Below, piece after piece: positions 1-64,000 of a DNA stretch of 64,000 bases. This stretch comes from an uncultured virus (IMG/VR IMGVR_UViG_3300021376_000001). Taxonomy: Duplodnaviria; Heunggongvirae; Uroviricota; Caudoviricetes. Location of the stretch: IMG/VR virus record IMGVR_UViG_3300021376_000001, one strand, 5' to 3'. Both the position numbers and the translations under genes were made by a program. Each line of letters opens with the position of its first letter. Positions within the stretch are counted from its first letter, which is position 1. The notes under the pieces were generated by a model. It did no database searches. It was not told where the DNA came from and worked only from the letters and a program-made list of their open reading frames with translations.

Positions 1-371
1 GTTCTCTCCATGGCATAGCGCCATTCATGCGAAAGAGTTGGGTTGCTATACATGGGTTTTGGGTGTGGAATCAGAATGGATGTCATCAATAAGGTTGTAT
101 TCCCAGTCCTCAAGCGGGCGGGTTTCATTTTCCATGAAGGCATCAATGGCCTTCTGCATAACGGCCACCAGCTCATTAAAGCTCATGGGAGGATTTTGCT
201 GACCATCCATATGATCAAAAAAGCGGCAAGAATTGAAGTTGCGCTAGGCGCCAGAAATAAACCAAACGGGTCATGTTGGAAATAGAGCGAAAGGATCAAA
301 ATCAAGTGGGGCATCGTTGTCCATGCAAATAACTCCAGCGAAGGCCGCTGCTAATGCAGCGGCCGCAAGGT

Positions 372-1307
372 CTACTTTTTTGAGGCAACAAAAGCCTGAA
401 CAGCGCTAATTGCTAAATCGACATGAGCGTTGCATTGTTCACGAATCAAATCGAGCTCTTTCGTCATGGCAGCCTTGGTGATCTTGATGCCTTGTGCTTT
501 TGTCCATGCGCTGACCAAGGTGGTGATCACATTACCAAAGTCACCAGCGCTTTTGACATTGGTGCCAGTGTTGAGGCCAAGCTGCTCAAGGGTTTCCTTT
601 ACTGCTAGGCGCCCCTCTCTAACTTCGTCATAGCCAAGAGGATTGGCATTACAGAAGTCGAGGAGGGCTTGCCTTCCATCGAAGGGAGCAGTCCCTTCTG
701 TTTCGGTGGCAGTAGGGCTTGCGCTAGCAGTCGCCTGCTCCTGTTTTGATGCCGCAGTTTGCTTCGGAGCTGTCTGTTGCAATGGGAGTTTGGGTGATCC
801 CCTCTGGTCCTCCTCTTTGGGGATGTCTTCACCGGCGTAGAGGCGCAGTCCAAGGCCAGTGAAGGTGGCAATGCATTTAACTGCAGCACGCTGACAGTTG
901 TCGCTGATGGCACGTCCATCTAATTTCTCGACGGAGTTGTGCTTTCGATCCATGATCGGAAAGACAAGAGCAACTGTACGCCTGATGCCATCAGTGAGAT
1001 AAGGGCGCAGATAATAAAATCCAGGCCCGCCAAAAACCACTTCACCAATGGTTTTTTCCTCAAAGGCGATGAATAGCGTCGGGAAGTGTTCTTTGAGATA
1101 ACGGTAAGCGAAGGGCCACGAAAGGTAGGAAAGACCCTTGTAGTCTTTTTCAATGTGAGGACCAATGCTAGATGTGTCATACGCAGCTTTAAAAGCGTCT
1201 GCAGAGATGTCCAGGGGGGCAAACACGCCGTTGTAACGGTCGGTCATCGCCTGTTGAGCGGGGTCGTTCATCAAGGGAGGGGTGTAAAGAGAAAAGGAAT
1301 GTTTCAT
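372..1307 (-). CDS. Sak/DUF1071-like single-strand annealing protein
   Basis: Motifs GLSYLSWPFAY and ISDNCQRAAVKCIATFTGLGLRLYAGEDIP typical of Rad52-like Sak proteins. Confidence 0.8.
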   Translation of the reverse strand: MKHSFSLYTPPLMNDPAQQAMTDRYNGVFAPLDISADAFKAAYDTSSIGPHIEKDYKGLSYLSWPFAYRYLKEHFPTLFIAFEEKTIGEVVFGGPGFYYLRPYLTDGIRRTVALVFPIMDRKHNSVEKLDGRAISDNCQRAAVKCIATFTGLGLRLYAGEDIPKEEDQRGSPKLPLQQTAPKQTAASKQEQATASASPTATETEGTAPFDGRQALLDFCNANPLGYDEVREGRLAVKETLEQLGLNTGTNVKSAGDFGNVITTLVSAWTKAQGIKITKAAMTKELDLIREQCNAHVDLAISAVQAFVASKK

Positions 1308-1585
1308 AGTCGGTGCAGAAGGCCGCTGGCATATTTGTTTTTCGTCTCTTCATTGGAGTCATAAAAGATGACGAGATACTGGCCTGGCTTTTCCGCATTG
1401 CCGACAATGATGCTTTCCCCCGGTAAGGGCCAGTCATTGACCATGCGAATGTCGGTGATCACTTCGTGCGCATGCTCGTTGTAACAGTCGTCGTAAATGA
1501 CGCTTTCACAGTACAAACGCACGTCACAGTCGTTGTTTTCGACGAGAAAATCTGCTAGGTGGTTTTTGAGCTCAGAGGCTTTCAT
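1304..1585 (-). CDS. hypothetical protein
   Basis: ORF from MKASELK, overlapping both neighbours as in an operon; start approximate. Confidence 0.6.
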   Translation of the reverse strand: MKASELKNHLADFLVENNDCDVRLYCESVIYDDCYNEHAHEVITDIRMVNDWPLPGESIIVGNAEKPGQYLVIFYDSNEETKNKYASGLLHRL

Positions 1586-1880
1586 CAGCAAAGACGTTGT
1601 CGGGGTTGACGGTCTCCTCAGTGTGGTCCATGCATTCCTCCCATGCATTATCTGCCAGGGTGGCACTGCCTTCCCATACGGGAGTGGAGCGTATGAGACG
1701 CTCAAGTGCTTCACTATTTGACAACCTTGCATCATGGGCAATGTCGCCCAAATGACCAAAGGCTGTGTCGGTAAGCAGGATGTGGCGACGCTTTTTGTGT
1801 TCGCCGTAAACAGTCGTCAAAGCATCGGAAAGGGCGGCTTGGCACACCCTACACACCACTCTGAAGAGCGACAACCCCAC
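1572..1880 (-). CDS. hypothetical small DNA-binding-like protein
   Basis: KKRRHILLTDTAF...LSNSEALERLIR resembles a ribbon-helix-helix pattern; start uncertain. Confidence 0.45.
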   Translation of the reverse strand: MGLSLFRVVCRVCQAALSDALTTVYGEHKKRRHILLTDTAFGHLGDIAHDARLSNSEALERLIRSTPVWEGSATLADNAWEECMDHTEETVNPDNVFADESL

Positions 1881-1994
1881 GAATATGAAATCAAAATGAA
1901 GAGCGCAGGTGCTTTGTTAAGCCGCTCTTAAGCCTCAAATTCGCCATTGAAACCAGTCGTTTTTCTGCTACAACCATTGCACGCCTCTTCCCTC

Positions 1995-3959
1995 ATGAGC
2001 TTTTCCATCCTTGACCACATCGCAAAGTTGGAACCGTCTGGCAAGCCCGGAAAGTTCAATTGTCCCGCGTGTGGCGGTAATGATTTTACCTTTAATAAGA
2101 ACGATGGCTCGTACAACTGTTGGAACGATCCAAGCCCCAAACATCGCGCAGAAATTCGCAATGCCTTAGCCCCACTTGATCGCTGGGAGCGCCCACCCAG
2201 GCCCGCTGCCGTCTACACTTTTTCGTACCAAGGCGCTTCCGGTGCAAAGGTTTTGGAGGTGGTGCGCGATGATAGCAATGGTAAAAAAAGCATTCGCCAG
2301 AACTATCCTTCCATTCCCTGGGATGCACCACAACGCAAGCGCATGGTTGATGAGGCCAGGGCGCAAGTGTTGCCTTATAGATATGACGAAGCCATAAAGG
2401 CATCGGTAGCAGCGAAGCTTCCTATTTTTGTCGTCGAAGGAGAACTTACTTGCGACAAATTATGGGAGATAGGACTACCATCTGTTACATTTCTTGGCGG
2501 TAGTGGACAATATCGCGCCAATGGTGACTACTCATCATTGTTTCGCAGGCAACGCTTAGTCCTCTGTCCCGACAGGGATGAACCGGGCGTAGCCCTGATG
2601 CGCGAAGTGGCCGCCGACAATCCCGGCGCACAATGGCTCTATGCAGAGCCTGATTCATTTGAATGGGACAGCCTTCCTCAGACTGGCGGCTACGACCTGT
2701 CTGACTGGATTGACGACGGCGCTGACCAGGCCACTATTCTTGCCTCCATCGTCAACAAGGATCGGCACGAGGGTCATGATGGCAAGCCTTCGTTTGAAGA
2801 GATCATGACCACGCTTGAGCGCATGATCGGCCTTTATGGAAATGATGATCGCGTGGCCTTTGAAGGGCGGCAATGGCTGGAAAGCCATGGCCTAAAAATG
2901 CCTACGTCAGAACTGGATCGTTTGATTGGTGCCGCCAAAGGGCGTCTTGATGGCGCCCAGGAAATGGAAGTGTTGGACGCCAAGGCCATTGCCCAGTCAG
3001 AAGATGCTCGGAGCTGGACCATTGCCGGCATTTTGCCCGAAAGCAGTGTCATGCTGCTGGCTGCAGCACCAGGCTCAGGTAAAAGCACGTTGCTTTACAA
3101 CTGGGCATTACATGTTGCCACTGGCCGCTCTTGGAGCAACAGACGATGCAAGAAAGGCAAAGCGGTCATTATTCAATGCGATGAGCCTGTGGTGGATGCA
3201 GCAGAGAAGCTGCAGATCATTGGCTACGACACGCCTGACTTGGAGTCTGGTAACATTAGCTTCATCGAACGCTGGCGTTTCAGCAACATCCCGCAGCTCC
3301 TGAGCCACATCAAACGGCACCGGCCTCAGTTGGTCATGATCGACAGCCTTACGGCCTGTCTGGCTGGCATGAACGTCGATCTCATCCGCTCCGATGCAGG
3401 CAATCACATTTATGAGCTTCGGGACATTGCTAATCAATACAACTGCAGTATTGTCATCCTCCACCACCTCAACAAGAGCGGAGGCATCCGCGATAGCTCT
3501 AGTTTTGAAGCCAACGTATCGGAAGTGGTGAAGCTCTATCGCCCAGAGAACAACCCCGATAGCGCTCAGTTCATTTTTGAATGGACAAAGAGCCGCTCAG
3601 GCTTAGCTGGGAAGCACTTCCTAGTGCGCAATCCAAGCAGTTATGGCTGGACATACAAAGGGCCAGTCAATGACACCAACAATGATTTGGACAGGCTTGT
3701 CAACACCATCAACAACCGTCCAGACGAGAGATTTAATCGTATGCAGGCCGCTGCAGCCATTGGTAGTTGGGACAGCACGGCCGTTGGCCGCGTCTTAGAA
3801 GTGGGCAGGCGCCAGGGGCTGATAGCCAGTTCATTCTTGGTGGGCGAAAACGATGAGCGCACAAGGCTTTATCATTCATTTGACTATGTGGAACCGGATA
3901 TATCCATCCAGGAAAAACCAATCGAAGCGGAAACGCTCGACGACAACGACTGGTTCTGA
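1995..3959 (+). CDS. primase-helicase (Zn finger + TOPRIM + RecA/AAA_25-type ATPase)
   Basis: CPACGG..CW Zn finger, FVVEGE and CPDRD TOPRIM motifs, Walker A APGSGKS, Walker B LVMIDS, ILHHLNK. Confidence 0.85.
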   Translation: MSFSILDHIAKLEPSGKPGKFNCPACGGNDFTFNKNDGSYNCWNDPSPKHRAEIRNALAPLDRWERPPRPAAVYTFSYQGASGAKVLEVVRDDSNGKKSIRQNYPSIPWDAPQRKRMVDEARAQVLPYRYDEAIKASVAAKLPIFVVEGELTCDKLWEIGLPSVTFLGGSGQYRANGDYSSLFRRQRLVLCPDRDEPGVALMREVAADNPGAQWLYAEPDSFEWDSLPQTGGYDLSDWIDDGADQATILASIVNKDRHEGHDGKPSFEEIMTTLERMIGLYGNDDRVAFEGRQWLESHGLKMPTSELDRLIGAAKGRLDGAQEMEVLDAKAIAQSEDARSWTIAGILPESSVMLLAAAPGSGKSTLLYNWALHVATGRSWSNRRCKKGKAVIIQCDEPVVDAAEKLQIIGYDTPDLESGNISFIERWRFSNIPQLLSHIKRHRPQLVMIDSLTACLAGMNVDLIRSDAGNHIYELRDIANQYNCSIVILHHLNKSGGIRDSSSFEANVSEVVKLYRPENNPDSAQFIFEWTKSRSGLAGKHFLVRNPSSYGWTYKGPVNDTNNDLDRLVNTINNRPDERFNRMQAAAAIGSWDSTAVGRVLEVGRRQGLIASSFLVGENDERTRLYHSFDYVEPDISIQEKPIEAETLDDNDWF

Positions 3960-4554
3960 ACTAAGGCCCGCCTGGTTTCCACGGCAGGCCTTTTTAATGC
4001 TAATTACTACTTACGTTTGGGGTGGTATCACTCCAGATTAGGGTGATGTTATCGACGTTTTTAATAACTGCCGTTTATCAAGAATGCAGCTAACATAAAA
4101 AATACTATGTAAGGGCTTGTCCCCGATAATTGCAATGGCTTTTGAGCATCATCCGGGCCTTGCAGCCCTCCACGCAGTTATTGGCGCATCGAACGAGCCT
4201 TCCATTGAAGAAGAGTTGAAAGCCAAGACAGAATTGGAGGAGATCACAAGAGAGCTGCAAGAGGAGGGGCGCATTGAGCGCCCCAGGCGCAAAGGCTTTC
4301 GCTAGGGGACAATGCGAAAAGCGTCCATTGTTGCAAGAGATTTGGCGGCATGGGCTAAACTGGTCACGGAAAGTCCCGAGCGCATCCTGTTCCAGCATCG
4401 TTCAGGGTTAACCACCTTCTAGGAATGGCCTCCAGAGCCAGCGAAGCCCCCTAAAGGGGCGGAGCGGATCCGGCACAAGCCACAATCCCCTAGAAAAACA
4501 AACTGTTCAGGCTTGAGGAGATGATTAACATTGCGGAGGAAAAAAATCTCCATA

Positions 4555-4794
4555 ATGACTCTCCCTCCCAAGCCTGTTGAGCAGCTTCCTTCGCTAGAAC
4601 ACAACGGCATAGAAATTGTGTGTCGCATCCACCATGGTTTCTCCTCTCCGGCGCGAGGGCCGCAACCAGCGGCCCGATATTTGTACGGAGTTGTAAGCCC
4701 ACAGGGCGAACGGCACTGGCGTAACAATTTGCATGATATTGAGGCTCTCATCGACAGTGGCTTCAAAAGGGCAGCGGCTAGTGGTGTATCCTGA
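4555..4794 (+). CDS. hypothetical protein
   Basis: ORF MTLPPKP..., first of a run of + strand small genes. Confidence 0.55.
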   Translation: MTLPPKPVEQLPSLEHNGIEIVCRIHHGFSSPARGPQPAARYLYGVVSPQGERHWRNNLHDIEALIDSGFKRAAASGVS

Positions 4795-4814
4795 AGGCAA
4801 CGTCAAGGCATCTT

Positions 4815-5009
4815 ATGTTGCTTGATCCTCTTTCCGACAGCGAGTGGAACGAACTGTGTGCCCTCAAAAGGGCCATCGGCGATGGCCCTTCTTTCGTGGC
4901 TGCACACAAGATGGAAAGATTCACTGAATTGTTCGTAAGAACTCTGAAGGGAAAAGGAGATACAATGCGGCCAGCATTGCTTCCTCCACATGCCCAGGCC
5001 GGAGATTGA
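4815..5009 (+). CDS. hypothetical protein
   Basis: ATG ORF overlapping the next gene. Confidence 0.55.
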   Translation: MLLDPLSDSEWNELCALKRAIGDGPSFVAAHKMERFTELFVRTLKGKGDTMRPALLPPHAQAGD

Positions 5010-5730
5010 ATTTAAATCTGAACAAGAAGAGCTGAAATATGGCGTAAAGGTGCTGCTTGAGGCGGGCCTTACGCCTCAGGACATCGAACGTATTCGCGAG
5101 AAATGCAAGCCTGGACAAAATATGAGCAAGGAGCTCATTGGTCTGCGGCGTTTTATGGTGCAGGAGCTATTGGCTGCTCAAATGAGCAATCGTCAGATTG
5201 CGAATATGCTGCAGGTAAGCAAAGAAACTATCAATAGTGATAGGCACCACAATCGAGAGCTTTACACGGAAAAGCTTCTGGCATCAGCAGACGTGCATCG
5301 AGCACGTCTGCTGAAAGAGCAAATGGATTTAAAAGAGAAAGCGTTAGAAGCCTTTGAAGTGAGCAAGCGCAAGAAAACTACCACTATTAGCAATGGTGGA
5401 GACGACCGCGAAGGGGCCATCATCAAGGTGGAAGAAAGCGCAGGCGACTCAGGTTTCTTAAACGTGGCCAAAAATTCTCTGGTGGAACAGGCTAAGTTGC
5501 TGGGCTTGCATGAGCTGAAACGTGAAGAAAATCAAGACAAGAGTTACAGGCAATTTCTTCAAGACCTCTCTAAAACAATTGATAAAGAAAAGGAGCACAG
5601 GAGCGCAGTCGAACTGCGCGAGAATGCCCTACCAGTAAAGGCTTCTGAAATCAGCTTTGACATCGCAGAAGAGCCTGAACTAGGCCCTGGCGGTAAGCCT
5701 TTACCAAATCTTCAGGAAGAAGACTATTGA
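4990..5730 (+). CDS. HTH protein, putative terminase small subunit
   Basis: HTH MSNRQIANMLQVSKETINSD, helical core ending AKLLGL (common in TerS-like proteins), acidic tail. Confidence 0.5.
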   Translation: MPRPEIEFKSEQEELKYGVKVLLEAGLTPQDIERIREKCKPGQNMSKELIGLRRFMVQELLAAQMSNRQIANMLQVSKETINSDRHHNRELYTEKLLASADVHRARLLKEQMDLKEKALEAFEVSKRKKTTTISNGGDDREGAIIKVEESAGDSGFLNVAKNSLVEQAKLLGLHELKREENQDKSYRQFLQDLSKTIDKEKEHRSAVELRENALPVKASEISFDIAEEPELGPGGKPLPNLQEEDY

Positions 5731-5775
5731 CGAACTTGGCTATGGTCGGCAGGATAATTCTGTTGCTTTTGACCA

Positions 5776-6210
5776 TTGGCATTTTCTTTTTCCAGCGTCG
5801 AAGACTTCTTGAGGAAAACTAAAGAGGCTAAGGCTAAACAACGACCTGCCATTGAAGAGCACGTCCGCGATTACCTTGATGATCCCTACATGGTTGGTGT
5901 GAGCCCTGACCTTGCTGACACCATTACTGACCTTGTCGAAACGCACGGTGATGAGGCCTTGCGCCAGATTGCCTTGTTTTGTTTGGGCAAATGGTTTGAA
6001 GTGCATACTGGCGTTGTTCAACAATATGTCGAAAACGAAGATGTCCCCAAGGCATTGGCTTCCATCATGGACGCCACTCGCATCAGTGATTCCATCGCTC
6101 TTTTAGAAAGCGTTGGAAGCTTCAGCGGGGACGACGACTGGCGCCAAATGCTTCACGAAAGCCTCGTGAGCGCAGTTAATGATGCCATGAACCAACAGGA
6201 GTCCCGATGA
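5776..6210 (+). CDS. hypothetical protein
   Basis: 144 aa ORF with normal coding composition. Confidence 0.65.
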   Translation: MAFSFSSVEDFLRKTKEAKAKQRPAIEEHVRDYLDDPYMVGVSPDLADTITDLVETHGDEALRQIALFCLGKWFEVHTGVVQQYVENEDVPKALASIMDATRISDSIALLESVGSFSGDDDWRQMLHESLVSAVNDAMNQQESR

Positions 6211-6386
6211 CGGTGCCTCTCCCTAACACCATGCGCCTATTTGTTGTAACAACAAGTCTTGGCGAAGAAATCTCATTATCAGCACCTAGCGAGCTGGAAG
6301 CTCGCACAGTTTTTATGATGCAGTTTCCCAGGAAGCGTTATGCCTCGTTGCGGGAAGTGCCTCAAGACCCGGCCATGTTTGTATAA
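6207..6386 (+). CDS. hypothetical protein (59 aa, not in ORF track)
   Basis: ATGA overlap with the previous stop; MTVPLPNTMRLFVVTT...DPAMFV. Confidence 0.5.
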   Translation: MTVPLPNTMRLFVVTTSLGEEISLSAPSELEARTVFMMQFPRKRYASLREVPQDPAMFV

Positions 6387-6584
6387 GACCCGGCTCACCA
6401 TGTATCGCTTCTGATCATGCCGTTTCGCTTCTCCACTGCTGCCGCCGGGGGCCGCCTGATGGTCGGCCCCTTGGAACTGGAATGGGGCAACACCGTTGTT
6501 CCAGGTTGCCAGTTGATGGGAGCGCCTTCCTGGGGCTGGACCACCATTTCCTGGGGGCCTTGCTCCTGGTTTCTAGGTTGAGCC

Positions 6585-6995
6585 ATGGACACACTACCGC
6601 CCATGGTATCCATCTGTATTCCACCTGAATTGGCGGTGGAAGCAATGGCAAAAGCACAAGAGCAGCCCCCGCTGCATCCAGCTTGGGCAAAGGGACATCA
6701 ACGTGGTCGCCACTTTGTTATCTCCACCAACAGCCTGGAGGATTTGAGCGAACTGGCGGACTTTGCTCGTGTGGAACTGGAAGAACCAGAAATGCCGCTA
6801 TCTAAGTCAAGACGGCAGGCTTGTCAAGCCCTTCTGGATCGCACACATCGATATGCCGTCTTGGAGGCTTTGGGGGAATGCCACTGCATGGCAGTGGCTT
6901 GGAGGGACAAGCCACTTCGAGGCACTAAGGCCTCCTCCCGCATTGTTAAAGAACTTAATGAAAGCAGCAAAGGCTTGACTCGTCGCAAAAGATAG
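6585..6995 (+). CDS. hypothetical protein
   Basis: 136 aa ATG ORF in the co-oriented cluster. Confidence 0.6.
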   Translation: MDTLPPMVSICIPPELAVEAMAKAQEQPPLHPAWAKGHQRGRHFVISTNSLEDLSELADFARVELEEPEMPLSKSRRQACQALLDRTHRYAVLEALGECHCMAVAWRDKPLRGTKASSRIVKELNESSKGLTRRKR

Positions 6996-7041
6996 GCCAT
7001 CATTCAAGCGGAACGCGAGTTCCGCCGTTTGCCTACTAACC

Positions 7042-7440
7042 ATGTCTTCCCTTCCTTTCAAAAGCGTCAGGGCTCATAAAAGCGAGCTGGGCATTGCCGT
7101 GTTTGCCCGTGACCGTTGGAGCAATAGCCTTCCCATCATGTTGGGCAGTGAGCCTGTGGTGGACAGCACATTTCGCGTGGAATCCCTGCTTTGCTACTGC
7201 CAGGCTCTTGAATTGGCAATGCAATGCATTGAAGACCATGCGCGTGAAATCAAACCCACTCCGGCATTGTCTGATGCATTAAATGAGCTGCAAAAGCTGC
7301 AATGGCGCTTTGAAGCCATGGCAGAAGATGCTCGCCAAATGCATGCCGCCGTAGTTGAGCATATATCCTGCAGCCAGCCCGAAATGATGCAAGACTATTT
7401 ATCTGCATTTACGAAGGCAGTGGGACAGGGAGACGTATAG
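7042..7440 (+). CDS. hypothetical protein
   Basis: 132 aa ATG ORF abutting the next gene. Confidence 0.6.
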   Translation: MSSLPFKSVRAHKSELGIAVFARDRWSNSLPIMLGSEPVVDSTFRVESLLCYCQALELAMQCIEDHAREIKPTPALSDALNELQKLQWRFEAMAEDARQMHAAVVEHISCSQPEMMQDYLSAFTKAVGQGDV

Positions 7441-7715
7441 TGCAATATAAAACTGCAGAAGGTTATTCTTTGCTGCTAACAAACTTAATGTTTGTCATTG
7501 CCAAGGCAAAAGAACCTGGCGCAAGTTCTATTGACATTGCCCAAGAGACCATTGAGGTGACGGCCGAATGGTTCGATGAAGTGCTCGACACTATGGGCAT
7601 CATGCCGTCGTGTATCCCCACTCTTCTGCGTTGGCAGGCTCATTCCCATGAATACGCATTCGACAAAAGCCAAATTTCAATCGGAGACGATGAAATGGAT
7701 GACAAGCCCATCTGA
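7440..7715 (+). CDS. hypothetical protein
   Basis: GTG start overlaps the previous stop. Confidence 0.55.
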   Translation: MQYKTAEGYSLLLTNLMFVIAKAKEPGASSIDIAQETIEVTAEWFDEVLDTMGIMPSCIPTLLRWQAHSHEYAFDKSQISIGDDEMDDKPI

Positions 7716-8050
7716 AGTTTTGCATGCCATGGCCAATCGCATGCAGAGACTAGAAAAGCGCCTTGCACAAGCAAGGCGCCATGAAGATGAGATTATGTTG
7801 GAACTCTACCGACGCATTAACTACATCTAACCATCGGCCCCTGACGGGGTCTTTTCGTTTGTCCATGTATGGTCACCGGGCAGTGGTTCCATGCCCACAT
7901 CCCAAGTGTCGTAATCGTCATCGTTGCGAGGGTCTGATTGTTGACTTGTTTGTAGCCAGAAGGCTACACGTCGTTTCCCCCCTTCCTGACGCGATTTCAT
8001 GCAGCATTTTGTAGGGCGCCCACATTATGGCCCCTTTTAAATCTGAGCGC

Positions 8051-8078
8051 AAAAAAAGGGGCAATGCCCCCTTTTTTT
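8051..8078. terminator. bidirectional intrinsic terminator
   Basis: A7-GGGGCAATGCCCC followed by a T run. Confidence 0.75.
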
Positions 8079-8420
8079 ATTAGGCGTGGCCTCCGATGAG
8101 CAATTTTAACCTTTAGGAGCAGAGCTCAACTTAAGGGACAGTGCGCCTCTGAGGCCCATGCGTGCCTTGGCTTGGTCGCAACGACCGCGCCTCACACTGT
8201 CTCGCCCGTCCACCCTTACGGCTCGCCTGACGACAAGGGCAGCGATTAAGCCACCAGGACCGACCACGCGAATAATCTTAGCACCATGTTGCCCTGTCAT
8301 CAACTTGAAATCTAAGCAAATCTTTACAAACCTTGCAAATCCTCTGTGATGTGGGCGAGAATCGAGGAGCCAATGCCTGGAGACAAGCTTGGGCCTCTGG
8401 AGTTATCCCCCTTTTGATTA

Positions 8421-8774
8421 ATGCATCGTTTTTTAATCCCATTCCTGCTGCTCGGCTCTACCATCCCAGCCCGAGCGGCATCGCTTCAATGCGGCCATGC
8501 AAGCCATTACGGCATTGGCGACGGCTATCACGGACAGCGCACTGCCAGTGGCCATCGTTTCAATGCTTACGGCCTCACTGCTGCCCATCCATCGCTACCA
8601 CTGGGCTCCAAAGTCATCGTAAAGAATCGTGACAATGGTAGAACCGTAGTGGTGACCATCAATGATCGCGGTCCTTATGCTCACGGGCGCATCCTTGATC
8701 TGTCATACGGCAGCTTCTCCAAGATTGCATCACCAGGGCAGGGGACTGCCCGCATCTGCCTCTCGCGCATCTAA
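8421..8774 (+). CDS. rlpA: RlpA-like double-psi beta-barrel (lytic transglycosylase family) with signal peptide
   Basis: ASHYG..G.RTASG.RF..LTAAH.SLPLGS.V.V.N..VVVTINDRGPY..GRILDLS. Confidence 0.9.
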   Translation: MHRFLIPFLLLGSTIPARAASLQCGHASHYGIGDGYHGQRTASGHRFNAYGLTAAHPSLPLGSKVIVKNRDNGRTVVVTINDRGPYAHGRILDLSYGSFSKIASPGQGTARICLSRI

Positions 8775-8776
8775 CC

Positions 8777-8956
8777 ATGGCTTCTCCGCTCCTTAACGCC
8801 GCTTTCCTGGCGGCATCCATCGGACTGGGCGTGTTTGCTCTTGTAGCCGGCCCTGAAGTGCAGCCCAATCACGTTGGCCTGGCCGAATGCCGGCAGCTCC
8901 ACCCTGAACGCTACTGCCGCATTGCTAACGGCTTCCCAGTGAAGCCCCTGAAGTAG
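8777..8956 (+). CDS. small membrane/secreted protein (59 aa)
   Basis: MASPLLNAAFLAASIGLGVFALVAG...CRQLHPERYC; followed by a terminator hairpin at about 8978-9003. Confidence 0.55.
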   Translation: MASPLLNAAFLAASIGLGVFALVAGPEVQPNHVGLAECRQLHPERYCRIANGFPVKPLK

Positions 8957-9055
8957 TAGCCTTCTCCTGGAATGTTCAAGGCCCCTTGACAGGGGCCTTT
9001 TTTATTGCAATGATGGGCGGAGCTCGCGAGAGCTGTCCTCTGTGTAAAAAAACCA

Positions 9056-9454
9056 ATGACCGTCGCAAGCAAGCATTTCCGCGTCAGCAAGAAGGCTGCT
9101 GAAGCCCTGGGCGTCACCGTGCTCAACGTGATGCAGCATTGCGTGATCGTGCGCACCCGCAAGGGGCCCCGCTTCATGAGCCGCAAGAAATTTGATGTGT
9201 GGGAGCAGGAGCAGCGTGCCCATAAGGCACGCAAATGCCACGTTCGCTACCTGGCGAACAATGTGTGGATGGTGCTGGATCCCGCCACGCCCACTGATGC
9301 CCACACTGTCATCCGCACTGGCGCTCAAGCCAAGAACATCGAAGGCAAGTGGAGCTGCACTTGCACTGATGCCCACTTCATGCTGGAGCGGGGCCAGGAG
9401 CCTTGCTGCAAGCACATCCTTGCCGCCCACATGCAACTTGCAATGGGGCATTGA
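9056..9454 (+). CDS. SWIM zinc-finger protein
   Basis: CTCTD...CCKHILA matches SWIM CxC-Xn-CxH. Confidence 0.75.
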   Translation: MTVASKHFRVSKKAAEALGVTVLNVMQHCVIVRTRKGPRFMSRKKFDVWEQEQRAHKARKCHVRYLANNVWMVLDPATPTDAHTVIRTGAQAKNIEGKWSCTCTDAHFMLERGQEPCCKHILAAHMQLAMGH

Positions 9455-9645
9455 TAGGGCTGGGCTGGGCTTCACGAGGCCCAGCCCTCACCGCCTGCTC
9501 CGTGGCGGCGCCTCATGAAAAATCATTGGGCGCCCTCAGCATAGCGTGTGCCAATCCAATCACCGGCCACTTTGCTTGCATCGTGCCCTGATTTCGCCTA
9601 CCTTATGTCTTGTTCGGGGCGCGAGCCTCATCCCCCTCCATTACC

Positions 9646-9888
9646 ATGCATCGCCCTTACGAAGGCCATCGCGAGAGCCCTTATCTCGCCAAGCTTGAAG
9701 CAGACCGCCAAGCTCAACACTGGGGCTATGGCGTGCGCAAATATCATATGGCCAATGGTTCTATCAAATGGGAGGCCTACACCTGGGAGCGCGTTACAGA
9801 GCTCATGGTCACCTCCACGCCCATCAGCGACCTGTTTGACCACCAGTGGGAAGCAGAGCATTTTTTTGATCTCCTGAAAAACCGTTGA
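9646..9888 (+). CDS. hypothetical early-type protein
   Basis: ATG ORF after a 5' hairpin. Confidence 0.55.
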   Translation: MHRPYEGHRESPYLAKLEADRQAQHWGYGVRKYHMANGSIKWEAYTWERVTELMVTSTPISDLFDHQWEAEHFFDLLKNR

Positions 9889-9893
9889 TAGCC

Positions 9894-10154
9894 ATGACCA
9901 CCATCCCTACCATCCATCTCAACGGCACTGGAGCCATCACTTTGCGCGATGAATATATGGCTGCTTACACGGCCATCAACAGCGCAATCAGCATGCTGCT
10001 TGCCGCCACTTGCAACGCTCGCGACTTCTACCCCCAAGGCTCTGATGCTTATTACAAAGCTCGCGATGAGCGCGTCGAAGCCGTTTCTAAGCTTCGTGAA
10101 GCCCATGCCTATGTGGGGGAAATTCTGATGGGCATCGCCGATCAAATGCCATGA
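9894..10154 (+). CDS. hypothetical phage protein
   Basis: PTIHLNGTG...NARDFYPQG; tightly packed with neighbours. Confidence 0.6.
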   Translation: MTTIPTIHLNGTGAITLRDEYMAAYTAINSAISMLLAATCNARDFYPQGSDAYYKARDERVEAVSKLREAHAYVGEILMGIADQMP

Positions 10155-10360
10155 ACAATCAGCGTCCTCCTCAGCCCGTGTTCACCATCATCTTGGAAAT
10201 GTCCACCATAGGCCGTCGTCCTTCTGTAACAAAGCGTTTCAGTATTGCAGCACCCGATGAAAAGACTGCTCTCATGAAAGCATTCATCCATGCAAAAGCT
10301 GGTAGTCGATGCAAAGTGCTAGACCATCGCGTCACTCAACAACCTGCCGTTTATTGGTAG
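10151..10360 (+). CDS. hypothetical protein
   Basis: ATGA overlap with the previous gene. Confidence 0.5.
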   Translation: MNNQRPPQPVFTIILEMSTIGRRPSVTKRFSIAAPDEKTALMKAFIHAKAGSRCKVLDHRVTQQPAVYW

Positions 10361-10365
10361 GAACA

Positions 10366-10608
10366 ATGCAACACGGAACAAAAACGCTCTCGCTAACTAT
10401 TAATCAGCGCAATCTATATATGTACTTTTTAGCGCATTGCAAAAATAATCAAAACACTCCTTGTTTTGTTCCTAAATTGCCCGTTCAAGGCAATAGTAAA
10501 GCCGACTATATTCGCTGCATCAAAGCATGCGAAGAAAAGGGCTTATTTATTGTTGATAGAAGCGCTGATAATTACACTGGCTGGATCATGATGCCAGTTA
10601 CCACATAA
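10366..10608 (+). CDS. hypothetical protein
   Basis: AT-rich ORF from MQHGTK. Confidence 0.5.
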   Translation: MQHGTKTLSLTINQRNLYMYFLAHCKNNQNTPCFVPKLPVQGNSKADYIRCIKACEEKGLFIVDRSADNYTGWIMMPVTT

Positions 10609-10658
10609 ATATATATACGGCATATATATCACGTTCGTTCTTTCTTTCGCATTGAATC

Positions 10659-10964
10659 ATGCATTACATCTGCAACTACAACAGCAATGGCCCTTACTTC
10701 GGATCCACTCAGGCGATTTTTCAGGCCGCTCGCCTGAAGGAGCTCATCTTTCACGTCAGGCTATGCATGGAAGAGGGGGACTACCAGATAGGCGTATTTG
10801 ACGATGACGGGAAATGCAAAGGCATTTGGGTGGACGAGAGCGAGCCCGAGCCCGATGGCGAGGGCGACTGGCAGCTCCCTAAGCCCGCATATAGGCTCTA
10901 TCGCTTAGGAGAAATGAGCGATACCCTCTGGCGCCTACACCTCAGCAAATTTAAGAAACCATGA
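10659..10964 (+). CDS. hypothetical protein
   Basis: 101 aa ATG ORF. Confidence 0.6.
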   Translation: MHYICNYNSNGPYFGSTQAIFQAARLKELIFHVRLCMEEGDYQIGVFDDDGKCKGIWVDESEPEPDGEGDWQLPKPAYRLYRLGEMSDTLWRLHLSKFKKP

Positions 10965-11119
10965 TCCTCATTGATTTCTTCTCTAGTGCTGCCTGCAAAG
11001 GCACTGAATTGATTGAAGGCTGGTATTTTTATGACGATGCAGATGAACGTGTGATAGGAGGGCCATATGACGACGAACAAGCGGCCATCAAGGCCGCGTT
11101 TGATGGCCATGGCTGGTAA
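10961..11119 (+). CDS. hypothetical acidic protein (52 aa, not in ORF track)
   Basis: ATGA overlap; MILIDFFS...EGWYFYDDADERVIGGPYDDEQAAIKAA. Confidence 0.55.
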   Translation: MILIDFFSSAACKGTELIEGWYFYDDADERVIGGPYDDEQAAIKAAFDGHGW

Positions 11120-11125
11120 AAGCCA

Positions 11126-11257
11126 AAGGACTCAAGAGAATGCGGTAATATGCTTTCCAGCTAAAAGGCCCGGCTCAAGCCGGGCCGGGGACTCACCAGA
11201 AGCCGGTAATGGGGATTCACTGAAAAATGGTAAGGGGACTTACGAGATCGCGGTAAT
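11126..11257 (+). repeat. four 23-24 bp direct repeats, consensus GGGGACTCAC-N8-GGTAAT-like
   Basis: Units at 11126-11149, 11187-11210, 11211-11233 and 11234-11257; GC hairpin 11167-11186 between units 1 and 2. Confidence 0.75.
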
Positions 11258-11317
11258 ATAGAAGCGCTTGAAAAGGGCGTTTTCGGGCCTTGTTGCGACC
11301 CATTCTCAATAGCAAGC

Positions 11318-11433
11318 TAGTACAAATGTACTGTAGTACAAATGTACTACCTAGTACAAATGTTCGCTAGTACAAATGTACTACTCTGGGCTTATTGAGA
11401 ATGAGAATCATTATCAATAGTACAAATGTACCA
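11318..11433. promoter_or_regulatory. array of five cyanobacterial LexA (SOS) boxes
   Basis: TAGTACAAATGTACT(A/G) at 11318, 11334 and 11368; TAGTACAAATGTTCGC at 11352; TAGTACAAATGTACCA at 11418; all fit the cyanobacterial consensus RGTACNNNDGTWCB. Confidence 0.8.
11397..11415. promoter_or_regulatory. Fur box
   Basis: GAGAATGAGAATCATTATC is 17/19 to GATAATGATAATCATTATC; weaker Fur-like sites at 11293-11311 and 11446-11468. Confidence 0.7.
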
Positions 11434-11480
11434 TTCTGGGGCTAGTTGCAATTGATTCTCAATTGCAAGCCCTGGGGGCA

Positions 11481-11590
11481 AGTGTGAAGAGTTGTGACAA
11501 TCCGGCCGGGAGGCCGCTCCTCGGCCTTCTCCGTTGCTACTGTTGCGCAGAGGCGAGCGATCGTCTCTGTTCTGTGCTCTGTCTGCCATG
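11481..11590 (+). promoter_or_regulatory. promoter/5'UTR module, copy 1
   Basis: TGTGA-N5-TGTGAC, -10 TACTGT at 11538, hairpin 24-mer 11548-11571 identical to copy 2. Confidence 0.65.
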
Positions 11591-11953
11591 CTCGCGCCTT
11601 CTCTGCGCTCCCCTTCCTTCCCTCCTCTTGAGGAGCCCCTCGCCGCTCTCTCCTCTCTCCCATGGGAGCGGATCGCCTCCGAGGCTCTCGAGGCGCTCCT
11701 TTTCTCTCTGGCTCTCTGCCATGCTCTCGCCTCTCGCCTCTGGCAAGAGCGAGGCCGGCTCTCTCCCCTCCTTCGCTCTGTTGCTGCTCTCCTCGAGCGC
11801 CTCGCCGCTTCTCTGCCCGAGCCGCTCTCAGAGGCCTCCCCTCGCGCTCTGTTGATCGAGGCGCTCTCTCAAGCTGGCGAGAGCCCCTACTCCCTCGCGA
11901 AGGCCTCCCGCTCCGCTCTGCTCAAGCGAGCCTCTCGCCTCGGCCTCCTCTGA
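11588..11953 (+). CDS. hypothetical L/S/A-rich protein (island gene 1)
   Basis: ATG directly after promoter module 1; amphipathic helical pattern. Confidence 0.65.
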   Translation: MLAPSLRSPSFPPLEEPLAALSSLPWERIASEALEALLFSLALCHALASRLWQERGRLSPLLRSVAALLERLAASLPEPLSEASPRALLIEALSQAGESPYSLAKASRSALLKRASRLGLL

Positions 11954-12013
11954 GGCTATGATCCCCGGAAGGCCGCGAGGCCTCCCCTCCCCCTCCTCTC
12001 TGCTCTGCTGATC

Positions 12014-12244
12014 ATGCTGCGCTCTGCTCTGTTCGCTCTGGCTCTCCTGTCGGCTCCCGCTCTCGCCTCCCCCCTAGTGGTGGCTCCTTTTGAGCCTATG
12101 GTGCGCCTCGAGGCCTTCCCCCATCTCTCCCCCTCTCGCTTCTCGACCGTCTCCCATTGTCTCGCCGCTGCCGGCTCTGAGCTCTCGCTGATCACTGACG
12201 ACGAGCTCGAGACGGTCGAGGCCTGTCTCCTCGATCACACCTAA
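12014..12244 (+). CDS. hypothetical secreted-type protein (island gene 2)
   Basis: Signal-peptide-like MLRSALFALALLSAPALA; -10 TATGAT at 11957. Confidence 0.65.
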   Translation: MLRSALFALALLSAPALASPLVVAPFEPMVRLEAFPHLSPSRFSTVSHCLAAAGSELSLITDDELETVEACLLDHT

Positions 12245-12281
12245 GGAGCGCGAGCTCCTCTCCCCCTCTCTCTTTCCTCCC

Positions 12282-12545
12282 ATGGCGGCCTTCTCTTCTC
12301 TGTCTCTCTCTCAGCAGCTTGCCCACCTAGTCACTCAGTACGACATACGGCAAGCCCGGAGGCGTTACCACAACCCTCACGCTCTCGCTCTTTATCTCAA
12401 GGCCGCCGATCGAGCCGCTTCTCTGGTGGCAGACGGCTTGCCTCTCTCTGAGGCTCTGGCTCTCTGTTTTAATGATCGCCTTCTCGCTTCGCTGCAGCGT
12501 TCTCTCTCCCTCCTCTCCCATGGCTCAGCCTCTCTCTCCCCCTGA
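12282..12545 (+). CDS. hypothetical protein (island gene 3)
   Basis: Complex segment QYDIRQARRRYHNPHALALYL breaks the local bias, as expected for constrained coding sequence. Confidence 0.7.
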   Translation: MAAFSSLSLSQQLAHLVTQYDIRQARRRYHNPHALALYLKAADRAASLVADGLPLSEALALCFNDRLLASLQRSLSLLSHGSASLSP

Positions 12546-12837
12546 GCTTGCCGCTCTGCTCTCTGCAGTAGAGAGCGAAGGCCGCCAGCTCTCCCCCTCT
12601 GAGCTCGAGGCCGTGCTCGCGCTCCCTCCCCTTCGCCGTCTCTCTCCTGAGGAGAAGCGCCTCGAGACAATCGAGCGCCTTCTCCCTCGCCTCTCTGGTG
12701 AGGCCGAGGAGCGCCTCCTCCTTGAGAGGCGCTCCCTCCTTCGCCGTCTCCATAGCGTCCCGCTCTCAATCGAGCTCCCCCTCTCTGTTCGCTCTGCTGA
12801 TCTCTCCTCCTCCTCCTCCCATGCTCTCCCCCTCTGA
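12520..12837 (+). CDS. hypothetical protein (island gene 4)
   Basis: CCCATG start, E/R/L helical pattern, overlaps its neighbours. Confidence 0.6.
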   Translation: MAQPLSPPELAALLSAVESEGRQLSPSELEAVLALPPLRRLSPEEKRLETIERLLPRLSGEAEERLLLERRSLLRRLHSVPLSIELPLSVRSADLSSSSSHALPL

Positions 12838-13066
12838 GGCCTTCCTCTCCTCTGTCCCTTCGCTCGCTCGAGCCATGCTCCCGGCTCCTTCCTCCTCTCC
12901 CTCCTATGTGAGAGCTCTTCTCCTTGATCGAGCCGAGGAGCTCGGCCTCTCCCCCTGTGGCCTCCCCTTCGTGCTCGAGGAGCTCGCTCGATGGCTCCCC
13001 TCTGCCACAATCGAGGCCTTCCTCTCTGATCTCGAGGAGCTCCTCGCGGATTGTGAAGGATTGTGA
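12821..13066 (+). CDS. hypothetical acidic protein (island gene 5)
   Basis: CCCATG start; VLEELARWLPSATIEAFLSDLEELL. Confidence 0.6.
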   Translation: MLSPSEAFLSSVPSLARAMLPAPSSSPSYVRALLLDRAEELGLSPCGLPFVLEELARWLPSATIEAFLSDLEELLADCEGL

Positions 13067-13162
13067 CAATCCGAGGGGGAGGCTCTGGCCTCCCCCTTCT
13101 CTTCGCTTACCATTGCGCACAGAGGCGAGCGATCGTCTCTGTTGTTTGCTCTGTTGATCATG
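13050..13162 (+). promoter_or_regulatory. promoter/5'UTR module, copy 2
   Basis: TGTGA-N5-TGTGAC, -10 TACCAT at 13108, identical 24-mer at 13120-13143. Confidence 0.65.
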
Positions 13163-13390
13163 CTCCGCTCTGTTCGCGCCTTCGCTCCTACGTTCGCGCT
13201 CCTCTCGGGGACAGCGCTCTTCGGCCTCTGTTGCTTCACCTATGGGAAGGGAATCGTCTCGGCTCCCTCCCCCGAGGAGGCCGCTCCCTTCGCCGTCCCC
13301 TTCGTTCTCTGCGCTGCTGCTGCAGGTACCTCCCTGGCTATTGCAGGCGCTGCAGCTTGTGATGCTGCAGAGAAGCTCTCCCGCTCCTGA
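13160..13390 (+). CDS. small two-TM membrane protein (island gene 6)
   Basis: Two hydrophobic stretches; followed by a GC hairpin at about 13397-13422. Confidence 0.6.
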   Translation: MLRSVRAFAPTFALLSGTALFGLCCFTYGKGIVSAPSPEEAAPFAVPFVLCAAAAGTSLAIAGAAACDAAEKLSRS

Positions 13391-13458
13391 TCCCCTGGCC
13401 TCCCCTCTCAAAGGGGGAGGCCTTCTCTTTGTCTGCTCTCTCCTCTTCTCTGTTGATC

Positions 13459-14577
13459 ATGGCTCCCGCTCTCCTGGCTCCTCCTGCTCCTCTCAAGTTC
13501 TCCCGCTCTCCTCGTCTCCCTGAGGAGCTCCGCTCCTTCCTCGATCGCTTCTCTCTCTCCCTAGATAGCCTCCTCACTTATGGGAGCGCTAACGCGAAGC
13601 TGGCGAAGGGAAGCGGCCTCGCCTTCTCTGCGCTCCTGCATCTCCTCCCCTCGCGCTCCCTGGCTCGCGCTCTGTCCCCTTCTCTTCCTGGCTCTGTTGC
13701 CGTGAGGGGAGAGCTCCCCGGCCTTCGTGAGCTCGCCGATCGCGAAGGCCTCACGGCTCGCGCTCTCCTCTTTAATGCCTGCCCGTTCTCCACTGAGAGC
13801 TGCCGTGATCTCTGCCTCGCCTTCTCTGGCCATGGTGGGCTCTCTGTCTCTGTGGCCTCCTGCCGTGCTCGCCGCTCTCTCGCGCTCCTCGCCGATCGGG
13901 AGGCCTTCGCTCGCTGCCTCCTATGGGCGGCCGGCCTCTCCTACCGGAAGGCTCGCCGCCTCGGCCTCCCCTTCGCTCTGAGACTGAATGGCACTCAGGA
14001 GCTCCCGTGGACAGAGCTCTGGCTCGCCGCTCGCATCTCTTCAGAGGAGGCCGAGGCTCTCTCTTCTCTGTTTGGCTCTCCCGTCTCCCCCGGCTCTCGC
14101 ACTGTTCCCGAGGCTCTCGCCTCTGTCCCCTTCCTCTCTCTCTACGATTATGCGAAGGCGCCTCTGTTCGGCCGCTCTGGCCTCCTTGCTATGCGAGCGG
14201 CCGGCATCCATACCACGGCGTCCTTCGCCGCTGATCAGGAGAGAGCCTCCTCTCGCGCAATCGATGCGGCAGAGGCGGGCTTCTCTGTGGCCGTGCCGAT
14301 CCTCCTCCCTAAGGGAGAGCCTCTCCCTGCCTCGCTCCTTCTTCGCGATCAACACGGCAGAGAGGCGCTCCTGCAGTGCATCGATGGAGACGCTAACGAT
14401 CTCAGGATGCTCGATCCGTCTCCCGCTCTTGGCTTCTCCGGCCTCGCCGTTCTCCTTCGCCTCAAGCGCTCCCGAGGCGCCTCCCCTGCGAGCGCCTCTC
14501 GCTTCGCGCTTCCCCTTGGCTCTGGCTCCTGGCAGGCTCTGCCAGATGGCGGCTCCTTTGCCTTCTCTCGCATTTGA
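13459..14577 (+). CDS. gp88-like cysteine-cluster (radical-SAM-like) phage protein (island gene 7)
   Basis: NAKLAKG, CPFSTESCRDLCL, ALRLNGT..LPW, LYDYAK, IDGD.NDLR.LDP and LRLK motifs recalled from this phage family. Confidence 0.7.
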   Translation: MAPALLAPPAPLKFSRSPRLPEELRSFLDRFSLSLDSLLTYGSANAKLAKGSGLAFSALLHLLPSRSLARALSPSLPGSVAVRGELPGLRELADREGLTARALLFNACPFSTESCRDLCLAFSGHGGLSVSVASCRARRSLALLADREAFARCLLWAAGLSYRKARRLGLPFALRLNGTQELPWTELWLAARISSEEAEALSSLFGSPVSPGSRTVPEALASVPFLSLYDYAKAPLFGRSGLLAMRAAGIHTTASFAADQERASSRAIDAAEAGFSVAVPILLPKGEPLPASLLLRDQHGREALLQCIDGDANDLRMLDPSPALGFSGLAVLLRLKRSRGASPASASRFALPLGSGSWQALPDGGSFAFSRI

Positions 14578-14612
14578 GCCCCTCCCCCTCCCCCTCCCCC
14601 TCCTGCTCTGCC

Positions 14613-14852
14613 ATGGCCTCCCCCTCCTCTCGTCTCCCCCTCGCTCCCGTTCTCTCTGCCTCAGGCGCTCGCCTCGGCTCCGTCTCCTCTCTCCCCGATG
14701 GCTCCCCTGATCCTCTCCTCGCCTCTGTTCTCCTCTCCTATGTGGAGAGGCTCTCTAAGGAGGAGCGCTCTCGAGAGCTCGCTCGCGAGGCCTTCGCCAG
14801 AGGAGAGCGCCTCCCGGCCTCCTCTGTCTGGTGTATCTCCGACAGAGACTAA
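14613..14852 (+). CDS. hypothetical protein (island gene 8)
   Basis: GCCATG start; ends VWCISDRD. Confidence 0.55.
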   Translation: MASPSSRLPLAPVLSASGARLGSVSSLPDGSPDPLLASVLLSYVERLSKEERSRELAREAFARGERLPASSVWCISDRD

Positions 14853-14866
14853 GGAGAGCCCCTCCC

Positions 14867-15094
14867 ATGGCTCGCGCCTTCCTCCTCCCCTCTCGCTCCT
14901 CCCTCTCCCTCCTCCTCCTCTCTCGCTCCTCTCCTCCCCTTCCCTTCCTCTGTTCCTTCTCCTCTTGGCGATCCCGCGAGGCCGGATGGCTCGGCCTCCT
15001 CTCCCTTCGCCTCCCTGGCCTCTGGCTTCTCTGGCTCCGCTCTCTCCCCTCCCCTGAGAAGCTCTCCCGGCTCGGCCTCAGAGGCCTGCCATAG
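14867..15094 (+). CDS. hypothetical protein (island gene 9)
   Basis: CCCATG start after AAGGAG; most extreme compositional bias. Confidence 0.4.
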   Translation: MARAFLLPSRSSLSLLLLSRSSPPLPFLCSFSSWRSREAGWLGLLSLRLPGLWLLWLRSLPSPEKLSRLGLRGLP

Positions 15095-15231
15095 CCTCTC
15101 CTCGCCTCCTCTCAGCCCCTCCCGAGCCCCTCTCTCGAGCCCGCTTCCCTCCCTAGGTTGGCGGGCTCCTTTGTGCTCGCTTCTCTGTTTGCGTCTCGCT
15201 TTTCTCACGGTTAGGGGGAAAGCCGCCCAGT

Positions 15232-15253
15232 TTTTCCACAGGCCTGTGGAAAA
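15232..15253. promoter_or_regulatory. perfect 22-bp palindrome of two inverted DnaA boxes
   Basis: TTTTCCACA-GGCC-TGTGGAAAA; TTTTCCACA is the cyanobacterial DnaA box. Confidence 0.7.
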
Positions 15254-15323
15254 CTCTGTTTGTTGCGATTTCGTAACATTAAAACCCCTGATGGGGACTG
15301 GCTTTTGCTATAAACCGTGCTAA

Positions 15324-15363
15324 TAGTACAAATGTACCACAGCGCAGTAGTACGGGCGTACTA
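15324..15363. promoter_or_regulatory. two further LexA-type boxes
   Basis: TAGTACAAATGTACCA at 15324-15339 (identical to the box at 11418) and TAGTACGGGCGTACTA at 15348-15363. Confidence 0.75.
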
Positions 15364-15424
15364 GCCGCAAGGGGCGGGCATACCCCTCCGAAAAGTGGGG
15401 CCATTTTTCATCTAGTTTTTTCCT

Positions 15425-15943
15425 TTATGCATCAGTGCATAACTCTTGGCAGGTGAGCTGCATCTTCAATGCAGCGAGACGACGACCCATTTGAATGAGT
15501 TCTTGTTCAGTGGCATCACGCTTGATGGCATTGGCTCGATGAGAGACGATGATGACATTGCCTTTGACATAGCCCTTTGCATTGTCTATGCGATCAAGGG
15601 AGGGGCTATTGGGGAAGGGGCGATTAGTAATGCCAGTGCCATATTGAGAATGCCAACGGAATTCAATGTCAAGATAGGGACATGATGGGGTGAGGATGCT
15701 TTCTAAGTAGAGAGCATCAATATTGTGATCAAGGTTTTTCTTTTTAGCTCGTCTTTTCGCATCCGAGACCATTTGCGAAAGTTGAGTGGAGCGAGGATTG
15801 CGGCGTTTTGAGGCTGCTTTGGTGTTGTTATTACAGGAACCACATTGAGAGGAGAGGCCTGAGGGAGTTGAGGCATCTTTATGGAAGGAGGAAATGTGCT
15901 TGGTGGCTCCACATTTTGAGCATTGCTTAAAGGAAGAAGACAC
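15425..15943 (-). CDS. HNH-type endonuclease with N-terminal Zn ribbon
   Basis: CSKC...CGSC; SPSLDRIDNAKGYVKGNVIIVSHRANAIK. Confidence 0.8.
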   Translation of the reverse strand: MSSSFKQCSKCGATKHISSFHKDASTPSGLSSQCGSCNNNTKAASKRRNPRSTQLSQMVSDAKRRAKKKNLDHNIDALYLESILTPSCPYLDIEFRWHSQYGTGITNRPFPNSPSLDRIDNAKGYVKGNVIIVSHRANAIKRDATEQELIQMGRRLAALKMQLTCQELCTDA

Positions 15944-16582
15944 AAGAAGCGGAAAGCTGAACAGAGCATAGTCACAGTGTTTAGAAATGCAAGCTTGCTA
16001 TGGCGAATCAAGGCCCCAAAGGGCCGCAGATGAGCCATATGGCGAAGCTTCGTTCAGAGCTTTCCCTTCAGAATTTTCCAGCTTAAAGAGCGGCCTAAAG
16101 CCGCTCTTTCTTATTGCCAAAGTCAGTCCTTTTCTTTTGCATTGTTCTTTCAAAAAAGCGGCCCCCTAAGGGCCGCTTTATGAGAAAACTAGATTGTTTT
16201 TCTTGATTTTTATCTGTTCTGGCCGTTGCACATAGTTTCCCCCTGCATTGACCAGAGAACGGGAGCGTCGCCGCTTTGGGCGGCTCCTTGAACTGGAAGG
16301 ACATTTGCCAGTCCTAAGCTGGAACTTGCTGGATGTCAGGTTGTGCCAGAGGGGCTCGTCGCTTGAGGCTCCTCGCTGGGCTCTGGACATCCAGGGCATG
16401 CTGGCAGTTCTGGAAGGCGACGCGGGAATTGAATCGTATTCAGAACGGCCGTTGCACAATGCCTAGCATAACGTGACCTGTGGCTCCATTTGAGGCATTT
16501 CTGGTATAGCAGCGAGCATTTTGGCTAAATTTTCCATATTTTTTTAAAAATTCTTTATGAAAGCAAGGACAGCGCGAAGAAA

Positions 16583-16624
16583 GTAACAAGAACTACTTGC
16601 GCAAGTTGTTGCTATCTTTAGCGT
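16583..16624 (+). promoter_or_regulatory. putative NtcA-activated promoter
   Basis: GTA-N8-TAC (16583-16596), N22, then TAGCGT. Confidence 0.45.
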
Positions 16625-16650
16625 GAATGGATTCTTTTCGCATTGTCCTC

Positions 16651-16839
16651 ATGTTTGACAATCTTCCAGAGCCTTTCGTGGCAGGAACCATCAAACTATG
16701 GCCTGTGCATAGTCGTTCAGATATGAAATGGTTTATTGCTTATGAAGGACATCCATACTATTTCCGCACAAAAAATGAAGCCCTCCTTTTTGTTCGTGAC
16801 AGACAGTCCATCGAAGACGGCGACATGTTGTGCGATTAG
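16651..16839 (+). CDS. hypothetical protein
   Basis: ORF MFDNLPEPF...; alternative start at 16627. Confidence 0.55.
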   Translation: MFDNLPEPFVAGTIKLWPVHSRSDMKWFIAYEGHPYYFRTKNEALLFVRDRQSIEDGDMLCD

Positions 16840-16937
16840 GAAAAAAAAAGATTAAGGAGCCCTGAGCCGTAGCTAAGCTTGATGGCGTTGCAGAGCCGCC
16901 CTTAAGGGCGGCTCTTTCGTCTTCTTTCACATTGACA

Positions 16938-18368
16938 ATGGCTGAGAAAATTGCCCGCACAGGGCGGGTGCAGAGCTGGATTGATGAGCCGTCTGGGCGC
17001 CTGCCCGTGAGCTGCACAGTATTCACCGTTCAGGATTCCATGGAAGGGGAAGACGGCATTGAGGCCTCCTGGCGTTTTGTGAGCCATGGTCTGCGGAATG
17101 GTGCAGGCGTGGCTGTCCATCTATCAGAGCTGCGCCCCAAGGGCGCAGAGAACGGCAAGGGCCTGGTAGCAAGTGGCCCTGTGAGCTTTGGTAAGATTTA
17201 TTCCACATTGAATGAAATCTTGCGACGGGGCGGGCGATACAAGAATGGTGCAATTGTCCTTCATATTGATTACACGCATGATGATGCCCTTGAATTTATC
17301 AATGCATCGCGCCAAGAGCTTCCGTGGGTGAAGCGTTGCGTCAATGTGGACGAAAGGCTTTTTGAGAATGCTTCTCCAGAGCTAATTGAGGCGATGCTTA
17401 AGGGCATCGCCTCGGGCGACATCTGGCTGAACAAAATTCGTTACGACGACAAGGGTGAACGCATTCGTGCCAATGTCTGCTTGGAAGTGTATTTGCCGCA
17501 TCGTGGCACTTGTTTGTTACAGCACGTCAATATGGGCGCTTGCCGCATCGAAGACCTTGAAAGCGCTTTCACTGAAGGCATGCTGCAGCTCTGTGAGCTG
17601 CATGCTGGTACTGGCGTAGGCGACACTGGCGAATACTTACCGCCTGCTGTTGATAGACAAGTGGGGCTTGGCATGCTGGGCCTGGCTAATTTCCTGGCAC
17701 AGGAAGGCATTTCGTATGAGGATTTTGGCAAAGCGCTTGAAGCGCTTGCTGATGAAGACCATGAGCCATGGACTCATTGTTGGGCTGGTACTAAGGCTGG
17801 TGACGCTGTAGCAGCGCTTAGCAATGCCATTTGGGTTGCTCGCACCATTGCTATTGAGCACAATATGGAGAGGGCCTTTTGCATTGCTCCCACCGCATCA
17901 TGCTCCTATCGTTATCTTGACCTCAATGGCTTTACTACCACGCCCGAAATCGCACCTCCTATTAGCCGGCTTGTTGATAGGGATAGTGGTACATTTGGAG
18001 TGGAGAGTTTTGATTATGGAAACATTGAAACTGCGGCAGATGTTGGTTGGGATAATTACAGGCGGGTGGCTGATGGTGTGGTTGCTTTGTATCAGCGCAC
18101 TGGCTTATTTCATGGATATAGTTTTAATTCATGGAGTGATGTGGTTGTCTATGACGAAGCTTTCCTTCGGGATTGGCTAGCATCTCCTCAGACGAGCCTC
18201 TACTATTCGTTGCAAGTCTTACCGGACACGCAGCGCAAAGACGACGCCTACGCGGCGCTGGATGACGACTTCAAGAGCATGTTTGGGCTGGACGGCGAGT
18301 CTGAGTCTGATCAGAGTTCTGCGGCCTGTGATCTAGAGGCTGGATTCTGTAGTGCCTGCGCGGAATAA
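16938..18368 (+). CDS. nrdA: ribonucleotide reductase alpha subunit, small cyanophage type
   Basis: PVSCT, NVCLE, CLL, VGLGMLGLA, IAPTASCS, TSLYY and C-terminal CSAC; no ATP cone. Confidence 0.9.
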   Translation: MAEKIARTGRVQSWIDEPSGRLPVSCTVFTVQDSMEGEDGIEASWRFVSHGLRNGAGVAVHLSELRPKGAENGKGLVASGPVSFGKIYSTLNEILRRGGRYKNGAIVLHIDYTHDDALEFINASRQELPWVKRCVNVDERLFENASPELIEAMLKGIASGDIWLNKIRYDDKGERIRANVCLEVYLPHRGTCLLQHVNMGACRIEDLESAFTEGMLQLCELHAGTGVGDTGEYLPPAVDRQVGLGMLGLANFLAQEGISYEDFGKALEALADEDHEPWTHCWAGTKAGDAVAALSNAIWVARTIAIEHNMERAFCIAPTASCSYRYLDLNGFTTTPEIAPPISRLVDRDSGTFGVESFDYGNIETAADVGWDNYRRVADGVVALYQRTGLFHGYSFNSWSDVVVYDEAFLRDWLASPQTSLYYSLQVLPDTQRKDDAYAALDDDFKSMFGLDGESESDQSSAACDLEAGFCSACAE

Positions 18369-18454
18369 AGGAATCATTCCTCCCGCATTGCAAAAGAAAA
18401 GGGGAGCGAAAGCTCCCCTTCGTTCTCCTTACACCTCAAGACCTTATCACGAAC

Positions 18455-19195
18455 ATGACCAGCGCAGTGAAGAGCCCTTATACCAACATGATCGAGAAGA
18501 AACGGCCTTGGCAGGCCGTTCCCGTGGATAAAGGATCCGTCATTTCCGGCAGTGAAGAGACCGTTTTTCGTGCATTGGCGCTCCGTCATTTGGAACTGCC
18601 GGTGAAGGATTTTCTGCAGCAAGGGCTAGAGCGTGACCTGCCTCGCACTCCTGGAGTGGTTGAAGCGCTGCTTCATAACCAGGCAGACGAAGAGCGGCAT
18701 GATCAGGCTTTGAACTATGTGGTGGCTGCCCATGGCAGCGACGAAAAGGCCGAGAAGGAAGTGCTGCATATCCTGAAGGCATGGAAAGAGCATCCTGCCC
18801 ATCCCATTTTGAAAGCTTCTGTGCTGGAGCGTTCAATTTTCTTTGTAATTCTGCCGTTCTTTCGTTTCAACGGGGACATTGGCATGCGCACCGTGAGTGC
18901 TGACATCTCCAGAGACGAAATCAGTCATGTGGGTATTCACTCGCTGATTGCAAAAGAACTGGGAGAGGGTGCTGGTCAGAGCCTGAATAAGTTGCGTCGC
19001 GCTACGGCACTGTGGATTTTTGACAAGCTTGGTGCTAGCGAAAACAAATGGCTGGACAAGGACTTTTGGCTGCGTCAAAGTGACAATTTGTTTGAGCGGG
19101 GCAAGGCAGAAGAGCTATCTGATACACAGCGAAGCCGGATGCCAGCGTTTTTTGAGGCTCCCAACACATCGCTCCCTTCTTACGGGCGTACTTGA
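18455..19195 (+). CDS. nrdB: ribonucleotide reductase beta subunit (ferritin-like)
   Basis: LE, DEERH, LERSIFF and ISRDEISH metal-ligand motifs; adjacent to the alpha subunit. Confidence 0.8.
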   Translation: MTSAVKSPYTNMIEKKRPWQAVPVDKGSVISGSEETVFRALALRHLELPVKDFLQQGLERDLPRTPGVVEALLHNQADEERHDQALNYVVAAHGSDEKAEKEVLHILKAWKEHPAHPILKASVLERSIFFVILPFFRFNGDIGMRTVSADISRDEISHVGIHSLIAKELGEGAGQSLNKLRRATALWIFDKLGASENKWLDKDFWLRQSDNLFERGKAEELSDTQRSRMPAFFEAPNTSLPSYGRT

Positions 19196-19207
19196 GCTAT
19201 AGTTTTC

Positions 19208-19375
19208 AGCGATCAAGGGCAAGCCTCTGAAACGAATAGCCTTGGCTAATCGCTTCACGCCTGTTCTGTCATCCCGCTCTGTTTCGACATCGGGCTAAGT
19301 CCTGGGAGACCAGGCCGACGGGTTGATCACCGTTGACGGGGTGCGCGTTGGGCAGATAGCCCAGAAGGCGGCCTC
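19208..19375 (+). ncRNA. candidate structured RNA upstream of tRNA-Met
   Basis: Nested stems with UUCG and GAGA tetraloops; -10 TATAGT at 19198. Confidence 0.55.
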
Positions 19376-19379
19376 ACGT

Positions 19380-19453
19380 AGCGGAATAGAGCAGCTTGGT
19401 AGCTCGCCAGGTTCATACCCTGGAGGCCGCAGGTTCAAATCCTGCTTCCGCCA
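19380..19453 (+). tRNA. tRNA-Met(CAT), initiator-like
   Basis: Cloverleaf; anticodon arm CCAGG-TTCATAC-CCTGG; 1:72 mismatch; fMet-type D arm; CCA not encoded. Confidence 0.9.
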
Positions 19454-19468
19454 TTCTTTTCTTGGACG

Positions 19469-19990
19469 ATGAGCCTCTTCATCACATCCGACACTCACTT
19501 CGGACACGCCAAGATCCTTAGTTTTATCGACCAAGCAGGGGAGCCGCTGAGGCCTGGCTTCGCATCGCTCGATCACATGCATGATGAGCTCGTGCGGCGC
19601 TGGAACAGCGTGGTGCATAACACGGACACTGTCTACCACCTTGGAGACGTGGCCATTTCTCGTTCAGGCTTAAAAGTGCTAGAGAGACTAAATGGCAGAA
19701 AAATTTTGATCAGGGGCAATCATGACATCTTCAAGATGTGTGATTATGCGCAGTATTTTGACGACATCAGGGGTTGTCATCATCGTGACGGCTTGATGTT
19801 TAGTCACGTCCCTCTACATCGTGATTCTTTCACGTCAGAAAGATACAAAGGCAATGTGCATGGCCACTTGCATAAATATGTTGTCGAATACAAAGGCAAT
19901 CCCGACCCCTTGTATTTCAATGCATGCGTGGAAAGAAATGATTTCACGCCAGTGCCATGGGAGAAAGTGAGAGCATATTTCGGGCTATAG
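19469..19990 (+). CDS. calcineurin-like metallophosphoesterase
   Basis: SDTHFGH, HLGD, GNHD, SHVP and HGHLH motifs. Confidence 0.9.
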   Translation: MSLFITSDTHFGHAKILSFIDQAGEPLRPGFASLDHMHDELVRRWNSVVHNTDTVYHLGDVAISRSGLKVLERLNGRKILIRGNHDIFKMCDYAQYFDDIRGCHHRDGLMFSHVPLHRDSFTSERYKGNVHGHLHKYVVEYKGNPDPLYFNACVERNDFTPVPWEKVRAYFGL

Positions 19991-20023
19991 TTTGCATAAA
20001 TGGCGCCCCTGATGGGGCGCTTT

Positions 20024-20106
20024 CGCATCGTGCGAACCAATGGACAGGGCGGCTCTCCCTCGTGTAGAGGGACAGGGCGGTGAGGGTTCGATTCCTTCCG
20101 ATGCGC
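20024..20106 (+). ncRNA. tRNA-like element with non-canonical D and anticodon arms
   Basis: 7-bp acceptor CGCATCG/CGATGCG and T arm GAGGG-TTCGATT-CCTTC. Confidence 0.55.
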
Positions 20107-20315
20107 TGAATGGTGGACTCAATCCCAGGCGCACGTTTAACACGCCCATTCGAGAGCCTTGGAATGCGCCCATTCACAATATGCTCAAGGCCATTGACAA
20201 TCATATGGGCCTCTATTTAAAGGACGGCAATGTGTGGCACCTGGAGAAGGCCGATATGTTGCGGCAATACCTGCGCGAGCTAAAGTCTTGGATTCACGAA
20301 CAGGAAGGCAAGTGA
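20040..20315 (+). CDS. hypothetical cyanophage-type protein; true start uncertain
   Basis: NTPIREPWNAPIHNMLKAIDNH...; the 5' part overlaps the tRNA-like element. Confidence 0.55.
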   Translation: MDRAALPRVEGQGGEGSIPSDALNGGLNPRRTFNTPIREPWNAPIHNMLKAIDNHMGLYLKDGNVWHLEKADMLRQYLRELKSWIHEQEGK

Positions 20316-20461
20316 GCTGGCGACTGTAAGCAAAAGCGTTGGGCGAGAAGGCTGGAAGGAATAAAAAAGAAGCAGGCGTTATTGCTTTAATCAGAACTAT
20401 CATTCTTTTCTCATACATTGCCATCAATATGTTCATTGTGGCTGGCGTGACTAGACACTGA
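20312..20461 (+). pseudogene. disrupted small membrane protein
   Basis: MSWRL*AKALGEKAG...IALIRTIILFSYIAINMFIVAGVTRH*; in-frame TAA at 20327. Confidence 0.55.
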
Positions 20462-20520
20462 GAAAAAGAAATTCTGATCAATCCATCATGTGCTATAGTG
20501 TCGAAGCATTTATCCTTGCG

Positions 20521-21306
20521 ATGTTCACTCTTAATCTCTCAAGCGCAAATCAAGAAATCTGGAACCAGTTTTACCTTTACACAAAACAAGGTTCCAGAAA
20601 TGAGTTGGTCTCAATAATCCCTCAGGGATTTACTTCGCCAATTTACTTGCGTCGAGCAACTAGCGATATCGACAACTTTATTCAAATTTATCTGCGTAAA
20701 GAGTATGAATTTCTTCCAGAACAACCTAAGACAATTTTAGATCTTGGGGGTTATATTGGTCTGGCGAGCACTTACCTAGCACATAAGTATCCAAATGCCA
20801 GAATTGCCCTGGTGGAACCAGATCCTGATAATTACATAATTGCCAAATTAAACTCACGCCAGTTCGACAATATTGAATGTATTAATGTTGGCGTTTGGTC
20901 TAAGGCGTGTGATCTCACAATCTCGGCAAAGGTTGGTGGAGATTGGGGCACCATGGTTCGTGAGGTGTCAGAAGGCGAGGGAGTGTCGCCAAAAATAAAG
21001 GCGATGTCTGTTATCGATATTATGAATTTTGCGAATATGGAATACATCGACTTTTTAAAGATTGATATTGAGGGATCTGAAAAGGAAATTTTCTCTCACT
21101 CTTATTCTAAAGAATGGATCAGAAAATCTAAAGTAATCTCGTGCGAGTTACATGATCGAATGGTTGAAGGATGTGGTGACGCCTTTCATAATGCCATAAA
21201 TGGTGAAGGATTTACACATGGCAAACATGGTGAGTTCGACTATTATATTAGAAATTCACTCCATCCTTCGAGAAGCACTTCAGAAACCAATTGCTTGACG
21301 CCATGA
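20521..21306 (+). CDS. FkbM-family SAM methyltransferase (AT-rich)
   Basis: ILDLGGYIG, VEPDPDN and FLKIDIEGSE motifs. Confidence 0.9.
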   Translation: MFTLNLSSANQEIWNQFYLYTKQGSRNELVSIIPQGFTSPIYLRRATSDIDNFIQIYLRKEYEFLPEQPKTILDLGGYIGLASTYLAHKYPNARIALVEPDPDNYIIAKLNSRQFDNIECINVGVWSKACDLTISAKVGGDWGTMVREVSEGEGVSPKIKAMSVIDIMNFANMEYIDFLKIDIEGSEKEIFSHSYSKEWIRKSKVISCELHDRMVEGCGDAFHNAINGEGFTHGKHGEFDYYIRNSLHPSRSTSETNCLTP

Positions 21307-21381
21307 GTAGCAGTCGTTAGTCAACTCACCAGTCAACTCCCAACCCCCTTCCAGTTCCTACGCTGCTTCCACGATTGTGTG

Positions 21382-21410
21382 AAAAAAAGGCCCGCCAAAG
21401 CGGGCCTTTG
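21382..21410 (-). terminator. intrinsic terminator
   Basis: AGGCCCGC-CAAA-GCGGGCCT, with T7 on the minus strand. Confidence 0.75.
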
Positions 21411-21413
21411 TGT

Positions 21414-21533
21414 TCAGAACCAATGATTCTTCGGATTGTATGCCACGCCTCGATAAACAAGAGTGGCCGCTTGGGCTTCACGTAAACGTGCAGCCTTCTC
21501 AAGCTGTTGCTTGATGAGAGCAAGAGGGTTCAT
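21414..21533 (-). CDS. DUF4278-type peptide (39 aa, not in ORF track)
   Basis: MNPLALIKQQLEKAARLREAQAATLVYRGVAYNPKNHWF, containing the LxYRGVxY motif. Confidence 0.85.
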   Translation of the reverse strand: MNPLALIKQQLEKAARLREAQAATLVYRGVAYNPKNHWF

Positions 21534-21540
21534 GGTTGTT

Positions 21541-21600
21541 CTCCATGATGCTGGCCCCGTTCCGTGCCAGCGAGTCATGCGCCCCTAGTGGGGTGAACGT
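21541..21600 (-). promoter_or_regulatory. Downstream-peptide (glutamine-II) riboswitch
   Basis: Minus strand ACGTTCA-CCCC..GGGG-CGCA...GCTGGCACGGAACGGGGCCAGC; CGTTC/GAACG pseudoknot; sits upstream of the YRG peptide. Confidence 0.85.
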
Positions 21601-21615
21601 AATTTCACTCTATCA

Positions 21616-21687
21616 AGCCTCCTGTCGGAATCGAACCAACGGCCGGCAGTTTACAAAACTGCTGCTCTACCGCTGAGCTAAAGAGGC
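21616..21687 (-). tRNA. tRNA-Thr(TGT)
   Basis: GCCTCTTTAGCTCAGCGGTAGAGCA-GCAGT-TTTGTAA-ACTGC...GTTCGATT; canonical cloverleaf. Confidence 0.92.
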
Positions 21688-21691
21688 AAGG

Positions 21692-21863
21692 TGGCAGGGT
21701 TACTTCGCTTTAGAAGATCAACGGGTGCGGCCCGTGCCCTGCCGGCTTCATCGTCGCTCCTGGTGGGGCGACAGCAGAGAGAGCTTCCACCCTCTCACTG
21801 CCAAAGAGGTGCCTGATCACCTCTGAAACCACCGGGCGCCCAGTGGTTTGCATCGCGAATGCT
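21692..21863 (-). ncRNA. candidate multi-hairpin RNA (possibly manA-like) upstream of tRNA-Thr
   Basis: Six consecutive helical domains; -10 TATAGT at 21874-21869. Confidence 0.6.
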
Positions 21864-22274
21864 TGAAAACTATAGGGCAAATATCAGGGAATGTGGCTTA
21901 TTGGTTGGCTTTGGAGAATGACCGGTATCTGGCAGCTATTGGCGCCATGCCGAATACACCATGCCGCATTGTTCTGTGATCTGGCGATAGTGGTGACGGC
22001 TTTTTCAGGCTAGTCCAATTTTCATCGCTGGTAAAAATTGGCATGTGTTGAAAATTACACTATTCGGCCTTATGTTCTATCTTGAGCTGTTGAAGCAGCT
22101 TTGTAAGTTTTGGCAATAGGAAAGGCTTGTAGAAGTGTTCTGCATGCAGAAGCTGAAGGGCCGTTTGGCGATCTCCCTCAAGTAATGCAACGAGAAATAA
22201 TGCCTCTTGGTATGAGAGTTCAAGCACGGCTCTGTGTCATGGTCATAGTAAATTTGATCACATACTAACCATTG

Positions 22275-23639
22275 TCACAGGAAATTCTCCAGCCAGTTTG
22301 CTTCGTCATCTTGATTGGCCGCATGAATAGCTGCTGCTAATGCAAACGCATGGTCATCAATGCCAGTTTGCTTGCCCCCCGTCACAGTCCATTGTCCACC
22401 AGCCCTGTAAACAACAGTGAGGTTTTTAATTTCGCTAACTGCTTTCTCGTGGTTATAGATATTGATTTGCCCCGCATTGAACAATTCCCTCATTTTTGAG
22501 AAAGCCTTGATCTTGGAATTGATAGTCCAGGTGAGCTCTTCGATGGGGAAGTTGCCTGACAGCGCCTGGATTGTGCCAGCACTGTTGTACTGGTCCATCA
22601 CAATCTTGTCAAATAAATAAAGCTTATGCTGCTCTTGTATCCAATCTTCCACCGCATTGATATTCACTTCTTTCCGGCCATTGATTTCAAAGTCAGCAAG
22701 GAAGGTGTGAAATTTATCAACAACTAGCACCCCACCTTCAAAATGCACGATACAGGCAGTGTAATTATCACGGCCCACCCCACCGCGAGCGGGGTCCAGG
22801 GCCAGAACATAGGTTCCAACAAATTGTTCGCGAGGTGGAAGAACACTCCGTCCGTTATCAATACAGGCATCAACAACGTCACTTGAAATAAGAGCGGAAA
22901 GGTTGGTGGAAAACTGAGCTCCATACTCCACCTTAAACTTATCTGGATCGCGCTCTTTTTCCATTGCGAGAAAATCCTCGCTAATGGCAGGGTTCATCTC
23001 CCATGTTGGGAGGTTGATGGCTTGAAGATAGGGGAAGCGGCCTGAAGCCGCTTCTTTGAAGTGCTGGTAGAAGAGGCCATCTGTTAGCCAGGGGGAAGAG
23101 AGCTCAAGGATTTTGCCGTCTTTACCGAACTGGGCAACGGCAGGGCTAAGAGCTTGGTAGATGCCATTGGCACCAGAGTTGGCATCACCATCTACGGCGA
23201 AGGCAAGCTCATCAAATACGCAGGCGCAACAGGCAAGACCACGAGCGGCGCGGCCCGATGTGGGAATCGCCTTGAACACACATCCATTGCTGATTTCTAA
23301 TTGATCAGCGGTTTCTCTGACGATTTCTTGAGCGAAGGGACTGTCGAGGATGAGCTGGCGAATGTTATTAAGAGCAATGCGGCTCTGATCTTGACTGTTG
23401 GCCACAGTCAACACGTACCAACGCTCTCCTTTTCTTACTTTCTTTTTGTAACGGTCTTCTAAAACGAAGGCAATATAAACGCAAGCAACGGCAGCCATGA
23501 GCGTCTTGCCACTGCGTCGCCCGAGGGCCCATGTTGCCTGGGTATAGCCACCTTCAAAAAAATTATCAAGAATTTCTGCTTGCTTTGGATAGAGCTCTAG
23601 TTGAAGGGCGTGTTTAGCAAAGTCTGAGCATCTAAGCAT
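22275..23639 (-). CDS. terL: terminase large subunit
   Basis: Walker A GRRSGKT, Walker B VFDE, nuclease motifs LALDPARG and DDHAFAL. Confidence 0.9.
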   Translation of the reverse strand: MLRCSDFAKHALQLELYPKQAEILDNFFEGGYTQATWALGRRSGKTLMAAVACVYIAFVLEDRYKKKVRKGERWYVLTVANSQDQSRIALNNIRQLILDSPFAQEIVRETADQLEISNGCVFKAIPTSGRAARGLACCACVFDELAFAVDGDANSGANGIYQALSPAVAQFGKDGKILELSSPWLTDGLFYQHFKEAASGRFPYLQAINLPTWEMNPAISEDFLAMEKERDPDKFKVEYGAQFSTNLSALISSDVVDACIDNGRSVLPPREQFVGTYVLALDPARGGVGRDNYTACIVHFEGGVLVVDKFHTFLADFEINGRKEVNINAVEDWIQEQHKLYLFDKIVMDQYNSAGTIQALSGNFPIEELTWTINSKIKAFSKMRELFNAGQINIYNHEKAVSEIKNLTVVYRAGGQWTVTGGKQTGIDDHAFALAAAIHAANQDDEANWLENFL

Positions 23640-24124
23640 TGCTTGAGTTCCGCCATGGGGCGGAGAGCTTCTTTAGGGACGAAATAAGAAATGCGACCGG
23701 GAACATGACTTCTCTTCCATTGTTCCTGTTTTGCATCGTGCGCTTTAATCCAGCCCTGTAGGCGAATTTCTCGAGATTCAATGGTGACCAATACCAGGGT
23801 CTTTTCGGGGCTTTCGTTAAGGAAGCACGCCAAATCATAGTAATGCTTGGCTCTTGTTTTTACGTCAATGTTAGGCGGGAGGTCGTAGCTGCCCCGCACG
23901 GCTTCTTTTTCTTGAAAGACGTGTTGCTTGAGGCCGAGATAGGAGGCCACTGCCATTTCGCCACCAGCGCCCAAGATGTGGACGCGGAGTGCATCATGTC
24001 CGTCTGTGGGGCCTCGATCACGGCCCACCTTGCCCTGCGCGACGTTCACATTTTGCCGGCGTTCGCCTTCTGCAATAGAGAGAGCCCTTTCCGACGGGCT
24101 GAGTTTCCAGACAAGGTGCGACAC
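23597..24124 (-). CDS. hypothetical PD-(D/E)XK-like protein
   Basis: GAGGEMAVA...YDL...IDVKT pattern. Confidence 0.55.
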   Translation of the reverse strand: MSHLVWKLSPSERALSIAEGERRQNVNVAQGKVGRDRGPTDGHDALRVHILGAGGEMAVASYLGLKQHVFQEKEAVRGSYDLPPNIDVKTRAKHYYDLACFLNESPEKTLVLVTIESREIRLQGWIKAHDAKQEQWKRSHVPGRISYFVPKEALRPMAELKQCLDAQTLLNTPFN

Positions 24125-24174
24125 AAGGTGTGCCTATCACAGTTAACACACCAATGTACCTAGTTCTAGAATGA

Positions 24175-26289
24175 ATGCAACATCAGCGTTTTTTATGCGT
24201 GGCGGAAGTTACACAAGGTGAGACAAACCTTGGCCATTTCAATGAGGCCGGCATTCGCTCCGATGGGCTGCAGAACGTCTTCACCGGCATGGGCACAAGC
24301 CGGGACAAGACCACCCGCACTACTGTCAAGCCCGTCACGTTTATGAGCCACACGGAGCTGGAGGGCTTGTATGCCCACTGGCTAATGCGGCGTGTGGTGG
24401 ATTTAGTAGCTGATGAGGCCACCCGTGAAGGCTTTGAGATTTTGTTTGGCGGAGAGGGCGTAAATGCCGAGACACTCAGTGGCGTTGAGCAAGCCATTGA
24501 AGATCTCAACATCCTGCCGTTCTTCAATGAAGCAGCCAAGACAAGCCGCCTTTATGGCGGCAGTTGCCTGCTTCTTTACATCGATGACGGACGCCCGGCA
24601 AATATGCCAGTGGACCGAAATAACATCCGCGCTGTGGAGGGTATGGAATGTTTAGATCGTCATCAGATTGCCCCGGTGATCAGCGAGGAGAGCTTATATG
24701 ACTATGCCAAGGCAACGTACTACCAGATTATTTCTGGTGATTTGATCCAAAAACCAAATCTCACCATCATTCACAAAGATCGCTTGCTGCGGTTCGATGG
24801 CATTTGGTTACCGTATCGCGTGCGTCAGGAGAACTATGGCTGGGGCATGAGTGTGCTGCAAAGCGTGTTTGAAAGCTTCAAGCACTACTACAGCGGCACG
24901 GCCTCCATGGCCACATTGCTCACTGAATTTGACATCTTTGTCCACAAAGTGAGAGGCCTTGCATCGATGCTGGCCGCTGGCAAAGAAGGGCAAGTGCGAG
25001 ACCGCTTGCAATTGAATGACATGAGCAAAAGCATCTATCGCGGCTACGCGATTGATGCGGAAAAAGAAGAACTTGCGTTTGTTAGCCGGCAATTTGGTGG
25101 CGTCAGTGAAATCCTTGAGAAACTGCGCATTGATGTGATTGCTGCTGCGGGCATTCCTCATACGCTTTTGTTTGGACAGTCGCCGTCTGGTCTTGGTGCA
25201 ACGGGCCGTTCGGAGGAGCGTGACTTTGCCAAGACTTGCCACCACTATCAAGAGGCAAGCTTCCGTAAGCCGCTGAACAAGCTGATGGAATACATCATGC
25301 TGAGCAAGCAGGGGCCGACAAATGGAAGAATGCCGGACAACTGGCGCGTGAGTTTTAAGCCGCTGTTTGAAATGAACGAGCGGGAACTGGCGGACGTGCG
25401 GGCGCGTGTGGCCGCAGTGGATGCTCGCTACATTCAAGTAGGCGTGTTGACGCCGCAGGAAGTGGCGGATTCGAGGTTTGGGAAGAGCGAATACAGCATT
25501 GAAACCACCATTGATCCGTCAATCAAGCGAGAGCTGCCGCAAAAAGCGGCAGCGGGGCAAGTGCCCCCTGGCGGGCGTGACCCTTTGGATCAACAGAACG
25601 GGGCTCTTCCAATGGACGGCACCCGTGAGGCATCGGAAGGGGCCGTGGCGGAGAAGACAGACGCTGCTGGCTTGTTCCTGGAGAAAGACTTAGAAGTGAA
25701 GCGCGGTGATGTGACATTCACTGATAAAGATTTGCATTCCCGAGCAGTATCTGCAGCAAAATCCAAGTTCAAGGTGTGGCCTTCAGCTTATGCCAGCGGC
25801 TATGTGGTACAGCGCTATAAAGAAATGTACAAGCGCAAGCATGGTTCGCTGTCAGGCGCCTTCAAGGGCGATGAGGGCGAAATCCATGGTGACGATTTGG
25901 ATCAATGGTTCAAGGAAAAGTGGGTGAGGATTGGAGCAAATGGCGAAATCCAGGGTCCATGTGGCGGCCGAAGTGAGGGGGAAGGCAAGCCGAAATGCTT
26001 GCCCCAGGCCAAGGCTCAAGCATTGTCCAAAGAGGAGCGGCAGACAATTGTGGCCCGCAAACGCCGAAAGGATCCTGATGCTGAGCGTCGTGGTCCAGCA
26101 AAGATGGTGAGCAGCAAGGTAGACGCTATTGAGTCCGTCAAGGTAGAAGGACTATTGCTTGGCGACTATGACGAGGCCGCTCAGATCACTGCTGCTGACA
26201 TCGATGCTGCATTGAACCAATGGAAGCAAGAAGCACCTGAGCGCTTTAAGGACATTTTGGAGGCTGGTGATGTTGAGCCCGCTCAGTGA
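24175..26289 (+). CDS. portal protein (DUF1073-type) with long C-terminal extension
   Basis: RRVVD..A.EATR.G, RLYGG, IHKDR, WG.SVL and GIP.T.LFGQSP.GL motifs; start may be GTG 24199. Confidence 0.85.
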   Translation: MQHQRFLCVAEVTQGETNLGHFNEAGIRSDGLQNVFTGMGTSRDKTTRTTVKPVTFMSHTELEGLYAHWLMRRVVDLVADEATREGFEILFGGEGVNAETLSGVEQAIEDLNILPFFNEAAKTSRLYGGSCLLLYIDDGRPANMPVDRNNIRAVEGMECLDRHQIAPVISEESLYDYAKATYYQIISGDLIQKPNLTIIHKDRLLRFDGIWLPYRVRQENYGWGMSVLQSVFESFKHYYSGTASMATLLTEFDIFVHKVRGLASMLAAGKEGQVRDRLQLNDMSKSIYRGYAIDAEKEELAFVSRQFGGVSEILEKLRIDVIAAAGIPHTLLFGQSPSGLGATGRSEERDFAKTCHHYQEASFRKPLNKLMEYIMLSKQGPTNGRMPDNWRVSFKPLFEMNERELADVRARVAAVDARYIQVGVLTPQEVADSRFGKSEYSIETTIDPSIKRELPQKAAAGQVPPGGRDPLDQQNGALPMDGTREASEGAVAEKTDAAGLFLEKDLEVKRGDVTFTDKDLHSRAVSAAKSKFKVWPSAYASGYVVQRYKEMYKRKHGSLSGAFKGDEGEIHGDDLDQWFKEKWVRIGANGEIQGPCGGRSEGEGKPKCLPQAKAQALSKEERQTIVARKRRKDPDAERRGPAKMVSSKVDAIESVKVEGLLLGDYDEAAQITAADIDAALNQWKQEAPERFKDILEAGDVEPAQ

Positions 26290-26932
26290 TCCATGGCCGA
26301 GGTTTGATGCCGATTGGTCATACGATCCGATTTCGGGGCGCTATCGGCGCCCCTTGGGGCAATTCATGAGCGAAAAGGCCGTTTCCACATTGATTGATGG
26401 TCGCATCGATAAATTGAGTGAAAATCTTCGGCGTTATACGCGCATGCTGGTGGATGGGAGTGTCACAATTGATCAATGGCAGGGCTCTGTCCGCGAAGCG
26501 CTTAAGACTGCTCATATTCAGGCAACAGTGCTTGGCCATGGCGGAAGAGACAGGCTTGGCGCTGCGGAATATGGGCGCATTGGTCAGAGGCTTCGTTCGG
26601 AATACGCTTATCTACAAAAGTTTGCTCGTGATCTTTTGGATGGGCGCGTTTCTGCTCCCATGGCTCTTGCTCGCGTGCAGCTATATGCTGAAAGCGTTCG
26701 TGGTAGTTACTGGGAAGGGACCACGATTCGACGGGAACGACAGGGCTATTCTCTAATGCGGCGCGTTTTGGATCCTGGAGCGCAACATTGTGATGATTGC
26801 ATTGCATTTGCATCGCGAGGCATTGTGCCAATTGGCAGCTTGCCGCTGCCAGGGCAGCGCTGTGCCTGTAGGGCTCGGTGCAGGTGTTCTGTTGAATACA
26901 AACGGCAGACGCCGCCTGCTGTTCCCGTATAA
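26270..26932 (+). CDS. head morphogenesis (Mu gpF/SPP1 gp7-like) protein
   Basis: Follows the portal; HCDDC...LPG..CACRARCRC. Confidence 0.6.
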   Translation: MLSPLSDPWPRFDADWSYDPISGRYRRPLGQFMSEKAVSTLIDGRIDKLSENLRRYTRMLVDGSVTIDQWQGSVREALKTAHIQATVLGHGGRDRLGAAEYGRIGQRLRSEYAYLQKFARDLLDGRVSAPMALARVQLYAESVRGSYWEGTTIRRERQGYSLMRRVLDPGAQHCDDCIAFASRGIVPIGSLPLPGQRCACRARCRCSVEYKRQTPPAVPV

Positions 26933-26969
26933 ATAGCACCATTAAGATGACGCAGACATCTGCGTTTCT

Positions 26970-28184
26970 ATGGCCAAAATTCTTTATTGCGGCGACTGCG
27001 CCGTGCAGACAGGCTTCGGGCGTGTAGCGGAAAATATCCTTCCTGTACTTGCCAAAGAGCACGAGATCGTTGTTCTGGCGGTGAACTACTGGGGCGATCC
27101 TCATGAGATGCCATTCCGTCTGTATCCGGCTATGCCTGGCGGTAACGATCCGTTCGGCTCGCATCGTCTGCCGGAGATTTTGCATAAGGAAAAGCCGGAT
27201 CTGGTGTTTGCCGTTAATGACATCTGGATCTTGAACAACCTGTGGGCAGCGGCCAAGCCTTACCAGGAAGAGCTGGGCTTCAAGTGGTATGGCTATTTCC
27301 CAACAGATAGTTATGGCTTCTTCCCGGACGTGTTTGAGCCATGCAAGGAATGGGATGGCATGGGCACTTACACGCAGTTTGGTTTGAAAGAGGTGCGAAA
27401 GGCTGGCTGTGAGCTGCCATGTGATGTAATCCCACATGGCATTGACCGTTCGACGTTCTTCCAAATGGACCAGAACGAATGTCGAAAGGAACTGGGGTTG
27501 CCGGAGGATGTGTTTGTGGTGTTCAACGGGAACCGTAACCAACCTCGCAAACGCATCGATTTGACAATCAAGGGTTTCATTCAGTTTGCACTGGACAAGC
27601 CTGATGCCCGCCTGTGGCTGCATATGGGCAAGAAAGACCAGGGCTGGGATCTGATCCCGCTGTTTAAGCGCATGTCGCGTGACTACGGCTTTGATTCAAC
27701 AGGCAAGCTTATTCTCACCAGTCAAGATTTTGACGTGACTCGCTGTTTACCAGTGGAGCGCTTGAACATGGTGTACAACGCTGCCGACATTGGCGTCAAC
27801 ACTTGCATCGGCGAGGGCTGGGGCCTTGTCAACTTTGAGCACGCCGCGACCAACACTGCGCAGGTGGTGCCGGACCATACAAGCCTGGTCGAGATTTTTG
27901 ATGCCATTCCTCGCATTCCAATTGAAAGCTGGAGCGTGGACCAGAACTATGGTCTAGACCGTGGCCAGCCATCGCCAGATGGCATGGCCCAGATCCTGAC
28001 GCACTACTACGAAAACCGCGAAGACCTGCAGAAAGTGGCCAATTGGTGCGGCTCCAGGCTTGCCCAGGATCAGTATTCGTGGGATGTGATTGGCGATGCG
28101 TTCTTGACCATTGTCAATCGCACCTTGGACGGGCCTGCAAAAAGCGGTCAAGGCTTTGATAAAAAGATCATGCCGGAGGTTTGA
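26970..28184 (+). CDS. glycosyltransferase, GT-B fold (GT4-like)
   Basis: TGFGRV, IPHGID, NRNQPRKR and YNAAD..GEGWGL..FEHAA motifs. Confidence 0.9.
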   Translation: MAKILYCGDCAVQTGFGRVAENILPVLAKEHEIVVLAVNYWGDPHEMPFRLYPAMPGGNDPFGSHRLPEILHKEKPDLVFAVNDIWILNNLWAAAKPYQEELGFKWYGYFPTDSYGFFPDVFEPCKEWDGMGTYTQFGLKEVRKAGCELPCDVIPHGIDRSTFFQMDQNECRKELGLPEDVFVVFNGNRNQPRKRIDLTIKGFIQFALDKPDARLWLHMGKKDQGWDLIPLFKRMSRDYGFDSTGKLILTSQDFDVTRCLPVERLNMVYNAADIGVNTCIGEGWGLVNFEHAATNTAQVVPDHTSLVEIFDAIPRIPIESWSVDQNYGLDRGQPSPDGMAQILTHYYENREDLQKVANWCGSRLAQDQYSWDVIGDAFLTIVNRTLDGPAKSGQGFDKKIMPEV

Positions 28185-28187
28185 GCT

Positions 28188-29600
28188 GTGAATTTTGACG
28201 TGCGTAAGGGCACGATGGATGCCCACATTTTTTATCAAGTTTTCAAGCGCAACGAATATGAGCTTGACAATTTGAACGGATATGTAGTGGTTGACATTGG
28301 CTGCCACATAGGTTCTTTTGCTGCCAAGGCCGTAGAGCGCGGTGCCAAACAGGTCGTGAGCTTTGAACCAAGCAAGGCAAATTTTGGTATTGCTGGCAGC
28401 AATTTATCTGGCTTGTCAATGTGCGAAGTGCGAAATTTAGCCGTTGGACGCAGCGATATTAATACGCCAATGCTGCTGGATATGAGTGATGATCCCACCA
28501 ACTTTGGTGGTTCATGCACGGTGACCGATTATGGTTCTCCTGTGGAAACGGTTTCTCTAGATGCAGTCATCGAGGAGCTGTCTCCAAAGATGATCAAGAT
28601 TGATGCAGAGGGAGCCGAATATCCGGTGCTTTACACATGCACTCGGCTTGATGAAGTGGAAACCATCTTTGGTGAATTCCACAATGCACTTGGCACTCAG
28701 GCTATGGGCATTTTTTCTTTGGACGAGCAAACGCCTGAGTTTTTGCAAGATTTCAAGGGGCGCCTCAATATACGAGCTCTGGCTGAATTCTTAAAAGAAA
28801 AAGGTTTTCGCGTATTGGTAGACAATATTGACGCCCAAATTGGTCACTTTTGGGCGTCAAAAACATTTCAAGGATTGACCGTGGCACCAAGTCCAAAGGA
28901 AGAGAGCGCTTTGTTTCCAGGAAAAGTTTGCACCCAAGTAGACCTGTCCTCTGGAAGCCTGCCGGGTGATGATCGCCCAATGGTATTTTGCATTAGTTTG
29001 CTGGAGCAAGAACGTTTACAGGCATTTGAGCAATGGGCCAATAAGCAGGGGCAGGAATATACGACATGGGCTGCGGTCGATGCTCGGAATATGTCTAGAG
29101 AAGAGGCTGAACAAGAGGCCGATCGCCCCGTGGAATGGGACATGCCAAATAATCCGGGAGCGCTAAAAAAACCCACGGAAGTGGGCCTGCTGCTGTCGTC
29201 AGTGCATTTATGGCAGCATGCTCTCGACCTTGGCCTGCCTTATTTAGCGGTAATTGAAGACGACGCAAAGCTTGTGGGGCCGTTAAAATTTAGCATACCA
29301 ATTGACGCGGATATTGTATTTTTTAATGACCGTAGTTACCGGCGTGAAGACGGCGTGGTGACTGGTGCAATTTGTGGCACTGATGGTTACTTGTTGACGC
29401 GGTCTGGCATACAAAAAATGTTGCAAATTTACGAACGCTTTTGGATGCCTGTTGACTTGCAGTGGCAGCCACAAATTGATGGCTTACGAGAGTGCGGGCA
29501 TGTGCTCTCTGGGTATTGGAATCGATTTTTGCCTTCAGTTATTGGTTATGCATTGCCCCCGTTAACTCAGCACGGTGCCTTTCAGAGCAGTATTCGTTAG
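28188..29600 (+). CDS. FkbM methyltransferase fused to GT25-like glycosyltransferase
   Basis: N-terminal VVDIGCHIG and KIDAEGAE; C-terminal FCISL..AVD..EVG..LS..IEDD..GT.GY..PVD. Confidence 0.8.
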   Translation: MNFDVRKGTMDAHIFYQVFKRNEYELDNLNGYVVVDIGCHIGSFAAKAVERGAKQVVSFEPSKANFGIAGSNLSGLSMCEVRNLAVGRSDINTPMLLDMSDDPTNFGGSCTVTDYGSPVETVSLDAVIEELSPKMIKIDAEGAEYPVLYTCTRLDEVETIFGEFHNALGTQAMGIFSLDEQTPEFLQDFKGRLNIRALAEFLKEKGFRVLVDNIDAQIGHFWASKTFQGLTVAPSPKEESALFPGKVCTQVDLSSGSLPGDDRPMVFCISLLEQERLQAFEQWANKQGQEYTTWAAVDARNMSREEAEQEADRPVEWDMPNNPGALKKPTEVGLLLSSVHLWQHALDLGLPYLAVIEDDAKLVGPLKFSIPIDADIVFFNDRSYRREDGVVTGAICGTDGYLLTRSGIQKMLQIYERFWMPVDLQWQPQIDGLRECGHVLSGYWNRFLPSVIGYALPPLTQHGAFQSSIR

Positions 29601-29740
29601 GATCAATAAAATTTTTCAGAATGATTTCCTTTCTCGCATTGATGGGATGTGCATATAGTTGATCATGGGGCAACACAATGTGTATGTGGTTGATCATGAA
29701 ATTGCTTAGATTGGTAGGCAGTTGAGCTTGTTATTCGGCA

Positions 29741-30076
29741 ATGTCTGATCGAGAAGACGCCAAGAAGATGTCGGCCCGCCAGAAAAAGGTGGCCAAGGTA
29801 ATGCGTGAATTCAAGGCTGGCACCTTGAAGAGCAGCAGTGGCAAGCCGGTTAAGAACCGCCAGCAGGCAATTGCCATTGCCATGAGCGAAGCCGGCATGA
29901 GCCGCGAAGGGAAGAGTGATGAATACTGGGATGCCTACATCGATACCATGTGCGGCTCGATGAGCAAAGAAAGGACGGGGGAGGAGGGGGAAGAGGAGGA
30001 AGAAATGGATGCTGGAGCGGCAGAGGCCCGTTGCCGTGGCTATTTGTCTTCGCTAAAGAAAAGAAAAAAGGCCTGA
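29741..30076 (+). CDS. small basic/acidic head-region protein (DUF6496-like N-terminus)
   Basis: KKVAKVMREFKAGTLKSSSG..V.NRQQAIAIAMSEAG. Confidence 0.75.
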   Translation: MSDREDAKKMSARQKKVAKVMREFKAGTLKSSSGKPVKNRQQAIAIAMSEAGMSREGKSDEYWDAYIDTMCGSMSKERTGEEGEEEEEMDAGAAEARCRGYLSSLKKRKKA

Positions 30077-30417
30077 GGGGAGACGCTGAAAGCTTCTCCC
30101 CTCCATCGGGAGTGCGTAGTGCTGCTCGCCGAGGGCTGGTCCTGCGCAAGAAGCATGGCAAGGGCGGGCTTACCACTCAGGAAGCTGGTAAGCAGGGTAT
30201 CGGAAGCGGTGTGGCACGAGCTACGTCGCTAGCCAATGGTGAGGCCGTCAGTGCTGAAACAATTAGGAGAATGGCGGCGTTCTTTTCGCGCCATGAAAAG
30301 AACAAGAGTGGTGGAGAGGATGATGCTGGCTACATCGCATGGCTTTTGTGGGGTGGCGATGCAGGGAGAGCTTGGGCGAGTCGTGTGATTAGCATGCTGG
30401 AGAAGCGCTCTAATTGA
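30064..30417 (+). CDS. -1 frame extension of 29741..30076 (conserved phage head-associated domain)
   Basis: A_AAA_AAG plus hairpin; AARRGL...GVARA..RM..FF.RHE...IAWLLWGGDAG.AWA. Confidence 0.7.
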   Translation, partial: KKGLRGDAESFSPPSGVRSAARRGLVLRKKHGKGGLTTQEAGKQGIGSGVARATSLANGEAVSAETIRRMAAFFSRHEKNKSGGEDDAGYIAWLLWGGDAGRAWASRVISMLEKRSN

Positions 30418-30420
30418 ACA

Positions 30421-30735
30421 ATGGAAGGCGTGCGGATCGTGCGGGAAGAAGAAGACGGCATCAGCGTGATGCAGGCGCTGCAAATCCTTTCAAGGAACGC
30501 TCATCGCAATACCAGTCGTTGGGAGTTGGTAGAAAAGCAAGTATTTAAGAACGGGCGTTTAGAGGAAACGCACGAGTACGTGGTGAGTTCCTATGACTTA
30601 CCTGATTCTCAATTTGAATCCGCCAAGTTTTTGGTGTTTGAAGCAGTGGCCATGGCCAAGGCTTACATCATGGAAGGCATTGAAGAGCAGCTTGCTTCCA
30701 TTCGAGAGCAAGGTGACGAAGACGAAGACGATTAA
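30421..30735 (+). CDS. hypothetical protein
   Basis: 104 aa ATG ORF. Confidence 0.65.
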   Translation: MEGVRIVREEEDGISVMQALQILSRNAHRNTSRWELVEKQVFKNGRLEETHEYVVSSYDLPDSQFESAKFLVFEAVAMAKAYIMEGIEEQLASIREQGDEDEDD

Positions 30736-31007
30736 TTATTAGTGGCGTGAACAACAAAGCTGGGATAGCCCATAAGCCACAACACACTGAGTTGAAACAA
30801 GCCGCTTAATATGCGAATTTGCGCAACATCAGGGGCCACAAGGCCCCTTTCTATTCTTGAAATTGTTGCTTGATCGCAGAAGATGGCGCTTGCCACATCT
30901 TTCTGACTGAGGCCGCAGTTTAGCCGAGCTTCGCGAATGCGCCTACCAATTACTAATTTCGCTTCAACGTAAGACAGGGTCGGGGCCTGAACCTTGGGTA
31001 ATACCAT
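30732..31007 (-). CDS. XRE/Cro-C1 HTH regulator
   Basis: IGRRIREARL..GLSQKDVA....DQATISRIERG; start approximate. Confidence 0.85.
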   Translation of the reverse strand: MVLPKVQAPTLSYVEAKLVIGRRIREARLNCGLSQKDVASAIFCDQATISRIERGLVAPDVAQIRILSGLFQLSVLWLMGYPSFVVHATNN

Positions 31008-31072
31008 GTAATTTGATGCAGCCTTGCATAAGAACAATTATCATACATAATTAATATCGATACAGTATATGT

Positions 31073-32269
31073 ATGAGCACCACGTCTTGCCGTTACGACG
31101 TTTCTCCAATTGAGAAACACGAGCTCACGCCCGAAGGCTATCTTCGTGTATGGGCTTCTATAGCGCGTACTGGCATTCAGCATTACACCGATGCTGATGG
31201 TTCTATTCGGCGGGAATATCGCCCGTTGGAGGAAGTGGCGTCTCCAGAAAGCCTTGCCTCATTTGCGGGAAAGGCTATCACCATGGAACATCCTCCTGTA
31301 CTCCTGGACAGCGAGAACACTAAGAATTACCAAATCGGCTTCACGGGATCTGAAATCGTTTACGACAACGGTTTCGTGAAGGCGGTGATGACGGTCACCG
31401 ATAAGGAGACCATCGAGAAGGTGATGAAAGGCGATGTTCGTGAAGTGAGCGCCGGCTATCGAGTTAATTACGACCCGACGCCTGGCGTTACCGATGGTGG
31501 CGAGCATTACGACGGCATCCAAAAGGAGATCAGTGGTAATCACGTCGCTATCGTTCGTCGGGGCCGAGCCGGCCCGCAGGTAAGGCTGCATTTGGATCGC
31601 CAAGATGCCGCCGATCCCTCTCTAATTTCCATTGAGGAAAACCAAACTATGTCCGCCAAAGTCGTTTTCGACGGCGCCGAGTTTGAGGTGACCGAGAGCG
31701 TTGCTCTGGCGATCACCAAAGAACGCGAAGACGCCAAGATGTCCTACGAGGACATGAAGAAGAAGTACGACGAGCTTCAAGCCGCTGCTGATTCCATGAA
31801 GGCCGAAATGGACGCCATGGAAAAGGAAATGAAGGGCAAGTGCGACTCCGCCGCAGGGCGGGCCGACGCCCTGGCTGAGCAAGTCGATGCTCTCAAGGCT
31901 GAACTCGATGAAGCCAAGCAAATCAACGTGGATTCCATTGTTGAAGAGCGCCTGGTTCTTATTGAGAAGGCTAAGCCTGTGCTGGATTCTGCCTATGAAT
32001 TCAGTGGCAAGAGCGCCCGTGCAGTGATGGTGGACGCCATCAAAGCTGTGCGTGGCGACTCCATCGAACTGGATGAGCGGTCTGATGACTATGTGCTCGC
32101 CATGTTTGACACTCTGTCGGAATCCGCTGCTGAGCGGGCCGATTCCACCGAAGCCCTCCGTAAGGCCGTTGCTTCGATTGCTGCTCCTGCCTCTGCGCCT
32201 GTTTCCTACATGGACAAGCTGCAGAATGCCTGGAAAGCTCCTCTTTCTATTTCCAAGGAGGCCAAGTAA
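31073..32269 (+). CDS. DUF2213-type prohead protease/scaffold
   Basis: TPEGYL..IARTG, PP..ITMEHP, EVSAGY, GNHVAIV..GRAG; coiled-coil C-terminus. Confidence 0.85.
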   Translation: MSTTSCRYDVSPIEKHELTPEGYLRVWASIARTGIQHYTDADGSIRREYRPLEEVASPESLASFAGKAITMEHPPVLLDSENTKNYQIGFTGSEIVYDNGFVKAVMTVTDKETIEKVMKGDVREVSAGYRVNYDPTPGVTDGGEHYDGIQKEISGNHVAIVRRGRAGPQVRLHLDRQDAADPSLISIEENQTMSAKVVFDGAEFEVTESVALAITKEREDAKMSYEDMKKKYDELQAAADSMKAEMDAMEKEMKGKCDSAAGRADALAEQVDALKAELDEAKQINVDSIVEERLVLIEKAKPVLDSAYEFSGKSARAVMVDAIKAVRGDSIELDERSDDYVLAMFDTLSESAAERADSTEALRKAVASIAAPASAPVSYMDKLQNAWKAPLSISKEAK

Positions 32270-32272
32270 TCC

Positions 32273-32845
32273 ATGTCCATCACTTTCTCCGGCGTTAGCA
32301 CTGGCGCTGCCGGCGGTGTGCAGCAGGCCTATGCGCTGGCACAAACCGCCCTGGTGGAAGGTCAGTTTGCTGACACTGCTGACAATACAGTCGGCACCTT
32401 TATCAACGAGACCGGCGCCGTGCTGCCTTTTGGCAACGTGGTGGTGGTAAACACCGCCGGTACTGTCGGTAACTCGACCAAGACTATTGCTGCCACTGGC
32501 GACGCCGTTCTGGGCGTGCATGGCCGCACCTACATCGAAGAAACCGCCAACGACGCCAATAGCCGTCTCGGCGCTTCTGACGCTCAAGCCGTAAATGTCC
32601 TTACCGAGGGCAAGGTGTCCGTGTATGTGACTGGTGCTGTGGACTTCACATCGCCCGTTCGCGTGCTGTACACCACTCACACCGGCACCACTGCTGGCGC
32701 TCACCCCGGTCGCTTCTCTCACGTTTACGTGAGCGGCAAGACCATGCGTCTGTCTAATGCCCGTTGGGCTTCTAAGACCACCGGCGCTGGCCTGGCCATT
32801 CTGGAGCTGAACGGCCCCAGCTTCTCCCTCTCCGCTGATTCCTGA
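32273..32845 (+). CDS. head decoration/cement protein
   Basis: Between scaffold and major capsid; beta-rich, LPFG motif. Confidence 0.7.
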   Translation: MSITFSGVSTGAAGGVQQAYALAQTALVEGQFADTADNTVGTFINETGAVLPFGNVVVVNTAGTVGNSTKTIAATGDAVLGVHGRTYIEETANDANSRLGASDAQAVNVLTEGKVSVYVTGAVDFTSPVRVLYTTHTGTTAGAHPGRFSHVYVSGKTMRLSNARWASKTTGAGLAILELNGPSFSLSADS

Positions 32846-32857
32846 TAGGAGGAAACA

Positions 32858-33772
32858 ATGAGCGAATTTCGTATGGACGAGGCAGGTCTGTTTCTTGAGC
32901 GCCAGCTTGAGTACATCCGCCCCCAAATTTTCGAGACAGAGTATGCGGATATTAAATATCCGACACTTCTGCCTGTGACAAGTGAAGCTGGCCCCGGCGC
33001 TCAGACCTTCACCTATCGCATCATGGACGCCACTGGGCAATTCAAGGTGATCAGCGATGCTGCTGATGATCTGCCCCGTTCGGACGTGACGCAAACCGAG
33101 AAGAGCATCAACATCCGCTCCATCGGTGGTTCCTTCGGCTACACAGTTCAGGAGCTGCGTGCAGCTCAAATGGCAAATGTGGCCCTGGAGCAGCGTCGTG
33201 CTGCCGCTGTGCGTCGCGCTTATGAGGAAAAAGTGGAAGCCATCGCCCTCTTCGGCGAAAGCTCCGTTTCCCTGCAAGGCTTCTTCAACAACTCCACTGT
33301 GGACGTTGTTGCTGCTGACCAGTGGTTCACTGGCGCTACCGCCACTGGCACCACCGCTCAGGAAATGCTTGAGCTGCTGAACTATGGCGTGACTGCCATC
33401 ATCAATGGCTCCAACATGAAGGAGCAGCCCGACACCATTCTGATGGCGTGGGAAGATTACAGCGTGATCTCCACCACTCGCAACTCGGATAGCTCGGATG
33501 TGACTGTGCTGGAATACTTCCTGCGCACCAATCCCTTCATCCGCAATGTTGAGCCGATCAATCAACTTGCTTCCAGCAAGGGTCTGCTCAGCAAGAACCG
33601 CATGGTGTTCTACAAGCGCGATCCCGGCAAAGTGCAACTGCACATTCCGCAGCCCCTTGAGCTGTTTCCGCCTCAACAGCGTGGTCTGGAATTTGTGGTT
33701 CCTGCACATGCTCGCGTTGGTGGTGTCGCTCTGTACTATCCCAAGAGCGTTCTGTATTTGCAGGCTCCCTGA
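32858..33772 (+). CDS. major capsid protein (DUF2184/HK97 fold)
   Basis: FLERQLEYI, YTVQELRAA and RVGGV..YYP motifs; strong codon bias. Confidence 0.9.
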   Translation: MSEFRMDEAGLFLERQLEYIRPQIFETEYADIKYPTLLPVTSEAGPGAQTFTYRIMDATGQFKVISDAADDLPRSDVTQTEKSINIRSIGGSFGYTVQELRAAQMANVALEQRRAAAVRRAYEEKVEAIALFGESSVSLQGFFNNSTVDVVAADQWFTGATATGTTAQEMLELLNYGVTAIINGSNMKEQPDTILMAWEDYSVISTTRNSDSSDVTVLEYFLRTNPFIRNVEPINQLASSKGLLSKNRMVFYKRDPGKVQLHIPQPLELFPPQQRGLEFVVPAHARVGGVALYYPKSVLYLQAP

Positions 33773-33830
33773 GTCTGACAGTCAAGGAAGGGGCGGTTAA
33801 GCTTACATCGTTTGTTTTTTATTACAACAA

Positions 33831-34217
33831 ATGCTGATTGCTTACCGTCCCGAACTTGAAAACCCGCCGCGTGAGGCGAGTTTTGGAGTGATCACCGCAA
33901 AAGGGATGATCAGCCTCGCTCCTGGACTCAATCAGGAAATTCCTGATGATCAATGGAGTGAAGCCAAGAAGAATGCCACGGTTCAAGCTCTTTTGCGCAT
34001 TGGCGCATTAGAGGAACTGAAAGAACGAGTGGAAGTGGAAACAATTCCGCAAAGTGCTCAAGCTTTAGCGGAACTACCTCTTTCTCCAGCCATCCAAGCC
34101 ATTGAACTTATCCATGACGACGAAAAGCTCGCCGACTGGAAAAAGATTGAGGGTCGGGTGCGCGTCAGAAACGCCATTTCCCGTCGCATTGAGGCCATTC
34201 GCACAGGCAAGGCATGA
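33831..34217 (+). CDS. hypothetical head-associated protein
   Basis: Follows the capsid gene; C-terminal EGRVRV.NAI helical motif. Confidence 0.6.
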   Translation: MLIAYRPELENPPREASFGVITAKGMISLAPGLNQEIPDDQWSEAKKNATVQALLRIGALEELKERVEVETIPQSAQALAELPLSPAIQAIELIHDDEKLADWKKIEGRVRVRNAISRRIEAIRTGKA

Positions 34218-34525
34218 GCGTCACTTATTCGGGATTTCTCAATCGCTTTCCTGAATTCGCTCCTCATCCATCGGGGATTGTGAATGGGGCCATTGAGAGT
34301 GCCACCGCCGATGTATCAAACGATGTGTTTGGCAACCAGACCGACCGAGCAGTAAGATTTCTAGCTGCTCACATCATCTCCATCCAGCTTGCTCAAATGG
34401 GCGTGCAGATTGGAGCCACTGACGGGAAGGTTTATGGCAAGGGGCTTGATGCCACACTTTATGGCCAGGAATTTAAACGTCTCACCGAGGCTGCATCGTC
34501 TTCTCTGCTTGGTTTTGTTGTGTAA
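34214..34525 (+). CDS. head-tail adaptor (DUF4054-like)
   Basis: F..RFPEF, LAAH and T.YGQEF motifs. Confidence 0.8.
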   Translation: MSVTYSGFLNRFPEFAPHPSGIVNGAIESATADVSNDVFGNQTDRAVRFLAAHIISIQLAQMGVQIGATDGKVYGKGLDATLYGQEFKRLTEAASSSLLGFVV

Positions 34526-34914
34526 TGACTAATCCGGCTCCGCCACTTGCAAATGCCACTTTGGTATTTACTGTGGCCAGCGGATATGCAACAGACGCAA
34601 CAACCGGCAATTACGTTGAACTGACAACCAGCGGAACGTACTATGCCACTTTGAAGCAAAGCAGAGATTCACGATACGAACAACGCATTGGGGCCGATGA
34701 AACTGCCATCTATATGAAGGGTAGGCTTGTCGGTCCGCTTGCGTTTTCGGGAGTGCCCCCTGGAAGTGTGGCAGCGGCCACCATTGAAAATCAGGAGGGG
34801 CGTTTTGAACTACTCCCTACAACCGAAATGATCAATCATTATCGGCAGTTTCTGGGCACACCCATCCACGGCTACTTTAGAGTTGTTGGAGCAGGTAGTG
34901 TCTTGAATCATTAA
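34525..34914 (+). CDS. putative head closure protein
   Basis: Gene position and size. Confidence 0.55.
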   Translation: MTNPAPPLANATLVFTVASGYATDATTGNYVELTTSGTYYATLKQSRDSRYEQRIGADETAIYMKGRLVGPLAFSGVPPGSVAAATIENQEGRFELLPTTEMINHYRQFLGTPIHGYFRVVGAGSVLNH

Positions 34915-34938
34915 TCCACGCTCCTTCGCATTGCTTCA

Positions 34939-35523
34939 ATGGCTATCCAACATCCTTCACAAATCATTAAGAGCCAAGACACCATTGTGCGTGTTGGCGC
35001 TCTTTCGGGCATTGCTCGCCCGATTATCACTCCCGCCATTAGCGGCGTTCAAACTCGTCCCAGCTCAGGCGTTCCCTCCACGATGCATTACCTGGCAGGC
35101 GTGACCAACGCTACTGTCAGCATCAATGACAACGAGCAAGAGTATTATCTGCTGGGCAATGGCGGCTTTGCTGATAGCGTAAAAACCACCACTCGCGCTC
35201 AAGCCTCCATCACCACCTATTTCCAGAAAGATCTGGATTCCGCCATCGTCGACACTGATTACGACGAAGCGCTTGATGTCATTCTTCGCGGTCGTTGCGA
35301 GAAAGATTTTGAGCTGTACGTGGAAATCTTTAAGCACAACGGTGGTACCACTTACGATCTCACTTGCTTTGCGGCGACAGTGATGAACTACAGCGAGAGC
35401 TATCCTTCGGACAACCTCGTTGAGCTCACTTTCGACCTGATGAGCCGTGGTGCAGTTGGCGCAGGTCGCACAACCGTGTCGGGTACGATCATCCCTGGCA
35501 TCAACGGTGCGCCGAACACCTGA
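34939..35523 (+). CDS. major tail tube protein
   Basis: Position, size and beta-rich composition; followed by a terminator-like hairpin at 35550-35568. Confidence 0.7.
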   Translation: MAIQHPSQIIKSQDTIVRVGALSGIARPIITPAISGVQTRPSSGVPSTMHYLAGVTNATVSINDNEQEYYLLGNGGFADSVKTTTRAQASITTYFQKDLDSAIVDTDYDEALDVILRGRCEKDFELYVEIFKHNGGTTYDLTCFAATVMNYSESYPSDNLVELTFDLMSRGAVGAGRTTVSGTIIPGINGAPNT

Positions 35524-35578
35524 TTTTTCCTCTGCATTGTTCTTTCATCAGCCCCCCAAAGGGGGCTATTTTATTGAT

Positions 35579-35983
35579 ATGAACATCCTTGAACTGCGCA
35601 GCACATTGGAGCAATTGCTTTTTGACGTAGTGGGAAGTTACACGCTTCCCAATGGACAACAACGCTCTGCCGTGTATGTGGCTGGTAGTGCTGGGGTGCC
35701 GAAGGGATGGAAAGTAACGGGGCTGGAGGTGACAATGCGCCAGTATCCCAGGCAAGCATCAAGGCCGTTGATGGGAATTGTGCAAATCAACAAAACTTGG
35801 GAGGTGATGCTGGTGAACTACACGCCAGGTTCTTCAGTGCTGGAGACTGCCATTAATCGTATTTTGCGCCACTTCCCAGATGCCCGTGCCAATTATCAGG
35901 AATATAGTGACACTGCATATGAGCAATATCGCGTGCTCATCCCTGACATTGAAACCGCTACACAATACATGCGGCCGGAATGA
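35579..35983 (+). CDS. putative tail terminator/completion protein
   Basis: Gene position; ATG after the hairpin. Confidence 0.5.
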   Translation: MNILELRSTLEQLLFDVVGSYTLPNGQQRSAVYVAGSAGVPKGWKVTGLEVTMRQYPRQASRPLMGIVQINKTWEVMLVNYTPGSSVLETAINRILRHFPDARANYQEYSDTAYEQYRVLIPDIETATQYMRPE

Positions 35984-36216
35984 AGCTTTTGACAAGCGCC
36001 TGTGGCAGGGCTTGGTTTTTTAATGCGTCGTTAAGCAAGGGCACTTTGAAAGTGGGATTGGCCTGCTTTTTGCCTGGCTGTGAAAAGACCATAGAAGTGA
36101 GAAATAGGGGGAAAATATGGAGAGTGGAAGTGCCGAAAAGAGCGGTAAATAGCGTGATTCCAGTAAAGGTAAGCAATGCTAGACTCTCGATGCTTTTAGA
36201 GGGCTCACATGAGTAA
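35980..36216 (+). CDS. hypothetical protein
   Basis: Overlaps both neighbours. Confidence 0.5.
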   Translation: MKLLTSACGRAWFFNASLSKGTLKVGLACFLPGCEKTIEVRNRGKIWRVEVPKRAVNSVIPVKVSNARLSMLLEGSHE

Positions 36217-36745
36217 ATACTCATCCTTTTTCCTGGTTAGCAATACGTCCTATCAAAAGATTGGCGGCAAGATTCGCCTTCGTAAATTTGGTAGCTGGCT
36301 TGCTGAGGAGGCCTGGATCAAGGAAGAACAGGCTCAGAAGCGAGCAGTGTTTAGTCTGCGAGCTATTGAACTTGCTAAGCGCATTGCAGCGGAGAAGGGC
36401 ATCCCGGAGGACGAAGCCTTCCAGATTCTGCAGGGCGTGGGCGATGGCAAAGGCGAGGTAGTGAACGACTACACCGAGGAGATGACCACCTTGATGCAGT
36501 CAATGCCGTCTAATCGCGAACAGCTTGAACAGCTTGTGACGGTGTTCATGAAAAACCGTTGCGAGGTGATGCAGGGCAAGAAGTGGGAGCCCACGCCCGA
36601 CTGGTCTAATGAAGACACCAAGATGCTGCCCAAAAATTTAATTGATGAAATTGAGCGGTTTATGGTGGCGGAAGAAATGGCTGACACTGAACTGGACGAG
36701 CGTGATGAGCTAGAGGAAGAGACGGAGGAAGCCGAAAAAAACTAA
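36209..36745 (+). CDS. tail assembly chaperone (gpG-like)
   Basis: Ends GAA AAA AAC TAA (slippery A_AAA_AAC); upstream of the tape measure gene. Confidence 0.75.
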   Translation: MSKYSSFFLVSNTSYQKIGGKIRLRKFGSWLAEEAWIKEEQAQKRAVFSLRAIELAKRIAAEKGIPEDEAFQILQGVGDGKGEVVNDYTEEMTTLMQSMPSNREQLEQLVTVFMKNRCEVMQGKKWEPTPDWSNEDTKMLPKNLIDEIERFMVAEEMADTELDERDELEEETEEAEKN

Positions 36746-37149
36746 TTGATCGGCTTGCTGAGCAATGCGAAGCCACGTTGAACAATGCCACGGACTGGAC
36801 CATGGTTTATTGCCAACTGACAGCATTAAAGCTTGCCGATCCCATTTTCCACGCATCAAACTTCAGTAGGCTGCCAGTGAAGTTGATATGGGACATTTTG
36901 GATCACAATTCCAAAACCGTCCAAAGCCGTGTCAATGCAGAAAGCATTTCCACGGCAAAACTTGGTATGGTGGTGGTGTCTGCTCTTGGCGGAAAAGGAA
37001 CAAAGGCAAAGGTAAGTGACTTTTTGCCTTATGAAAACAAGGAAACTGGTGGCACTGGTGGAGCCACAATTGATGCAATTAAATGGGCGCTTAAAGCCAG
37101 AAGGTTGCCGCCGCAGGTGGTAGCAATGGTGGGTGCTGAATTATCGTAA
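36736..37149 (+). CDS. tail chaperone -1 frame extension (gpT-like)
   Basis: Open -1 frame from the slippery site to 37149. Confidence 0.7.
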   Translation, partial: KKLIDRLAEQCEATLNNATDWTMVYCQLTALKLADPIFHASNFSRLPVKLIWDILDHNSKTVQSRVNAESISTAKLGMVVVSALGGKGTKAKVSDFLPYENKETGGTGGATIDAIKWALKARRLPPQVVAMVGAELS

Positions 37150-37191
37150 AATGCTAGATTGTAGCGAGGATGTTGTTGCTCTTTCTCTGCC

Positions 37192-37710
37192 GTGACATAT
37201 CAAGTGAGGTTTGAGAGCAATGCTTTGCAGGTGGATAATGCTATTGGAAAACTTCTAGATGCTTTAAGTCGCACGGCAAAGAATGTGCAGCGTTCTGCAG
37301 GCGTGAGACTCAGGGAAGACGAAGTGGATAGGTTGATGGTGTTGCGCGGTGTTAGCACGCGCACTTTTGAATATGCGATGGACTGGGCTGATAATGATTT
37401 TGATCAGCAAATTATGGATGAAAAGTGGCAATGGAAAGGGCCTGGGGTGAAGACACGCCGGAAGAACGGGCAAATTGCCGGCGATCCTCGGGACATTGTT
37501 GACATGGGCACATTGCTACAAAGCAAGCGCCGTGAAACCATTAACGCTTCCATCACTGAATTCAACTGGGATGCACTGCATGCTGGCGGCGTGCATGATG
37601 GTCAAAAGTTCCGAGGAGGAGGTTCCAACCCGGCGCGTCCGTGGACAGACGAAACACTTGAAGACATTGAAGATGTGATTAAGACCATTTTTGATCGTGG
37701 GGGCAAATAA
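37192..37710 (+). CDS. putative tail completion protein (HK97 gp10-like)
   Basis: RDIVD.G.L..S, VHDG and PARPW motifs. Confidence 0.55.
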   Translation: MTYQVRFESNALQVDNAIGKLLDALSRTAKNVQRSAGVRLREDEVDRLMVLRGVSTRTFEYAMDWADNDFDQQIMDEKWQWKGPGVKTRRKNGQIAGDPRDIVDMGTLLQSKRRETINASITEFNWDALHAGGVHDGQKFRGGGSNPARPWTDETLEDIEDVIKTIFDRGGK

Positions 37711-40700
37711 TGGCACGCTATACAATTGATTTTTCAACCAATGCAGTCTCCGTTATTCGGGAGATTGAGAAGGTCAATCGCGCCATTGCTCAAGTGGCGC
37801 AAACAGGGCGCAGTGTTTCCATCAATCTGGACGCGAGCTCTCTGAAGACAAGTCTGAACACCACATTCAGGCAGCTTGACAGTGAAATAGAAAAGCTTGA
37901 GCGTAGGCTCAACAAACTGAAGATTGGTGAGAAGCCCTTTCGCAAGACTGCTGCATCGCTTGGCTACAAAGAAGGGCAAGCGCAATTAGGACGGATGATT
38001 GCGGAGCCTTTAAGGCTCCGTGGCCAAGCACAGTCGTTCACTGAAGGCTCCAGCGTTCGCCTGCAGAAGGAAATGCAGGCGCTTCAGATTGAAGCTTCCA
38101 TGGTGAAGCCCGCCAGTGAGCAGTGGGCAAATTTTCAGTCTCAGATTGGCCAAATCAATACGCAACTGCAGCGTTCGCAGGAGCTTGCTGGTCGGATTCA
38201 GCTTTCTGGAAGCCTGGGGGCTATGGCCCCAGGCAGCTTGAACCAACTGGAAACAAAACTGACGCTACTGCGTTCGCGAGCCAGGGAAATTTCGCCGGAC
38301 ACGACGGAATGGAAAAAGCTCAACCGTGAAATCCTCGATGCAGAGAAGAACATCGAAAAGCTGTCCAGGAAGCCCATCAGCGGCCGCCAGAGGCTTGGTG
38401 CTGCTGGTGGCGCCTTTCTCTATGGCGGCGGCATGGGAGGGGGCATTGGCAGCGCTCTGGGCGGCATTGCCGGCGGCCTTATGGGCGGCGTGCCTGGAGC
38501 CTTCACTGGAGCGGCCATTGGCCAATTAGCTGATGGCCTGGGGCAGTTTGCCGCTGGAGTGGCAAAGACTGTTGCTGAAGTCAACAAGTCCCGTATTGCT
38601 TTGGCTGGTGTGGTCAAGGACACAAAGGACTATGACTTTGCATTGCAAGCAGCCACTCAAGCAAGCAAAACATTCCTGCTTCCCATTGACCAAGCAACGC
38701 GGCAGTTCACAAAACTGCAAGCGAGCGTTGCTGGCGCTGGTTATCAAACCAGTGATACCAAGCAAGTATTCAATGGCATTGCCGCTGCAATTATTGCGAC
38801 TGGTGGCAGTACTGAAGACCTCAATGGAGCCTTAACTGCCACTGCGCAAGTGTTTAGCAAGGGCAAGGTGACTGCAGAAGAGCTGCGCGGCCAGATTGGT
38901 GAGCGCTTGCCTGGTGCTTTTACTATTTTTGCGCAAGCCATTGGCAAAACCCCTGCTCAACTGGACGAAGCTTTACAAAAGGGAGAAGTCAGGCTTAGTG
39001 ATTTCCTGAAGTTCACGCAAGAACTGACCAAGCGTTATGCCGAGACGGCCAAACAGCTAGGAGACGCACCTGAAAACGCGGGGGCGAGGTTGCAAGTTGC
39101 GCTCACTGCGGCAGCGGTTTCGTATGGCGGATTCTTTCAAGTTGTTGGCGCTGGCTTCCAAGACGGCATTACAGATGTTCTTAATTTTGCCCTTGCAAAT
39201 GAAAATGGGATTAAACGTGTTGTCACTGTTTTTGTTGCAGGCTTTGGCACGCTCCAGGGATTAATTCAAAAGTTTACCAAGTTCCTTGTTGATGCATTTA
39301 ATCAAGCGTTTACATATTTACTTAATAATCTTGAAACTGTTTTACAAAGAATTGAAGACGCAATTAACAGGGCAAGCGCTGCTTCGTCGCTGACTCCACA
39401 GAGAATTGACGATCTTCAGACGCAGGCAAGAAAAGCGACGGAGCAAAAGTACGGGGCGAAGGTTTTTGGGCTCAATACTGGTATCGTGTTGGATCAGGGT
39501 CCGGCTAGCACTTATTACAACCAATATTTCAATAACCTAATTGATCAGGCTACGCGGTCGCCAGGAAGAAAGAAATATACAGATGCGCTGCAAAATACTC
39601 TTTTCCCAGACTTCAAACCGTCCTCTTTTGGTGCTGGTTTGGGGAAAGGTGGAGTCCCTAGGGAGGGGACTGCCGGAGAGGGAGGCAAACCAAAAAAAGG
39701 CAAGAAAGAACGCGAAAGCATGGTGCCTCAGCTCCAGCTAGAGCTGGAGCTTTCCAAGCAGCTCTTTGAAATTGACAAGCTGATTGGCAGTGCAAGGCTT
39801 GCCGATAACACAGCGCTGGTCAGTGCGCTTGAGCTTCAAAAAACTCTTGCTGAAATTGCTAATCAGCGCAAGCAGGTGATGCTTGAGCAAATCCCGCCGC
39901 AAGAGCAAATGCTCAAGCTGCAGGATTTGAGCGTCAAGGCAGAACGCGCCATCCTTGAAAGCCGTCTCAAGCTGCAGCTTGATCTGCAAGCTGAACGCGA
40001 AAAGATGCAGGAGGACTTGGAGAAGATTACAAGCAGCTACCAGGAGGAGCTGCGTTATTCACAAATGTATAACGACTTGGTGACTAGCGGGATTAGTCCT
40101 GCAATTGCCAAGATTCGCATTGATGTGGCCAAAACTTTTGATGAGCACAAAAAGAATCTTGATACACAAATTGAACAATTGGAAGTGCAAAAGGCTTCTA
40201 TTGAGCTGCGCATTGCAGAACTAAATGCAATCAAGGCAAAAACACCAATGCAAGAAAAAGAACTTGCAGACGCGAAAGAGCGCCTTCGCATTCTCATTGA
40301 AGAGCTCAAGCTGCGAGGGCTTCTTAGGGGAGAACTGCCTGGAGCTCAAGCCGGTGCCACTGCAGCGGCCATTCAGGCCGCTGGGCCAAGGCCCGATAGC
40401 GTGCTGGCCGCTGAGGCATACGACGAAGCAAAGCGCAAGTTTGAAGAGCTCACCAACCCCGTCAACATGCTCACCACGGCCGCCCAGGGCCTGGGCAGCG
40501 CATTCTCTGATGCATTTAGCCAGGCCGTGACTGGATCAATGACAGCACAGGAGGCCTTGTCATCGTTCTTCTCCAATCTGGGCAAAATGTTCATTGATAT
40601 GGCTGCAGAGATGATCGCGCAGTACATGGTGATGAAAGCCATCGGGCTGATTGCCAGCTTCTTCCCTGGTGGAGCGAATATGGGTGGGGCTGGATATTTT

Positions 40701-41084
40701 GATCCTCTCACCGGCAGGGGCACTGCTGGCCCCAATTTTGGTCTGGCCAATGGTGGCATCATCAATGGCCACTTCATGCCCGTCACGCCATTTGCTTCTG
40801 GTGGCATGGTGACAGGCCCCACGCTTGGCCTGGTGGGTGAGGGACGCTTCAACGAGGCAGTGGTGCCTCTGCCGAATGGCAAGAGCATTCCAGTGGAGCT
40901 GGGAGGCGCCTCTGGCAATAACATCGCCACTAACATTACAGTTAATGTAAGCAACGGGCAGGCGCAGTCTCAGATGTCAGGCAGCGGCGGCAATAAGCTT
41001 GGTCGCGAGCTTGATGCTGCAGTTAAGGATGTCATTCTGCGTGAAGTTCGCCCTGGCGGCATTATTTATTCGTCTCGTCGTTAA
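37710..41084 (+). CDS. tape measure protein
   Basis: 1124 aa helical; QVFSKGKVTAEELRGQIGERLPGA; C-terminal FASGGMV..PT..LVGEG. Confidence 0.92.
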   Translation: MARYTIDFSTNAVSVIREIEKVNRAIAQVAQTGRSVSINLDASSLKTSLNTTFRQLDSEIEKLERRLNKLKIGEKPFRKTAASLGYKEGQAQLGRMIAEPLRLRGQAQSFTEGSSVRLQKEMQALQIEASMVKPASEQWANFQSQIGQINTQLQRSQELAGRIQLSGSLGAMAPGSLNQLETKLTLLRSRAREISPDTTEWKKLNREILDAEKNIEKLSRKPISGRQRLGAAGGAFLYGGGMGGGIGSALGGIAGGLMGGVPGAFTGAAIGQLADGLGQFAAGVAKTVAEVNKSRIALAGVVKDTKDYDFALQAATQASKTFLLPIDQATRQFTKLQASVAGAGYQTSDTKQVFNGIAAAIIATGGSTEDLNGALTATAQVFSKGKVTAEELRGQIGERLPGAFTIFAQAIGKTPAQLDEALQKGEVRLSDFLKFTQELTKRYAETAKQLGDAPENAGARLQVALTAAAVSYGGFFQVVGAGFQDGITDVLNFALANENGIKRVVTVFVAGFGTLQGLIQKFTKFLVDAFNQAFTYLLNNLETVLQRIEDAINRASAASSLTPQRIDDLQTQARKATEQKYGAKVFGLNTGIVLDQGPASTYYNQYFNNLIDQATRSPGRKKYTDALQNTLFPDFKPSSFGAGLGKGGVPREGTAGEGGKPKKGKKERESMVPQLQLELELSKQLFEIDKLIGSARLADNTALVSALELQKTLAEIANQRKQVMLEQIPPQEQMLKLQDLSVKAERAILESRLKLQLDLQAEREKMQEDLEKITSSYQEELRYSQMYNDLVTSGISPAIAKIRIDVAKTFDEHKKNLDTQIEQLEVQKASIELRIAELNAIKAKTPMQEKELADAKERLRILIEELKLRGLLRGELPGAQAGATAAAIQAAGPRPDSVLAAEAYDEAKRKFEELTNPVNMLTTAAQGLGSAFSDAFSQAVTGSMTAQEALSSFFSNLGKMFIDMAAEMIAQYMVMKAIGLIASFFPGGANMGGAGYFDPLTGRGTAGPNFGLANGGIINGHFMPVTPFASGGMVTGPTLGLVGEGRFNEAVVPLPNGKSIPVELGGASGNNIATNITVNVSNGQAQSQMSGSGGNKLGRELDAAVKDVILREVRPGGIIYSSRR

Positions 41085-41086
41085 TC

Positions 41087-41461
41087 ATGCCTCAACCTAC
41101 ATTGTTCTCAGGGGCTACAGCGGCCAGTGGCATTTTTGAATATGGCACTGCCGTTAAGCGAAGTGTTCGCGTTCGGCGCGTGGTATTTGGCAATGGCTAC
41201 GAGCAAGTGGCCCCTGATGGCATCAATTCTGATATTCGCTCATACGATTTACGCACTCGCCCTATTTCCAACACGCTGGCGCAACAAATTGATGATGCTT
41301 TTTCTAGCTTGAAGGGCGATTTTTTCTATGCGCAGTTCCCTCAAGACACTGCAGTGTACAAATATCGCCTTGAGCCCAATGATTGGACGTGGGAAGTGAT
41401 TGGGCCAAATGGGAATGTAATATCGTTCACGGTGAGGCGAGTGTACGATTTTCGCTCTTGA
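41087..41461 (+). CDS. minor tail protein M-like (distal tail)
   Basis: VRRVVFGNGYEQ..PDGIN. Confidence 0.85.
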   Translation: MPQPTLFSGATAASGIFEYGTAVKRSVRVRRVVFGNGYEQVAPDGINSDIRSYDLRTRPISNTLAQQIDDAFSSLKGDFFYAQFPQDTAVYKYRLEPNDWTWEVIGPNGNVISFTVRRVYDFRS

Positions 41462-41467
41462 GGCATT

Positions 41468-42922
41468 ATGGCGATTAAAGATGATGTGCTACTTAGCTGG
41501 CACGATTCCATTGTTGAGCTATTTGAACTAGATCTCACGCCAATTACAACTGGAGTGGGCGCTAACAAGTTTTATTTCACGAATCAAACTGATTCATCTG
41601 GCAATAAATTGCGTTGGAAGGCCACGGGGTCTGGCGCAACGCTTGTCACTTATGAACCGTTGCCAATTGTTGCAGAAGGTTTTGATCGAGGCACGAAAGG
41701 GCAAATTCCGCGCCCCACAATGACCGTTGCAAATATCTTCAATACATTCACGGAAGCACTGGGCGAGCTCGATGATTTAGTGGGCGCCAAAGTTGTGCGC
41801 CGTCGAACGCTGGCTAAATATTTAGGCGGCATGCCAACGGCAGATCTCAATTCAGAATTTCCCACTGATATTTTCTTTATTGAGCGGAAAATTGCAGAGA
41901 ACAATCAACTGGTGTCGTTTGAGCTTTCTAGTGCATTAGATCTGGAGGGGCTGGAGCTGCCCAAGCGTATCATCACTCAGAACTATTGCATTTGGGACTA
42001 TCGAGGGGCTGAATGTGGCTATGCAGGTCCTCCGGTAGCGGGAGTGGATGATGGACCGCCAGTACCATCTGGCACCACGTCTTCGCACCCAGCAGTTGTT
42101 GCTTATGTAACAGCAAGTGCTGCACTAGGCAATAGCAGGCGTGATCTATCTAGAGCTCAAGCTGCATACAACATTGCATTGAATCGTCGAACAGTTGATT
42201 GTTCAACAACTGGTGGCGGCGATAGCCAATTTAACCTCGGAAGCGCGACAGCGCCGGGATTTGTTCCTATTGAGTGGAGCTTTGCATTGTGCAGTGGCAG
42301 TTCCACCAATCCGCTCATGATTATGTGGCGTGGTGCATTTAAGACGGCCGCTGACACAAATTATGTTGCAAGCACTACGCGGTTTTCGTCAACATTAAAT
42401 AAGCCCATGTATGAAGTGAGGAAGCAATTGTCTGCCACTGTTAGTGGTACTCGCGTTATTGACCCGCTGGTGTGGGACGTGAGCAGTCGTTCTCGCGCCA
42501 CATTTGCCTTTCAAGATGACAATGGCAACTGGCTGGCCGTATGGAGTGGACAGTACATTGCGAGTCTTCCAGATGCTTTTTCTGGACTTGGCGTGTCTTA
42601 TAGCCGTGGAGGACAGCGTCTAACGGCGGCGACCAGCATTGGACCACTTCAATATGCAAAAGAACTAGATCCAGCCATTGCCTGCTCCACTGCAACAGCG
42701 GCTCTTGCAGTGGCTTCCGGCAGTCTTGTCACTGCCAGCGGCGCCTATGTGGCAGCCCAGGCGGCATTTGTTGCAGCTAGTGGAGCCTTAACTTCATCGG
42801 GCCTTTCTGCTGTGATTAGTGGTGCCGACATCTGCGGCAAGCGTGTTAGCAGTTGTCGCCTGCGCTTTCCGACATCGGCTCTACCATTTGGAGGCTTCCC
42901 AGGGGCCAATACACCACGATGA
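41468..42922 (+). CDS. minor tail protein L-like with large insertion
   Basis: VELFELD, DDLVGAKVVRRRT, C.W.YRG.ECGY and CGKRVSSCRLRF..LPFGGFPG. Confidence 0.88.
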   Translation: MAIKDDVLLSWHDSIVELFELDLTPITTGVGANKFYFTNQTDSSGNKLRWKATGSGATLVTYEPLPIVAEGFDRGTKGQIPRPTMTVANIFNTFTEALGELDDLVGAKVVRRRTLAKYLGGMPTADLNSEFPTDIFFIERKIAENNQLVSFELSSALDLEGLELPKRIITQNYCIWDYRGAECGYAGPPVAGVDDGPPVPSGTTSSHPAVVAYVTASAALGNSRRDLSRAQAAYNIALNRRTVDCSTTGGGDSQFNLGSATAPGFVPIEWSFALCSGSSTNPLMIMWRGAFKTAADTNYVASTTRFSSTLNKPMYEVRKQLSATVSGTRVIDPLVWDVSSRSRATFAFQDDNGNWLAVWSGQYIASLPDAFSGLGVSYSRGGQRLTAATSIGPLQYAKELDPAIACSTATAALAVASGSLVTASGAYVAAQAAFVAASGALTSSGLSAVISGADICGKRVSSCRLRFPTSALPFGGFPGANTPR

Positions 42923-43623
42923 TTAGCACTGAAAACAAAAGGCAAATTGTGGCACTTAGTCACTTGGCATTGCCTAATGAAGCCTGCGGCTTTGTTGTCG
43001 ATGATGAAGTGGTGCAATGTGAAAACATTCACGAATCTCCGACTACTAATTTTCGCATTGCTGCGGAAGACTACATTGCTGCCGAGGAGAAAGGAACAAT
43101 TAAGGCTGTATTTCATTCGCATGGCCCAGACCATCAGCCTCGTTTCTCGTCGCATGACGTAAGAGCTTGCAAACAAAGCGCCATTCCCTGGGTGCTGTAT
43201 CACACAAAGACTGGCAGTTTTGTCTGGGCGGACCCCAGCGGCAACATGCCCTATCTGGAAAGGCAATGGGTGTATGGAATTAATGATTGTTATGGGCTGG
43301 TGCGTGATTTTTACCGACGTGAATTTGACATTGTTTTAGATGATTTTGAGCGTGGCGATGAATATGAATGGGAGAGCCGTGACTGGCAGATGTTCGGCAA
43401 GAACTATTTAGATCAAGGCTTTTCGCCCATCGAAAAGCCCACACAGAAAGGGGACATATTATTGATGCAAATTGGGGCACCATTTCCCAATCATGTGGGC
43501 GTCATGTCTGGTGATGGCATGTTGTTTTATCATCATTTAATGGATCGCCTTTCTGAAGCTTCAGTGTGGGGCGGATTTTGGGCAAGCTCCTGTTGTCAAG
43601 TATTGAGGCATCATCTTCTATGA
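42919..43623 (+). CDS. tail assembly protein K-like (JAB + NlpC/P60)
   Basis: PNEACG, HSH..S.HD, DCYGLVRD and NHVG motifs. Confidence 0.9.
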   Translation: MISTENKRQIVALSHLALPNEACGFVVDDEVVQCENIHESPTTNFRIAAEDYIAAEEKGTIKAVFHSHGPDHQPRFSSHDVRACKQSAIPWVLYHTKTGSFVWADPSGNMPYLERQWVYGINDCYGLVRDFYRREFDIVLDDFERGDEYEWESRDWQMFGKNYLDQGFSPIEKPTQKGDILLMQIGAPFPNHVGVMSGDGMLFYHHLMDRLSEASVWGGFWASSCCQVLRHHLL

Positions 43624-44246
43624 CTAGCAGCGAGCAATGGGTGGATGTGAAATTGATCGGAGAACTGGGCCGTCGTTTTGGTCGCAGTCATCGCTTTTTT
43701 GTTCGCCATCCACGAGACATCATTTCTGCATTGTCTAGACAGATTGAAGGATTCAAGGACTATCTGTCTACTGCCCACGAGAATGGCGTGGCGTTTCGTC
43801 TCATCACTGATGATCCCAAAGGCATTGGCTATGAGCATCTTGAGCTTTCCTGCAAGCGCCTAGTCATTGCCCCAGTGATTGCTGGTGCTGGTGGCCAAGG
43901 GTTTTCTATTGGACAGATTTTGCTTGGCGTGGCTCTTGTCGCATTGGCCTTCATTCCTGGCGTTGGCATTGCCGCCTCTGGGGCATTAGCTGGCAAGATG
44001 ACAGCATTGGGCACCGTGCTGTTCTCCTTGGGTACAGGCTTGGTTCTTACGGGCATTTCCGGCTTGTTATCTCCTCAGGTGCAAACGCCAACAAGCGACA
44101 CATCCAAGAAGGAAAGTTTCATTTTTGATCGCTCCGTGGAGCTCACCACACAGGGCTATCCCATTCCATTGGTGTACGGCCAATATCTGGTGACATCTCC
44201 TTTGTACGTGTCATCTGCCATCAGTACGGAGGCGATCAGTGTCTGA
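43620..44246 (+). CDS. tail assembly protein I-like
   Basis: L.GELGRRFG, I.PVI.GAG and QG.PIPLVYG motifs. Confidence 0.88.
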   Translation: MTSSEQWVDVKLIGELGRRFGRSHRFFVRHPRDIISALSRQIEGFKDYLSTAHENGVAFRLITDDPKGIGYEHLELSCKRLVIAPVIAGAGGQGFSIGQILLGVALVALAFIPGVGIAASGALAGKMTALGTVLFSLGTGLVLTGISGLLSPQVQTPTSDTSKKESFIFDRSVELTTQGYPIPLVYGQYLVTSPLYVSSAISTEAISV

Positions 44247-46275
44247 TTCAGTATTTCTTGACGATGCTGAAGACAAGCGCAAGCTTGTCGCGCCATTAAT
44301 TATTGAAGGCGCCAAGAAGGGAGGCGGTGGAGATGCCCCAGAAGAAGACCCCGACACACTGCGAAGCCGTGCTACGGCCAAGATCCTGGGAGCTTTATGC
44401 GAAGGGCCAGTAGAAGGCTTTGCCGTGAGCTCGGGGCAAAGTGTATTTCTTAATGACACGCCATTGCAAAGTCTTGATGGTTCTTCAAACTTTGGAACAG
44501 GCTTAAATGTCAATTTTAGGCGTGGTACGCAAGATCAATCGTCCATTCCTGGGTTTGATGATGTACGAGTGGAGCAATCTGTTGGCGTAAAAGTGACAAG
44601 GCAAGGTGGTGCTACCAGTGTCACCACTGCGAGCAATTTATTCTCTCAAATTATTGTGCGAATTGGCGTAGCATCGCTTTTTCGCGTGGAAGATGATGGT
44701 GACATTAAGGGAACAAGTGTTGAATTTGTCATCAGAATTATTGACAACAATGGTACAACTATTGTCAATCAAACGCAAACTATTAGCGGCAAAGCTCGCG
44801 GTCCTGTTGATTTTGAATATCCCTTTAACGCTTCTGGCCAGGGTCCATGGGTGGTGCGAGTAACGCGAAACACTGACGATCCCCGTGATCTGAAATACAA
44901 CAATGATTTATATTTTAAGGCGGTGATTGGCGTGCTAGCCGAGTCGTTTCGCTATCCCAACACTGCGCTAGTTGGTCTAACAGTTAGCGCCGAAGCCTTT
45001 GATTCCATTCCCGAATTGTCCGTGGAGATAAAGGGACTCCAGATTAGAGTGCCAAGCAATTACAACCCTGCATCGCGCACATATTCGGGAATTTGGGATG
45101 GCACCTTTAGCGGGCGCCAGTATTCCAATAATCCCGTCTGGGTGTTTTATGACTTGCTGACTAACCGTAGATATGGTTGTGGTAATTTTGTTGAGCAAGA
45201 CAACATTGACAAATTTGCTCTGTATGAAATTAGCAGATATTGTGATGAGCTTGTAAGCAATGGTCGGGGCGGTACAGAGCCACGCTTCACTTTTAATGGC
45301 GTCATCAATAACAGGGCTGAAGCCTATGAAGTGTTGAATGGCCTGGCATCATGCTTCCAGGGCATGATTTATTTTGCAAACGGCACAATTGTCGCCACTC
45401 AAGACAAACCTGGCCGAGCCGTTAAGCTCTTCAACTCTTCCAATGTCATCCAGGAGGTGGAGGAATCTGGACAGGTAACTGGTCCCCCTTTCACTTATGA
45501 AGGAACTGGTCGCAAAGCCAGGAAGACCGTAGCGCTTGTTTCCTGGAACGATCCTAGTGATCGTTACAGAGGAAAAATTGAATATGTGGAAGATCGAGGG
45601 GCTATTCAACAATATGGTTACCGCGAGATTTCAGTGAGAGGCTTTGGCTGCACATCCCAAGCACAAGCGCAACGCATTGGCCGCTGGACTTTGCTTACCA
45701 ACCTCACGGAAAAGGAGACTGTCACGTTCAAGGTGAGCGCTCAAGGCTTCTTCTTAATGCCCGGTGATCTTGTTGACATTGCTGACAGCGATCGCAGCGG
45801 CGGCATTGCCGCCGGCATTTGCCCCACGGGCTCCACGACTACAAGGGTGGAGCTCGACCGGCAAGTGGTGTTGTCCGGTGGTACTAGCTACACGCTGCAG
45901 CTCATTGCTGCAAATGCAATGACGGTATATAGCGGCACCACGGCTTCTGGGGTGGCCCCAGCAAGCGAAGATCGGGCAGTTGCCACTACTGCTGGCACTC
46001 ATACAGCTTTGACAGTTTCTAGTGCCTTTACTTCGGTGCCCACTATCGGCACGGCATGGTTCTTGCGTGCCAACACTGTCACCAAGAAGCGCTATCGCGT
46101 TATTTCATTGGCAGAGGACGACGGCATTGTCACCATCATTGCCGCAAGTCACAATGAAGATAAGTATTCCATTGTGGACAACAGCACTGCACTGGACACG
46201 ATTCGACGCTCCGTGGCTAGCCTTACGGTTACGCCAAGGGTGAGTGCTGGCGGCATCGTCTTGGATGTGAGCTAA
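44239..46275 (+). CDS. tail tip protein J-like (short)
   Basis: LCEGPVEG, YPNTALVG, W.GTF..SNNP.W..YDLLT..RYG and GCTS.AQA.R.GRW motifs. Confidence 0.9.
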   Translation: MSDSVFLDDAEDKRKLVAPLIIEGAKKGGGGDAPEEDPDTLRSRATAKILGALCEGPVEGFAVSSGQSVFLNDTPLQSLDGSSNFGTGLNVNFRRGTQDQSSIPGFDDVRVEQSVGVKVTRQGGATSVTTASNLFSQIIVRIGVASLFRVEDDGDIKGTSVEFVIRIIDNNGTTIVNQTQTISGKARGPVDFEYPFNASGQGPWVVRVTRNTDDPRDLKYNNDLYFKAVIGVLAESFRYPNTALVGLTVSAEAFDSIPELSVEIKGLQIRVPSNYNPASRTYSGIWDGTFSGRQYSNNPVWVFYDLLTNRRYGCGNFVEQDNIDKFALYEISRYCDELVSNGRGGTEPRFTFNGVINNRAEAYEVLNGLASCFQGMIYFANGTIVATQDKPGRAVKLFNSSNVIQEVEESGQVTGPPFTYEGTGRKARKTVALVSWNDPSDRYRGKIEYVEDRGAIQQYGYREISVRGFGCTSQAQAQRIGRWTLLTNLTEKETVTFKVSAQGFFLMPGDLVDIADSDRSGGIAAGICPTGSTTTRVELDRQVVLSGGTSYTLQLIAANAMTVYSGTTASGVAPASEDRAVATTAGTHTALTVSSAFTSVPTIGTAWFLRANTVTKKRYRVISLAEDDGIVTIIAASHNEDKYSIVDNSTALDTIRRSVASLTVTPRVSAGGIVLDVS

Positions 46276-46667
46276 TGGCCATTGAAGCGCGATGGGACTT
46301 TCCGGTTTACAGTCCGTATTCCATTCTCAATGTCATCTGCCCAGCAATTAGCTGGACGCAATTAATCAACCACCCATTGATTCGCGGCTTCAAAGTGGAG
46401 CTGTTCATCATTGAAGAAAACCGGATTATTGACGTTGGAGAGGTGAGGCAAGCATATGCAACCATTCCTTCTGACAACTACACAATCAGTTCATCGTATA
46501 AACTGAGGGTGGCTACAATTGGCACAGACAGTCGGCAATCCGCCTTCGTTGAAAGTGCTGCATTTGTCGCTTCTCCCTTGAGGTTTGATTTTTCAGCCTC
46601 GGAGAATGTAAAACTTCCCGATGGAAGAGCGGTAGCATCTCAACGACTTTTATTCTTGCTGTTTTAA
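46275..46667 (+). CDS. FN3-like tail-tip accessory protein
   Basis: W...P..GFKVE...YKLRVATIG..RQS pattern; coupled to J. Confidence 0.45.
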   Translation: MAIEARWDFPVYSPYSILNVICPAISWTQLINHPLIRGFKVELFIIEENRIIDVGEVRQAYATIPSDNYTISSSYKLRVATIGTDSRQSAFVESAAFVASPLRFDFSASENVKLPDGRAVASQRLLFLLF

Positions 46668-46670
46668 TCA

Positions 46671-47072
46671 ATGGCCCTCTTCGGACTGGACGCTGCCGGC
46701 AATACAGCTTATGTGCAAGCTGTGGGCGATGGAAGCAATAGCAATCCCTATTTGATGCAGCATGATGTGCTATCGCGGGACATCAAGAGCGCTTTTGTAG
46801 CGAGCACAAGCGGCGCAGACATTACCAGTGGTGTCACCAGCAAGAAATTGCGTGTGATAAATATGGTCATCACTGCCACATCTGGCTGCACTGTGCAAAT
46901 TCAGAGTGGTGGTTCCACCAACCTCACTCCCGCATTCCCCATCGTTTCATCTGGCAGTTTAGTGCTGTCTAATCCGCTGGGCCTGTTTGAAAGTGCATTG
47001 AGCGAAAAGCTCAATGCCGTGGTGAGCAGTGGTGCAAGTTATCAAATAATGATCACATATCGCGAGGTGTAA
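46671..47072 (+). CDS. virion structural protein
   Basis: S/T/G-rich beta composition within the tail module. Confidence 0.6.
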   Translation: MALFGLDAAGNTAYVQAVGDGSNSNPYLMQHDVLSRDIKSAFVASTSGADITSGVTSKKLRVINMVITATSGCTVQIQSGGSTNLTPAFPIVSSGSLVLSNPLGLFESALSEKLNAVVSSGASYQIMITYREV

Positions 47073-47074
47073 GC

Positions 47075-47893
47075 ATGACCAAGATTGTTGGTACGTTGCA
47101 GGGGCCCAATGGCCCATTGGACGGGCGACTGTATGTGAAACCTTCGGCTCCTTTTATTGGTGCGTCTGCGGAGGGCACATCATTCCGAGTGGAGAATGGA
47201 GAGCTGAATATTGAACTAGCTGCCAATGTGGGGAACACTGTATGGCTGGTGGACTGGAAGGATCAGTTTGACTGGTCTCCTGTCACCTATGTGGAGCAAT
47301 GGCGCGTGCCATTAACTGATGCTGTGGCACTGGAAGAGGTGAGAAGCTATGGCGCGGGCATGCGGCGCAATGGCTCAAGCAAGACGGATGCCTTGGACTT
47401 GATGACATGGAAGCAACAGGCTCAGTCTGCAGAAAGCAAGGTGGCAGTATTGGGGCACGAAAAGACTCGACTACTTTTGCAATTGAGCAGTGCAGAGGGC
47501 AGGGCCGCCGCTGCAACAGGCAAAGTGGCATCACTCAACGCTCAAATTAGCAAGTTGCAACAGGAGTTGGTGAAACGCAAGGCTCCGGCAGTGCGGAATG
47601 TGGAGACAGTGATTGAAAAACAAATGCTGCCTGATGAGGTGAAGCAGTTGTTTGCAATGGAAAAGCAAAGGCTTGTATTGTTGGAACAAGAAAATCAGGG
47701 GCTTAAAGAAGAGCTAAATGAGCGTCTTTCGCTTGTAACACATTTCTCATCGTTGCACGAGGAGATTGGTAGACTAAAAAACGAAAACCAAGAGCTTCTT
47801 CTTCGCATTGAAGAATTAAGGCAGCCAGCGCGAAATACAACAGCGCTGCGCCGTGAAGCGATTGAAAATCTTAATCGCCTCGTTGAGAGTTAA
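47075..47893 (+). CDS. hypothetical protein with long coiled coil
   Basis: Heptad-rich C-terminal half. Confidence 0.65.
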   Translation: MTKIVGTLQGPNGPLDGRLYVKPSAPFIGASAEGTSFRVENGELNIELAANVGNTVWLVDWKDQFDWSPVTYVEQWRVPLTDAVALEEVRSYGAGMRRNGSSKTDALDLMTWKQQAQSAESKVAVLGHEKTRLLLQLSSAEGRAAAATGKVASLNAQISKLQQELVKRKAPAVRNVETVIEKQMLPDEVKQLFAMEKQRLVLLEQENQGLKEELNERLSLVTHFSSLHEEIGRLKNENQELLLRIEELRQPARNTTALRREAIENLNRLVES

Positions 47894-48576
47894 TGGAAAG
47901 CATCAACGTTACAGTTCGGGAGGGCGACAGCTTTGATGAGTTGTATTTGGCATTCCAAAAACCCATTGGCACGGCTCGCAATTTTGCTAGTTCTGAGTTA
48001 ATTGCACAAATCAAAACTACGTTTGGTGCTGCCAGCGTGGTTGATAGCTGGGGTATTACAAAGCTGACCACCACCGGCCACCTCAAATTGGCCCTTACAT
48101 CATCTCAAACAGAAACGCTAGGGCGCAATGTTGGGCTTGGCTATTCAGAACGCGGCCTTATTTATGACGTGGGCCGTCAGGCTGCTGATCCCTTTGACCA
48201 AGGCGCTGTCTATCTCTGGGATTTGAAAGAGCTTTATTATCTTGATGCCGGCAGTGGCATTGCCACCATCACATCAGGCACCATCATTGATCCGGCGGTG
48301 GGCAGCAATCGTGTGCGCGTAACCACCAGTGGTCGGCATGGCCTCACGTCTCAAGATGTGGTGCGCATTACAGGTGCTTCCGTCAGTGGATATAACGCCA
48401 CATATGTAACGAATACGCTGAGCATTATTTCTGATACTGTATTTGAAATTGTACCTGCAAGTGGTGGTACGCCTGTTTTCAGTTCTGTAGCCTCTGGCGG
48501 CACGCTTAATGTGCTGAAAGAGGATACGATTGTAATAGGCACGTTGCAGGTTATCCCTCGCATCACATCTATCTAA
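47893..48576 (+). CDS. tail/baseplate-type structural protein
   Basis: REGDSF...WDL adaptor-like fold with inserted H.L...D.V.I.G beta module. Confidence 0.6.
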   Translation: MESINVTVREGDSFDELYLAFQKPIGTARNFASSELIAQIKTTFGAASVVDSWGITKLTTTGHLKLALTSSQTETLGRNVGLGYSERGLIYDVGRQAADPFDQGAVYLWDLKELYYLDAGSGIATITSGTIIDPAVGSNRVRVTTSGRHGLTSQDVVRITGASVSGYNATYVTNTLSIISDTVFEIVPASGGTPVFSSVASGGTLNVLKEDTIVIGTLQVIPRITSI

Positions 48577-48582
48577 GGAACA

Positions 48583-50133
48583 ATGCCTGACATTGAAGAA
48601 GGAAAACAGGTAGTAACAGTTGGCCGCTCTGAGCCGCTTGCTGCCGGTCAGGCCACAATGGCCAATTCGCTGCCAGTGGTTATTGCCAGCGATCAATCGC
48701 CCGTTCCCATCCTTGATAACCTAAGCAGCCCTTCGGAGGTGCATGACGACCTCCTGGGCAACCCTCGTGTTCAGACCAGTCTGCAGCTCTGGGATTCGAC
48801 CAACATCCTCGCCATTGACCCTAAGGCTTGGAAGCTAACGGCGGACGACACTGGCACCCCGAATTTTTCAACTGTCACCCACTTGCCGTCCGAAAGCGGC
48901 GCACAGTTGCTAATCAACACCAACGCTCCCAACGGCACCATTGCCCAGATGCAGAGCCGCTTGGTATTTCCGTACCAGACCGGCCGCATCACTGATGTAA
49001 GTTTTGGCGTCAGCATGCTGAAGGACGCTAATGCCACTATCGAAATGGGCATTTTCGATGGCAAGAACGGCTACATCATTCGCATTGTTGGCAATAGTTT
49101 GTTCTTCGTTCGCCGGACAAATTCTGGCGAAAGTCCGCAGAATCATGGAGCCCCTGTGGGCTCCACTGATTTCACCATTAGCAATAGCGCAAGCCTATAT
49201 AACGGCCATCGTTATCGCGTGCTTACTTCCGATCCGTCCGTGATGGAAGAAATTGTGCCGCGTGCATTTTTTAATGGTGACAAACTTGATGGCGTTGCAC
49301 CTAGCGTGCATACCCTGAGCCTGGCGAATGTGACCATGTATCGCATTCAAATGGGCTGGTATGGCGGCTCAGCCTGCAAGCTGCAAGCATTTGTGCCTGT
49401 GGACACCAATTTACCCGCTGGTGCAACAGCGAAAAACTCTCGCTGGGTGACCATCCATCAAAACAACACTTGCGACCGCATCCCGTTCCCAAGCCTGGGC
49501 AATCCCAACCTGCCTCTGACGTTCAAGGTGACGAAAGATGGCAGCCTGCCGCAAGCCGTCTATCTGAAGATTTATGGCACCAAGGCTGAGATTGACGGTG
49601 GCGATGCAAGCAAGTATGACATCTTCTCCCAGGCATCCACTCCTGCAACTACCAATCCTGGCGTGCAGCGCCCGCTTCTGACCATCCGTTGCAAGGAAAA
49701 CATCACCAATGCGGACGGCAATAGCAAGCTGAATATTATGCGAGTGGTGCCCCTGATGCTGAATTTCTCTGCATCGCATCGTGCCAAATTCAGCCTGATC
49801 AAGAACCCCGCAACGCTGGTGGTAAGCGGCAGCAGTATTGATCCCTCGACTAACACCACTGCATTCACGTCCACGGCCCAATTGTCGGCCATGGAATACA
49901 ACACTGCAGCCACTGGTATTACGGGTGGTAGCACTGTTGCTACGTTCTTTGCTGGCGATGACGATGGTCAGAACATTGTCCTGAGCGAAGTGTTCCGTTA
50001 CAACCGCGAATTCCTCACTCGTCCGATCTCCAACAGCGGCGGCACATCTGGCGACATCCTTACATTGGTTGCTGAAAGCATTGCTGACAGCGGCAACACT
50101 GTTACCGGCTCGCTCACTTGGGGCGAGCGCTGA
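48583..50133 (+). CDS. virion structural protein (paralog A)
   Basis: DLLGNPR, YQTGR, FNGDKLDG and GWYG shared with the next gene. Confidence 0.75.
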   Translation: MPDIEEGKQVVTVGRSEPLAAGQATMANSLPVVIASDQSPVPILDNLSSPSEVHDDLLGNPRVQTSLQLWDSTNILAIDPKAWKLTADDTGTPNFSTVTHLPSESGAQLLINTNAPNGTIAQMQSRLVFPYQTGRITDVSFGVSMLKDANATIEMGIFDGKNGYIIRIVGNSLFFVRRTNSGESPQNHGAPVGSTDFTISNSASLYNGHRYRVLTSDPSVMEEIVPRAFFNGDKLDGVAPSVHTLSLANVTMYRIQMGWYGGSACKLQAFVPVDTNLPAGATAKNSRWVTIHQNNTCDRIPFPSLGNPNLPLTFKVTKDGSLPQAVYLKIYGTKAEIDGGDASKYDIFSQASTPATTNPGVQRPLLTIRCKENITNADGNSKLNIMRVVPLMLNFSASHRAKFSLIKNPATLVVSGSSIDPSTNTTAFTSTAQLSAMEYNTAATGITGGSTVATFFAGDDDGQNIVLSEVFRYNREFLTRPISNSGGTSGDILTLVAESIADSGNTVTGSLTWGER

Positions 50134-50141
50134 GTTAAACC

Positions 50142-52229
50142 ATGGCATATTATCAGCTTCCCCATGAAGTTGGGCAGAAACGGTATGTTGTAGCTAGTGG
50201 GGCTAATGCTGGCACTGTTTTACAGGAAGGTGGCCCTTTCCCTACTGGCCGCCAACCGCGTGCAAGTGGCATTCCGATTGTGCTGCCGCGTTTTAACGCA
50301 ACGCTGCCAGTTGTCATTCACCAAGAAAAGCCAACAGAAATCCGCACTGATCTTCTTGGTAATCCACGGGCTGAGGCAACGCTCAGCCTTTTCAATTACA
50401 CTGACGACTACGCATTTCGCGACGACATTTACGTTGCCGAAGTGCAGGGTCTGAATGAGATTGGAGAGAATGACAATGAAAGTGCCAAGTGGACTCAGCT
50501 CCAAAATGTCGGAATCAACTACTCGCCCCTGCCTACTGGATACATCACACATGATCCAGCCAGGCAAGCCGTCAAAATCGAGCTTGCCAAAGCAGAGGGC
50601 GGTTTTCAGCGAGTGCGTATCAGCACACGAAAGCGATTTCGTTATCAAACCGGACGTGTCGTTCGCGCTTCAGTTTGCCTTCAGATGAGCCAGGCAAATC
50701 TGCCTGCCTGTGAAAAGACATGGGGTATTGGTGATTCGCTTGATGGTTTCTTCTTCAATATCAAAGCAGGTGGTGATGGGGATGATTTTCGCCTCATCCA
50801 TCGCCGCTCTTCTGGTGATGGCCTACCGAAGGAAATAGTTGTTCCTCGTAGCGCATTTAATGGTGACAAGTTAGACGGTACTGGATCGAGCAATGCAGTG
50901 CTTGATCTGACTAAGAACTGTATGTACTTGGTTGAGTGGGGCTGGTATGGCGCCAGTTCTGCTCGTTTCTATGCCTTTGTCGTCGACGAGGCAACGGATA
51001 TTCCTGACACGATCAGGGGCATTCCGCGTGGTCGTTGGGTGTTGATGCATGAAATGCTCATCCCCGATTCATTGTCCACCCCCAGCTTGGGCACACCTGT
51101 GCTGCCCTTCACCATTGAAATCACGAACAATGGCTATCTGGTGGAACCCCAGTTCATTGTTAAGTATGGACTGAGCCTGCAGATTGATGGAGGGGAAAGC
51201 GAAAAGGCTGAGATTTACGGAGCTGATTTATCTGCCGGCCGGGACATTGGTCCTGTGTTGGGCGGCAGCCAGGCCGCCCATTATTTCCCGTTGTTTGCCA
51301 TTCGGGCTAAGGAATTTGCCCCTGGCGGGCTGATTAATAGTCTGCAGGGCTTGCCTAAAACACTTGACTTGCTGGGCAACTATGCGACGGAGCTGGTAGT
51401 GCTTCGTGATCCCGTGTTTAGCAACATGAAAGAGGCTGCGGGCCATTTCAATGGCACGCTGCCGGAAGATACTGACGGCCAATATGGCCTTGGCGAAGCG
51501 CTGCTGCAGGGCTATGACAATGATGGTGTGAGCATTATTCAGCTCACCACTGAGCAGCCTGACGTGCTGCCATTGGCAGTCGAGGACATTTATACGCTTA
51601 CGGACATGGGCGTACTGGAAGGCAACTTCCTCATGAAAAAAGTGGTGGATGGCAAGACACTCACCACGCTTTACGCTGCCCCGAACAAGAGCGAGCACAT
51701 TGAGCTCACAGCCATTTATGACTTGGTGCGTGAATCAATTACCACTGAATACGATAGTAAGTTTGACTTCCCGCCCAGTAACGAAAACATCAAGATTACC
51801 AACATCAGTGGAGGGGGTGTGTTAACGCTGGAGCGGCGCCACACGTTTGAGAGTGGCTTCCGCTTTGTTATTGGCACTACCACGTACTACGTGCTCAATG
51901 TCCCCGATGAATTCTCCCTCACATTGTCCACCTCTCGCGGCGGAGCTTTGTACAATAACTATGCCGCTGATGGCATCGTTGCTGGCGCATTTGGTACTGG
52001 ATATTTTGATCTGGTGATTAACAATGCAGTGGCAAGTAGGGCTCGCGCGATTAGTCAAGGCATTGTGGTGTTTGCAGTGAGACGCATTGCTGATGCTCAA
52101 TTGGCAAGTTCGCTGGCAGAGAAAAATGCACAATGGATGAGGACATATAATTGCTCAACCACTAACACGTATAATGTGGTTAGCCCTGCCCCCGAAGTGA
52201 GGGCGTTCCTCAATTACGGGCTGCGATAA
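50142..52229 (+). CDS. virion structural protein (paralog B)
   Basis: Same motifs as 48583..50133. Confidence 0.75.
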   Translation: MAYYQLPHEVGQKRYVVASGANAGTVLQEGGPFPTGRQPRASGIPIVLPRFNATLPVVIHQEKPTEIRTDLLGNPRAEATLSLFNYTDDYAFRDDIYVAEVQGLNEIGENDNESAKWTQLQNVGINYSPLPTGYITHDPARQAVKIELAKAEGGFQRVRISTRKRFRYQTGRVVRASVCLQMSQANLPACEKTWGIGDSLDGFFFNIKAGGDGDDFRLIHRRSSGDGLPKEIVVPRSAFNGDKLDGTGSSNAVLDLTKNCMYLVEWGWYGASSARFYAFVVDEATDIPDTIRGIPRGRWVLMHEMLIPDSLSTPSLGTPVLPFTIEITNNGYLVEPQFIVKYGLSLQIDGGESEKAEIYGADLSAGRDIGPVLGGSQAAHYFPLFAIRAKEFAPGGLINSLQGLPKTLDLLGNYATELVVLRDPVFSNMKEAAGHFNGTLPEDTDGQYGLGEALLQGYDNDGVSIIQLTTEQPDVLPLAVEDIYTLTDMGVLEGNFLMKKVVDGKTLTTLYAAPNKSEHIELTAIYDLVRESITTEYDSKFDFPPSNENIKITNISGGGVLTLERRHTFESGFRFVIGTTTYYVLNVPDEFSLTLSTSRGGALYNNYAADGIVAGAFGTGYFDLVINNAVASRARAISQGIVVFAVRRIADAQLASSLAEKNAQWMRTYNCSTTNTYNVVSPAPEVRAFLNYGLR

Positions 52230-53051
52230 ATGACAGTAGGAAGTTCAATCGTCAACTTGACGGCAAGCGGCCTGCCGACAGAGCAGGTTGATCAGGCATT
52301 TGCCTTCTGTTTGGGCACGCAGATTCTGCAAAACCCGGCATCTTCGCCGAGGGTGGGTAAACTGTCATTCAAGATTAGTCCTAATCTTTTTGATGTGCCA
52401 GTAAGCGGCAATACAGTGGGCGCCACTGCTATTGGCCTTGCTACTTCTGCAAATACTTCCAATATTTCTATCTGGTCTTCTACTGCTCAAATCAGAGACA
52501 ACGGTATTGGATTTGGTGTTTACGCAGTCAGTTTTGCTGAGGACATCAACAACAACCAAAAAGTGAACGTTGCTGCTGCCGGCACGTCTATTGCCTCTGT
52601 GTGTAAAAACAGGGTGGCCAGCGGTATTGACCTTGGTAACAACACTTTTACATCCACTTCACATGGATACGGGCAAGGGGATGCCGTCGTTATCGCTAGT
52701 GGCGACATTCCCGTTCCGCTTGCCACTGGAATAACTTATTACGTCATCCCTTCCGGCGTAAATAATTTCCTACTTGCCGAAACAAGAGCAAATGCAATGG
52801 CTGGGGTTGGCTCTGCTATTGACTTGATAGTTGACACCGGTGGTTTGACATACCTAGAAAGTGATGACGTTTTTGATGTTACAAGATCGGGGTTGACCGG
52901 CACGGTTATTGTCAAGCGAAACGGGTCAATCGTTCATACTTTCAGCGGCACCACTACTGCTACATTGCGACCATTTTTTTGGACGAGGGAAAGCAGTAAT
53001 AGCGCTACAATTCCAGTATTCAAGGCGATCAAAGTCAGCGGGGCTTCGTAA
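52230..53051 (+). CDS. virion structural protein
   Basis: HGY..GD.V...P.PL..G.TYYVI fibre module. Confidence 0.65.
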   Translation: MTVGSSIVNLTASGLPTEQVDQAFAFCLGTQILQNPASSPRVGKLSFKISPNLFDVPVSGNTVGATAIGLATSANTSNISIWSSTAQIRDNGIGFGVYAVSFAEDINNNQKVNVAAAGTSIASVCKNRVASGIDLGNNTFTSTSHGYGQGDAVVIASGDIPVPLATGITYYVIPSGVNNFLLAETRANAMAGVGSAIDLIVDTGGLTYLESDDVFDVTRSGLTGTVIVKRNGSIVHTFSGTTTATLRPFFWTRESSNSATIPVFKAIKVSGAS

Positions 53052-53054
53052 TCC

Positions 53055-54953
53055 ATGGCACAAAGCAAACTCATTACTGACCTTGTCGCGCTTGTTACGC
53101 CAAGTAATGACGATGTCTTTGTCATAGTCGACAATACGACAACCCCATCGCTGTCGGTAACCAAGAAGATCACCTATGCAAACTTGAAGGAAAGTTTGCA
53201 GGACATGATCGATGTGCTGTTCTCTGGTGGCACGGGGATCAATGCATCTTACAACGATGCATCGAACACGATCACTCTTTCCGTGATCAATGACACGTCA
53301 ACTCAGAAATCTATTTTTTCCAATAACGGCACTGTTATTGGCACTAGACAAGAACTAAATCTTGTGCCTGGCGCAAGTATTACACTGTCAGGCGGGGAAA
53401 ATGCTCCGGCTAACCGAGTTAATTTTACCATCAATTCAACTGCAGTTTCGACTGCTAGCGGGCTTCCCGGAATTGGCACCACATATAACGTGCTGTCTGG
53501 CGTTACAACTCTGCCTGATGGCACAAAGCGTTTGGACCTGCGCGGAATCAAGGCCGGAGGCAGTGGCATTAGCGTCGGCCTTACGGATTTTGATCAGACA
53601 ATTGTCGTCAATGTTGTTCCCTCTGGCATTGACATTAACTCTCTGAGCGTAGGCAGCCCTTTGGCGGTTGCGCTGGGTGGTACTGCTGCAACTACGCCGT
53701 CTGGCGCCCGTGGGCAACTCGGCGCCGCCACTGCAGGGGCTAATTTTGACATCACATCTCTCAGTGGCTTGACAACCGCTCTGAGCATCGGCCAGGGCGG
53801 TACAGGAGGGCAAACGGCCCAAACCGCTCTGTTCAATATCGGTGGTCTTTCTTATGTTGCCAATCTTGGAGCGACAGGCGAATCGTTGCTTGTTAGTCAG
53901 AAAAATGCAGTTGCGGGCGAATACAGAACAGAGCTAAAAAGTGTCAGGGCAGGTTCAGCGAAAATTACCGTTAGCACAGTTAGCAACTCTATTTCAATCG
54001 ACGCGAGTCCGAATGATATTCTGAATGCGGCAAGCGCGAATGTAAATCTCAATGCATTTCGCATCACCAACCTTGCTGCACCTGTAGCAGATAATGACGC
54101 GGCAACTAAGGGTTACGCAGACTCTGTTGCCCAGGGTCTTACGGTTAAGGGTTCATGCCGACTTGCGTCGACAACAGGTTTTAGCGCAACTTATTTTAAT
54201 GGCTCTGGCACGGTTTCTGCTGTTGACGTTGCGACAAATACGCTAACCATTAATAACCATGGCTTTAATACCGGAGAGCGAGTATATGTGTCATCTACCG
54301 GTTCGCTTCCCAGCGCCACGCCGGCACTTGCGCTAAACACTCAGTACTTCATTATCAATACTGGTACTAACTCGGTCAAGCTTGCGACAACACTTGCCAA
54401 CGCCAATGCGGGCACTGCTATTGACTTAACCAGCACTGGTTCTGGTGTTTTAACAGTCAACCACACTCTATATCTTCTTGCTACCGCAAACGGTGCCGCT
54501 TCTTTTGATGGAATTGCGGCCGCCTCTGGTGATCGGATTCTTCTGAAAAACCAGTCCAATGCTACGCAAAATGGCATCTATGCCGTCACTGAGCTTGGAG
54601 ACGTAAGCACTCCCGCCGTCTTAACGCGAGCAGACGACTCAAACGCCTCAACTGATATTCAGGAAGGCAGCTTTACTTTTATTGTCGAGGGTACGGCTAA
54701 CGGCGGCGTTGCATATGTGCAAACCACGCAAGATCCCGTTCTTGATGCCAGCAATCTTGTTTGGACGGTATTTTCTTCAAGTGCAATTCCCATCAATACC
54801 GTTGACAACACCAAGCTTGCGTTCATGGCTGCCGGAACCATTAAAGGCAGGCAAGGTGGAGCCGGCAGTGGCAACCCGCAAGATCTAACCGCAAATCAGG
54901 TGGTTGCTATAGTTAATACTGCCACAGACAGTATTGATTGTGGCACTTATTAA
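53055..54953 (+). CDS. tail fibre protein
   Basis: ITNLAAP..D.DAATK.Y.D and GDRILLKNQ...QNGIY fibre motifs. Confidence 0.8.
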   Translation: MAQSKLITDLVALVTPSNDDVFVIVDNTTTPSLSVTKKITYANLKESLQDMIDVLFSGGTGINASYNDASNTITLSVINDTSTQKSIFSNNGTVIGTRQELNLVPGASITLSGGENAPANRVNFTINSTAVSTASGLPGIGTTYNVLSGVTTLPDGTKRLDLRGIKAGGSGISVGLTDFDQTIVVNVVPSGIDINSLSVGSPLAVALGGTAATTPSGARGQLGAATAGANFDITSLSGLTTALSIGQGGTGGQTAQTALFNIGGLSYVANLGATGESLLVSQKNAVAGEYRTELKSVRAGSAKITVSTVSNSISIDASPNDILNAASANVNLNAFRITNLAAPVADNDAATKGYADSVAQGLTVKGSCRLASTTGFSATYFNGSGTVSAVDVATNTLTINNHGFNTGERVYVSSTGSLPSATPALALNTQYFIINTGTNSVKLATTLANANAGTAIDLTSTGSGVLTVNHTLYLLATANGAASFDGIAAASGDRILLKNQSNATQNGIYAVTELGDVSTPAVLTRADDSNASTDIQEGSFTFIVEGTANGGVAYVQTTQDPVLDASNLVWTVFSSSAIPINTVDNTKLAFMAAGTIKGRQGGAGSGNPQDLTANQVVAIVNTATDSIDCGTY

Positions 54954-54994
54954 TTTTCTCAAGAGCCGCGCTTGTGCGCGGCATTATTAGTGCC

Positions 54995-55972
54995 ATGACA
55001 ATTAGCGTTCAAAACTTGCGTAGCGCGGTCGCCAATAAGCGACCTGTTGCGACTGGCCTTTCCGTTGGTCAGATTGCTATTAATTACAACGAAGAAGATC
55101 CCGCAATTTATTTGCGTGGAGATGCTGGGGCTCTTGTTAAAGTTGCCCCCGCAGTTGTTGCTTCTTCTACGCCCAATGCAACACCCGCAAGTGGTGGAGC
55201 TAGTGGCAATAGCCGAGGCGAAACATGGTTAGACACTGCTTCCTCCCCGCCTCAATGGAAAGTATATAACGGGAGCTCGTGGAATAGTACTTATACCTTG
55301 GCTAGTGGCACGGTCGCCACTACGCCTGCAACCGCAGATAGTTCAACACTTATTGCAACCACCGCCTATGTAGGGAACAAGGTTGCTGATTACGCACCTA
55401 GCAAGGCAGGTGCCGGAGCTACTGGTACATGGAATATTGGTATTAGCGGCAATGCTGCCACTGCCGCCGCATTGACAACTGCTAGGACAATTAGTCTTGG
55501 CGGTGACCTTAGTGGCAGCGCAAGCTTTGATGGTTCTGCGAATATTTCTATCTCGGCCACTATCGCGGCAGATTCTGTTGCTCTTGGATCTGACACAACC
55601 GGTAATTATGTGGCAGCAGGCGCCACAAGCGGCAATGGCCTGAGCGGTAGTGTTAGCAGCGAAGGTGGCACTTTTACTGTCACATCGAATGCGACTAACG
55701 CAAACACTGGTAGCACAATTGTTTTCCGTGATGCCAGTGGCAATTTCAGCGCTGGTACTGTTTCTGCAGCATTGAACGGCAATGCGTCAACAGCGACAAC
55801 ACTTGCCACTGCTCGCAATATCAATGGTGTAAGTTTTAATGGCAGCGCTAATATTGAAGTCAACCCGCTAAGCACAACAGGAACGGCGTATTCAAACGGC
55901 TACGGCGGACGTTATCTGTCCACTTCTAACCCAACTGGTGGAAGTGCAGGCGACATCTGGTATAAGTATTGA
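54995..55972 (+). CDS. tail fibre protein
   Basis: GNA.TA..L.TAR.I repeats and RDASGNFSAG. Confidence 0.8.
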   Translation: MTISVQNLRSAVANKRPVATGLSVGQIAINYNEEDPAIYLRGDAGALVKVAPAVVASSTPNATPASGGASGNSRGETWLDTASSPPQWKVYNGSSWNSTYTLASGTVATTPATADSSTLIATTAYVGNKVADYAPSKAGAGATGTWNIGISGNAATAAALTTARTISLGGDLSGSASFDGSANISISATIAADSVALGSDTTGNYVAAGATSGNGLSGSVSSEGGTFTVTSNATNANTGSTIVFRDASGNFSAGTVSAALNGNASTATTLATARNINGVSFNGSANIEVNPLSTTGTAYSNGYGGRYLSTSNPTGGSAGDIWYKY

Positions 55973-55996
55973 TAGCGTCACCCATTTACTTCAATC

Positions 55997-56548
55997 ATGA
56001 CTTACATTGATCCTGATCTTGGCTCCCGGAATTGGGAGCGACTGATTCGCGTTGAAAATGGCGTTGCCATTGAAGAAACTCGTGCTCCCTTTGGCTGGTT
56101 CACAGAAACAGGACAGCGTCCTTGCGATGAATGGTTGGCAACAGAAGGGTACTATGGATTCGTTCCGAGTGAAGGGCCTGATGTTTTGGCAACGGAATGC
56201 ACTTACTCACTCAATCCAATTCGGGAATGGGCTGTTGACGAGGAGTCAAAAACAGTTTCTCCTACATGGAACATTGTTTATTACACAGAAGAAGAAAAAA
56301 TTCGCAATGAAGTACAGCTAGATAGATCAAAGTGGGAGGCAATGCGCAGTGCTCGTAATGTTCTTCTTTCGCAAACCGACTGGACTCAATTGCCGGATGT
56401 AGATCCAGCGCTGTCTGCTGAATGGCGGGAGTATCGCCAAGCTTTGCGTGATTTGCCGTCTAACATTACAGACATTGATGCATTTTTTTGGCCGACACGC
56501 CCAGGAGAAGAATTTCCCATGTCTAACGGCGGTCCTTCGTACACCTGA
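55997..56548 (+). CDS. tail fibre assembly chaperone-like protein
   Basis: RSARN.LL..TDWTQLPD..W.EYRQALRDLP..WP. Confidence 0.8.
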   Translation: MTYIDPDLGSRNWERLIRVENGVAIEETRAPFGWFTETGQRPCDEWLATEGYYGFVPSEGPDVLATECTYSLNPIREWAVDEESKTVSPTWNIVYYTEEEKIRNEVQLDRSKWEAMRSARNVLLSQTDWTQLPDVDPALSAEWREYRQALRDLPSNITDIDAFFWPTRPGEEFPMSNGGPSYT

Positions 56549-56556
56549 GATTTGTT

Positions 56557-57531
56557 ATGACAGTTTATGTTCATGACAGTGGCGTATGGCGCACTGTTGC
56601 CGGTGGAGGTTTGCAGGTAAAAGATGGGAGCGTGTGGAGGCCTGTTAATACAGGCCACGTAAGGGACGCATCGGTATGGCGCCAAGTTTACGCCAGTCTA
56701 ATCACGCAAACTTTCACTTTTACTTATACAGGAGCAGATCAAATTTTTCCTGTCCCCGCTAATTTCGTCCCCAACGATGGCATTCAATCGTTGACGGTGT
56801 ATGCCTGGGGTGCTGGCGGGGGAGGAAATAATGGCGGAGGCGGATACAGCGGCCAAGGAGGATGCGGGGGTTTTACGTCAGGATTACTTCAATTGAATGG
56901 CGGAACACCTTGCACAATCGTGGTCGGCGGTGGCGGCCAGGGAGGAGGTGCTGCTTACGTTGCTGGTCCGTATGGCGGGGGCGGTGGTCCTACTGCAGGC
57001 GACTGTGGAGGTGGTGGCCTTACAGGAATTTTTGAAAACTCATATACTCATGCCAACTCCGTTCTCATAGCTGGCGGTGGTGGTGGGCAGGGCGGTAATG
57101 GAAGCCCTGGAAAACTTTATTTCGGTGGTTGCGGCGGTGGCGTCAACGGAGAAGGTTCTATTGGTCAAAGTTGTGGCAATAGCGGTGTTGGCGGCACTCA
57201 ATTCGGCAGCGGCCAAGGTGGATCAGCTCTGCAAGGTGGCGGTTCTGCTAATGGTTTTCTCCGCGGTGGCGCTGGTGGTGGTGGTTATTACGGCGGAGGC
57301 TGTCAAGATGGCGTTTCTGGATGCGGACATCCAGGAGGTGGCGGCGGATCAGGTTATTTGCATCCCACAAAAGTTTCTTCTGGCAGTTTTTCGACGCTCA
57401 CTCACGCTCGAGCTGCTGGATCTGTGCCTCAATCGGGCAATGCTTACTATCAAGCAGGCGTGGGCAATGGTCCTACCAATGGAGCGGGCGGAAATGGCTT
57501 ACTTGTGATTGTCGGGACTTATTTTGGTTGA
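56557..57531 (+). CDS. glycine-rich (polyglycine II) putative receptor-binding protein
   Basis: WGAGGGG, IAGGGGG and GGGGYYGGG..GGGGSGY. Confidence 0.8.
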   Translation: MTVYVHDSGVWRTVAGGGLQVKDGSVWRPVNTGHVRDASVWRQVYASLITQTFTFTYTGADQIFPVPANFVPNDGIQSLTVYAWGAGGGGNNGGGGYSGQGGCGGFTSGLLQLNGGTPCTIVVGGGGQGGGAAYVAGPYGGGGGPTAGDCGGGGLTGIFENSYTHANSVLIAGGGGGQGGNGSPGKLYFGGCGGGVNGEGSIGQSCGNSGVGGTQFGSGQGGSALQGGGSANGFLRGGAGGGGYYGGGCQDGVSGCGHPGGGGGSGYLHPTKVSSGSFSTLTHARAAGSVPQSGNAYYQAGVGNGPTNGAGGNGLLVIVGTYFG

Positions 57532-57533
57532 TC

Positions 57534-57668
57534 ATGGCGAAACCCAAGAAAACTCTTAACGGCACTATTCGTATTGAGCCAAAACCAAAGCGCACCCGTC
57601 AAGGTGATGGTAAGAATAGTAAAGCTTCCCACGGAAGAAAACTTTCCCGTGGGCAGGGCAAAGGCTGA
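57534..57668 (+). CDS. small basic peptide (TRQG/RGQG type)
   Basis: MAKPKK...KPKRTRQGDGKNSK...RGQGKG. Confidence 0.65.
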   Translation: MAKPKKTLNGTIRIEPKPKRTRQGDGKNSKASHGRKLSRGQGKG

Positions 57669-57695
57669 TTATCATTAAGAAAACGCTGTGGTGCC

Positions 57696-58034
57696 GTGAT
57701 CGAACCAGGCAAATACGACATCACTATTCAACAAGGGGCCACTTTCCAACTGCCTCTTCATTTCAAAGACAGTGCTGGCGCGTCTGTCAATATGACTGGC
57801 TATACAGTGAGCGGTACTATATATGATCGCTACGGCCAAACACTTCTTGCATCGTTCACTAATACTTGGACCGTACAAGCAAGCGGACAATTTACGCTTT
57901 CTATTCCAGCTAATACAACACGCACAATGAGTGGAGAGGCTCAGTACGATGTATTAGTGACAGAGCCTGACAATACAAAGTTCTACCTCCTTGAGGGGGC
58001 GGCTTTTATTGACACTGGCCTTACGGGGAGATGA
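57696..58034 (+). CDS. structural adaptor-like protein
   Basis: YDITIQQGATF..N.TGY..QYDV..LLEG. Confidence 0.65.
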   Translation: MIEPGKYDITIQQGATFQLPLHFKDSAGASVNMTGYTVSGTIYDRYGQTLLASFTNTWTVQASGQFTLSIPANTTRTMSGEAQYDVLVTEPDNTKFYLLEGAAFIDTGLTGR

Positions 58035-58037
58035 TGT

Positions 58038-58322
58038 ATGACACGCATGCAATTAACAGTTGCTCCTGCATCTGCTTCCCGCATTGTTGTCTCAAAAACC
58101 AATACCACTGTTGTGGTACAAAAACAGCCCACAGCGACTGTTGAAATTGCGGCCTTAGGGCCGCAAGGCCCGTCATTCACTGGTGCAAATTATTTTGACA
58201 TTACTGCGATTGGCGCCCTGACATCAGGGGATACTGGCACTCTTCTTCAATGGAGCGGCGCGGCTTTCGTGCCCACCAATGAACTTTCCCAGAATCTCAC
58301 TATCGCCGGAGGGGCGTTCTAA
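58038..58322 (+). CDS. small structural protein
   Basis: GPQGP and C-terminal GGAF. Confidence 0.6.
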   Translation: MTRMQLTVAPASASRIVVSKTNTTVVVQKQPTATVEIAALGPQGPSFTGANYFDITAIGALTSGDTGTLLQWSGAAFVPTNELSQNLTIAGGAF

Positions 58323-59482
58323 TGAGCACGGTAACCATCAAGATTAAACGCAGGGCTTCGACGGGCTCTGCGGGCGCACCAGCGTCGTTGAAGAGCGGCG
58401 AACTTGCGTTTAACGAAAATACAGGCGACAAGAAGCTTTATTACGGCTATGGCGATGATGGTAGTGGTAGTGCCACGTCTGTTATCAGCATTGGCGGCGA
58501 AGGCGCCTATCTGACGCTTGACACCGCCCAAACCATTACGGGCAACAAAACTTTTACAGGTGCCGTTGTTCTCACTAGCGCCACGGTTTCGCTGAACACC
58601 AGCCAGCTCACTGAAAGCGGCTCGCTGTTCTTCACCAACGCTCGGGCCCGCACAGCGCTATCTGGCGATGCCTCCACTGGACTGAACTACAACAGTTCCA
58701 CTGGCGTGATGCTGTTGTCTGGCGTACCCAACGCAAGCCTGACAAATAGTGCTGTCACCATCAACGGCACAAGCATTTCCCTGGGTGGTAGTGCCACATT
58801 TACCACCACCAACATTGGCGAAGGCACCAATCAGTACTACACCGATGCGAGGGCACGGGCTGCGCTGTCTGGCAGCAGCGCTACGGGCCTGCAATACAAC
58901 AACAGCACTGGCGTCATTTCGCTGTCGGGGGTGCCCAACAGCTCGCTGAGCAATAGCTCTATCACTGTCAATGGCTCTGCAGTGGCCCTTGGCGGCTCTG
59001 TGAGCACCAATGTGAACGTGAGTGATGGCACCACGTCCACTTCCATTGCCAACAACGGCACTATTACGTTTGCGGCCGTTGCCAATGAGACCACTGTCAC
59101 CAATGTTGGAGGCACTGTCACCATTGGTTTGCCCGATAACGTCACCATCACATCGGGCTTGACTGTTGGTGGCGACCTGACAGTCAATGGCACGCTGTCC
59201 ACGATTAACAGCACTACGGTCACCGTCGATGACAAAAACCTAGAGCTGGGCTCCACTGCATCGCCGTCTGATGCAACGGCCGACGGTGGTGGTATCACAC
59301 TCAAAGGCACCACTGACAAGGAAATCAAGTGGCTTGATGCCACTGATTCGTGGACATTCAATCAAAATATTAATGTCACAACTGGGGGTCTTTCTGTTAA
59401 TGGAACCCAGGTAATCAACAATAGTCGCGTATTAGCAAATGTGACGTTGAGCGGCTTGACCGTAGATGGTGGTACGTTCTAA
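58322..59482 (+). CDS. tail fibre-like protein
   Basis: I.IKR..GAP.SL..GELA, two YT.ARAR.ALS repeats, GDLTVNG, DGGTF. Confidence 0.8.
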   Translation: MSTVTIKIKRRASTGSAGAPASLKSGELAFNENTGDKKLYYGYGDDGSGSATSVISIGGEGAYLTLDTAQTITGNKTFTGAVVLTSATVSLNTSQLTESGSLFFTNARARTALSGDASTGLNYNSSTGVMLLSGVPNASLTNSAVTINGTSISLGGSATFTTTNIGEGTNQYYTDARARAALSGSSATGLQYNNSTGVISLSGVPNSSLSNSSITVNGSAVALGGSVSTNVNVSDGTTSTSIANNGTITFAAVANETTVTNVGGTVTIGLPDNVTITSGLTVGGDLTVNGTLSTINSTTVTVDDKNLELGSTASPSDATADGGGITLKGTTDKEIKWLDATDSWTFNQNINVTTGGLSVNGTQVINNSRVLANVTLSGLTVDGGTF

Positions 59483-59485
59483 AAC

Positions 59486-59905
59486 ATGTCAAATACCATC
59501 CAACTAAAGCGAACAAGTCTTCTTGACAAGAGGCCGACAGCTAGCGGACTGACACTGGGCGAGCCTGCGGTTGTTCTCCATCAAGATAGTTTTGGCGTTT
59601 ATCTAAAGGATGGTGCAGGGGCCGTCCGCAAGGTTGGCCCCATTCATGTTGGGACAAGTGCTCCAAATGCTGCTCCAATAGGCAGCTCTGGCAATAGCCT
59701 TGGGGAAGGATGGCTAGATACTTCGTCTAATGCATTTAAAGTGTGGGATGGATCAAATTGGTCAAGTATTGTTGGCAGCGGTAATTCATCAGAAGCGTTA
59801 ATTGTGGACCATGGCCTAGAAGTGGGCACGGTAGACTATGGGTCAGTGGCATCAACACCAGTATCAACCGAAGACTGGGGCGTTGCCAGTTATTTAAGGA
59901 ATTGA
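59486..59905 (+). CDS. fibre N-terminal-module protein
   Basis: Paralogous to the N-terminus of 54995..55972 (KRP..GL..G...PNA.P..GNS.GE.WLDT). Confidence 0.7.
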   Translation: MSNTIQLKRTSLLDKRPTASGLTLGEPAVVLHQDSFGVYLKDGAGAVRKVGPIHVGTSAPNAAPIGSSGNSLGEGWLDTSSNAFKVWDGSNWSSIVGSGNSSEALIVDHGLEVGTVDYGSVASTPVSTEDWGVASYLRN

Positions 59906-59906
59906 G

Positions 59907-60173
59907 ATGGCCAAACAGGTTCAGTTCCGGCGTGGAACGACAACCGAGCACAACGGTTTTACTGGGGCCATTGGCGAAATAACAGTAGATACCACGTTGA
60001 ACACTGTTCGCGTTCACGACGGCAGCACGGCCGGAGGGACAAGAATTGCCAGATTTTCAGAAATTGTTCCCACCAGTAGACAGGTGGTTGCTGGTAGTGG
60101 TCTGGCTGGAGGCGGCACTTTGAATGCTGACGTGACGCTTCATGTTGAAAATCTTGATTGCGGTACTTATTAG
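59907..60173 (+). CDS. Mtd-N-like small structural protein
   Basis: VQFRRGTT.EH..FTGA.GEITVDT...VHDG.TAGG. Confidence 0.8.
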   Translation: MAKQVQFRRGTTTEHNGFTGAIGEITVDTTLNTVRVHDGSTAGGTRIARFSEIVPTSRQVVAGSGLAGGGTLNADVTLHVENLDCGTY

Positions 60174-60178
60174 GAATC

Positions 60179-60376
60179 ATGGGACAAATTAGGGTTAATA
60201 ACGAGCAGTTTGAAACTGGCGTTTTAGCAGATCACCGTGGTCAGATCTTGGCCGTAGGGCCTGATAGTGGACAAGTGGATGCCTTTGGGAGGGCAACACC
60301 ACGGGCCGGTGGCGACTACGCCTCAACCCCACGCTTTCTATGGAAAGCATTACGCAGCAGCAAGTACAGGAGATGA
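60179..60376 (+). pseudogene. probable truncated structural gene
   Basis: MGQIRVN...GQVDAFGR, then an abrupt change in sequence character. Confidence 0.4.
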
Positions 60377-60489
60377 TTGATGCCGCCATCAGGCGGCACA
60401 ATCGCAATGCTGGCATCATCTCGATGGTGGTGGGCTGGGCCGTATTGGGCTTCTATGCTGATGGCTTGTTTCGCATGATCCATCGATGA
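60340..60489 (+). CDS. small membrane protein (49 aa, not in ORF track)
   Basis: MESITQQQVQEMIDAAIRRHNRNAGIISMVVGWAVLGFYADGLFRMIHR. Confidence 0.7.
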   Translation: MESITQQQVQEMIDAAIRRHNRNAGIISMVVGWAVLGFYADGLFRMIHR

Positions 60490-60758
60490 AGCCAATTGAT
60501 GAGGTGTGGTATGAGCAGCAAACTGACGGCTTGAGCGACTGCCTGCAAGAGCTCATTAATGATGGTGGAGCAGAAAAGGCGCAGGAAGGGCTATGTGACG
60601 CGATAATGACGTGGATTGACTATCACCAGCAAGAGCTGAATAAATGGAAGGAACTGGCAACTCTGCTTCATCTGCCCATCGCCACCGGGACTGGCTCAAC
60701 AGTCCTGAATTCAAAGAGCTTCAGTACGCCTTCAATGCTCACAGGGAACAGACTGTGA
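60486..60758 (+). CDS. hypothetical protein
   Basis: ATGA overlap with the previous gene. Confidence 0.55.
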   Translation: MKPIDEVWYEQQTDGLSDCLQELINDGGAEKAQEGLCDAIMTWIDYHQQELNKWKELATLLHLPIATGTGSTVLNSKSFSTPSMLTGNRL

Positions 60759-61075
60759 GAGAAGATGCCGAATGGTGGGAAAACTTGTCTTATGAGGACA
60801 AGCTCAAGGCATTCCGTTGCATCTGTCGTCGCATTTATCAAGGCGATGTGAAGGACAAAGGAACGTATCGCTTTGTTCTTTACAACACGTTTGGCTTTGA
60901 TCTAGATGCCTATGCAGATGGGATGGACTGTGGTTATATGACCATCCACAATCTCATTTGGGCTGGACTGGAAGCGGAGCGACAGCGCGTTCAGCGCATT
61001 CAGAACATTGCCGACGAGGAGCTAGAGAGTGATAACAAAAGCCCTTTGCCGCAAGAGCAAGCCCCGATGCAATAA
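60644..61075 (+). CDS. hypothetical protein
   Basis: WWENLSYE..LKAF..GTYRFVLY..FGF...GMDCGYM.IHN. Confidence 0.65.
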   Translation: MEGTGNSASSAHRHRDWLNSPEFKELQYAFNAHREQTVREDAEWWENLSYEDKLKAFRCICRRIYQGDVKDKGTYRFVLYNTFGFDLDAYADGMDCGYMTIHNLIWAGLEAERQRVQRIQNIADEELESDNKSPLPQEQAPMQ

Positions 61076-61127
61076 GAAAGCTGCCAATTAGTTCTAGGCC
61101 CATTGCCTCATTGCCTCTGCAGTTATT

Positions 61128-61544
61128 CTATTTTGGCAAAACTTGCGGGGGTTCGCCGTCAAGCGTCCAAGTGATACGCATTTCACCACCCAATGCTTTT
61201 ACTGCATCGCTTGCATTATCTGGCGCCTTGTGTTCAATCATTACTGACGGCACAACTGCATTGGGCAGAGGCGTGATCTGGGCTTTGGGGAACAACTCCT
61301 GAGCTTTGGCTGCAAGCTTACTGGCAGTGTCAGCTCGATGTTCTTTTTCCCATGTGGCAATAAGCTCTTTGGCTTGCTCATCTACTTTTTCTAAAACAAT
61401 TTTAGTTTTCCATTCAATCCAGTCTGGACGACAATGAGCCATCATTAGCTTGAACCATGGATTGAAGCTGAGTGATGGCCATTGCCGGGCTGCCCAGAGG
61501 CCCAGTTCGTAGCACATTGCATTAAACCAGGCCTGTCTGTTCAT
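61128..61544 (-). CDS. hypothetical protein
   Basis: ATGA overlap with the endolysin stop; starts MNRQAWF. Confidence 0.6.
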   Translation of the reverse strand: MNRQAWFNAMCYELGLWAARQWPSLSFNPWFKLMMAHCRPDWIEWKTKIVLEKVDEQAKELIATWEKEHRADTASKLAAKAQELFPKAQITPLPNAVVPSVMIEHKAPDNASDAVKALGGEMRITWTLDGEPPQVLPK

Positions 61545-62485
61545 CCTTCTTGGTAAACGCTGATGAAGATGGAGCCAGTTTTCAACAGGGGCATAACGAA
61601 ATCCCGGAGGTGGGCATTGTGCATGCGCACGCAACCATGAGTGGCGTAAAGCTTCTGCACGGGCGCCCAAGCGCCCGGCCACCCATTGGCGCTACCACCG
61701 CCGTGAAGCATGATTCCAGCGCGTCCTACGCCGCTCTCCTGTCCTTCTAGATCGATCATGTCAAGGCTGTACCAGCCATAGGCCATGAGTGTGCGATCAA
61801 ACGCAGGCTTATCGCCATTCAGTTCGTAATCGCGGTAGACAGTGCCCACCTTGTAGAGCCCAGGGGGTGTGTCAGTGTTGCGCAGCTTCCATTCATAGTC
61901 GCTGCCTTGACCACGAGCCAATGCAGGCAATTCCCATAGTTGCCGGCCTTCAAAATCGAAGCACTTTGCTGTTTCCACCGCATCGTTAACAACAATGTGG
62001 TGGTCGCCTTTTTTGAAGCCAAATTGTTGAGGCTTTTTCTTGGGTCCGATCATGGCAGAAATGACTGTTGTTTCCGGCGCATATTGTTTCATGAGCCGCG
62101 ACAATTTTGAAGGATACTCGGGATCTGTGGCATACGCCTGCTCTTTAAGCATGCGAGCAGCTTCATAGCGATTGCGAGCCCTGTTGACGCCATGAAATCT
62201 GCCGTAATCCTTGTACCAACGACTGACTAGGTATTCAATGCATGCTGCAAGCGTAGGGAAATCAATAAAACCAGCTTTAATGGTCACCCAACGACCGTCA
62301 TAAAACTCTTTTGTTTCCCTTGTGGAGCCACCTCCCTTCAGGCCAAATGCATTGTTTTGCCCTGAAAAATGCTTTCCAAAACCACTCTCAAGCGCCCACT
62401 GAGCAGCTACAAGGTCAGGATATTTTGCTCCTATGCTTTTGGCATAGGAGCTCACTCCCTCCCATGTATTGGGAATGTCTGTCAC
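61541..62485 (-). CDS. endolysin: GH73 glucosaminidase + YkuD L,D-transpeptidase-like domain
   Basis: AQWALESGFG..NNAFGLKG..YATDPEY; TPPGLY..IMLHGG..THGCVRM. Confidence 0.85.
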   Translation of the reverse strand: MTDIPNTWEGVSSYAKSIGAKYPDLVAAQWALESGFGKHFSGQNNAFGLKGGGSTRETKEFYDGRWVTIKAGFIDFPTLAACIEYLVSRWYKDYGRFHGVNRARNRYEAARMLKEQAYATDPEYPSKLSRLMKQYAPETTVISAMIGPKKKPQQFGFKKGDHHIVVNDAVETAKCFDFEGRQLWELPALARGQGSDYEWKLRNTDTPPGLYKVGTVYRDYELNGDKPAFDRTLMAYGWYSLDMIDLEGQESGVGRAGIMLHGGGSANGWPGAWAPVQKLYATHGCVRMHNAHLRDFVMPLLKTGSIFISVYQEG

Positions 62486-62625
62486 TTGTTCACACGGAAG
62501 ATGGTCTTCAGGCCTTCCATCAGAAGCTGAAGCACGTTGTTGCTCTTCCAAGGAGAGCGATCAAGGATTTGATCGGCAGCACCAATGATGATGCCACCAA
62601 TTACGAACCATTCAACGCCAGTCAT
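62482..62625 (-). CDS. small membrane peptide, putative holin (47 aa)
   Basis: MTGVEWFVIGGIIIGAADQILDRSPWKSNNVLQLL...; GTGA overlap with the endolysin start. Confidence 0.55.
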   Translation of the reverse strand: MTGVEWFVIGGIIIGAADQILDRSPWKSNNVLQLLMEGLKTIFRVNK

Positions 62626-62650
62626 AAATCCAAATGCGGTTTATTACAGA

Positions 62651-62860
62651 TTAGCGACGCACTTCCAGGTTGCGCACCCGAGCTTCAAGGGCGCCCAAGT
62701 TTTCCGTAAGCGTGTTTAATTTCTCGGTGATGCTTTCAATCTGTGTGGCCACTTTTACTTGTTGATTGCCCACTGCAACCAACATGCCACCTGTGGAAAG
62801 CAGCATCCCAGCAGTAATGGTGGCTACAAAGTTCGCCAGCCCTTCTTTCATAGCCTGCAT
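62651..62860 (-). CDS. TM + coiled-coil protein (lysis-associated?)
   Basis: Hydrophobic N-terminus and heptad C-terminus; upstream of the lysis genes. Confidence 0.55.
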   Translation of the reverse strand: MQAMKEGLANFVATITAGMLLSTGGMLVAVGNQQVKVATQIESITEKLNTLTENLGALEARVRNLEVRR

Positions 62861-62947
62861 TTGTAGCCGATATTCTTTAATTATAAGCTTGCTTCGCTGG
62901 GCTTGTTTCGGCGATAGATTGGGACAAACCAATTGAAGAAGAGCGTC

Positions 62948-63445
62948 ATGTTTGTGGCGTATGAGCCGAATGATTACATTCGCGACCTCATTGAATTACG
63001 CTCATCCGATGCAACGCGACGTTTTAGAAAGTCCATCTTCACCGACTATCCATTGAGAGGCCCGCTAGGGCAGCCAGCTTGTGCATTCTGCGGACGCTGG
63101 CATGACAAACTCACGCTCGACCACATTGTTCCGAAAAGCAAGGAAGGTCCGCATTTTGCTAGGTGGAACCTGGCTCCAGCCTGCACTCATTGCAACCTCG
63201 ACAAGAGCAATTTACCGCTGTTTGAATGGTGGCGGCCCAAGGATTGGTGGTCTGAGCAGCGTGAAGAAATCTTGATGACTTGGATTTACGTCAACAGTTT
63301 CATCGATGCCCACACTAATTCCGCTGAATACTGGAGCATCCTGGAAAGCCGTCGAGTGGTGCAGCAAGTGCCAGTGCAGCGACCACAAGAAAGGGGGCCT
63401 TCGTGGCCCCCTTTTGACTATGCAAAACAATGGGCAGCGGCCTAG
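62948..63445 (+). CDS. HNH endonuclease
   Basis: CAFCG..LTLDHIVPKSK.G...NL.PAC..CN..K. Confidence 0.9.
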   Translation: MFVAYEPNDYIRDLIELRSSDATRRFRKSIFTDYPLRGPLGQPACAFCGRWHDKLTLDHIVPKSKEGPHFARWNLAPACTHCNLDKSNLPLFEWWRPKDWWSEQREEILMTWIYVNSFIDAHTNSAEYWSILESRRVVQQVPVQRPQERGPSWPPFDYAKQWAAA

Positions 63446-63801
63446 CCCACGGGGGAGAACATAATCCGATCTTCGCCGCCAGGAGCCGAGATGGGCACGT
63501 CGTAGCGAATGCCGGGCATAGGACAGAAACCATCTTCGCAGTCCATCCCAATGCCATCTGGAGGCAGCCCCAAAGGAGGGAAGGCTTCATTGGCATCAAT
63601 GGTGCTGATCAGGCGATCCAAGTACCACCGCGCCTTTTCCAAGTCTTCCCGGCCATTTTTCTTTTCGTAACGCCAGAGGTAGGCGATGGCAGTGAGCTTG
63701 AGGTGGGCGCAGAAGCCTTCATAGGAGCTGCATGCCTCCAGGGCTTCAATGCATTCCACGGCACCATCTTTGTAATGGTTGGGATTGATGGGATCGTTCA
63801 T
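63442..63801 (-). CDS. DUF3310 (SaV-like) protein
   Basis: DPINPNHY..ECIEA..YLWRY.KKNG.EDL.KA.WYL. Confidence 0.85.
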   Translation of the reverse strand: MNDPINPNHYKDGAVECIEALEACSSYEGFCAHLKLTAIAYLWRYEKKNGREDLEKARWYLDRLISTIDANEAFPPLGLPPDGIGMDCEDGFCPMPGIRYDVPISAPGGEDRIMFSPVG

Positions 63802-64000
63802 GATGATGGGCTTAGAAGGAATGACCATGTGCCTTGAAGGCCTCAAAAGCTTCGGCAACTATAGGCTCCGCAAGCTCAGCCATACGGTCGGCGTAGGCTC
63901 GTATTTCCCATTGCGCATCAGCGGGCTGACGCAAACTCAAGAAATGCAAGAGAGCCTGAAGGCTGCAAGTCCAAACAAACGATGTGTAGTGGCAAACGGG

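Follow-up and report, generated by a model that had tools for sequence, protein, structure and literature searches.

The immunity region of phage lambda lies between the operators OL and OR. The pre-early, or first-step-transfer, region of phage T5 is physically terminal, inside the long terminal repeat. The promoter-early stem-loop (PeSL) cassettes that Arbiol et al. are said to have described in T4-type phages in 2010 reportedly consist of small genes, early or accessory, that are flanked by copies of a promoter and stem-loop unit, and are shuffled between related phages via recombination at those units. A further set of temperate phages, among them coliphage 186 with its tum gene, CTXphi and GIL01, carries host LexA boxes that tie phage expression to the SOS state and govern the lytic switch. 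In the case of GIL01, the account of promoter P1 and gp7 in PMC4551915 describes such LexA-controlled genes.

The locus considered here was found in a window of 64,000 nucleotides (the whole stretch of DNA analysed) from an uncultured lake cyanophage of the Caudoviricetes, and is an internal, exchangeable accessory operon of the S-CBS4-like freshwater cyanosiphovirus family. Like the lambda immunity region, it has operator arrays 2-4 kb apart around an exchangeable “immunity-type” block, but its operators match a host repressor and no repressor gene is recognised in the block. It resembles the PeSL cassettes in the framing and shuffling of its small genes, whereas those are not known to show strand-specific base depletion or host-repressor boxes, and here the entire multi-gene block is swapped. 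With the LexA-controlled phages it shares the host LexA boxes and the putative link to the SOS state; however, box arrays here stand at both ends and the genes under predicted control form a hypervariable cassette. No integrase or repressor was recognised among 78 scanned flanking proteins, with about 6-11 kb of the genome lying beyond the window.

The cassette consists of nine ORFs, all on the + strand. Across 11,480-15,150 the composition is A 9.7%, C 41.2%, G 23.3% and T 25.8%, against 24-27% for each base in the remainder of the window, and no comparable skew was found in any other part of the 64 kb. In 100-nt bins, A drops from 31% (bin 11,400) to 8% (bin 11,500) at the left and rises from 4% (bin 15,100) to 22% (bin 15,200) at the right. 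The base counts and ORFs thus bear out the C/T-biased block of about 3.7 kb with nine co-oriented genes proposed in an earlier, sequence-only reading. The abrupt switches which that reading placed at the flanking site clusters do occur at both edges, but are offset from the clusters: on the left, the switch follows the last LexA-type box by about 70 nt, and on the right it precedes the boxes there by about 170 nt. On the sense strand, strong adenine depletion and weaker guanine depletion extend from the promoter-like start to the terminators. The elements of the left edge and the cassette as a whole are as follows (strand given where assigned):

10961..11119, + strand: o52, a conserved gene of 52 aa, always 5' of the locus (alignment of 19 sequences)
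11128..11259: 24-nt direct repeats, GGACTnnnnGAnnnGCGGTAAT-like and iteron-like (repeat family D14)
11167..11186, - strand: G+C-rich hairpin followed by a T run, terminator-like (hairpin scan)
11319..11432: array of five LexA-type boxes (AGTACAAATGTACT three times, one with 1 mismatch, one with 2)
11397..11415: Fur-type box GAGAATGAGAATCATTATC, 17/19 positions (consensus match)
11493..11501, + strand: P1, a TGTGACAAT promoter-like motif that reads as an extended -10
11508..15113, + strand: A-poor, pyrimidine-rich exchangeable cassette, type i allele, with two predicted transcription units
13062..13162, + strand: second copy of the promoter-leader unit, TGTGACAAT (P2) and then a two-hairpin leader (repeat family D9)

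The o52 gene (mean column identity 82% in the 19 sequences) serves as an island-independent anchor for the locus, and with it viral contigs yielded 202 relatives, of which 80 were retained. Three good copies of the 24-nt repeat lie at 11,128, 11,189 and 11,236; the fourth of the four copies claimed earlier exists only in degenerate form, at about 11,213. Related repeat sets, in two sequence families, occur 3' of o52 in the relatives. All five LexA boxes attributed to this edge were located, starting at 11,319, 11,335, 11,353 (the one with 2 mismatches), 11,369 and 11,419, with a tandem spacing of 16-17 nt. The Fur site likewise proved to be present as a single box, scored against what we take to be the Fur consensus, together with a related palindrome at 11,446-11,468 (inverted repeat I10). 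The chance expectation in the Fur-type scan is 0.01, and its 2 strand matches were reached in 0/100 shuffles; GATAATGATTCTCATTCTCAAT units similar to this box are present in relatives.

The right edge contains the following elements:

15114..15396: conserved right-hand module, 95% identical to the relative L032
15,160-15,181 and 15,232-15,253: terminator-like hairpins of the right module (hairpin and folding scans)
15,232 (+) and 15,245 (-): inverted pair of exact DnaA boxes, TTTTCCACA (exact-match scan)
15,325 and 15,349: right-edge LexA-type boxes
15425..15943, - strand: HNH / endonuclease VII-type gene outside the cassette (phrog_3322, 5.9e-32)

The DnaA-box palindrome and both LexA-type boxes were where the sequence-only reading had put them, as were the copies of the 18-mer AATAGTACAAATGTACCA at both edges (11,416 and 15,322). 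The HNH gene varies between relatives, and right-edge boxes are present in 12 of 30 complete A-poor relatives. The proposed fit of the edge motifs to cyanobacterial sites also holds: the LexA consensus given in the relevant part of PMC3091678, AGTACWNWTGTACT, accommodates the boxes of the window, and the DnaA box in the corresponding section of PMC4674748 is TTTTCCACA. Allowing up to 2 mismatches, the LexA pattern has 22 strand matches in the window against 5.4 +/- 2.9 expected (0/100 shuffles as high), and the seven edge sites account for 14 of the 22. Exact TTTTCCACA has no further copies in the window beyond the pair, and DnaA-like 9-mers with 1 mismatch allowed are not enriched (25 vs 18.9 +/- 4.4). 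The seven LexA-type boxes, the exact DnaA pair and the 17/19 Fur-type box are all confined to the island edges.

P1 and P2 are candidate promoters, a reading that we draw from their sequence; a sigma-70 consensus scan of the window called neither. The two units are copies of a 49-nt repeat, 86% identical (D9). The P2 leader folds at -42 kcal/mol (z -4.6), a value that none of 200 shuffles equals, and internal promoter-leader units of the P2 type are also found in relatives. Both the allele breakpoint and the composition switch lie 6 nt 3' of P1, and TGT[GTC]NCAAT is located at the switch in 17 of 37 A-poor relatives. A LexA box directly adjoins a P1-type motif in at least 6 relatives; in the window, the boxes are 61-183 nt upstream of P1 and none lies over it, so the geometry of a repressor is seen in the relatives only.

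The cassette encodes these proteins, all on the + strand:

11588..11953: g1, 121 aa, core to both type i and type ii alleles (dN/dS 0.28-0.46)
12014..12244: g2, 76 aa, hydrophobic N-terminus (dN/dS 0.15-0.21)
12282..12545: g3, 87 aa, 71-76% identical to the copy in type ii alleles
12520..12837: g4, 105 aa (dN/dS 0.30-0.54)
12821..13066: g5, 81 aa, core gene (dN/dS 0.16-0.33)
13160..13390: g6, 76 aa, two hydrophobic stretches by eye
13459..14577: g7, 372 aa, Pfam GP88 (E 1.5e-8, 35.3 bits vs a cut-off of 24.4)
14613..14852: g8, 79 aa
14867..15094: g9, 75 aa, hydrophobic (dN/dS 0.24-0.96)

The cassette proteins are under purifying selection, with dN/dS falling mostly at 0.15-0.5 and spanning 0.14-0.54 for g1-g7; g9 is the least certain of the nine as a coding gene. 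Searches of the island proteins with Pfam, PHROGs and NCBIfam profiles matched just GP88, phrog_1617 and, weakly, phrog_14769. The phrog_1617 match is that of g7 (1.7e-21), which has three invariant cysteines (C108-x6-C115-x3-C119) and a structure model (pLDDT 85, pTM 0.87) that finds radical-SAM half-barrels at Z 5.2-6.7; on this modelling, the GP88 enzyme may be radical-SAM-like. A weak model of g1 (pLDDT 75, pTM 0.34) has one long helix and three short C-terminal helices. The N-terminus of g2, judged by eye, looks like a signal peptide, and a strong hairpin (13,397-13,422) directly follows g6. Besides the GP88 enzyme, the cassette would encode small proteins that are secreted or sit in the membrane.

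What sets the block apart is that it is an allelic cassette, with near-identical flanks around very different alleles. The contig L032 is 99.8% identical to window 9,312-11,507 and unrelated after 11,507, until the match resumes in the right module. The 3.1-kb insert between these flanks is unrelated to that of the window, with 47% identity between the two GP88 proteins, and its sequence is G+C-rich, yet also A-poor. Gene content is mosaic between the cassettes of relatives. In run X4 the flanks have a depth of 76-84 and the island pieces 9-15, and a contig joins 11,507 to 15,154, a weak joint with 30 letters on its shorter side.

This exchange bears on the earlier proposal that the island lies at a genome terminus or is injected first, or that it is a long terminal repeat in collapsed form; its ends would then attract host proteins to serve as cap, ratchet or stop in the manner of T5. 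Both edges are indeed rich in repeats and palindromes, and the block of small co-oriented genes that they set off recalls the T5 pre-early region. Moreover, S-CBS4 (NC_016766, a linear “complete” record and the sole isolate relative) ends within the homologue of ORF 10,659-10,964 and begins within that of ORF 16,627-16,839, so that exactly this locus is missing, as a separately assembled repeat could cause. However, 6-24 kb separate the locus from the closer contig end in all five relatives rated 100% complete by CheckV, one of which assembles as a circle with a 127-nt assembler overlap. The check for about 2x coverage, made at contig level, gave no such signal, since island-only and flank-only contigs have equal word depth (6.6-7.3 vs 5.0-7.7; runs X2 and X3). 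The odd composition begins at a promoter-like motif and stops at terminators, not at a DNA end; identical flanks holding different alleles are not what a terminal repeat would explain; and no T5-type pre-early family was matched among the island proteins in Pfam, PHROGs or NCBIfam. With an internal, single-copy locus without genes homologous to those of T5, the terminal reading is very unlikely.

The control of the operon finds its nearest parallel in the host. We take the host genus from the title of one MAG and from the host of S-CBS4. The box at 15,349-15,362 is letter-identical to the one 5' of recA in a Synechococcus MAG (AGTACGCCCGTACT), and recA has the same LexA box in 20/20 genomes of the genus of G006 (Synechococcus-type). 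In these genomes (G006-G029), as in the phage, a CAAT-ending motif follows a few bases past the box, and then an A-poor, pyrimidine-rich transcript start with C>G; in G006 the recA leader and N-terminal extension have A 7.6, C 40.9, G 21.8 and T 29.8%. A recA start with A <= 10% and C+T >= 62% occurs in 7 of 20 further genomes, against 0/618 control windows, and one with C+T >= 61% in 16 of the 20. The parallel is specific to recA: two complete genomes have 8 further sites with a perfect LexA box, and an A-poor segment follows none of them. It also has its limits, in that the host segment covers about 200 nt (the leader and a Ser/Pro-rich N-terminal extension) while that of the phage covers 3.6 kb and nine genes, and beyond the 15-16 nt box the region upstream of host recA has no extended homology to the phage edges. 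By this analogy, host LexA probably gates the cassette as it gates recA, and the operon would then be read when LexA is cleaved or outnumbered.

Alternatively, the arrays could be decoys, replicating boxes that titrate LexA (and Fur and DnaA) and thereby turn on the host's genes for SOS, iron or replication, irrespective of what the cassette itself does. The window has four perfect AGTAC-N4-GTACT boxes (seven with near-matches), as against 4 and 6 in whole host-type genomes of 3.2 and 2.7 Mb, and tandem spacing of 16-17 nt far upstream of P1 is odd for simple repression. On the other hand, box number ranges from 0 to 5 across relatives, with 18 of 65 having none within 1 kb; in several, one lone box coincides exactly with the promoter-like motif; and the DnaA pair recurs in just 5 of 45 other loci with both o52 and RNR (a single box in 2 more). 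We consider titration improbable, though slightly less so than the UV explanation below. At least one LexA box lies within 1 kb after o52 in 47/65 relatives, compared with 9 boxes over the remaining 623 kb; among the complete relatives, four of five have boxes at this locus only and the fifth has none.

The base composition calls for a separate explanation. Of 65 distinct relatives, 37 have an A-poor block and 28 do not; since 21 of these 28 still have a LexA box, neither the locus nor its control forces the composition. The recoding of the genes noted earlier is real, and is kept in relatives: Leu is CTC in 158/218 cases and Glu is GAG in 66/69, and A amounts to 8.3, 14.8 and 5.4% at codon positions 1, 2 and 3. 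Selection at the codon level would avoid the codons of tRNAs cut by anticodon nucleases (Lys, Asn, Thr, Tyr, Gln) or fit a special tRNA pool. This agrees with the low K 1.4%, N 0.6%, T 1.8%, I 1.5% and Q 1.3% (4.3, 4.9, 6.9, 5.5 and 3.9% in the other genes), with the 74% of pyrimidine-ending codons and with the tRNA-Met and two tRNA-Thr encoded by the phage. It is nonetheless barely credible, as the leaders and spacers (443 nt of non-coding DNA, 8.1% A) are as A-poor as the codons and Glu (GAG) is not avoided (6.4%).

The composition could also be without present function, as a relic of a foreign donor or through strand-specific mutation bias tied to heavy transcription. The GP88 genes fall into two classes, of 10.5-15.8% A (49 rows) and 23.7-30.1% A (9 rows), so that composition tracks the cassette lineage and not the locus, and the bias spans exactly the transcribed stretch, as transcription-linked mutation would have it. 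Yet the genomes of 185,579 species yielded no homologue closer than 38% identity, and none of the A-poor type. Host genes, for their part, show G >= C with 14-20% A. Known transcription-linked damage on the exposed strand (C to T, A to G, G to T) would lower C, which is here the commonest base at 41%. The bias also survives protein divergence of 40-55%, in two flavours, and amino-acid usage is shifted while the invariant N, K, H, T, Y and D residues of GP88 keep their A-containing codons. A functionless origin is thus doubtful, without being negligible.

A third possibility is a UV-hardened template: the transcribed strand is T-poor and poorer in C than its complement, so few transcription-blocking dimers would form and an SOS-controlled operon could be read from sunlight-damaged phage DNA. 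Apart from the predicted LexA control, this fits the scarcity of sense AA (template TT; 0.011 vs 0.070 in other genes) and of all purine-purine steps (0.16 vs 0.26), the under-representation of sense-strand TT (rho 0.53) and the order A << G < T < C, which parallels that of dimer yields. However, purines are clumped (579 purine-purine steps vs 388 +/- 13 in shuffles; rho(AG) 2.17, rho(GA) 2.24, rho(AA) 1.21), and the sense strand itself is a dense dimer target (pyrimidine-pyrimidine steps 0.50). Host recA is A-poor for its first ~200 nt alone, which leaves a 1.3-kb template unprotected, and the bias is absent in those 28 of 65 relatives. We regard UV hardening as improbable.

Selection on the transcript, rather than on codons or a DNA end, is the explanation of the composition that we tentatively favour, at somewhat less than even confidence. 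Its most likely pay-off, itself doubtful, would be an mRNA that offers few sites for adenine/uridine-dependent cleavage (the “AU clamp” of RNase E) and whose pyrimidine-rich leaders lack a Shine-Dalgarno sequence. The island has 4 copies of the RNase E motif RNWUU, whereas the other genes have 74.6 over the same length; a first-order model expects 10.1 +/- 3.5, so the depletion is mostly a by-product of base composition. There is no avoidance of ACA in the island (11 vs 2.6). According to PMC10989914, A at -4/-3 and U at +2 are enriched at cyanobacterial RNase E sites and cyanophage infection induces rne, and PMC10989929 concerns the regulation of RNase E under UV. An mRNA of this kind might still be translated when RNase E rises in the host, for example on infection or UV.

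Overall, the locus is best read as an accessory operon that LexA gates, with selection by some force acting on the composition of its transcript, a reading that we put at a little below an even chance. Because roughly the first 200 nt of the host recA mRNA share this composition, the phage seems, by analogy, to stretch a host recA-type device over 3.6 kb.

The window is most of the genome of a siphovirus-type cyanophage, encoding a portal, a major capsid protein, a tape measure, lambda-type tail proteins L and J and a large terminase, along with a Sak-type annealing protein, a primase/helicase, both ribonucleotide reductase subunits, an endolysin and three tRNAs. Its portal and RNR are 79.3% and 82.7% identical, respectively, to those of Synechococcus phage S-CBS4, and the runs containing the sequence have lake water or freshwater metagenome as their label. 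A scan of 78 flanking proteins recognised neither an integrase nor a repressor; ~6-11 kb of a 70-75 kb genome lies outside the window. Between the portal and capsid genes (26,970-29,600, +) there are glycosyltransferase (GT4, GT25) and FkbM-type methyltransferase domains, which are unusual within a head module.

The + strand of ~11,480-15,150 is composed of 9.7% A, 41.2% C, 23.3% G and 25.8% T; outside this block each base accounts for 24-27%, and the switch falls inside one 100-nt bin on either side. The sequence-only reading had taken the block for a set of co-oriented, recoded genes of skewed composition, and this description stands: nine + strand ORFs (g1-g9) fill it, leucine is written CTC in 158 of 218 codons, and glutamate GAG in 66 of 69. 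Adenine makes up 8.3, 14.8 and 5.4% of codon positions 1, 2 and 3, and 66% of the residues are Leu, Ala, Ser, Arg or Pro, while Lys accounts for 1.4% and Asn for 0.6%. A codon-only cause can be rejected because the 443 non-coding bases within the block are, at 8.1% A, as A-poor as its coding parts; hence the pressure acts on nucleotides and not on codons. Unusually unstructured mRNA was also rejected, as 150-nt stretches fold with a minimum free energy of -49.9 kcal/mol, compared with -45.6 in other genes and -56.3 in balanced random sequence of equal G+C. The block genes are real genes; pairwise dN/dS values against nine relatives are 0.14-0.54 for g1-g7, 0.43-0.74 for g8 and 0.24-0.96 for g9. 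By eye, g2 and g6 look secreted or membrane-bound, and the structural model of g1 is weak (pTM 0.34). NCBIfam returned no match for 12 proteins, megablast of the locus none among 50,697 phage records, and Rfam, scanned over 10,800-15,800, nothing beyond a chance miRNA match (E 0.31).

The seventh gene specifies a GP88 protein:

13,459-14,577 (+): g7, Pfam GP88 (PF17338), 35.3 bits against a curated cut-off of 24.4, E 1.5e-8; phrog_1617

The closest protein-atlas clusters to g7 are also GP88, and its type iii homologue, L035, scores 79.9 bits to the family. An alignment of 23 homologues has 37 invariant residues, including N, K, H, T, Y and D, which require A-containing codons. The invariant cysteines are spaced C-x6-C-x3-C and do not form the radical-SAM CX3CX2C cluster motif. 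The g7 model is confident (pLDDT 85, pTM 0.87), and its best structural neighbours are mostly radical-SAM enzymes, which fill each of the first 19 places in a comparison with 48,161 representative chains, but at a Z of only 5.2-6.7. Foldseek with this model gave no match at E <= 0.001, and the GP88 profile found no meaningful match among PDB sequences; a narrow literature search, which is no proof of absence from print, found no mention of PF17338. The DUF7227 protein of cassettes without GP88 (L070) was considered as a distant relative and rejected (hhalign probability 0.4%). In two type ii relatives (L072:7,000-8,622 and L067:1,187-2,800) the GP88 frame extends to ~540 aa, its extra N-terminal part, of normal-looking composition, being either a fusion or an artefact of an upstream start.

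The relatives were collected with the conserved 52-aa gene immediately upstream of the locus (10,961-11,119, +), chosen as query to avoid conditioning on the island; 80 of 202 matches were kept, giving 65 distinct loci that extend 1 kb or more past this gene. The expectation that they would share the architecture was borne out in part, with an A-poor block of at least 1 kb in 37 and a LexA-type box within 1 kb in 47, while 28 have no A-poor block. Such boxes are otherwise scarce in these relatives (9 in the remaining 623 kb). When viral contigs were instead queried with GP88, the 29 loci recovered (59-91% identity) all had the A-poor block, at a constant position between the small genes of 9-11 kb and the RNR gene. 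By A content the GP88 genes fall into two classes, of 10.5-15.8% (49 rows) and 23.7-30.1% (9 rows), the proteins of the latter being 25-30% identical. The A-poor class itself comes in two flavours, the C+T-rich one of the window and a G+C-rich one (A 12.6, C 39.2, G 29.0, T 19.1%).

At the sequence level, the decisive case for the exchangeability of this locus is the viral contig L032, which matches the window at 99.8% over 9,312-11,507 and at 95% over 15,114-15,396, and between these flanks holds a different, 3.1-kb allele whose GP88 is only 47% identical. In the metagenome run X4 the flanks have a depth of 76-84 and pieces of the window's island 9-15; one contig of this run joins 11,507 to 15,154, a weak junction with a shorter side of 30 letters. 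Gene content within the block is mosaic among the relatives. The left breakpoint lies 6 nt past TGTGACAAT (11,493-11,501), readable as an extended -10 element, and in 17 of the 37 A-poor relatives a motif of this class marks the composition switch. Within the island the motif is repeated at 13,062, where a conserved leader with two hairpins (z -4.6) comes after it. On the right, the breakpoint is followed by a conserved module that comprises terminator-like hairpins, the DnaA pair and two boxes. With the switch at a promoter-like motif and the end at a terminator module, the odd composition would span a predicted transcript from start to end; the promoters are putative, and a consensus promoter scan did not call the promoter-like motifs.

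HNH-type endonuclease genes adjoin the locus in the window (15,425-15,943, -; a further one is listed at 62,933-63,445, +) and directly follow the 52-aa gene in several relatives (L011, L018, L088, L094, L095, L099). Four others (L085, L097, L104, L105) have at that place an apparent DNA methyltransferase gene, recognised by eye from its N-terminal sequence. The site next to the locus receives selfish and accessory genes in general.

The regulatory sites proposed for the two edges are present as sequence matches. The left edge has three exact and two near-exact LexA boxes and the right edge two, and these seven are the window's only good matches; at up to 2 mismatches the pattern gives 22 strand matches against 5.4 +/- 2.9 expected, a number reached in 0 of 100 shuffles. 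They fit AGTACWNWTGTACT, a 14-bp palindrome given as the cyanobacterial LexA consensus in PMC3091678. In the window the distance from the TGTGACAAT motif to the boxes upstream of it is 61-183 nt, and a box adjoins the promoter-like motif in at least six relatives, the promoters being predicted in both cases. The DnaA palindrome consists of TTTTCCACA at 15,232 (+) and 15,245 (-), its sole exact copies in the window and the form given for the cyanobacterial DnaA box in PMC4674748. An oriC-like cluster with an A+T-rich unwinding element was rejected, there being just two boxes that form one hairpin-capable palindrome; the pair recurs in 5 of 45 other loci. The candidate Fur site at 11,397-11,415 matches the 19-bp Fur consensus GATAATGATAATCATTATC at 17 of 19 positions, with a chance expectation of 0.01. 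The 24-nt repeats, and the 18-mer common to both edges, are likewise as first described.

Several further elements surround these sites. Nearly all relatives have 3-5 iteron-like direct repeats of 22-24 nt after the 52-aa gene (11,128-11,259 in the window; the first ~150 nt past this gene in L001-L106), which fall into two families, GGGACTnGCTGAAAnGCGGTAT-like and GGnCCGGCTAGnnnCGTAT-like; an origin, or sites for a phage protein, are candidate roles. The LexA boxes are separated from the promoter-like motif by short palindromes or repeats whose families differ among the relatives (e.g. L002-L004, L014, L016, L020), with TATGCGCATA-type, TGATCATGATCA-type (with many GATC) and GATACGTATC-type elements and CTTAACC runs; this stretch looks like a collection of protein-binding sites. 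The sole sigma-70-like match of the region is on the - strand (TTGAGA-18-CAGAAT, 11,433-11,462); a leftward RNA predicted from it would begin at the 11,419 box and cross the remaining boxes as far as a strong terminator-like hairpin at 11,167-11,186 (-), and may be a small LexA-controlled RNA. At the right edge, 33 nt with the DnaA palindrome (15,229-15,262) are shared, in three runs (X1-X3), with another contig whose flank has further TGTGGAAAA repeats, which suggests another replicon of the same lakes with a larger DnaA-box cluster.

The proposal that the island is a terminal, first-injected segment or a collapsed terminal repeat fares less well. In all five relatives rated complete, the locus lies 6-24 kb from the nearest contig end, and the ends of one of these overlap exactly over 127 nt, as is typical of a circular assembly. 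Distances from the 52-aa gene to contig ends fall off smoothly on both sides, with no hot spot by eye at the locus. In X2 and X3, island-only contigs have a depth of 6.6-7.3 and flank-only contigs 5.0-7.7, and this equality, a weak test based on contig depths only, argues against a collapsed repeat with doubled coverage. None of the nine island proteins matched the T5-type pre-early proteins A1, A2 and dmp; their sole matches are GP88, phrog_1617 and, weakly, phrog_14769 (E 0.0024). A chimeric assembly, which would have undone the whole reading, is unlikely since both flanks occur together on 45 distinct contigs. One observation that leans toward a terminal repeat comes from S-CBS4:

L030:11,214-11,421 and L031:1-209: ends of the S-CBS4 record (NC_016766), against window 10,659-16,839

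This record, entered as linear and complete, ends inside the homologue of the ORF at 10,659-10,964 and starts inside that of the ORF at 16,627-16,839; it has no GP88 and no equivalent of window ~10,865-16,640, that is, of the 52-aa gene, the whole locus and the HNH gene. The missing stretch is probably an unclosed assembly gap; a repeat assembled separately would look identical.

A parallel to the island composition is found in host recA. A GP88 profile search of 185,579 species' genomes gave only distant homologues (19 loci, 22-38%), none of the A-poor type, one of them in a MAG titled Synechococcus sp. (G006), on a contig of 1.5 kb. On the basis of these homologues, and of host genes in which G is at least as frequent as C, a host-derived island of recent origin was rejected. 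Upstream of recA in the same MAG is the box AGTACGCCCGTACT, the reverse complement of the window box at 15,349 and the same 14-mer; no lexA gene was found in this incomplete genome.

L132:1,501-1,745: upstream region of recA in G006
L135-L154: upstream regions of recA in further genomes

From the box to the RecA domain, a stretch comprising the leader and a Ser/Pro-rich N-terminal extension, G006 has A 7.6, C 40.9, G 21.8 and T 29.8%, close to the island. All 20 further genomes of this genus have a box 244-369 nt ahead of the RecA domain; the stretch has at least 61% C+T in 16 of them, and the combination of A <= 10% with C+T >= 62% is seen in 7 of the 20 as against 0 of 618 control windows. 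A general host rule of a LexA box followed by an A-poor leader was rejected, as none of 8 other perfect boxes from two complete genomes precedes such a stretch; phage capture of the recA leader was rejected too, there being no homology past the box. The two host-type genomes have only 4 and 6 perfect LexA boxes, and the phage has 4. In these picocyanobacteria the recA mRNA has an A-poor, pyrimidine-rich start of ~200 nt; the phage has a whole 3.6-kb operon in such a code.

As to the cause, fine-scale avoidance of pyrimidine dimers in the template was rejected (purine-purine steps 579 against 388 +/- 13 in shuffles). After these exclusions there remains selection on the transcript, or a strand-specific mutation bias of some kind. 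The former is favored by a bias that shifts amino-acid usage and spares the invariant residues, persists across alleles differing by half their residues, and recurs in a host mRNA leader; against it, 28 of the 65 sister phages do without. RNWUU, an RNase E-type motif, occurs 4 times in the island against 74.6 per equal length of other genes; for the island a first-order model predicts as few as 10.1 +/- 3.5. Cyanobacterial RNase E is described as preferring A at -4/-3 together with U at +2, and cyanophage infection as inducing rne (PMC10989914); RNase E regulation under UV is the subject of PMC10989929. One concrete pay-off of the composition could be fewer RNase E sites.

A fuller scenario, which we regard as rather improbable, is that the cassette is a transcript-hardened unit copying and enlarging the host recA device. 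Its mRNAs would lack the adenine/uridine 'clamp' sites required by RNase E or other A-dependent defence RNases, and their translation would continue while infection or UV leads to the destruction of host messages. Besides gating the operon, the flanking arrays would titrate LexA, Fur and DnaA with the increase in phage genome number; the C+T-rich and G+C-rich flavours would represent alleles adapted to host clades that differ in G+C content, and phages would exchange them by way of the conserved promoter and terminator modules.

Known phage routes of message protection are antisense RNA or nuclease inhibitors, and we know of no earlier case of a phage guarding a whole operon by omitting one base from its message; our narrow literature search, no proof of absence from print, found no account of such a composition. 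The locus offers a natural experiment, since sister phages have at one place the same genes in C+T-rich, G+C-rich or ordinary form. The reference genome of S-CBS4, the only cultured relative, appears to be without it; closing that gap would make the system testable in culture. Should selection at the RNA level account for the composition, it would be the first such phage case known to us, and would also indicate a so far overlooked signal in the recA mRNA of the host itself.
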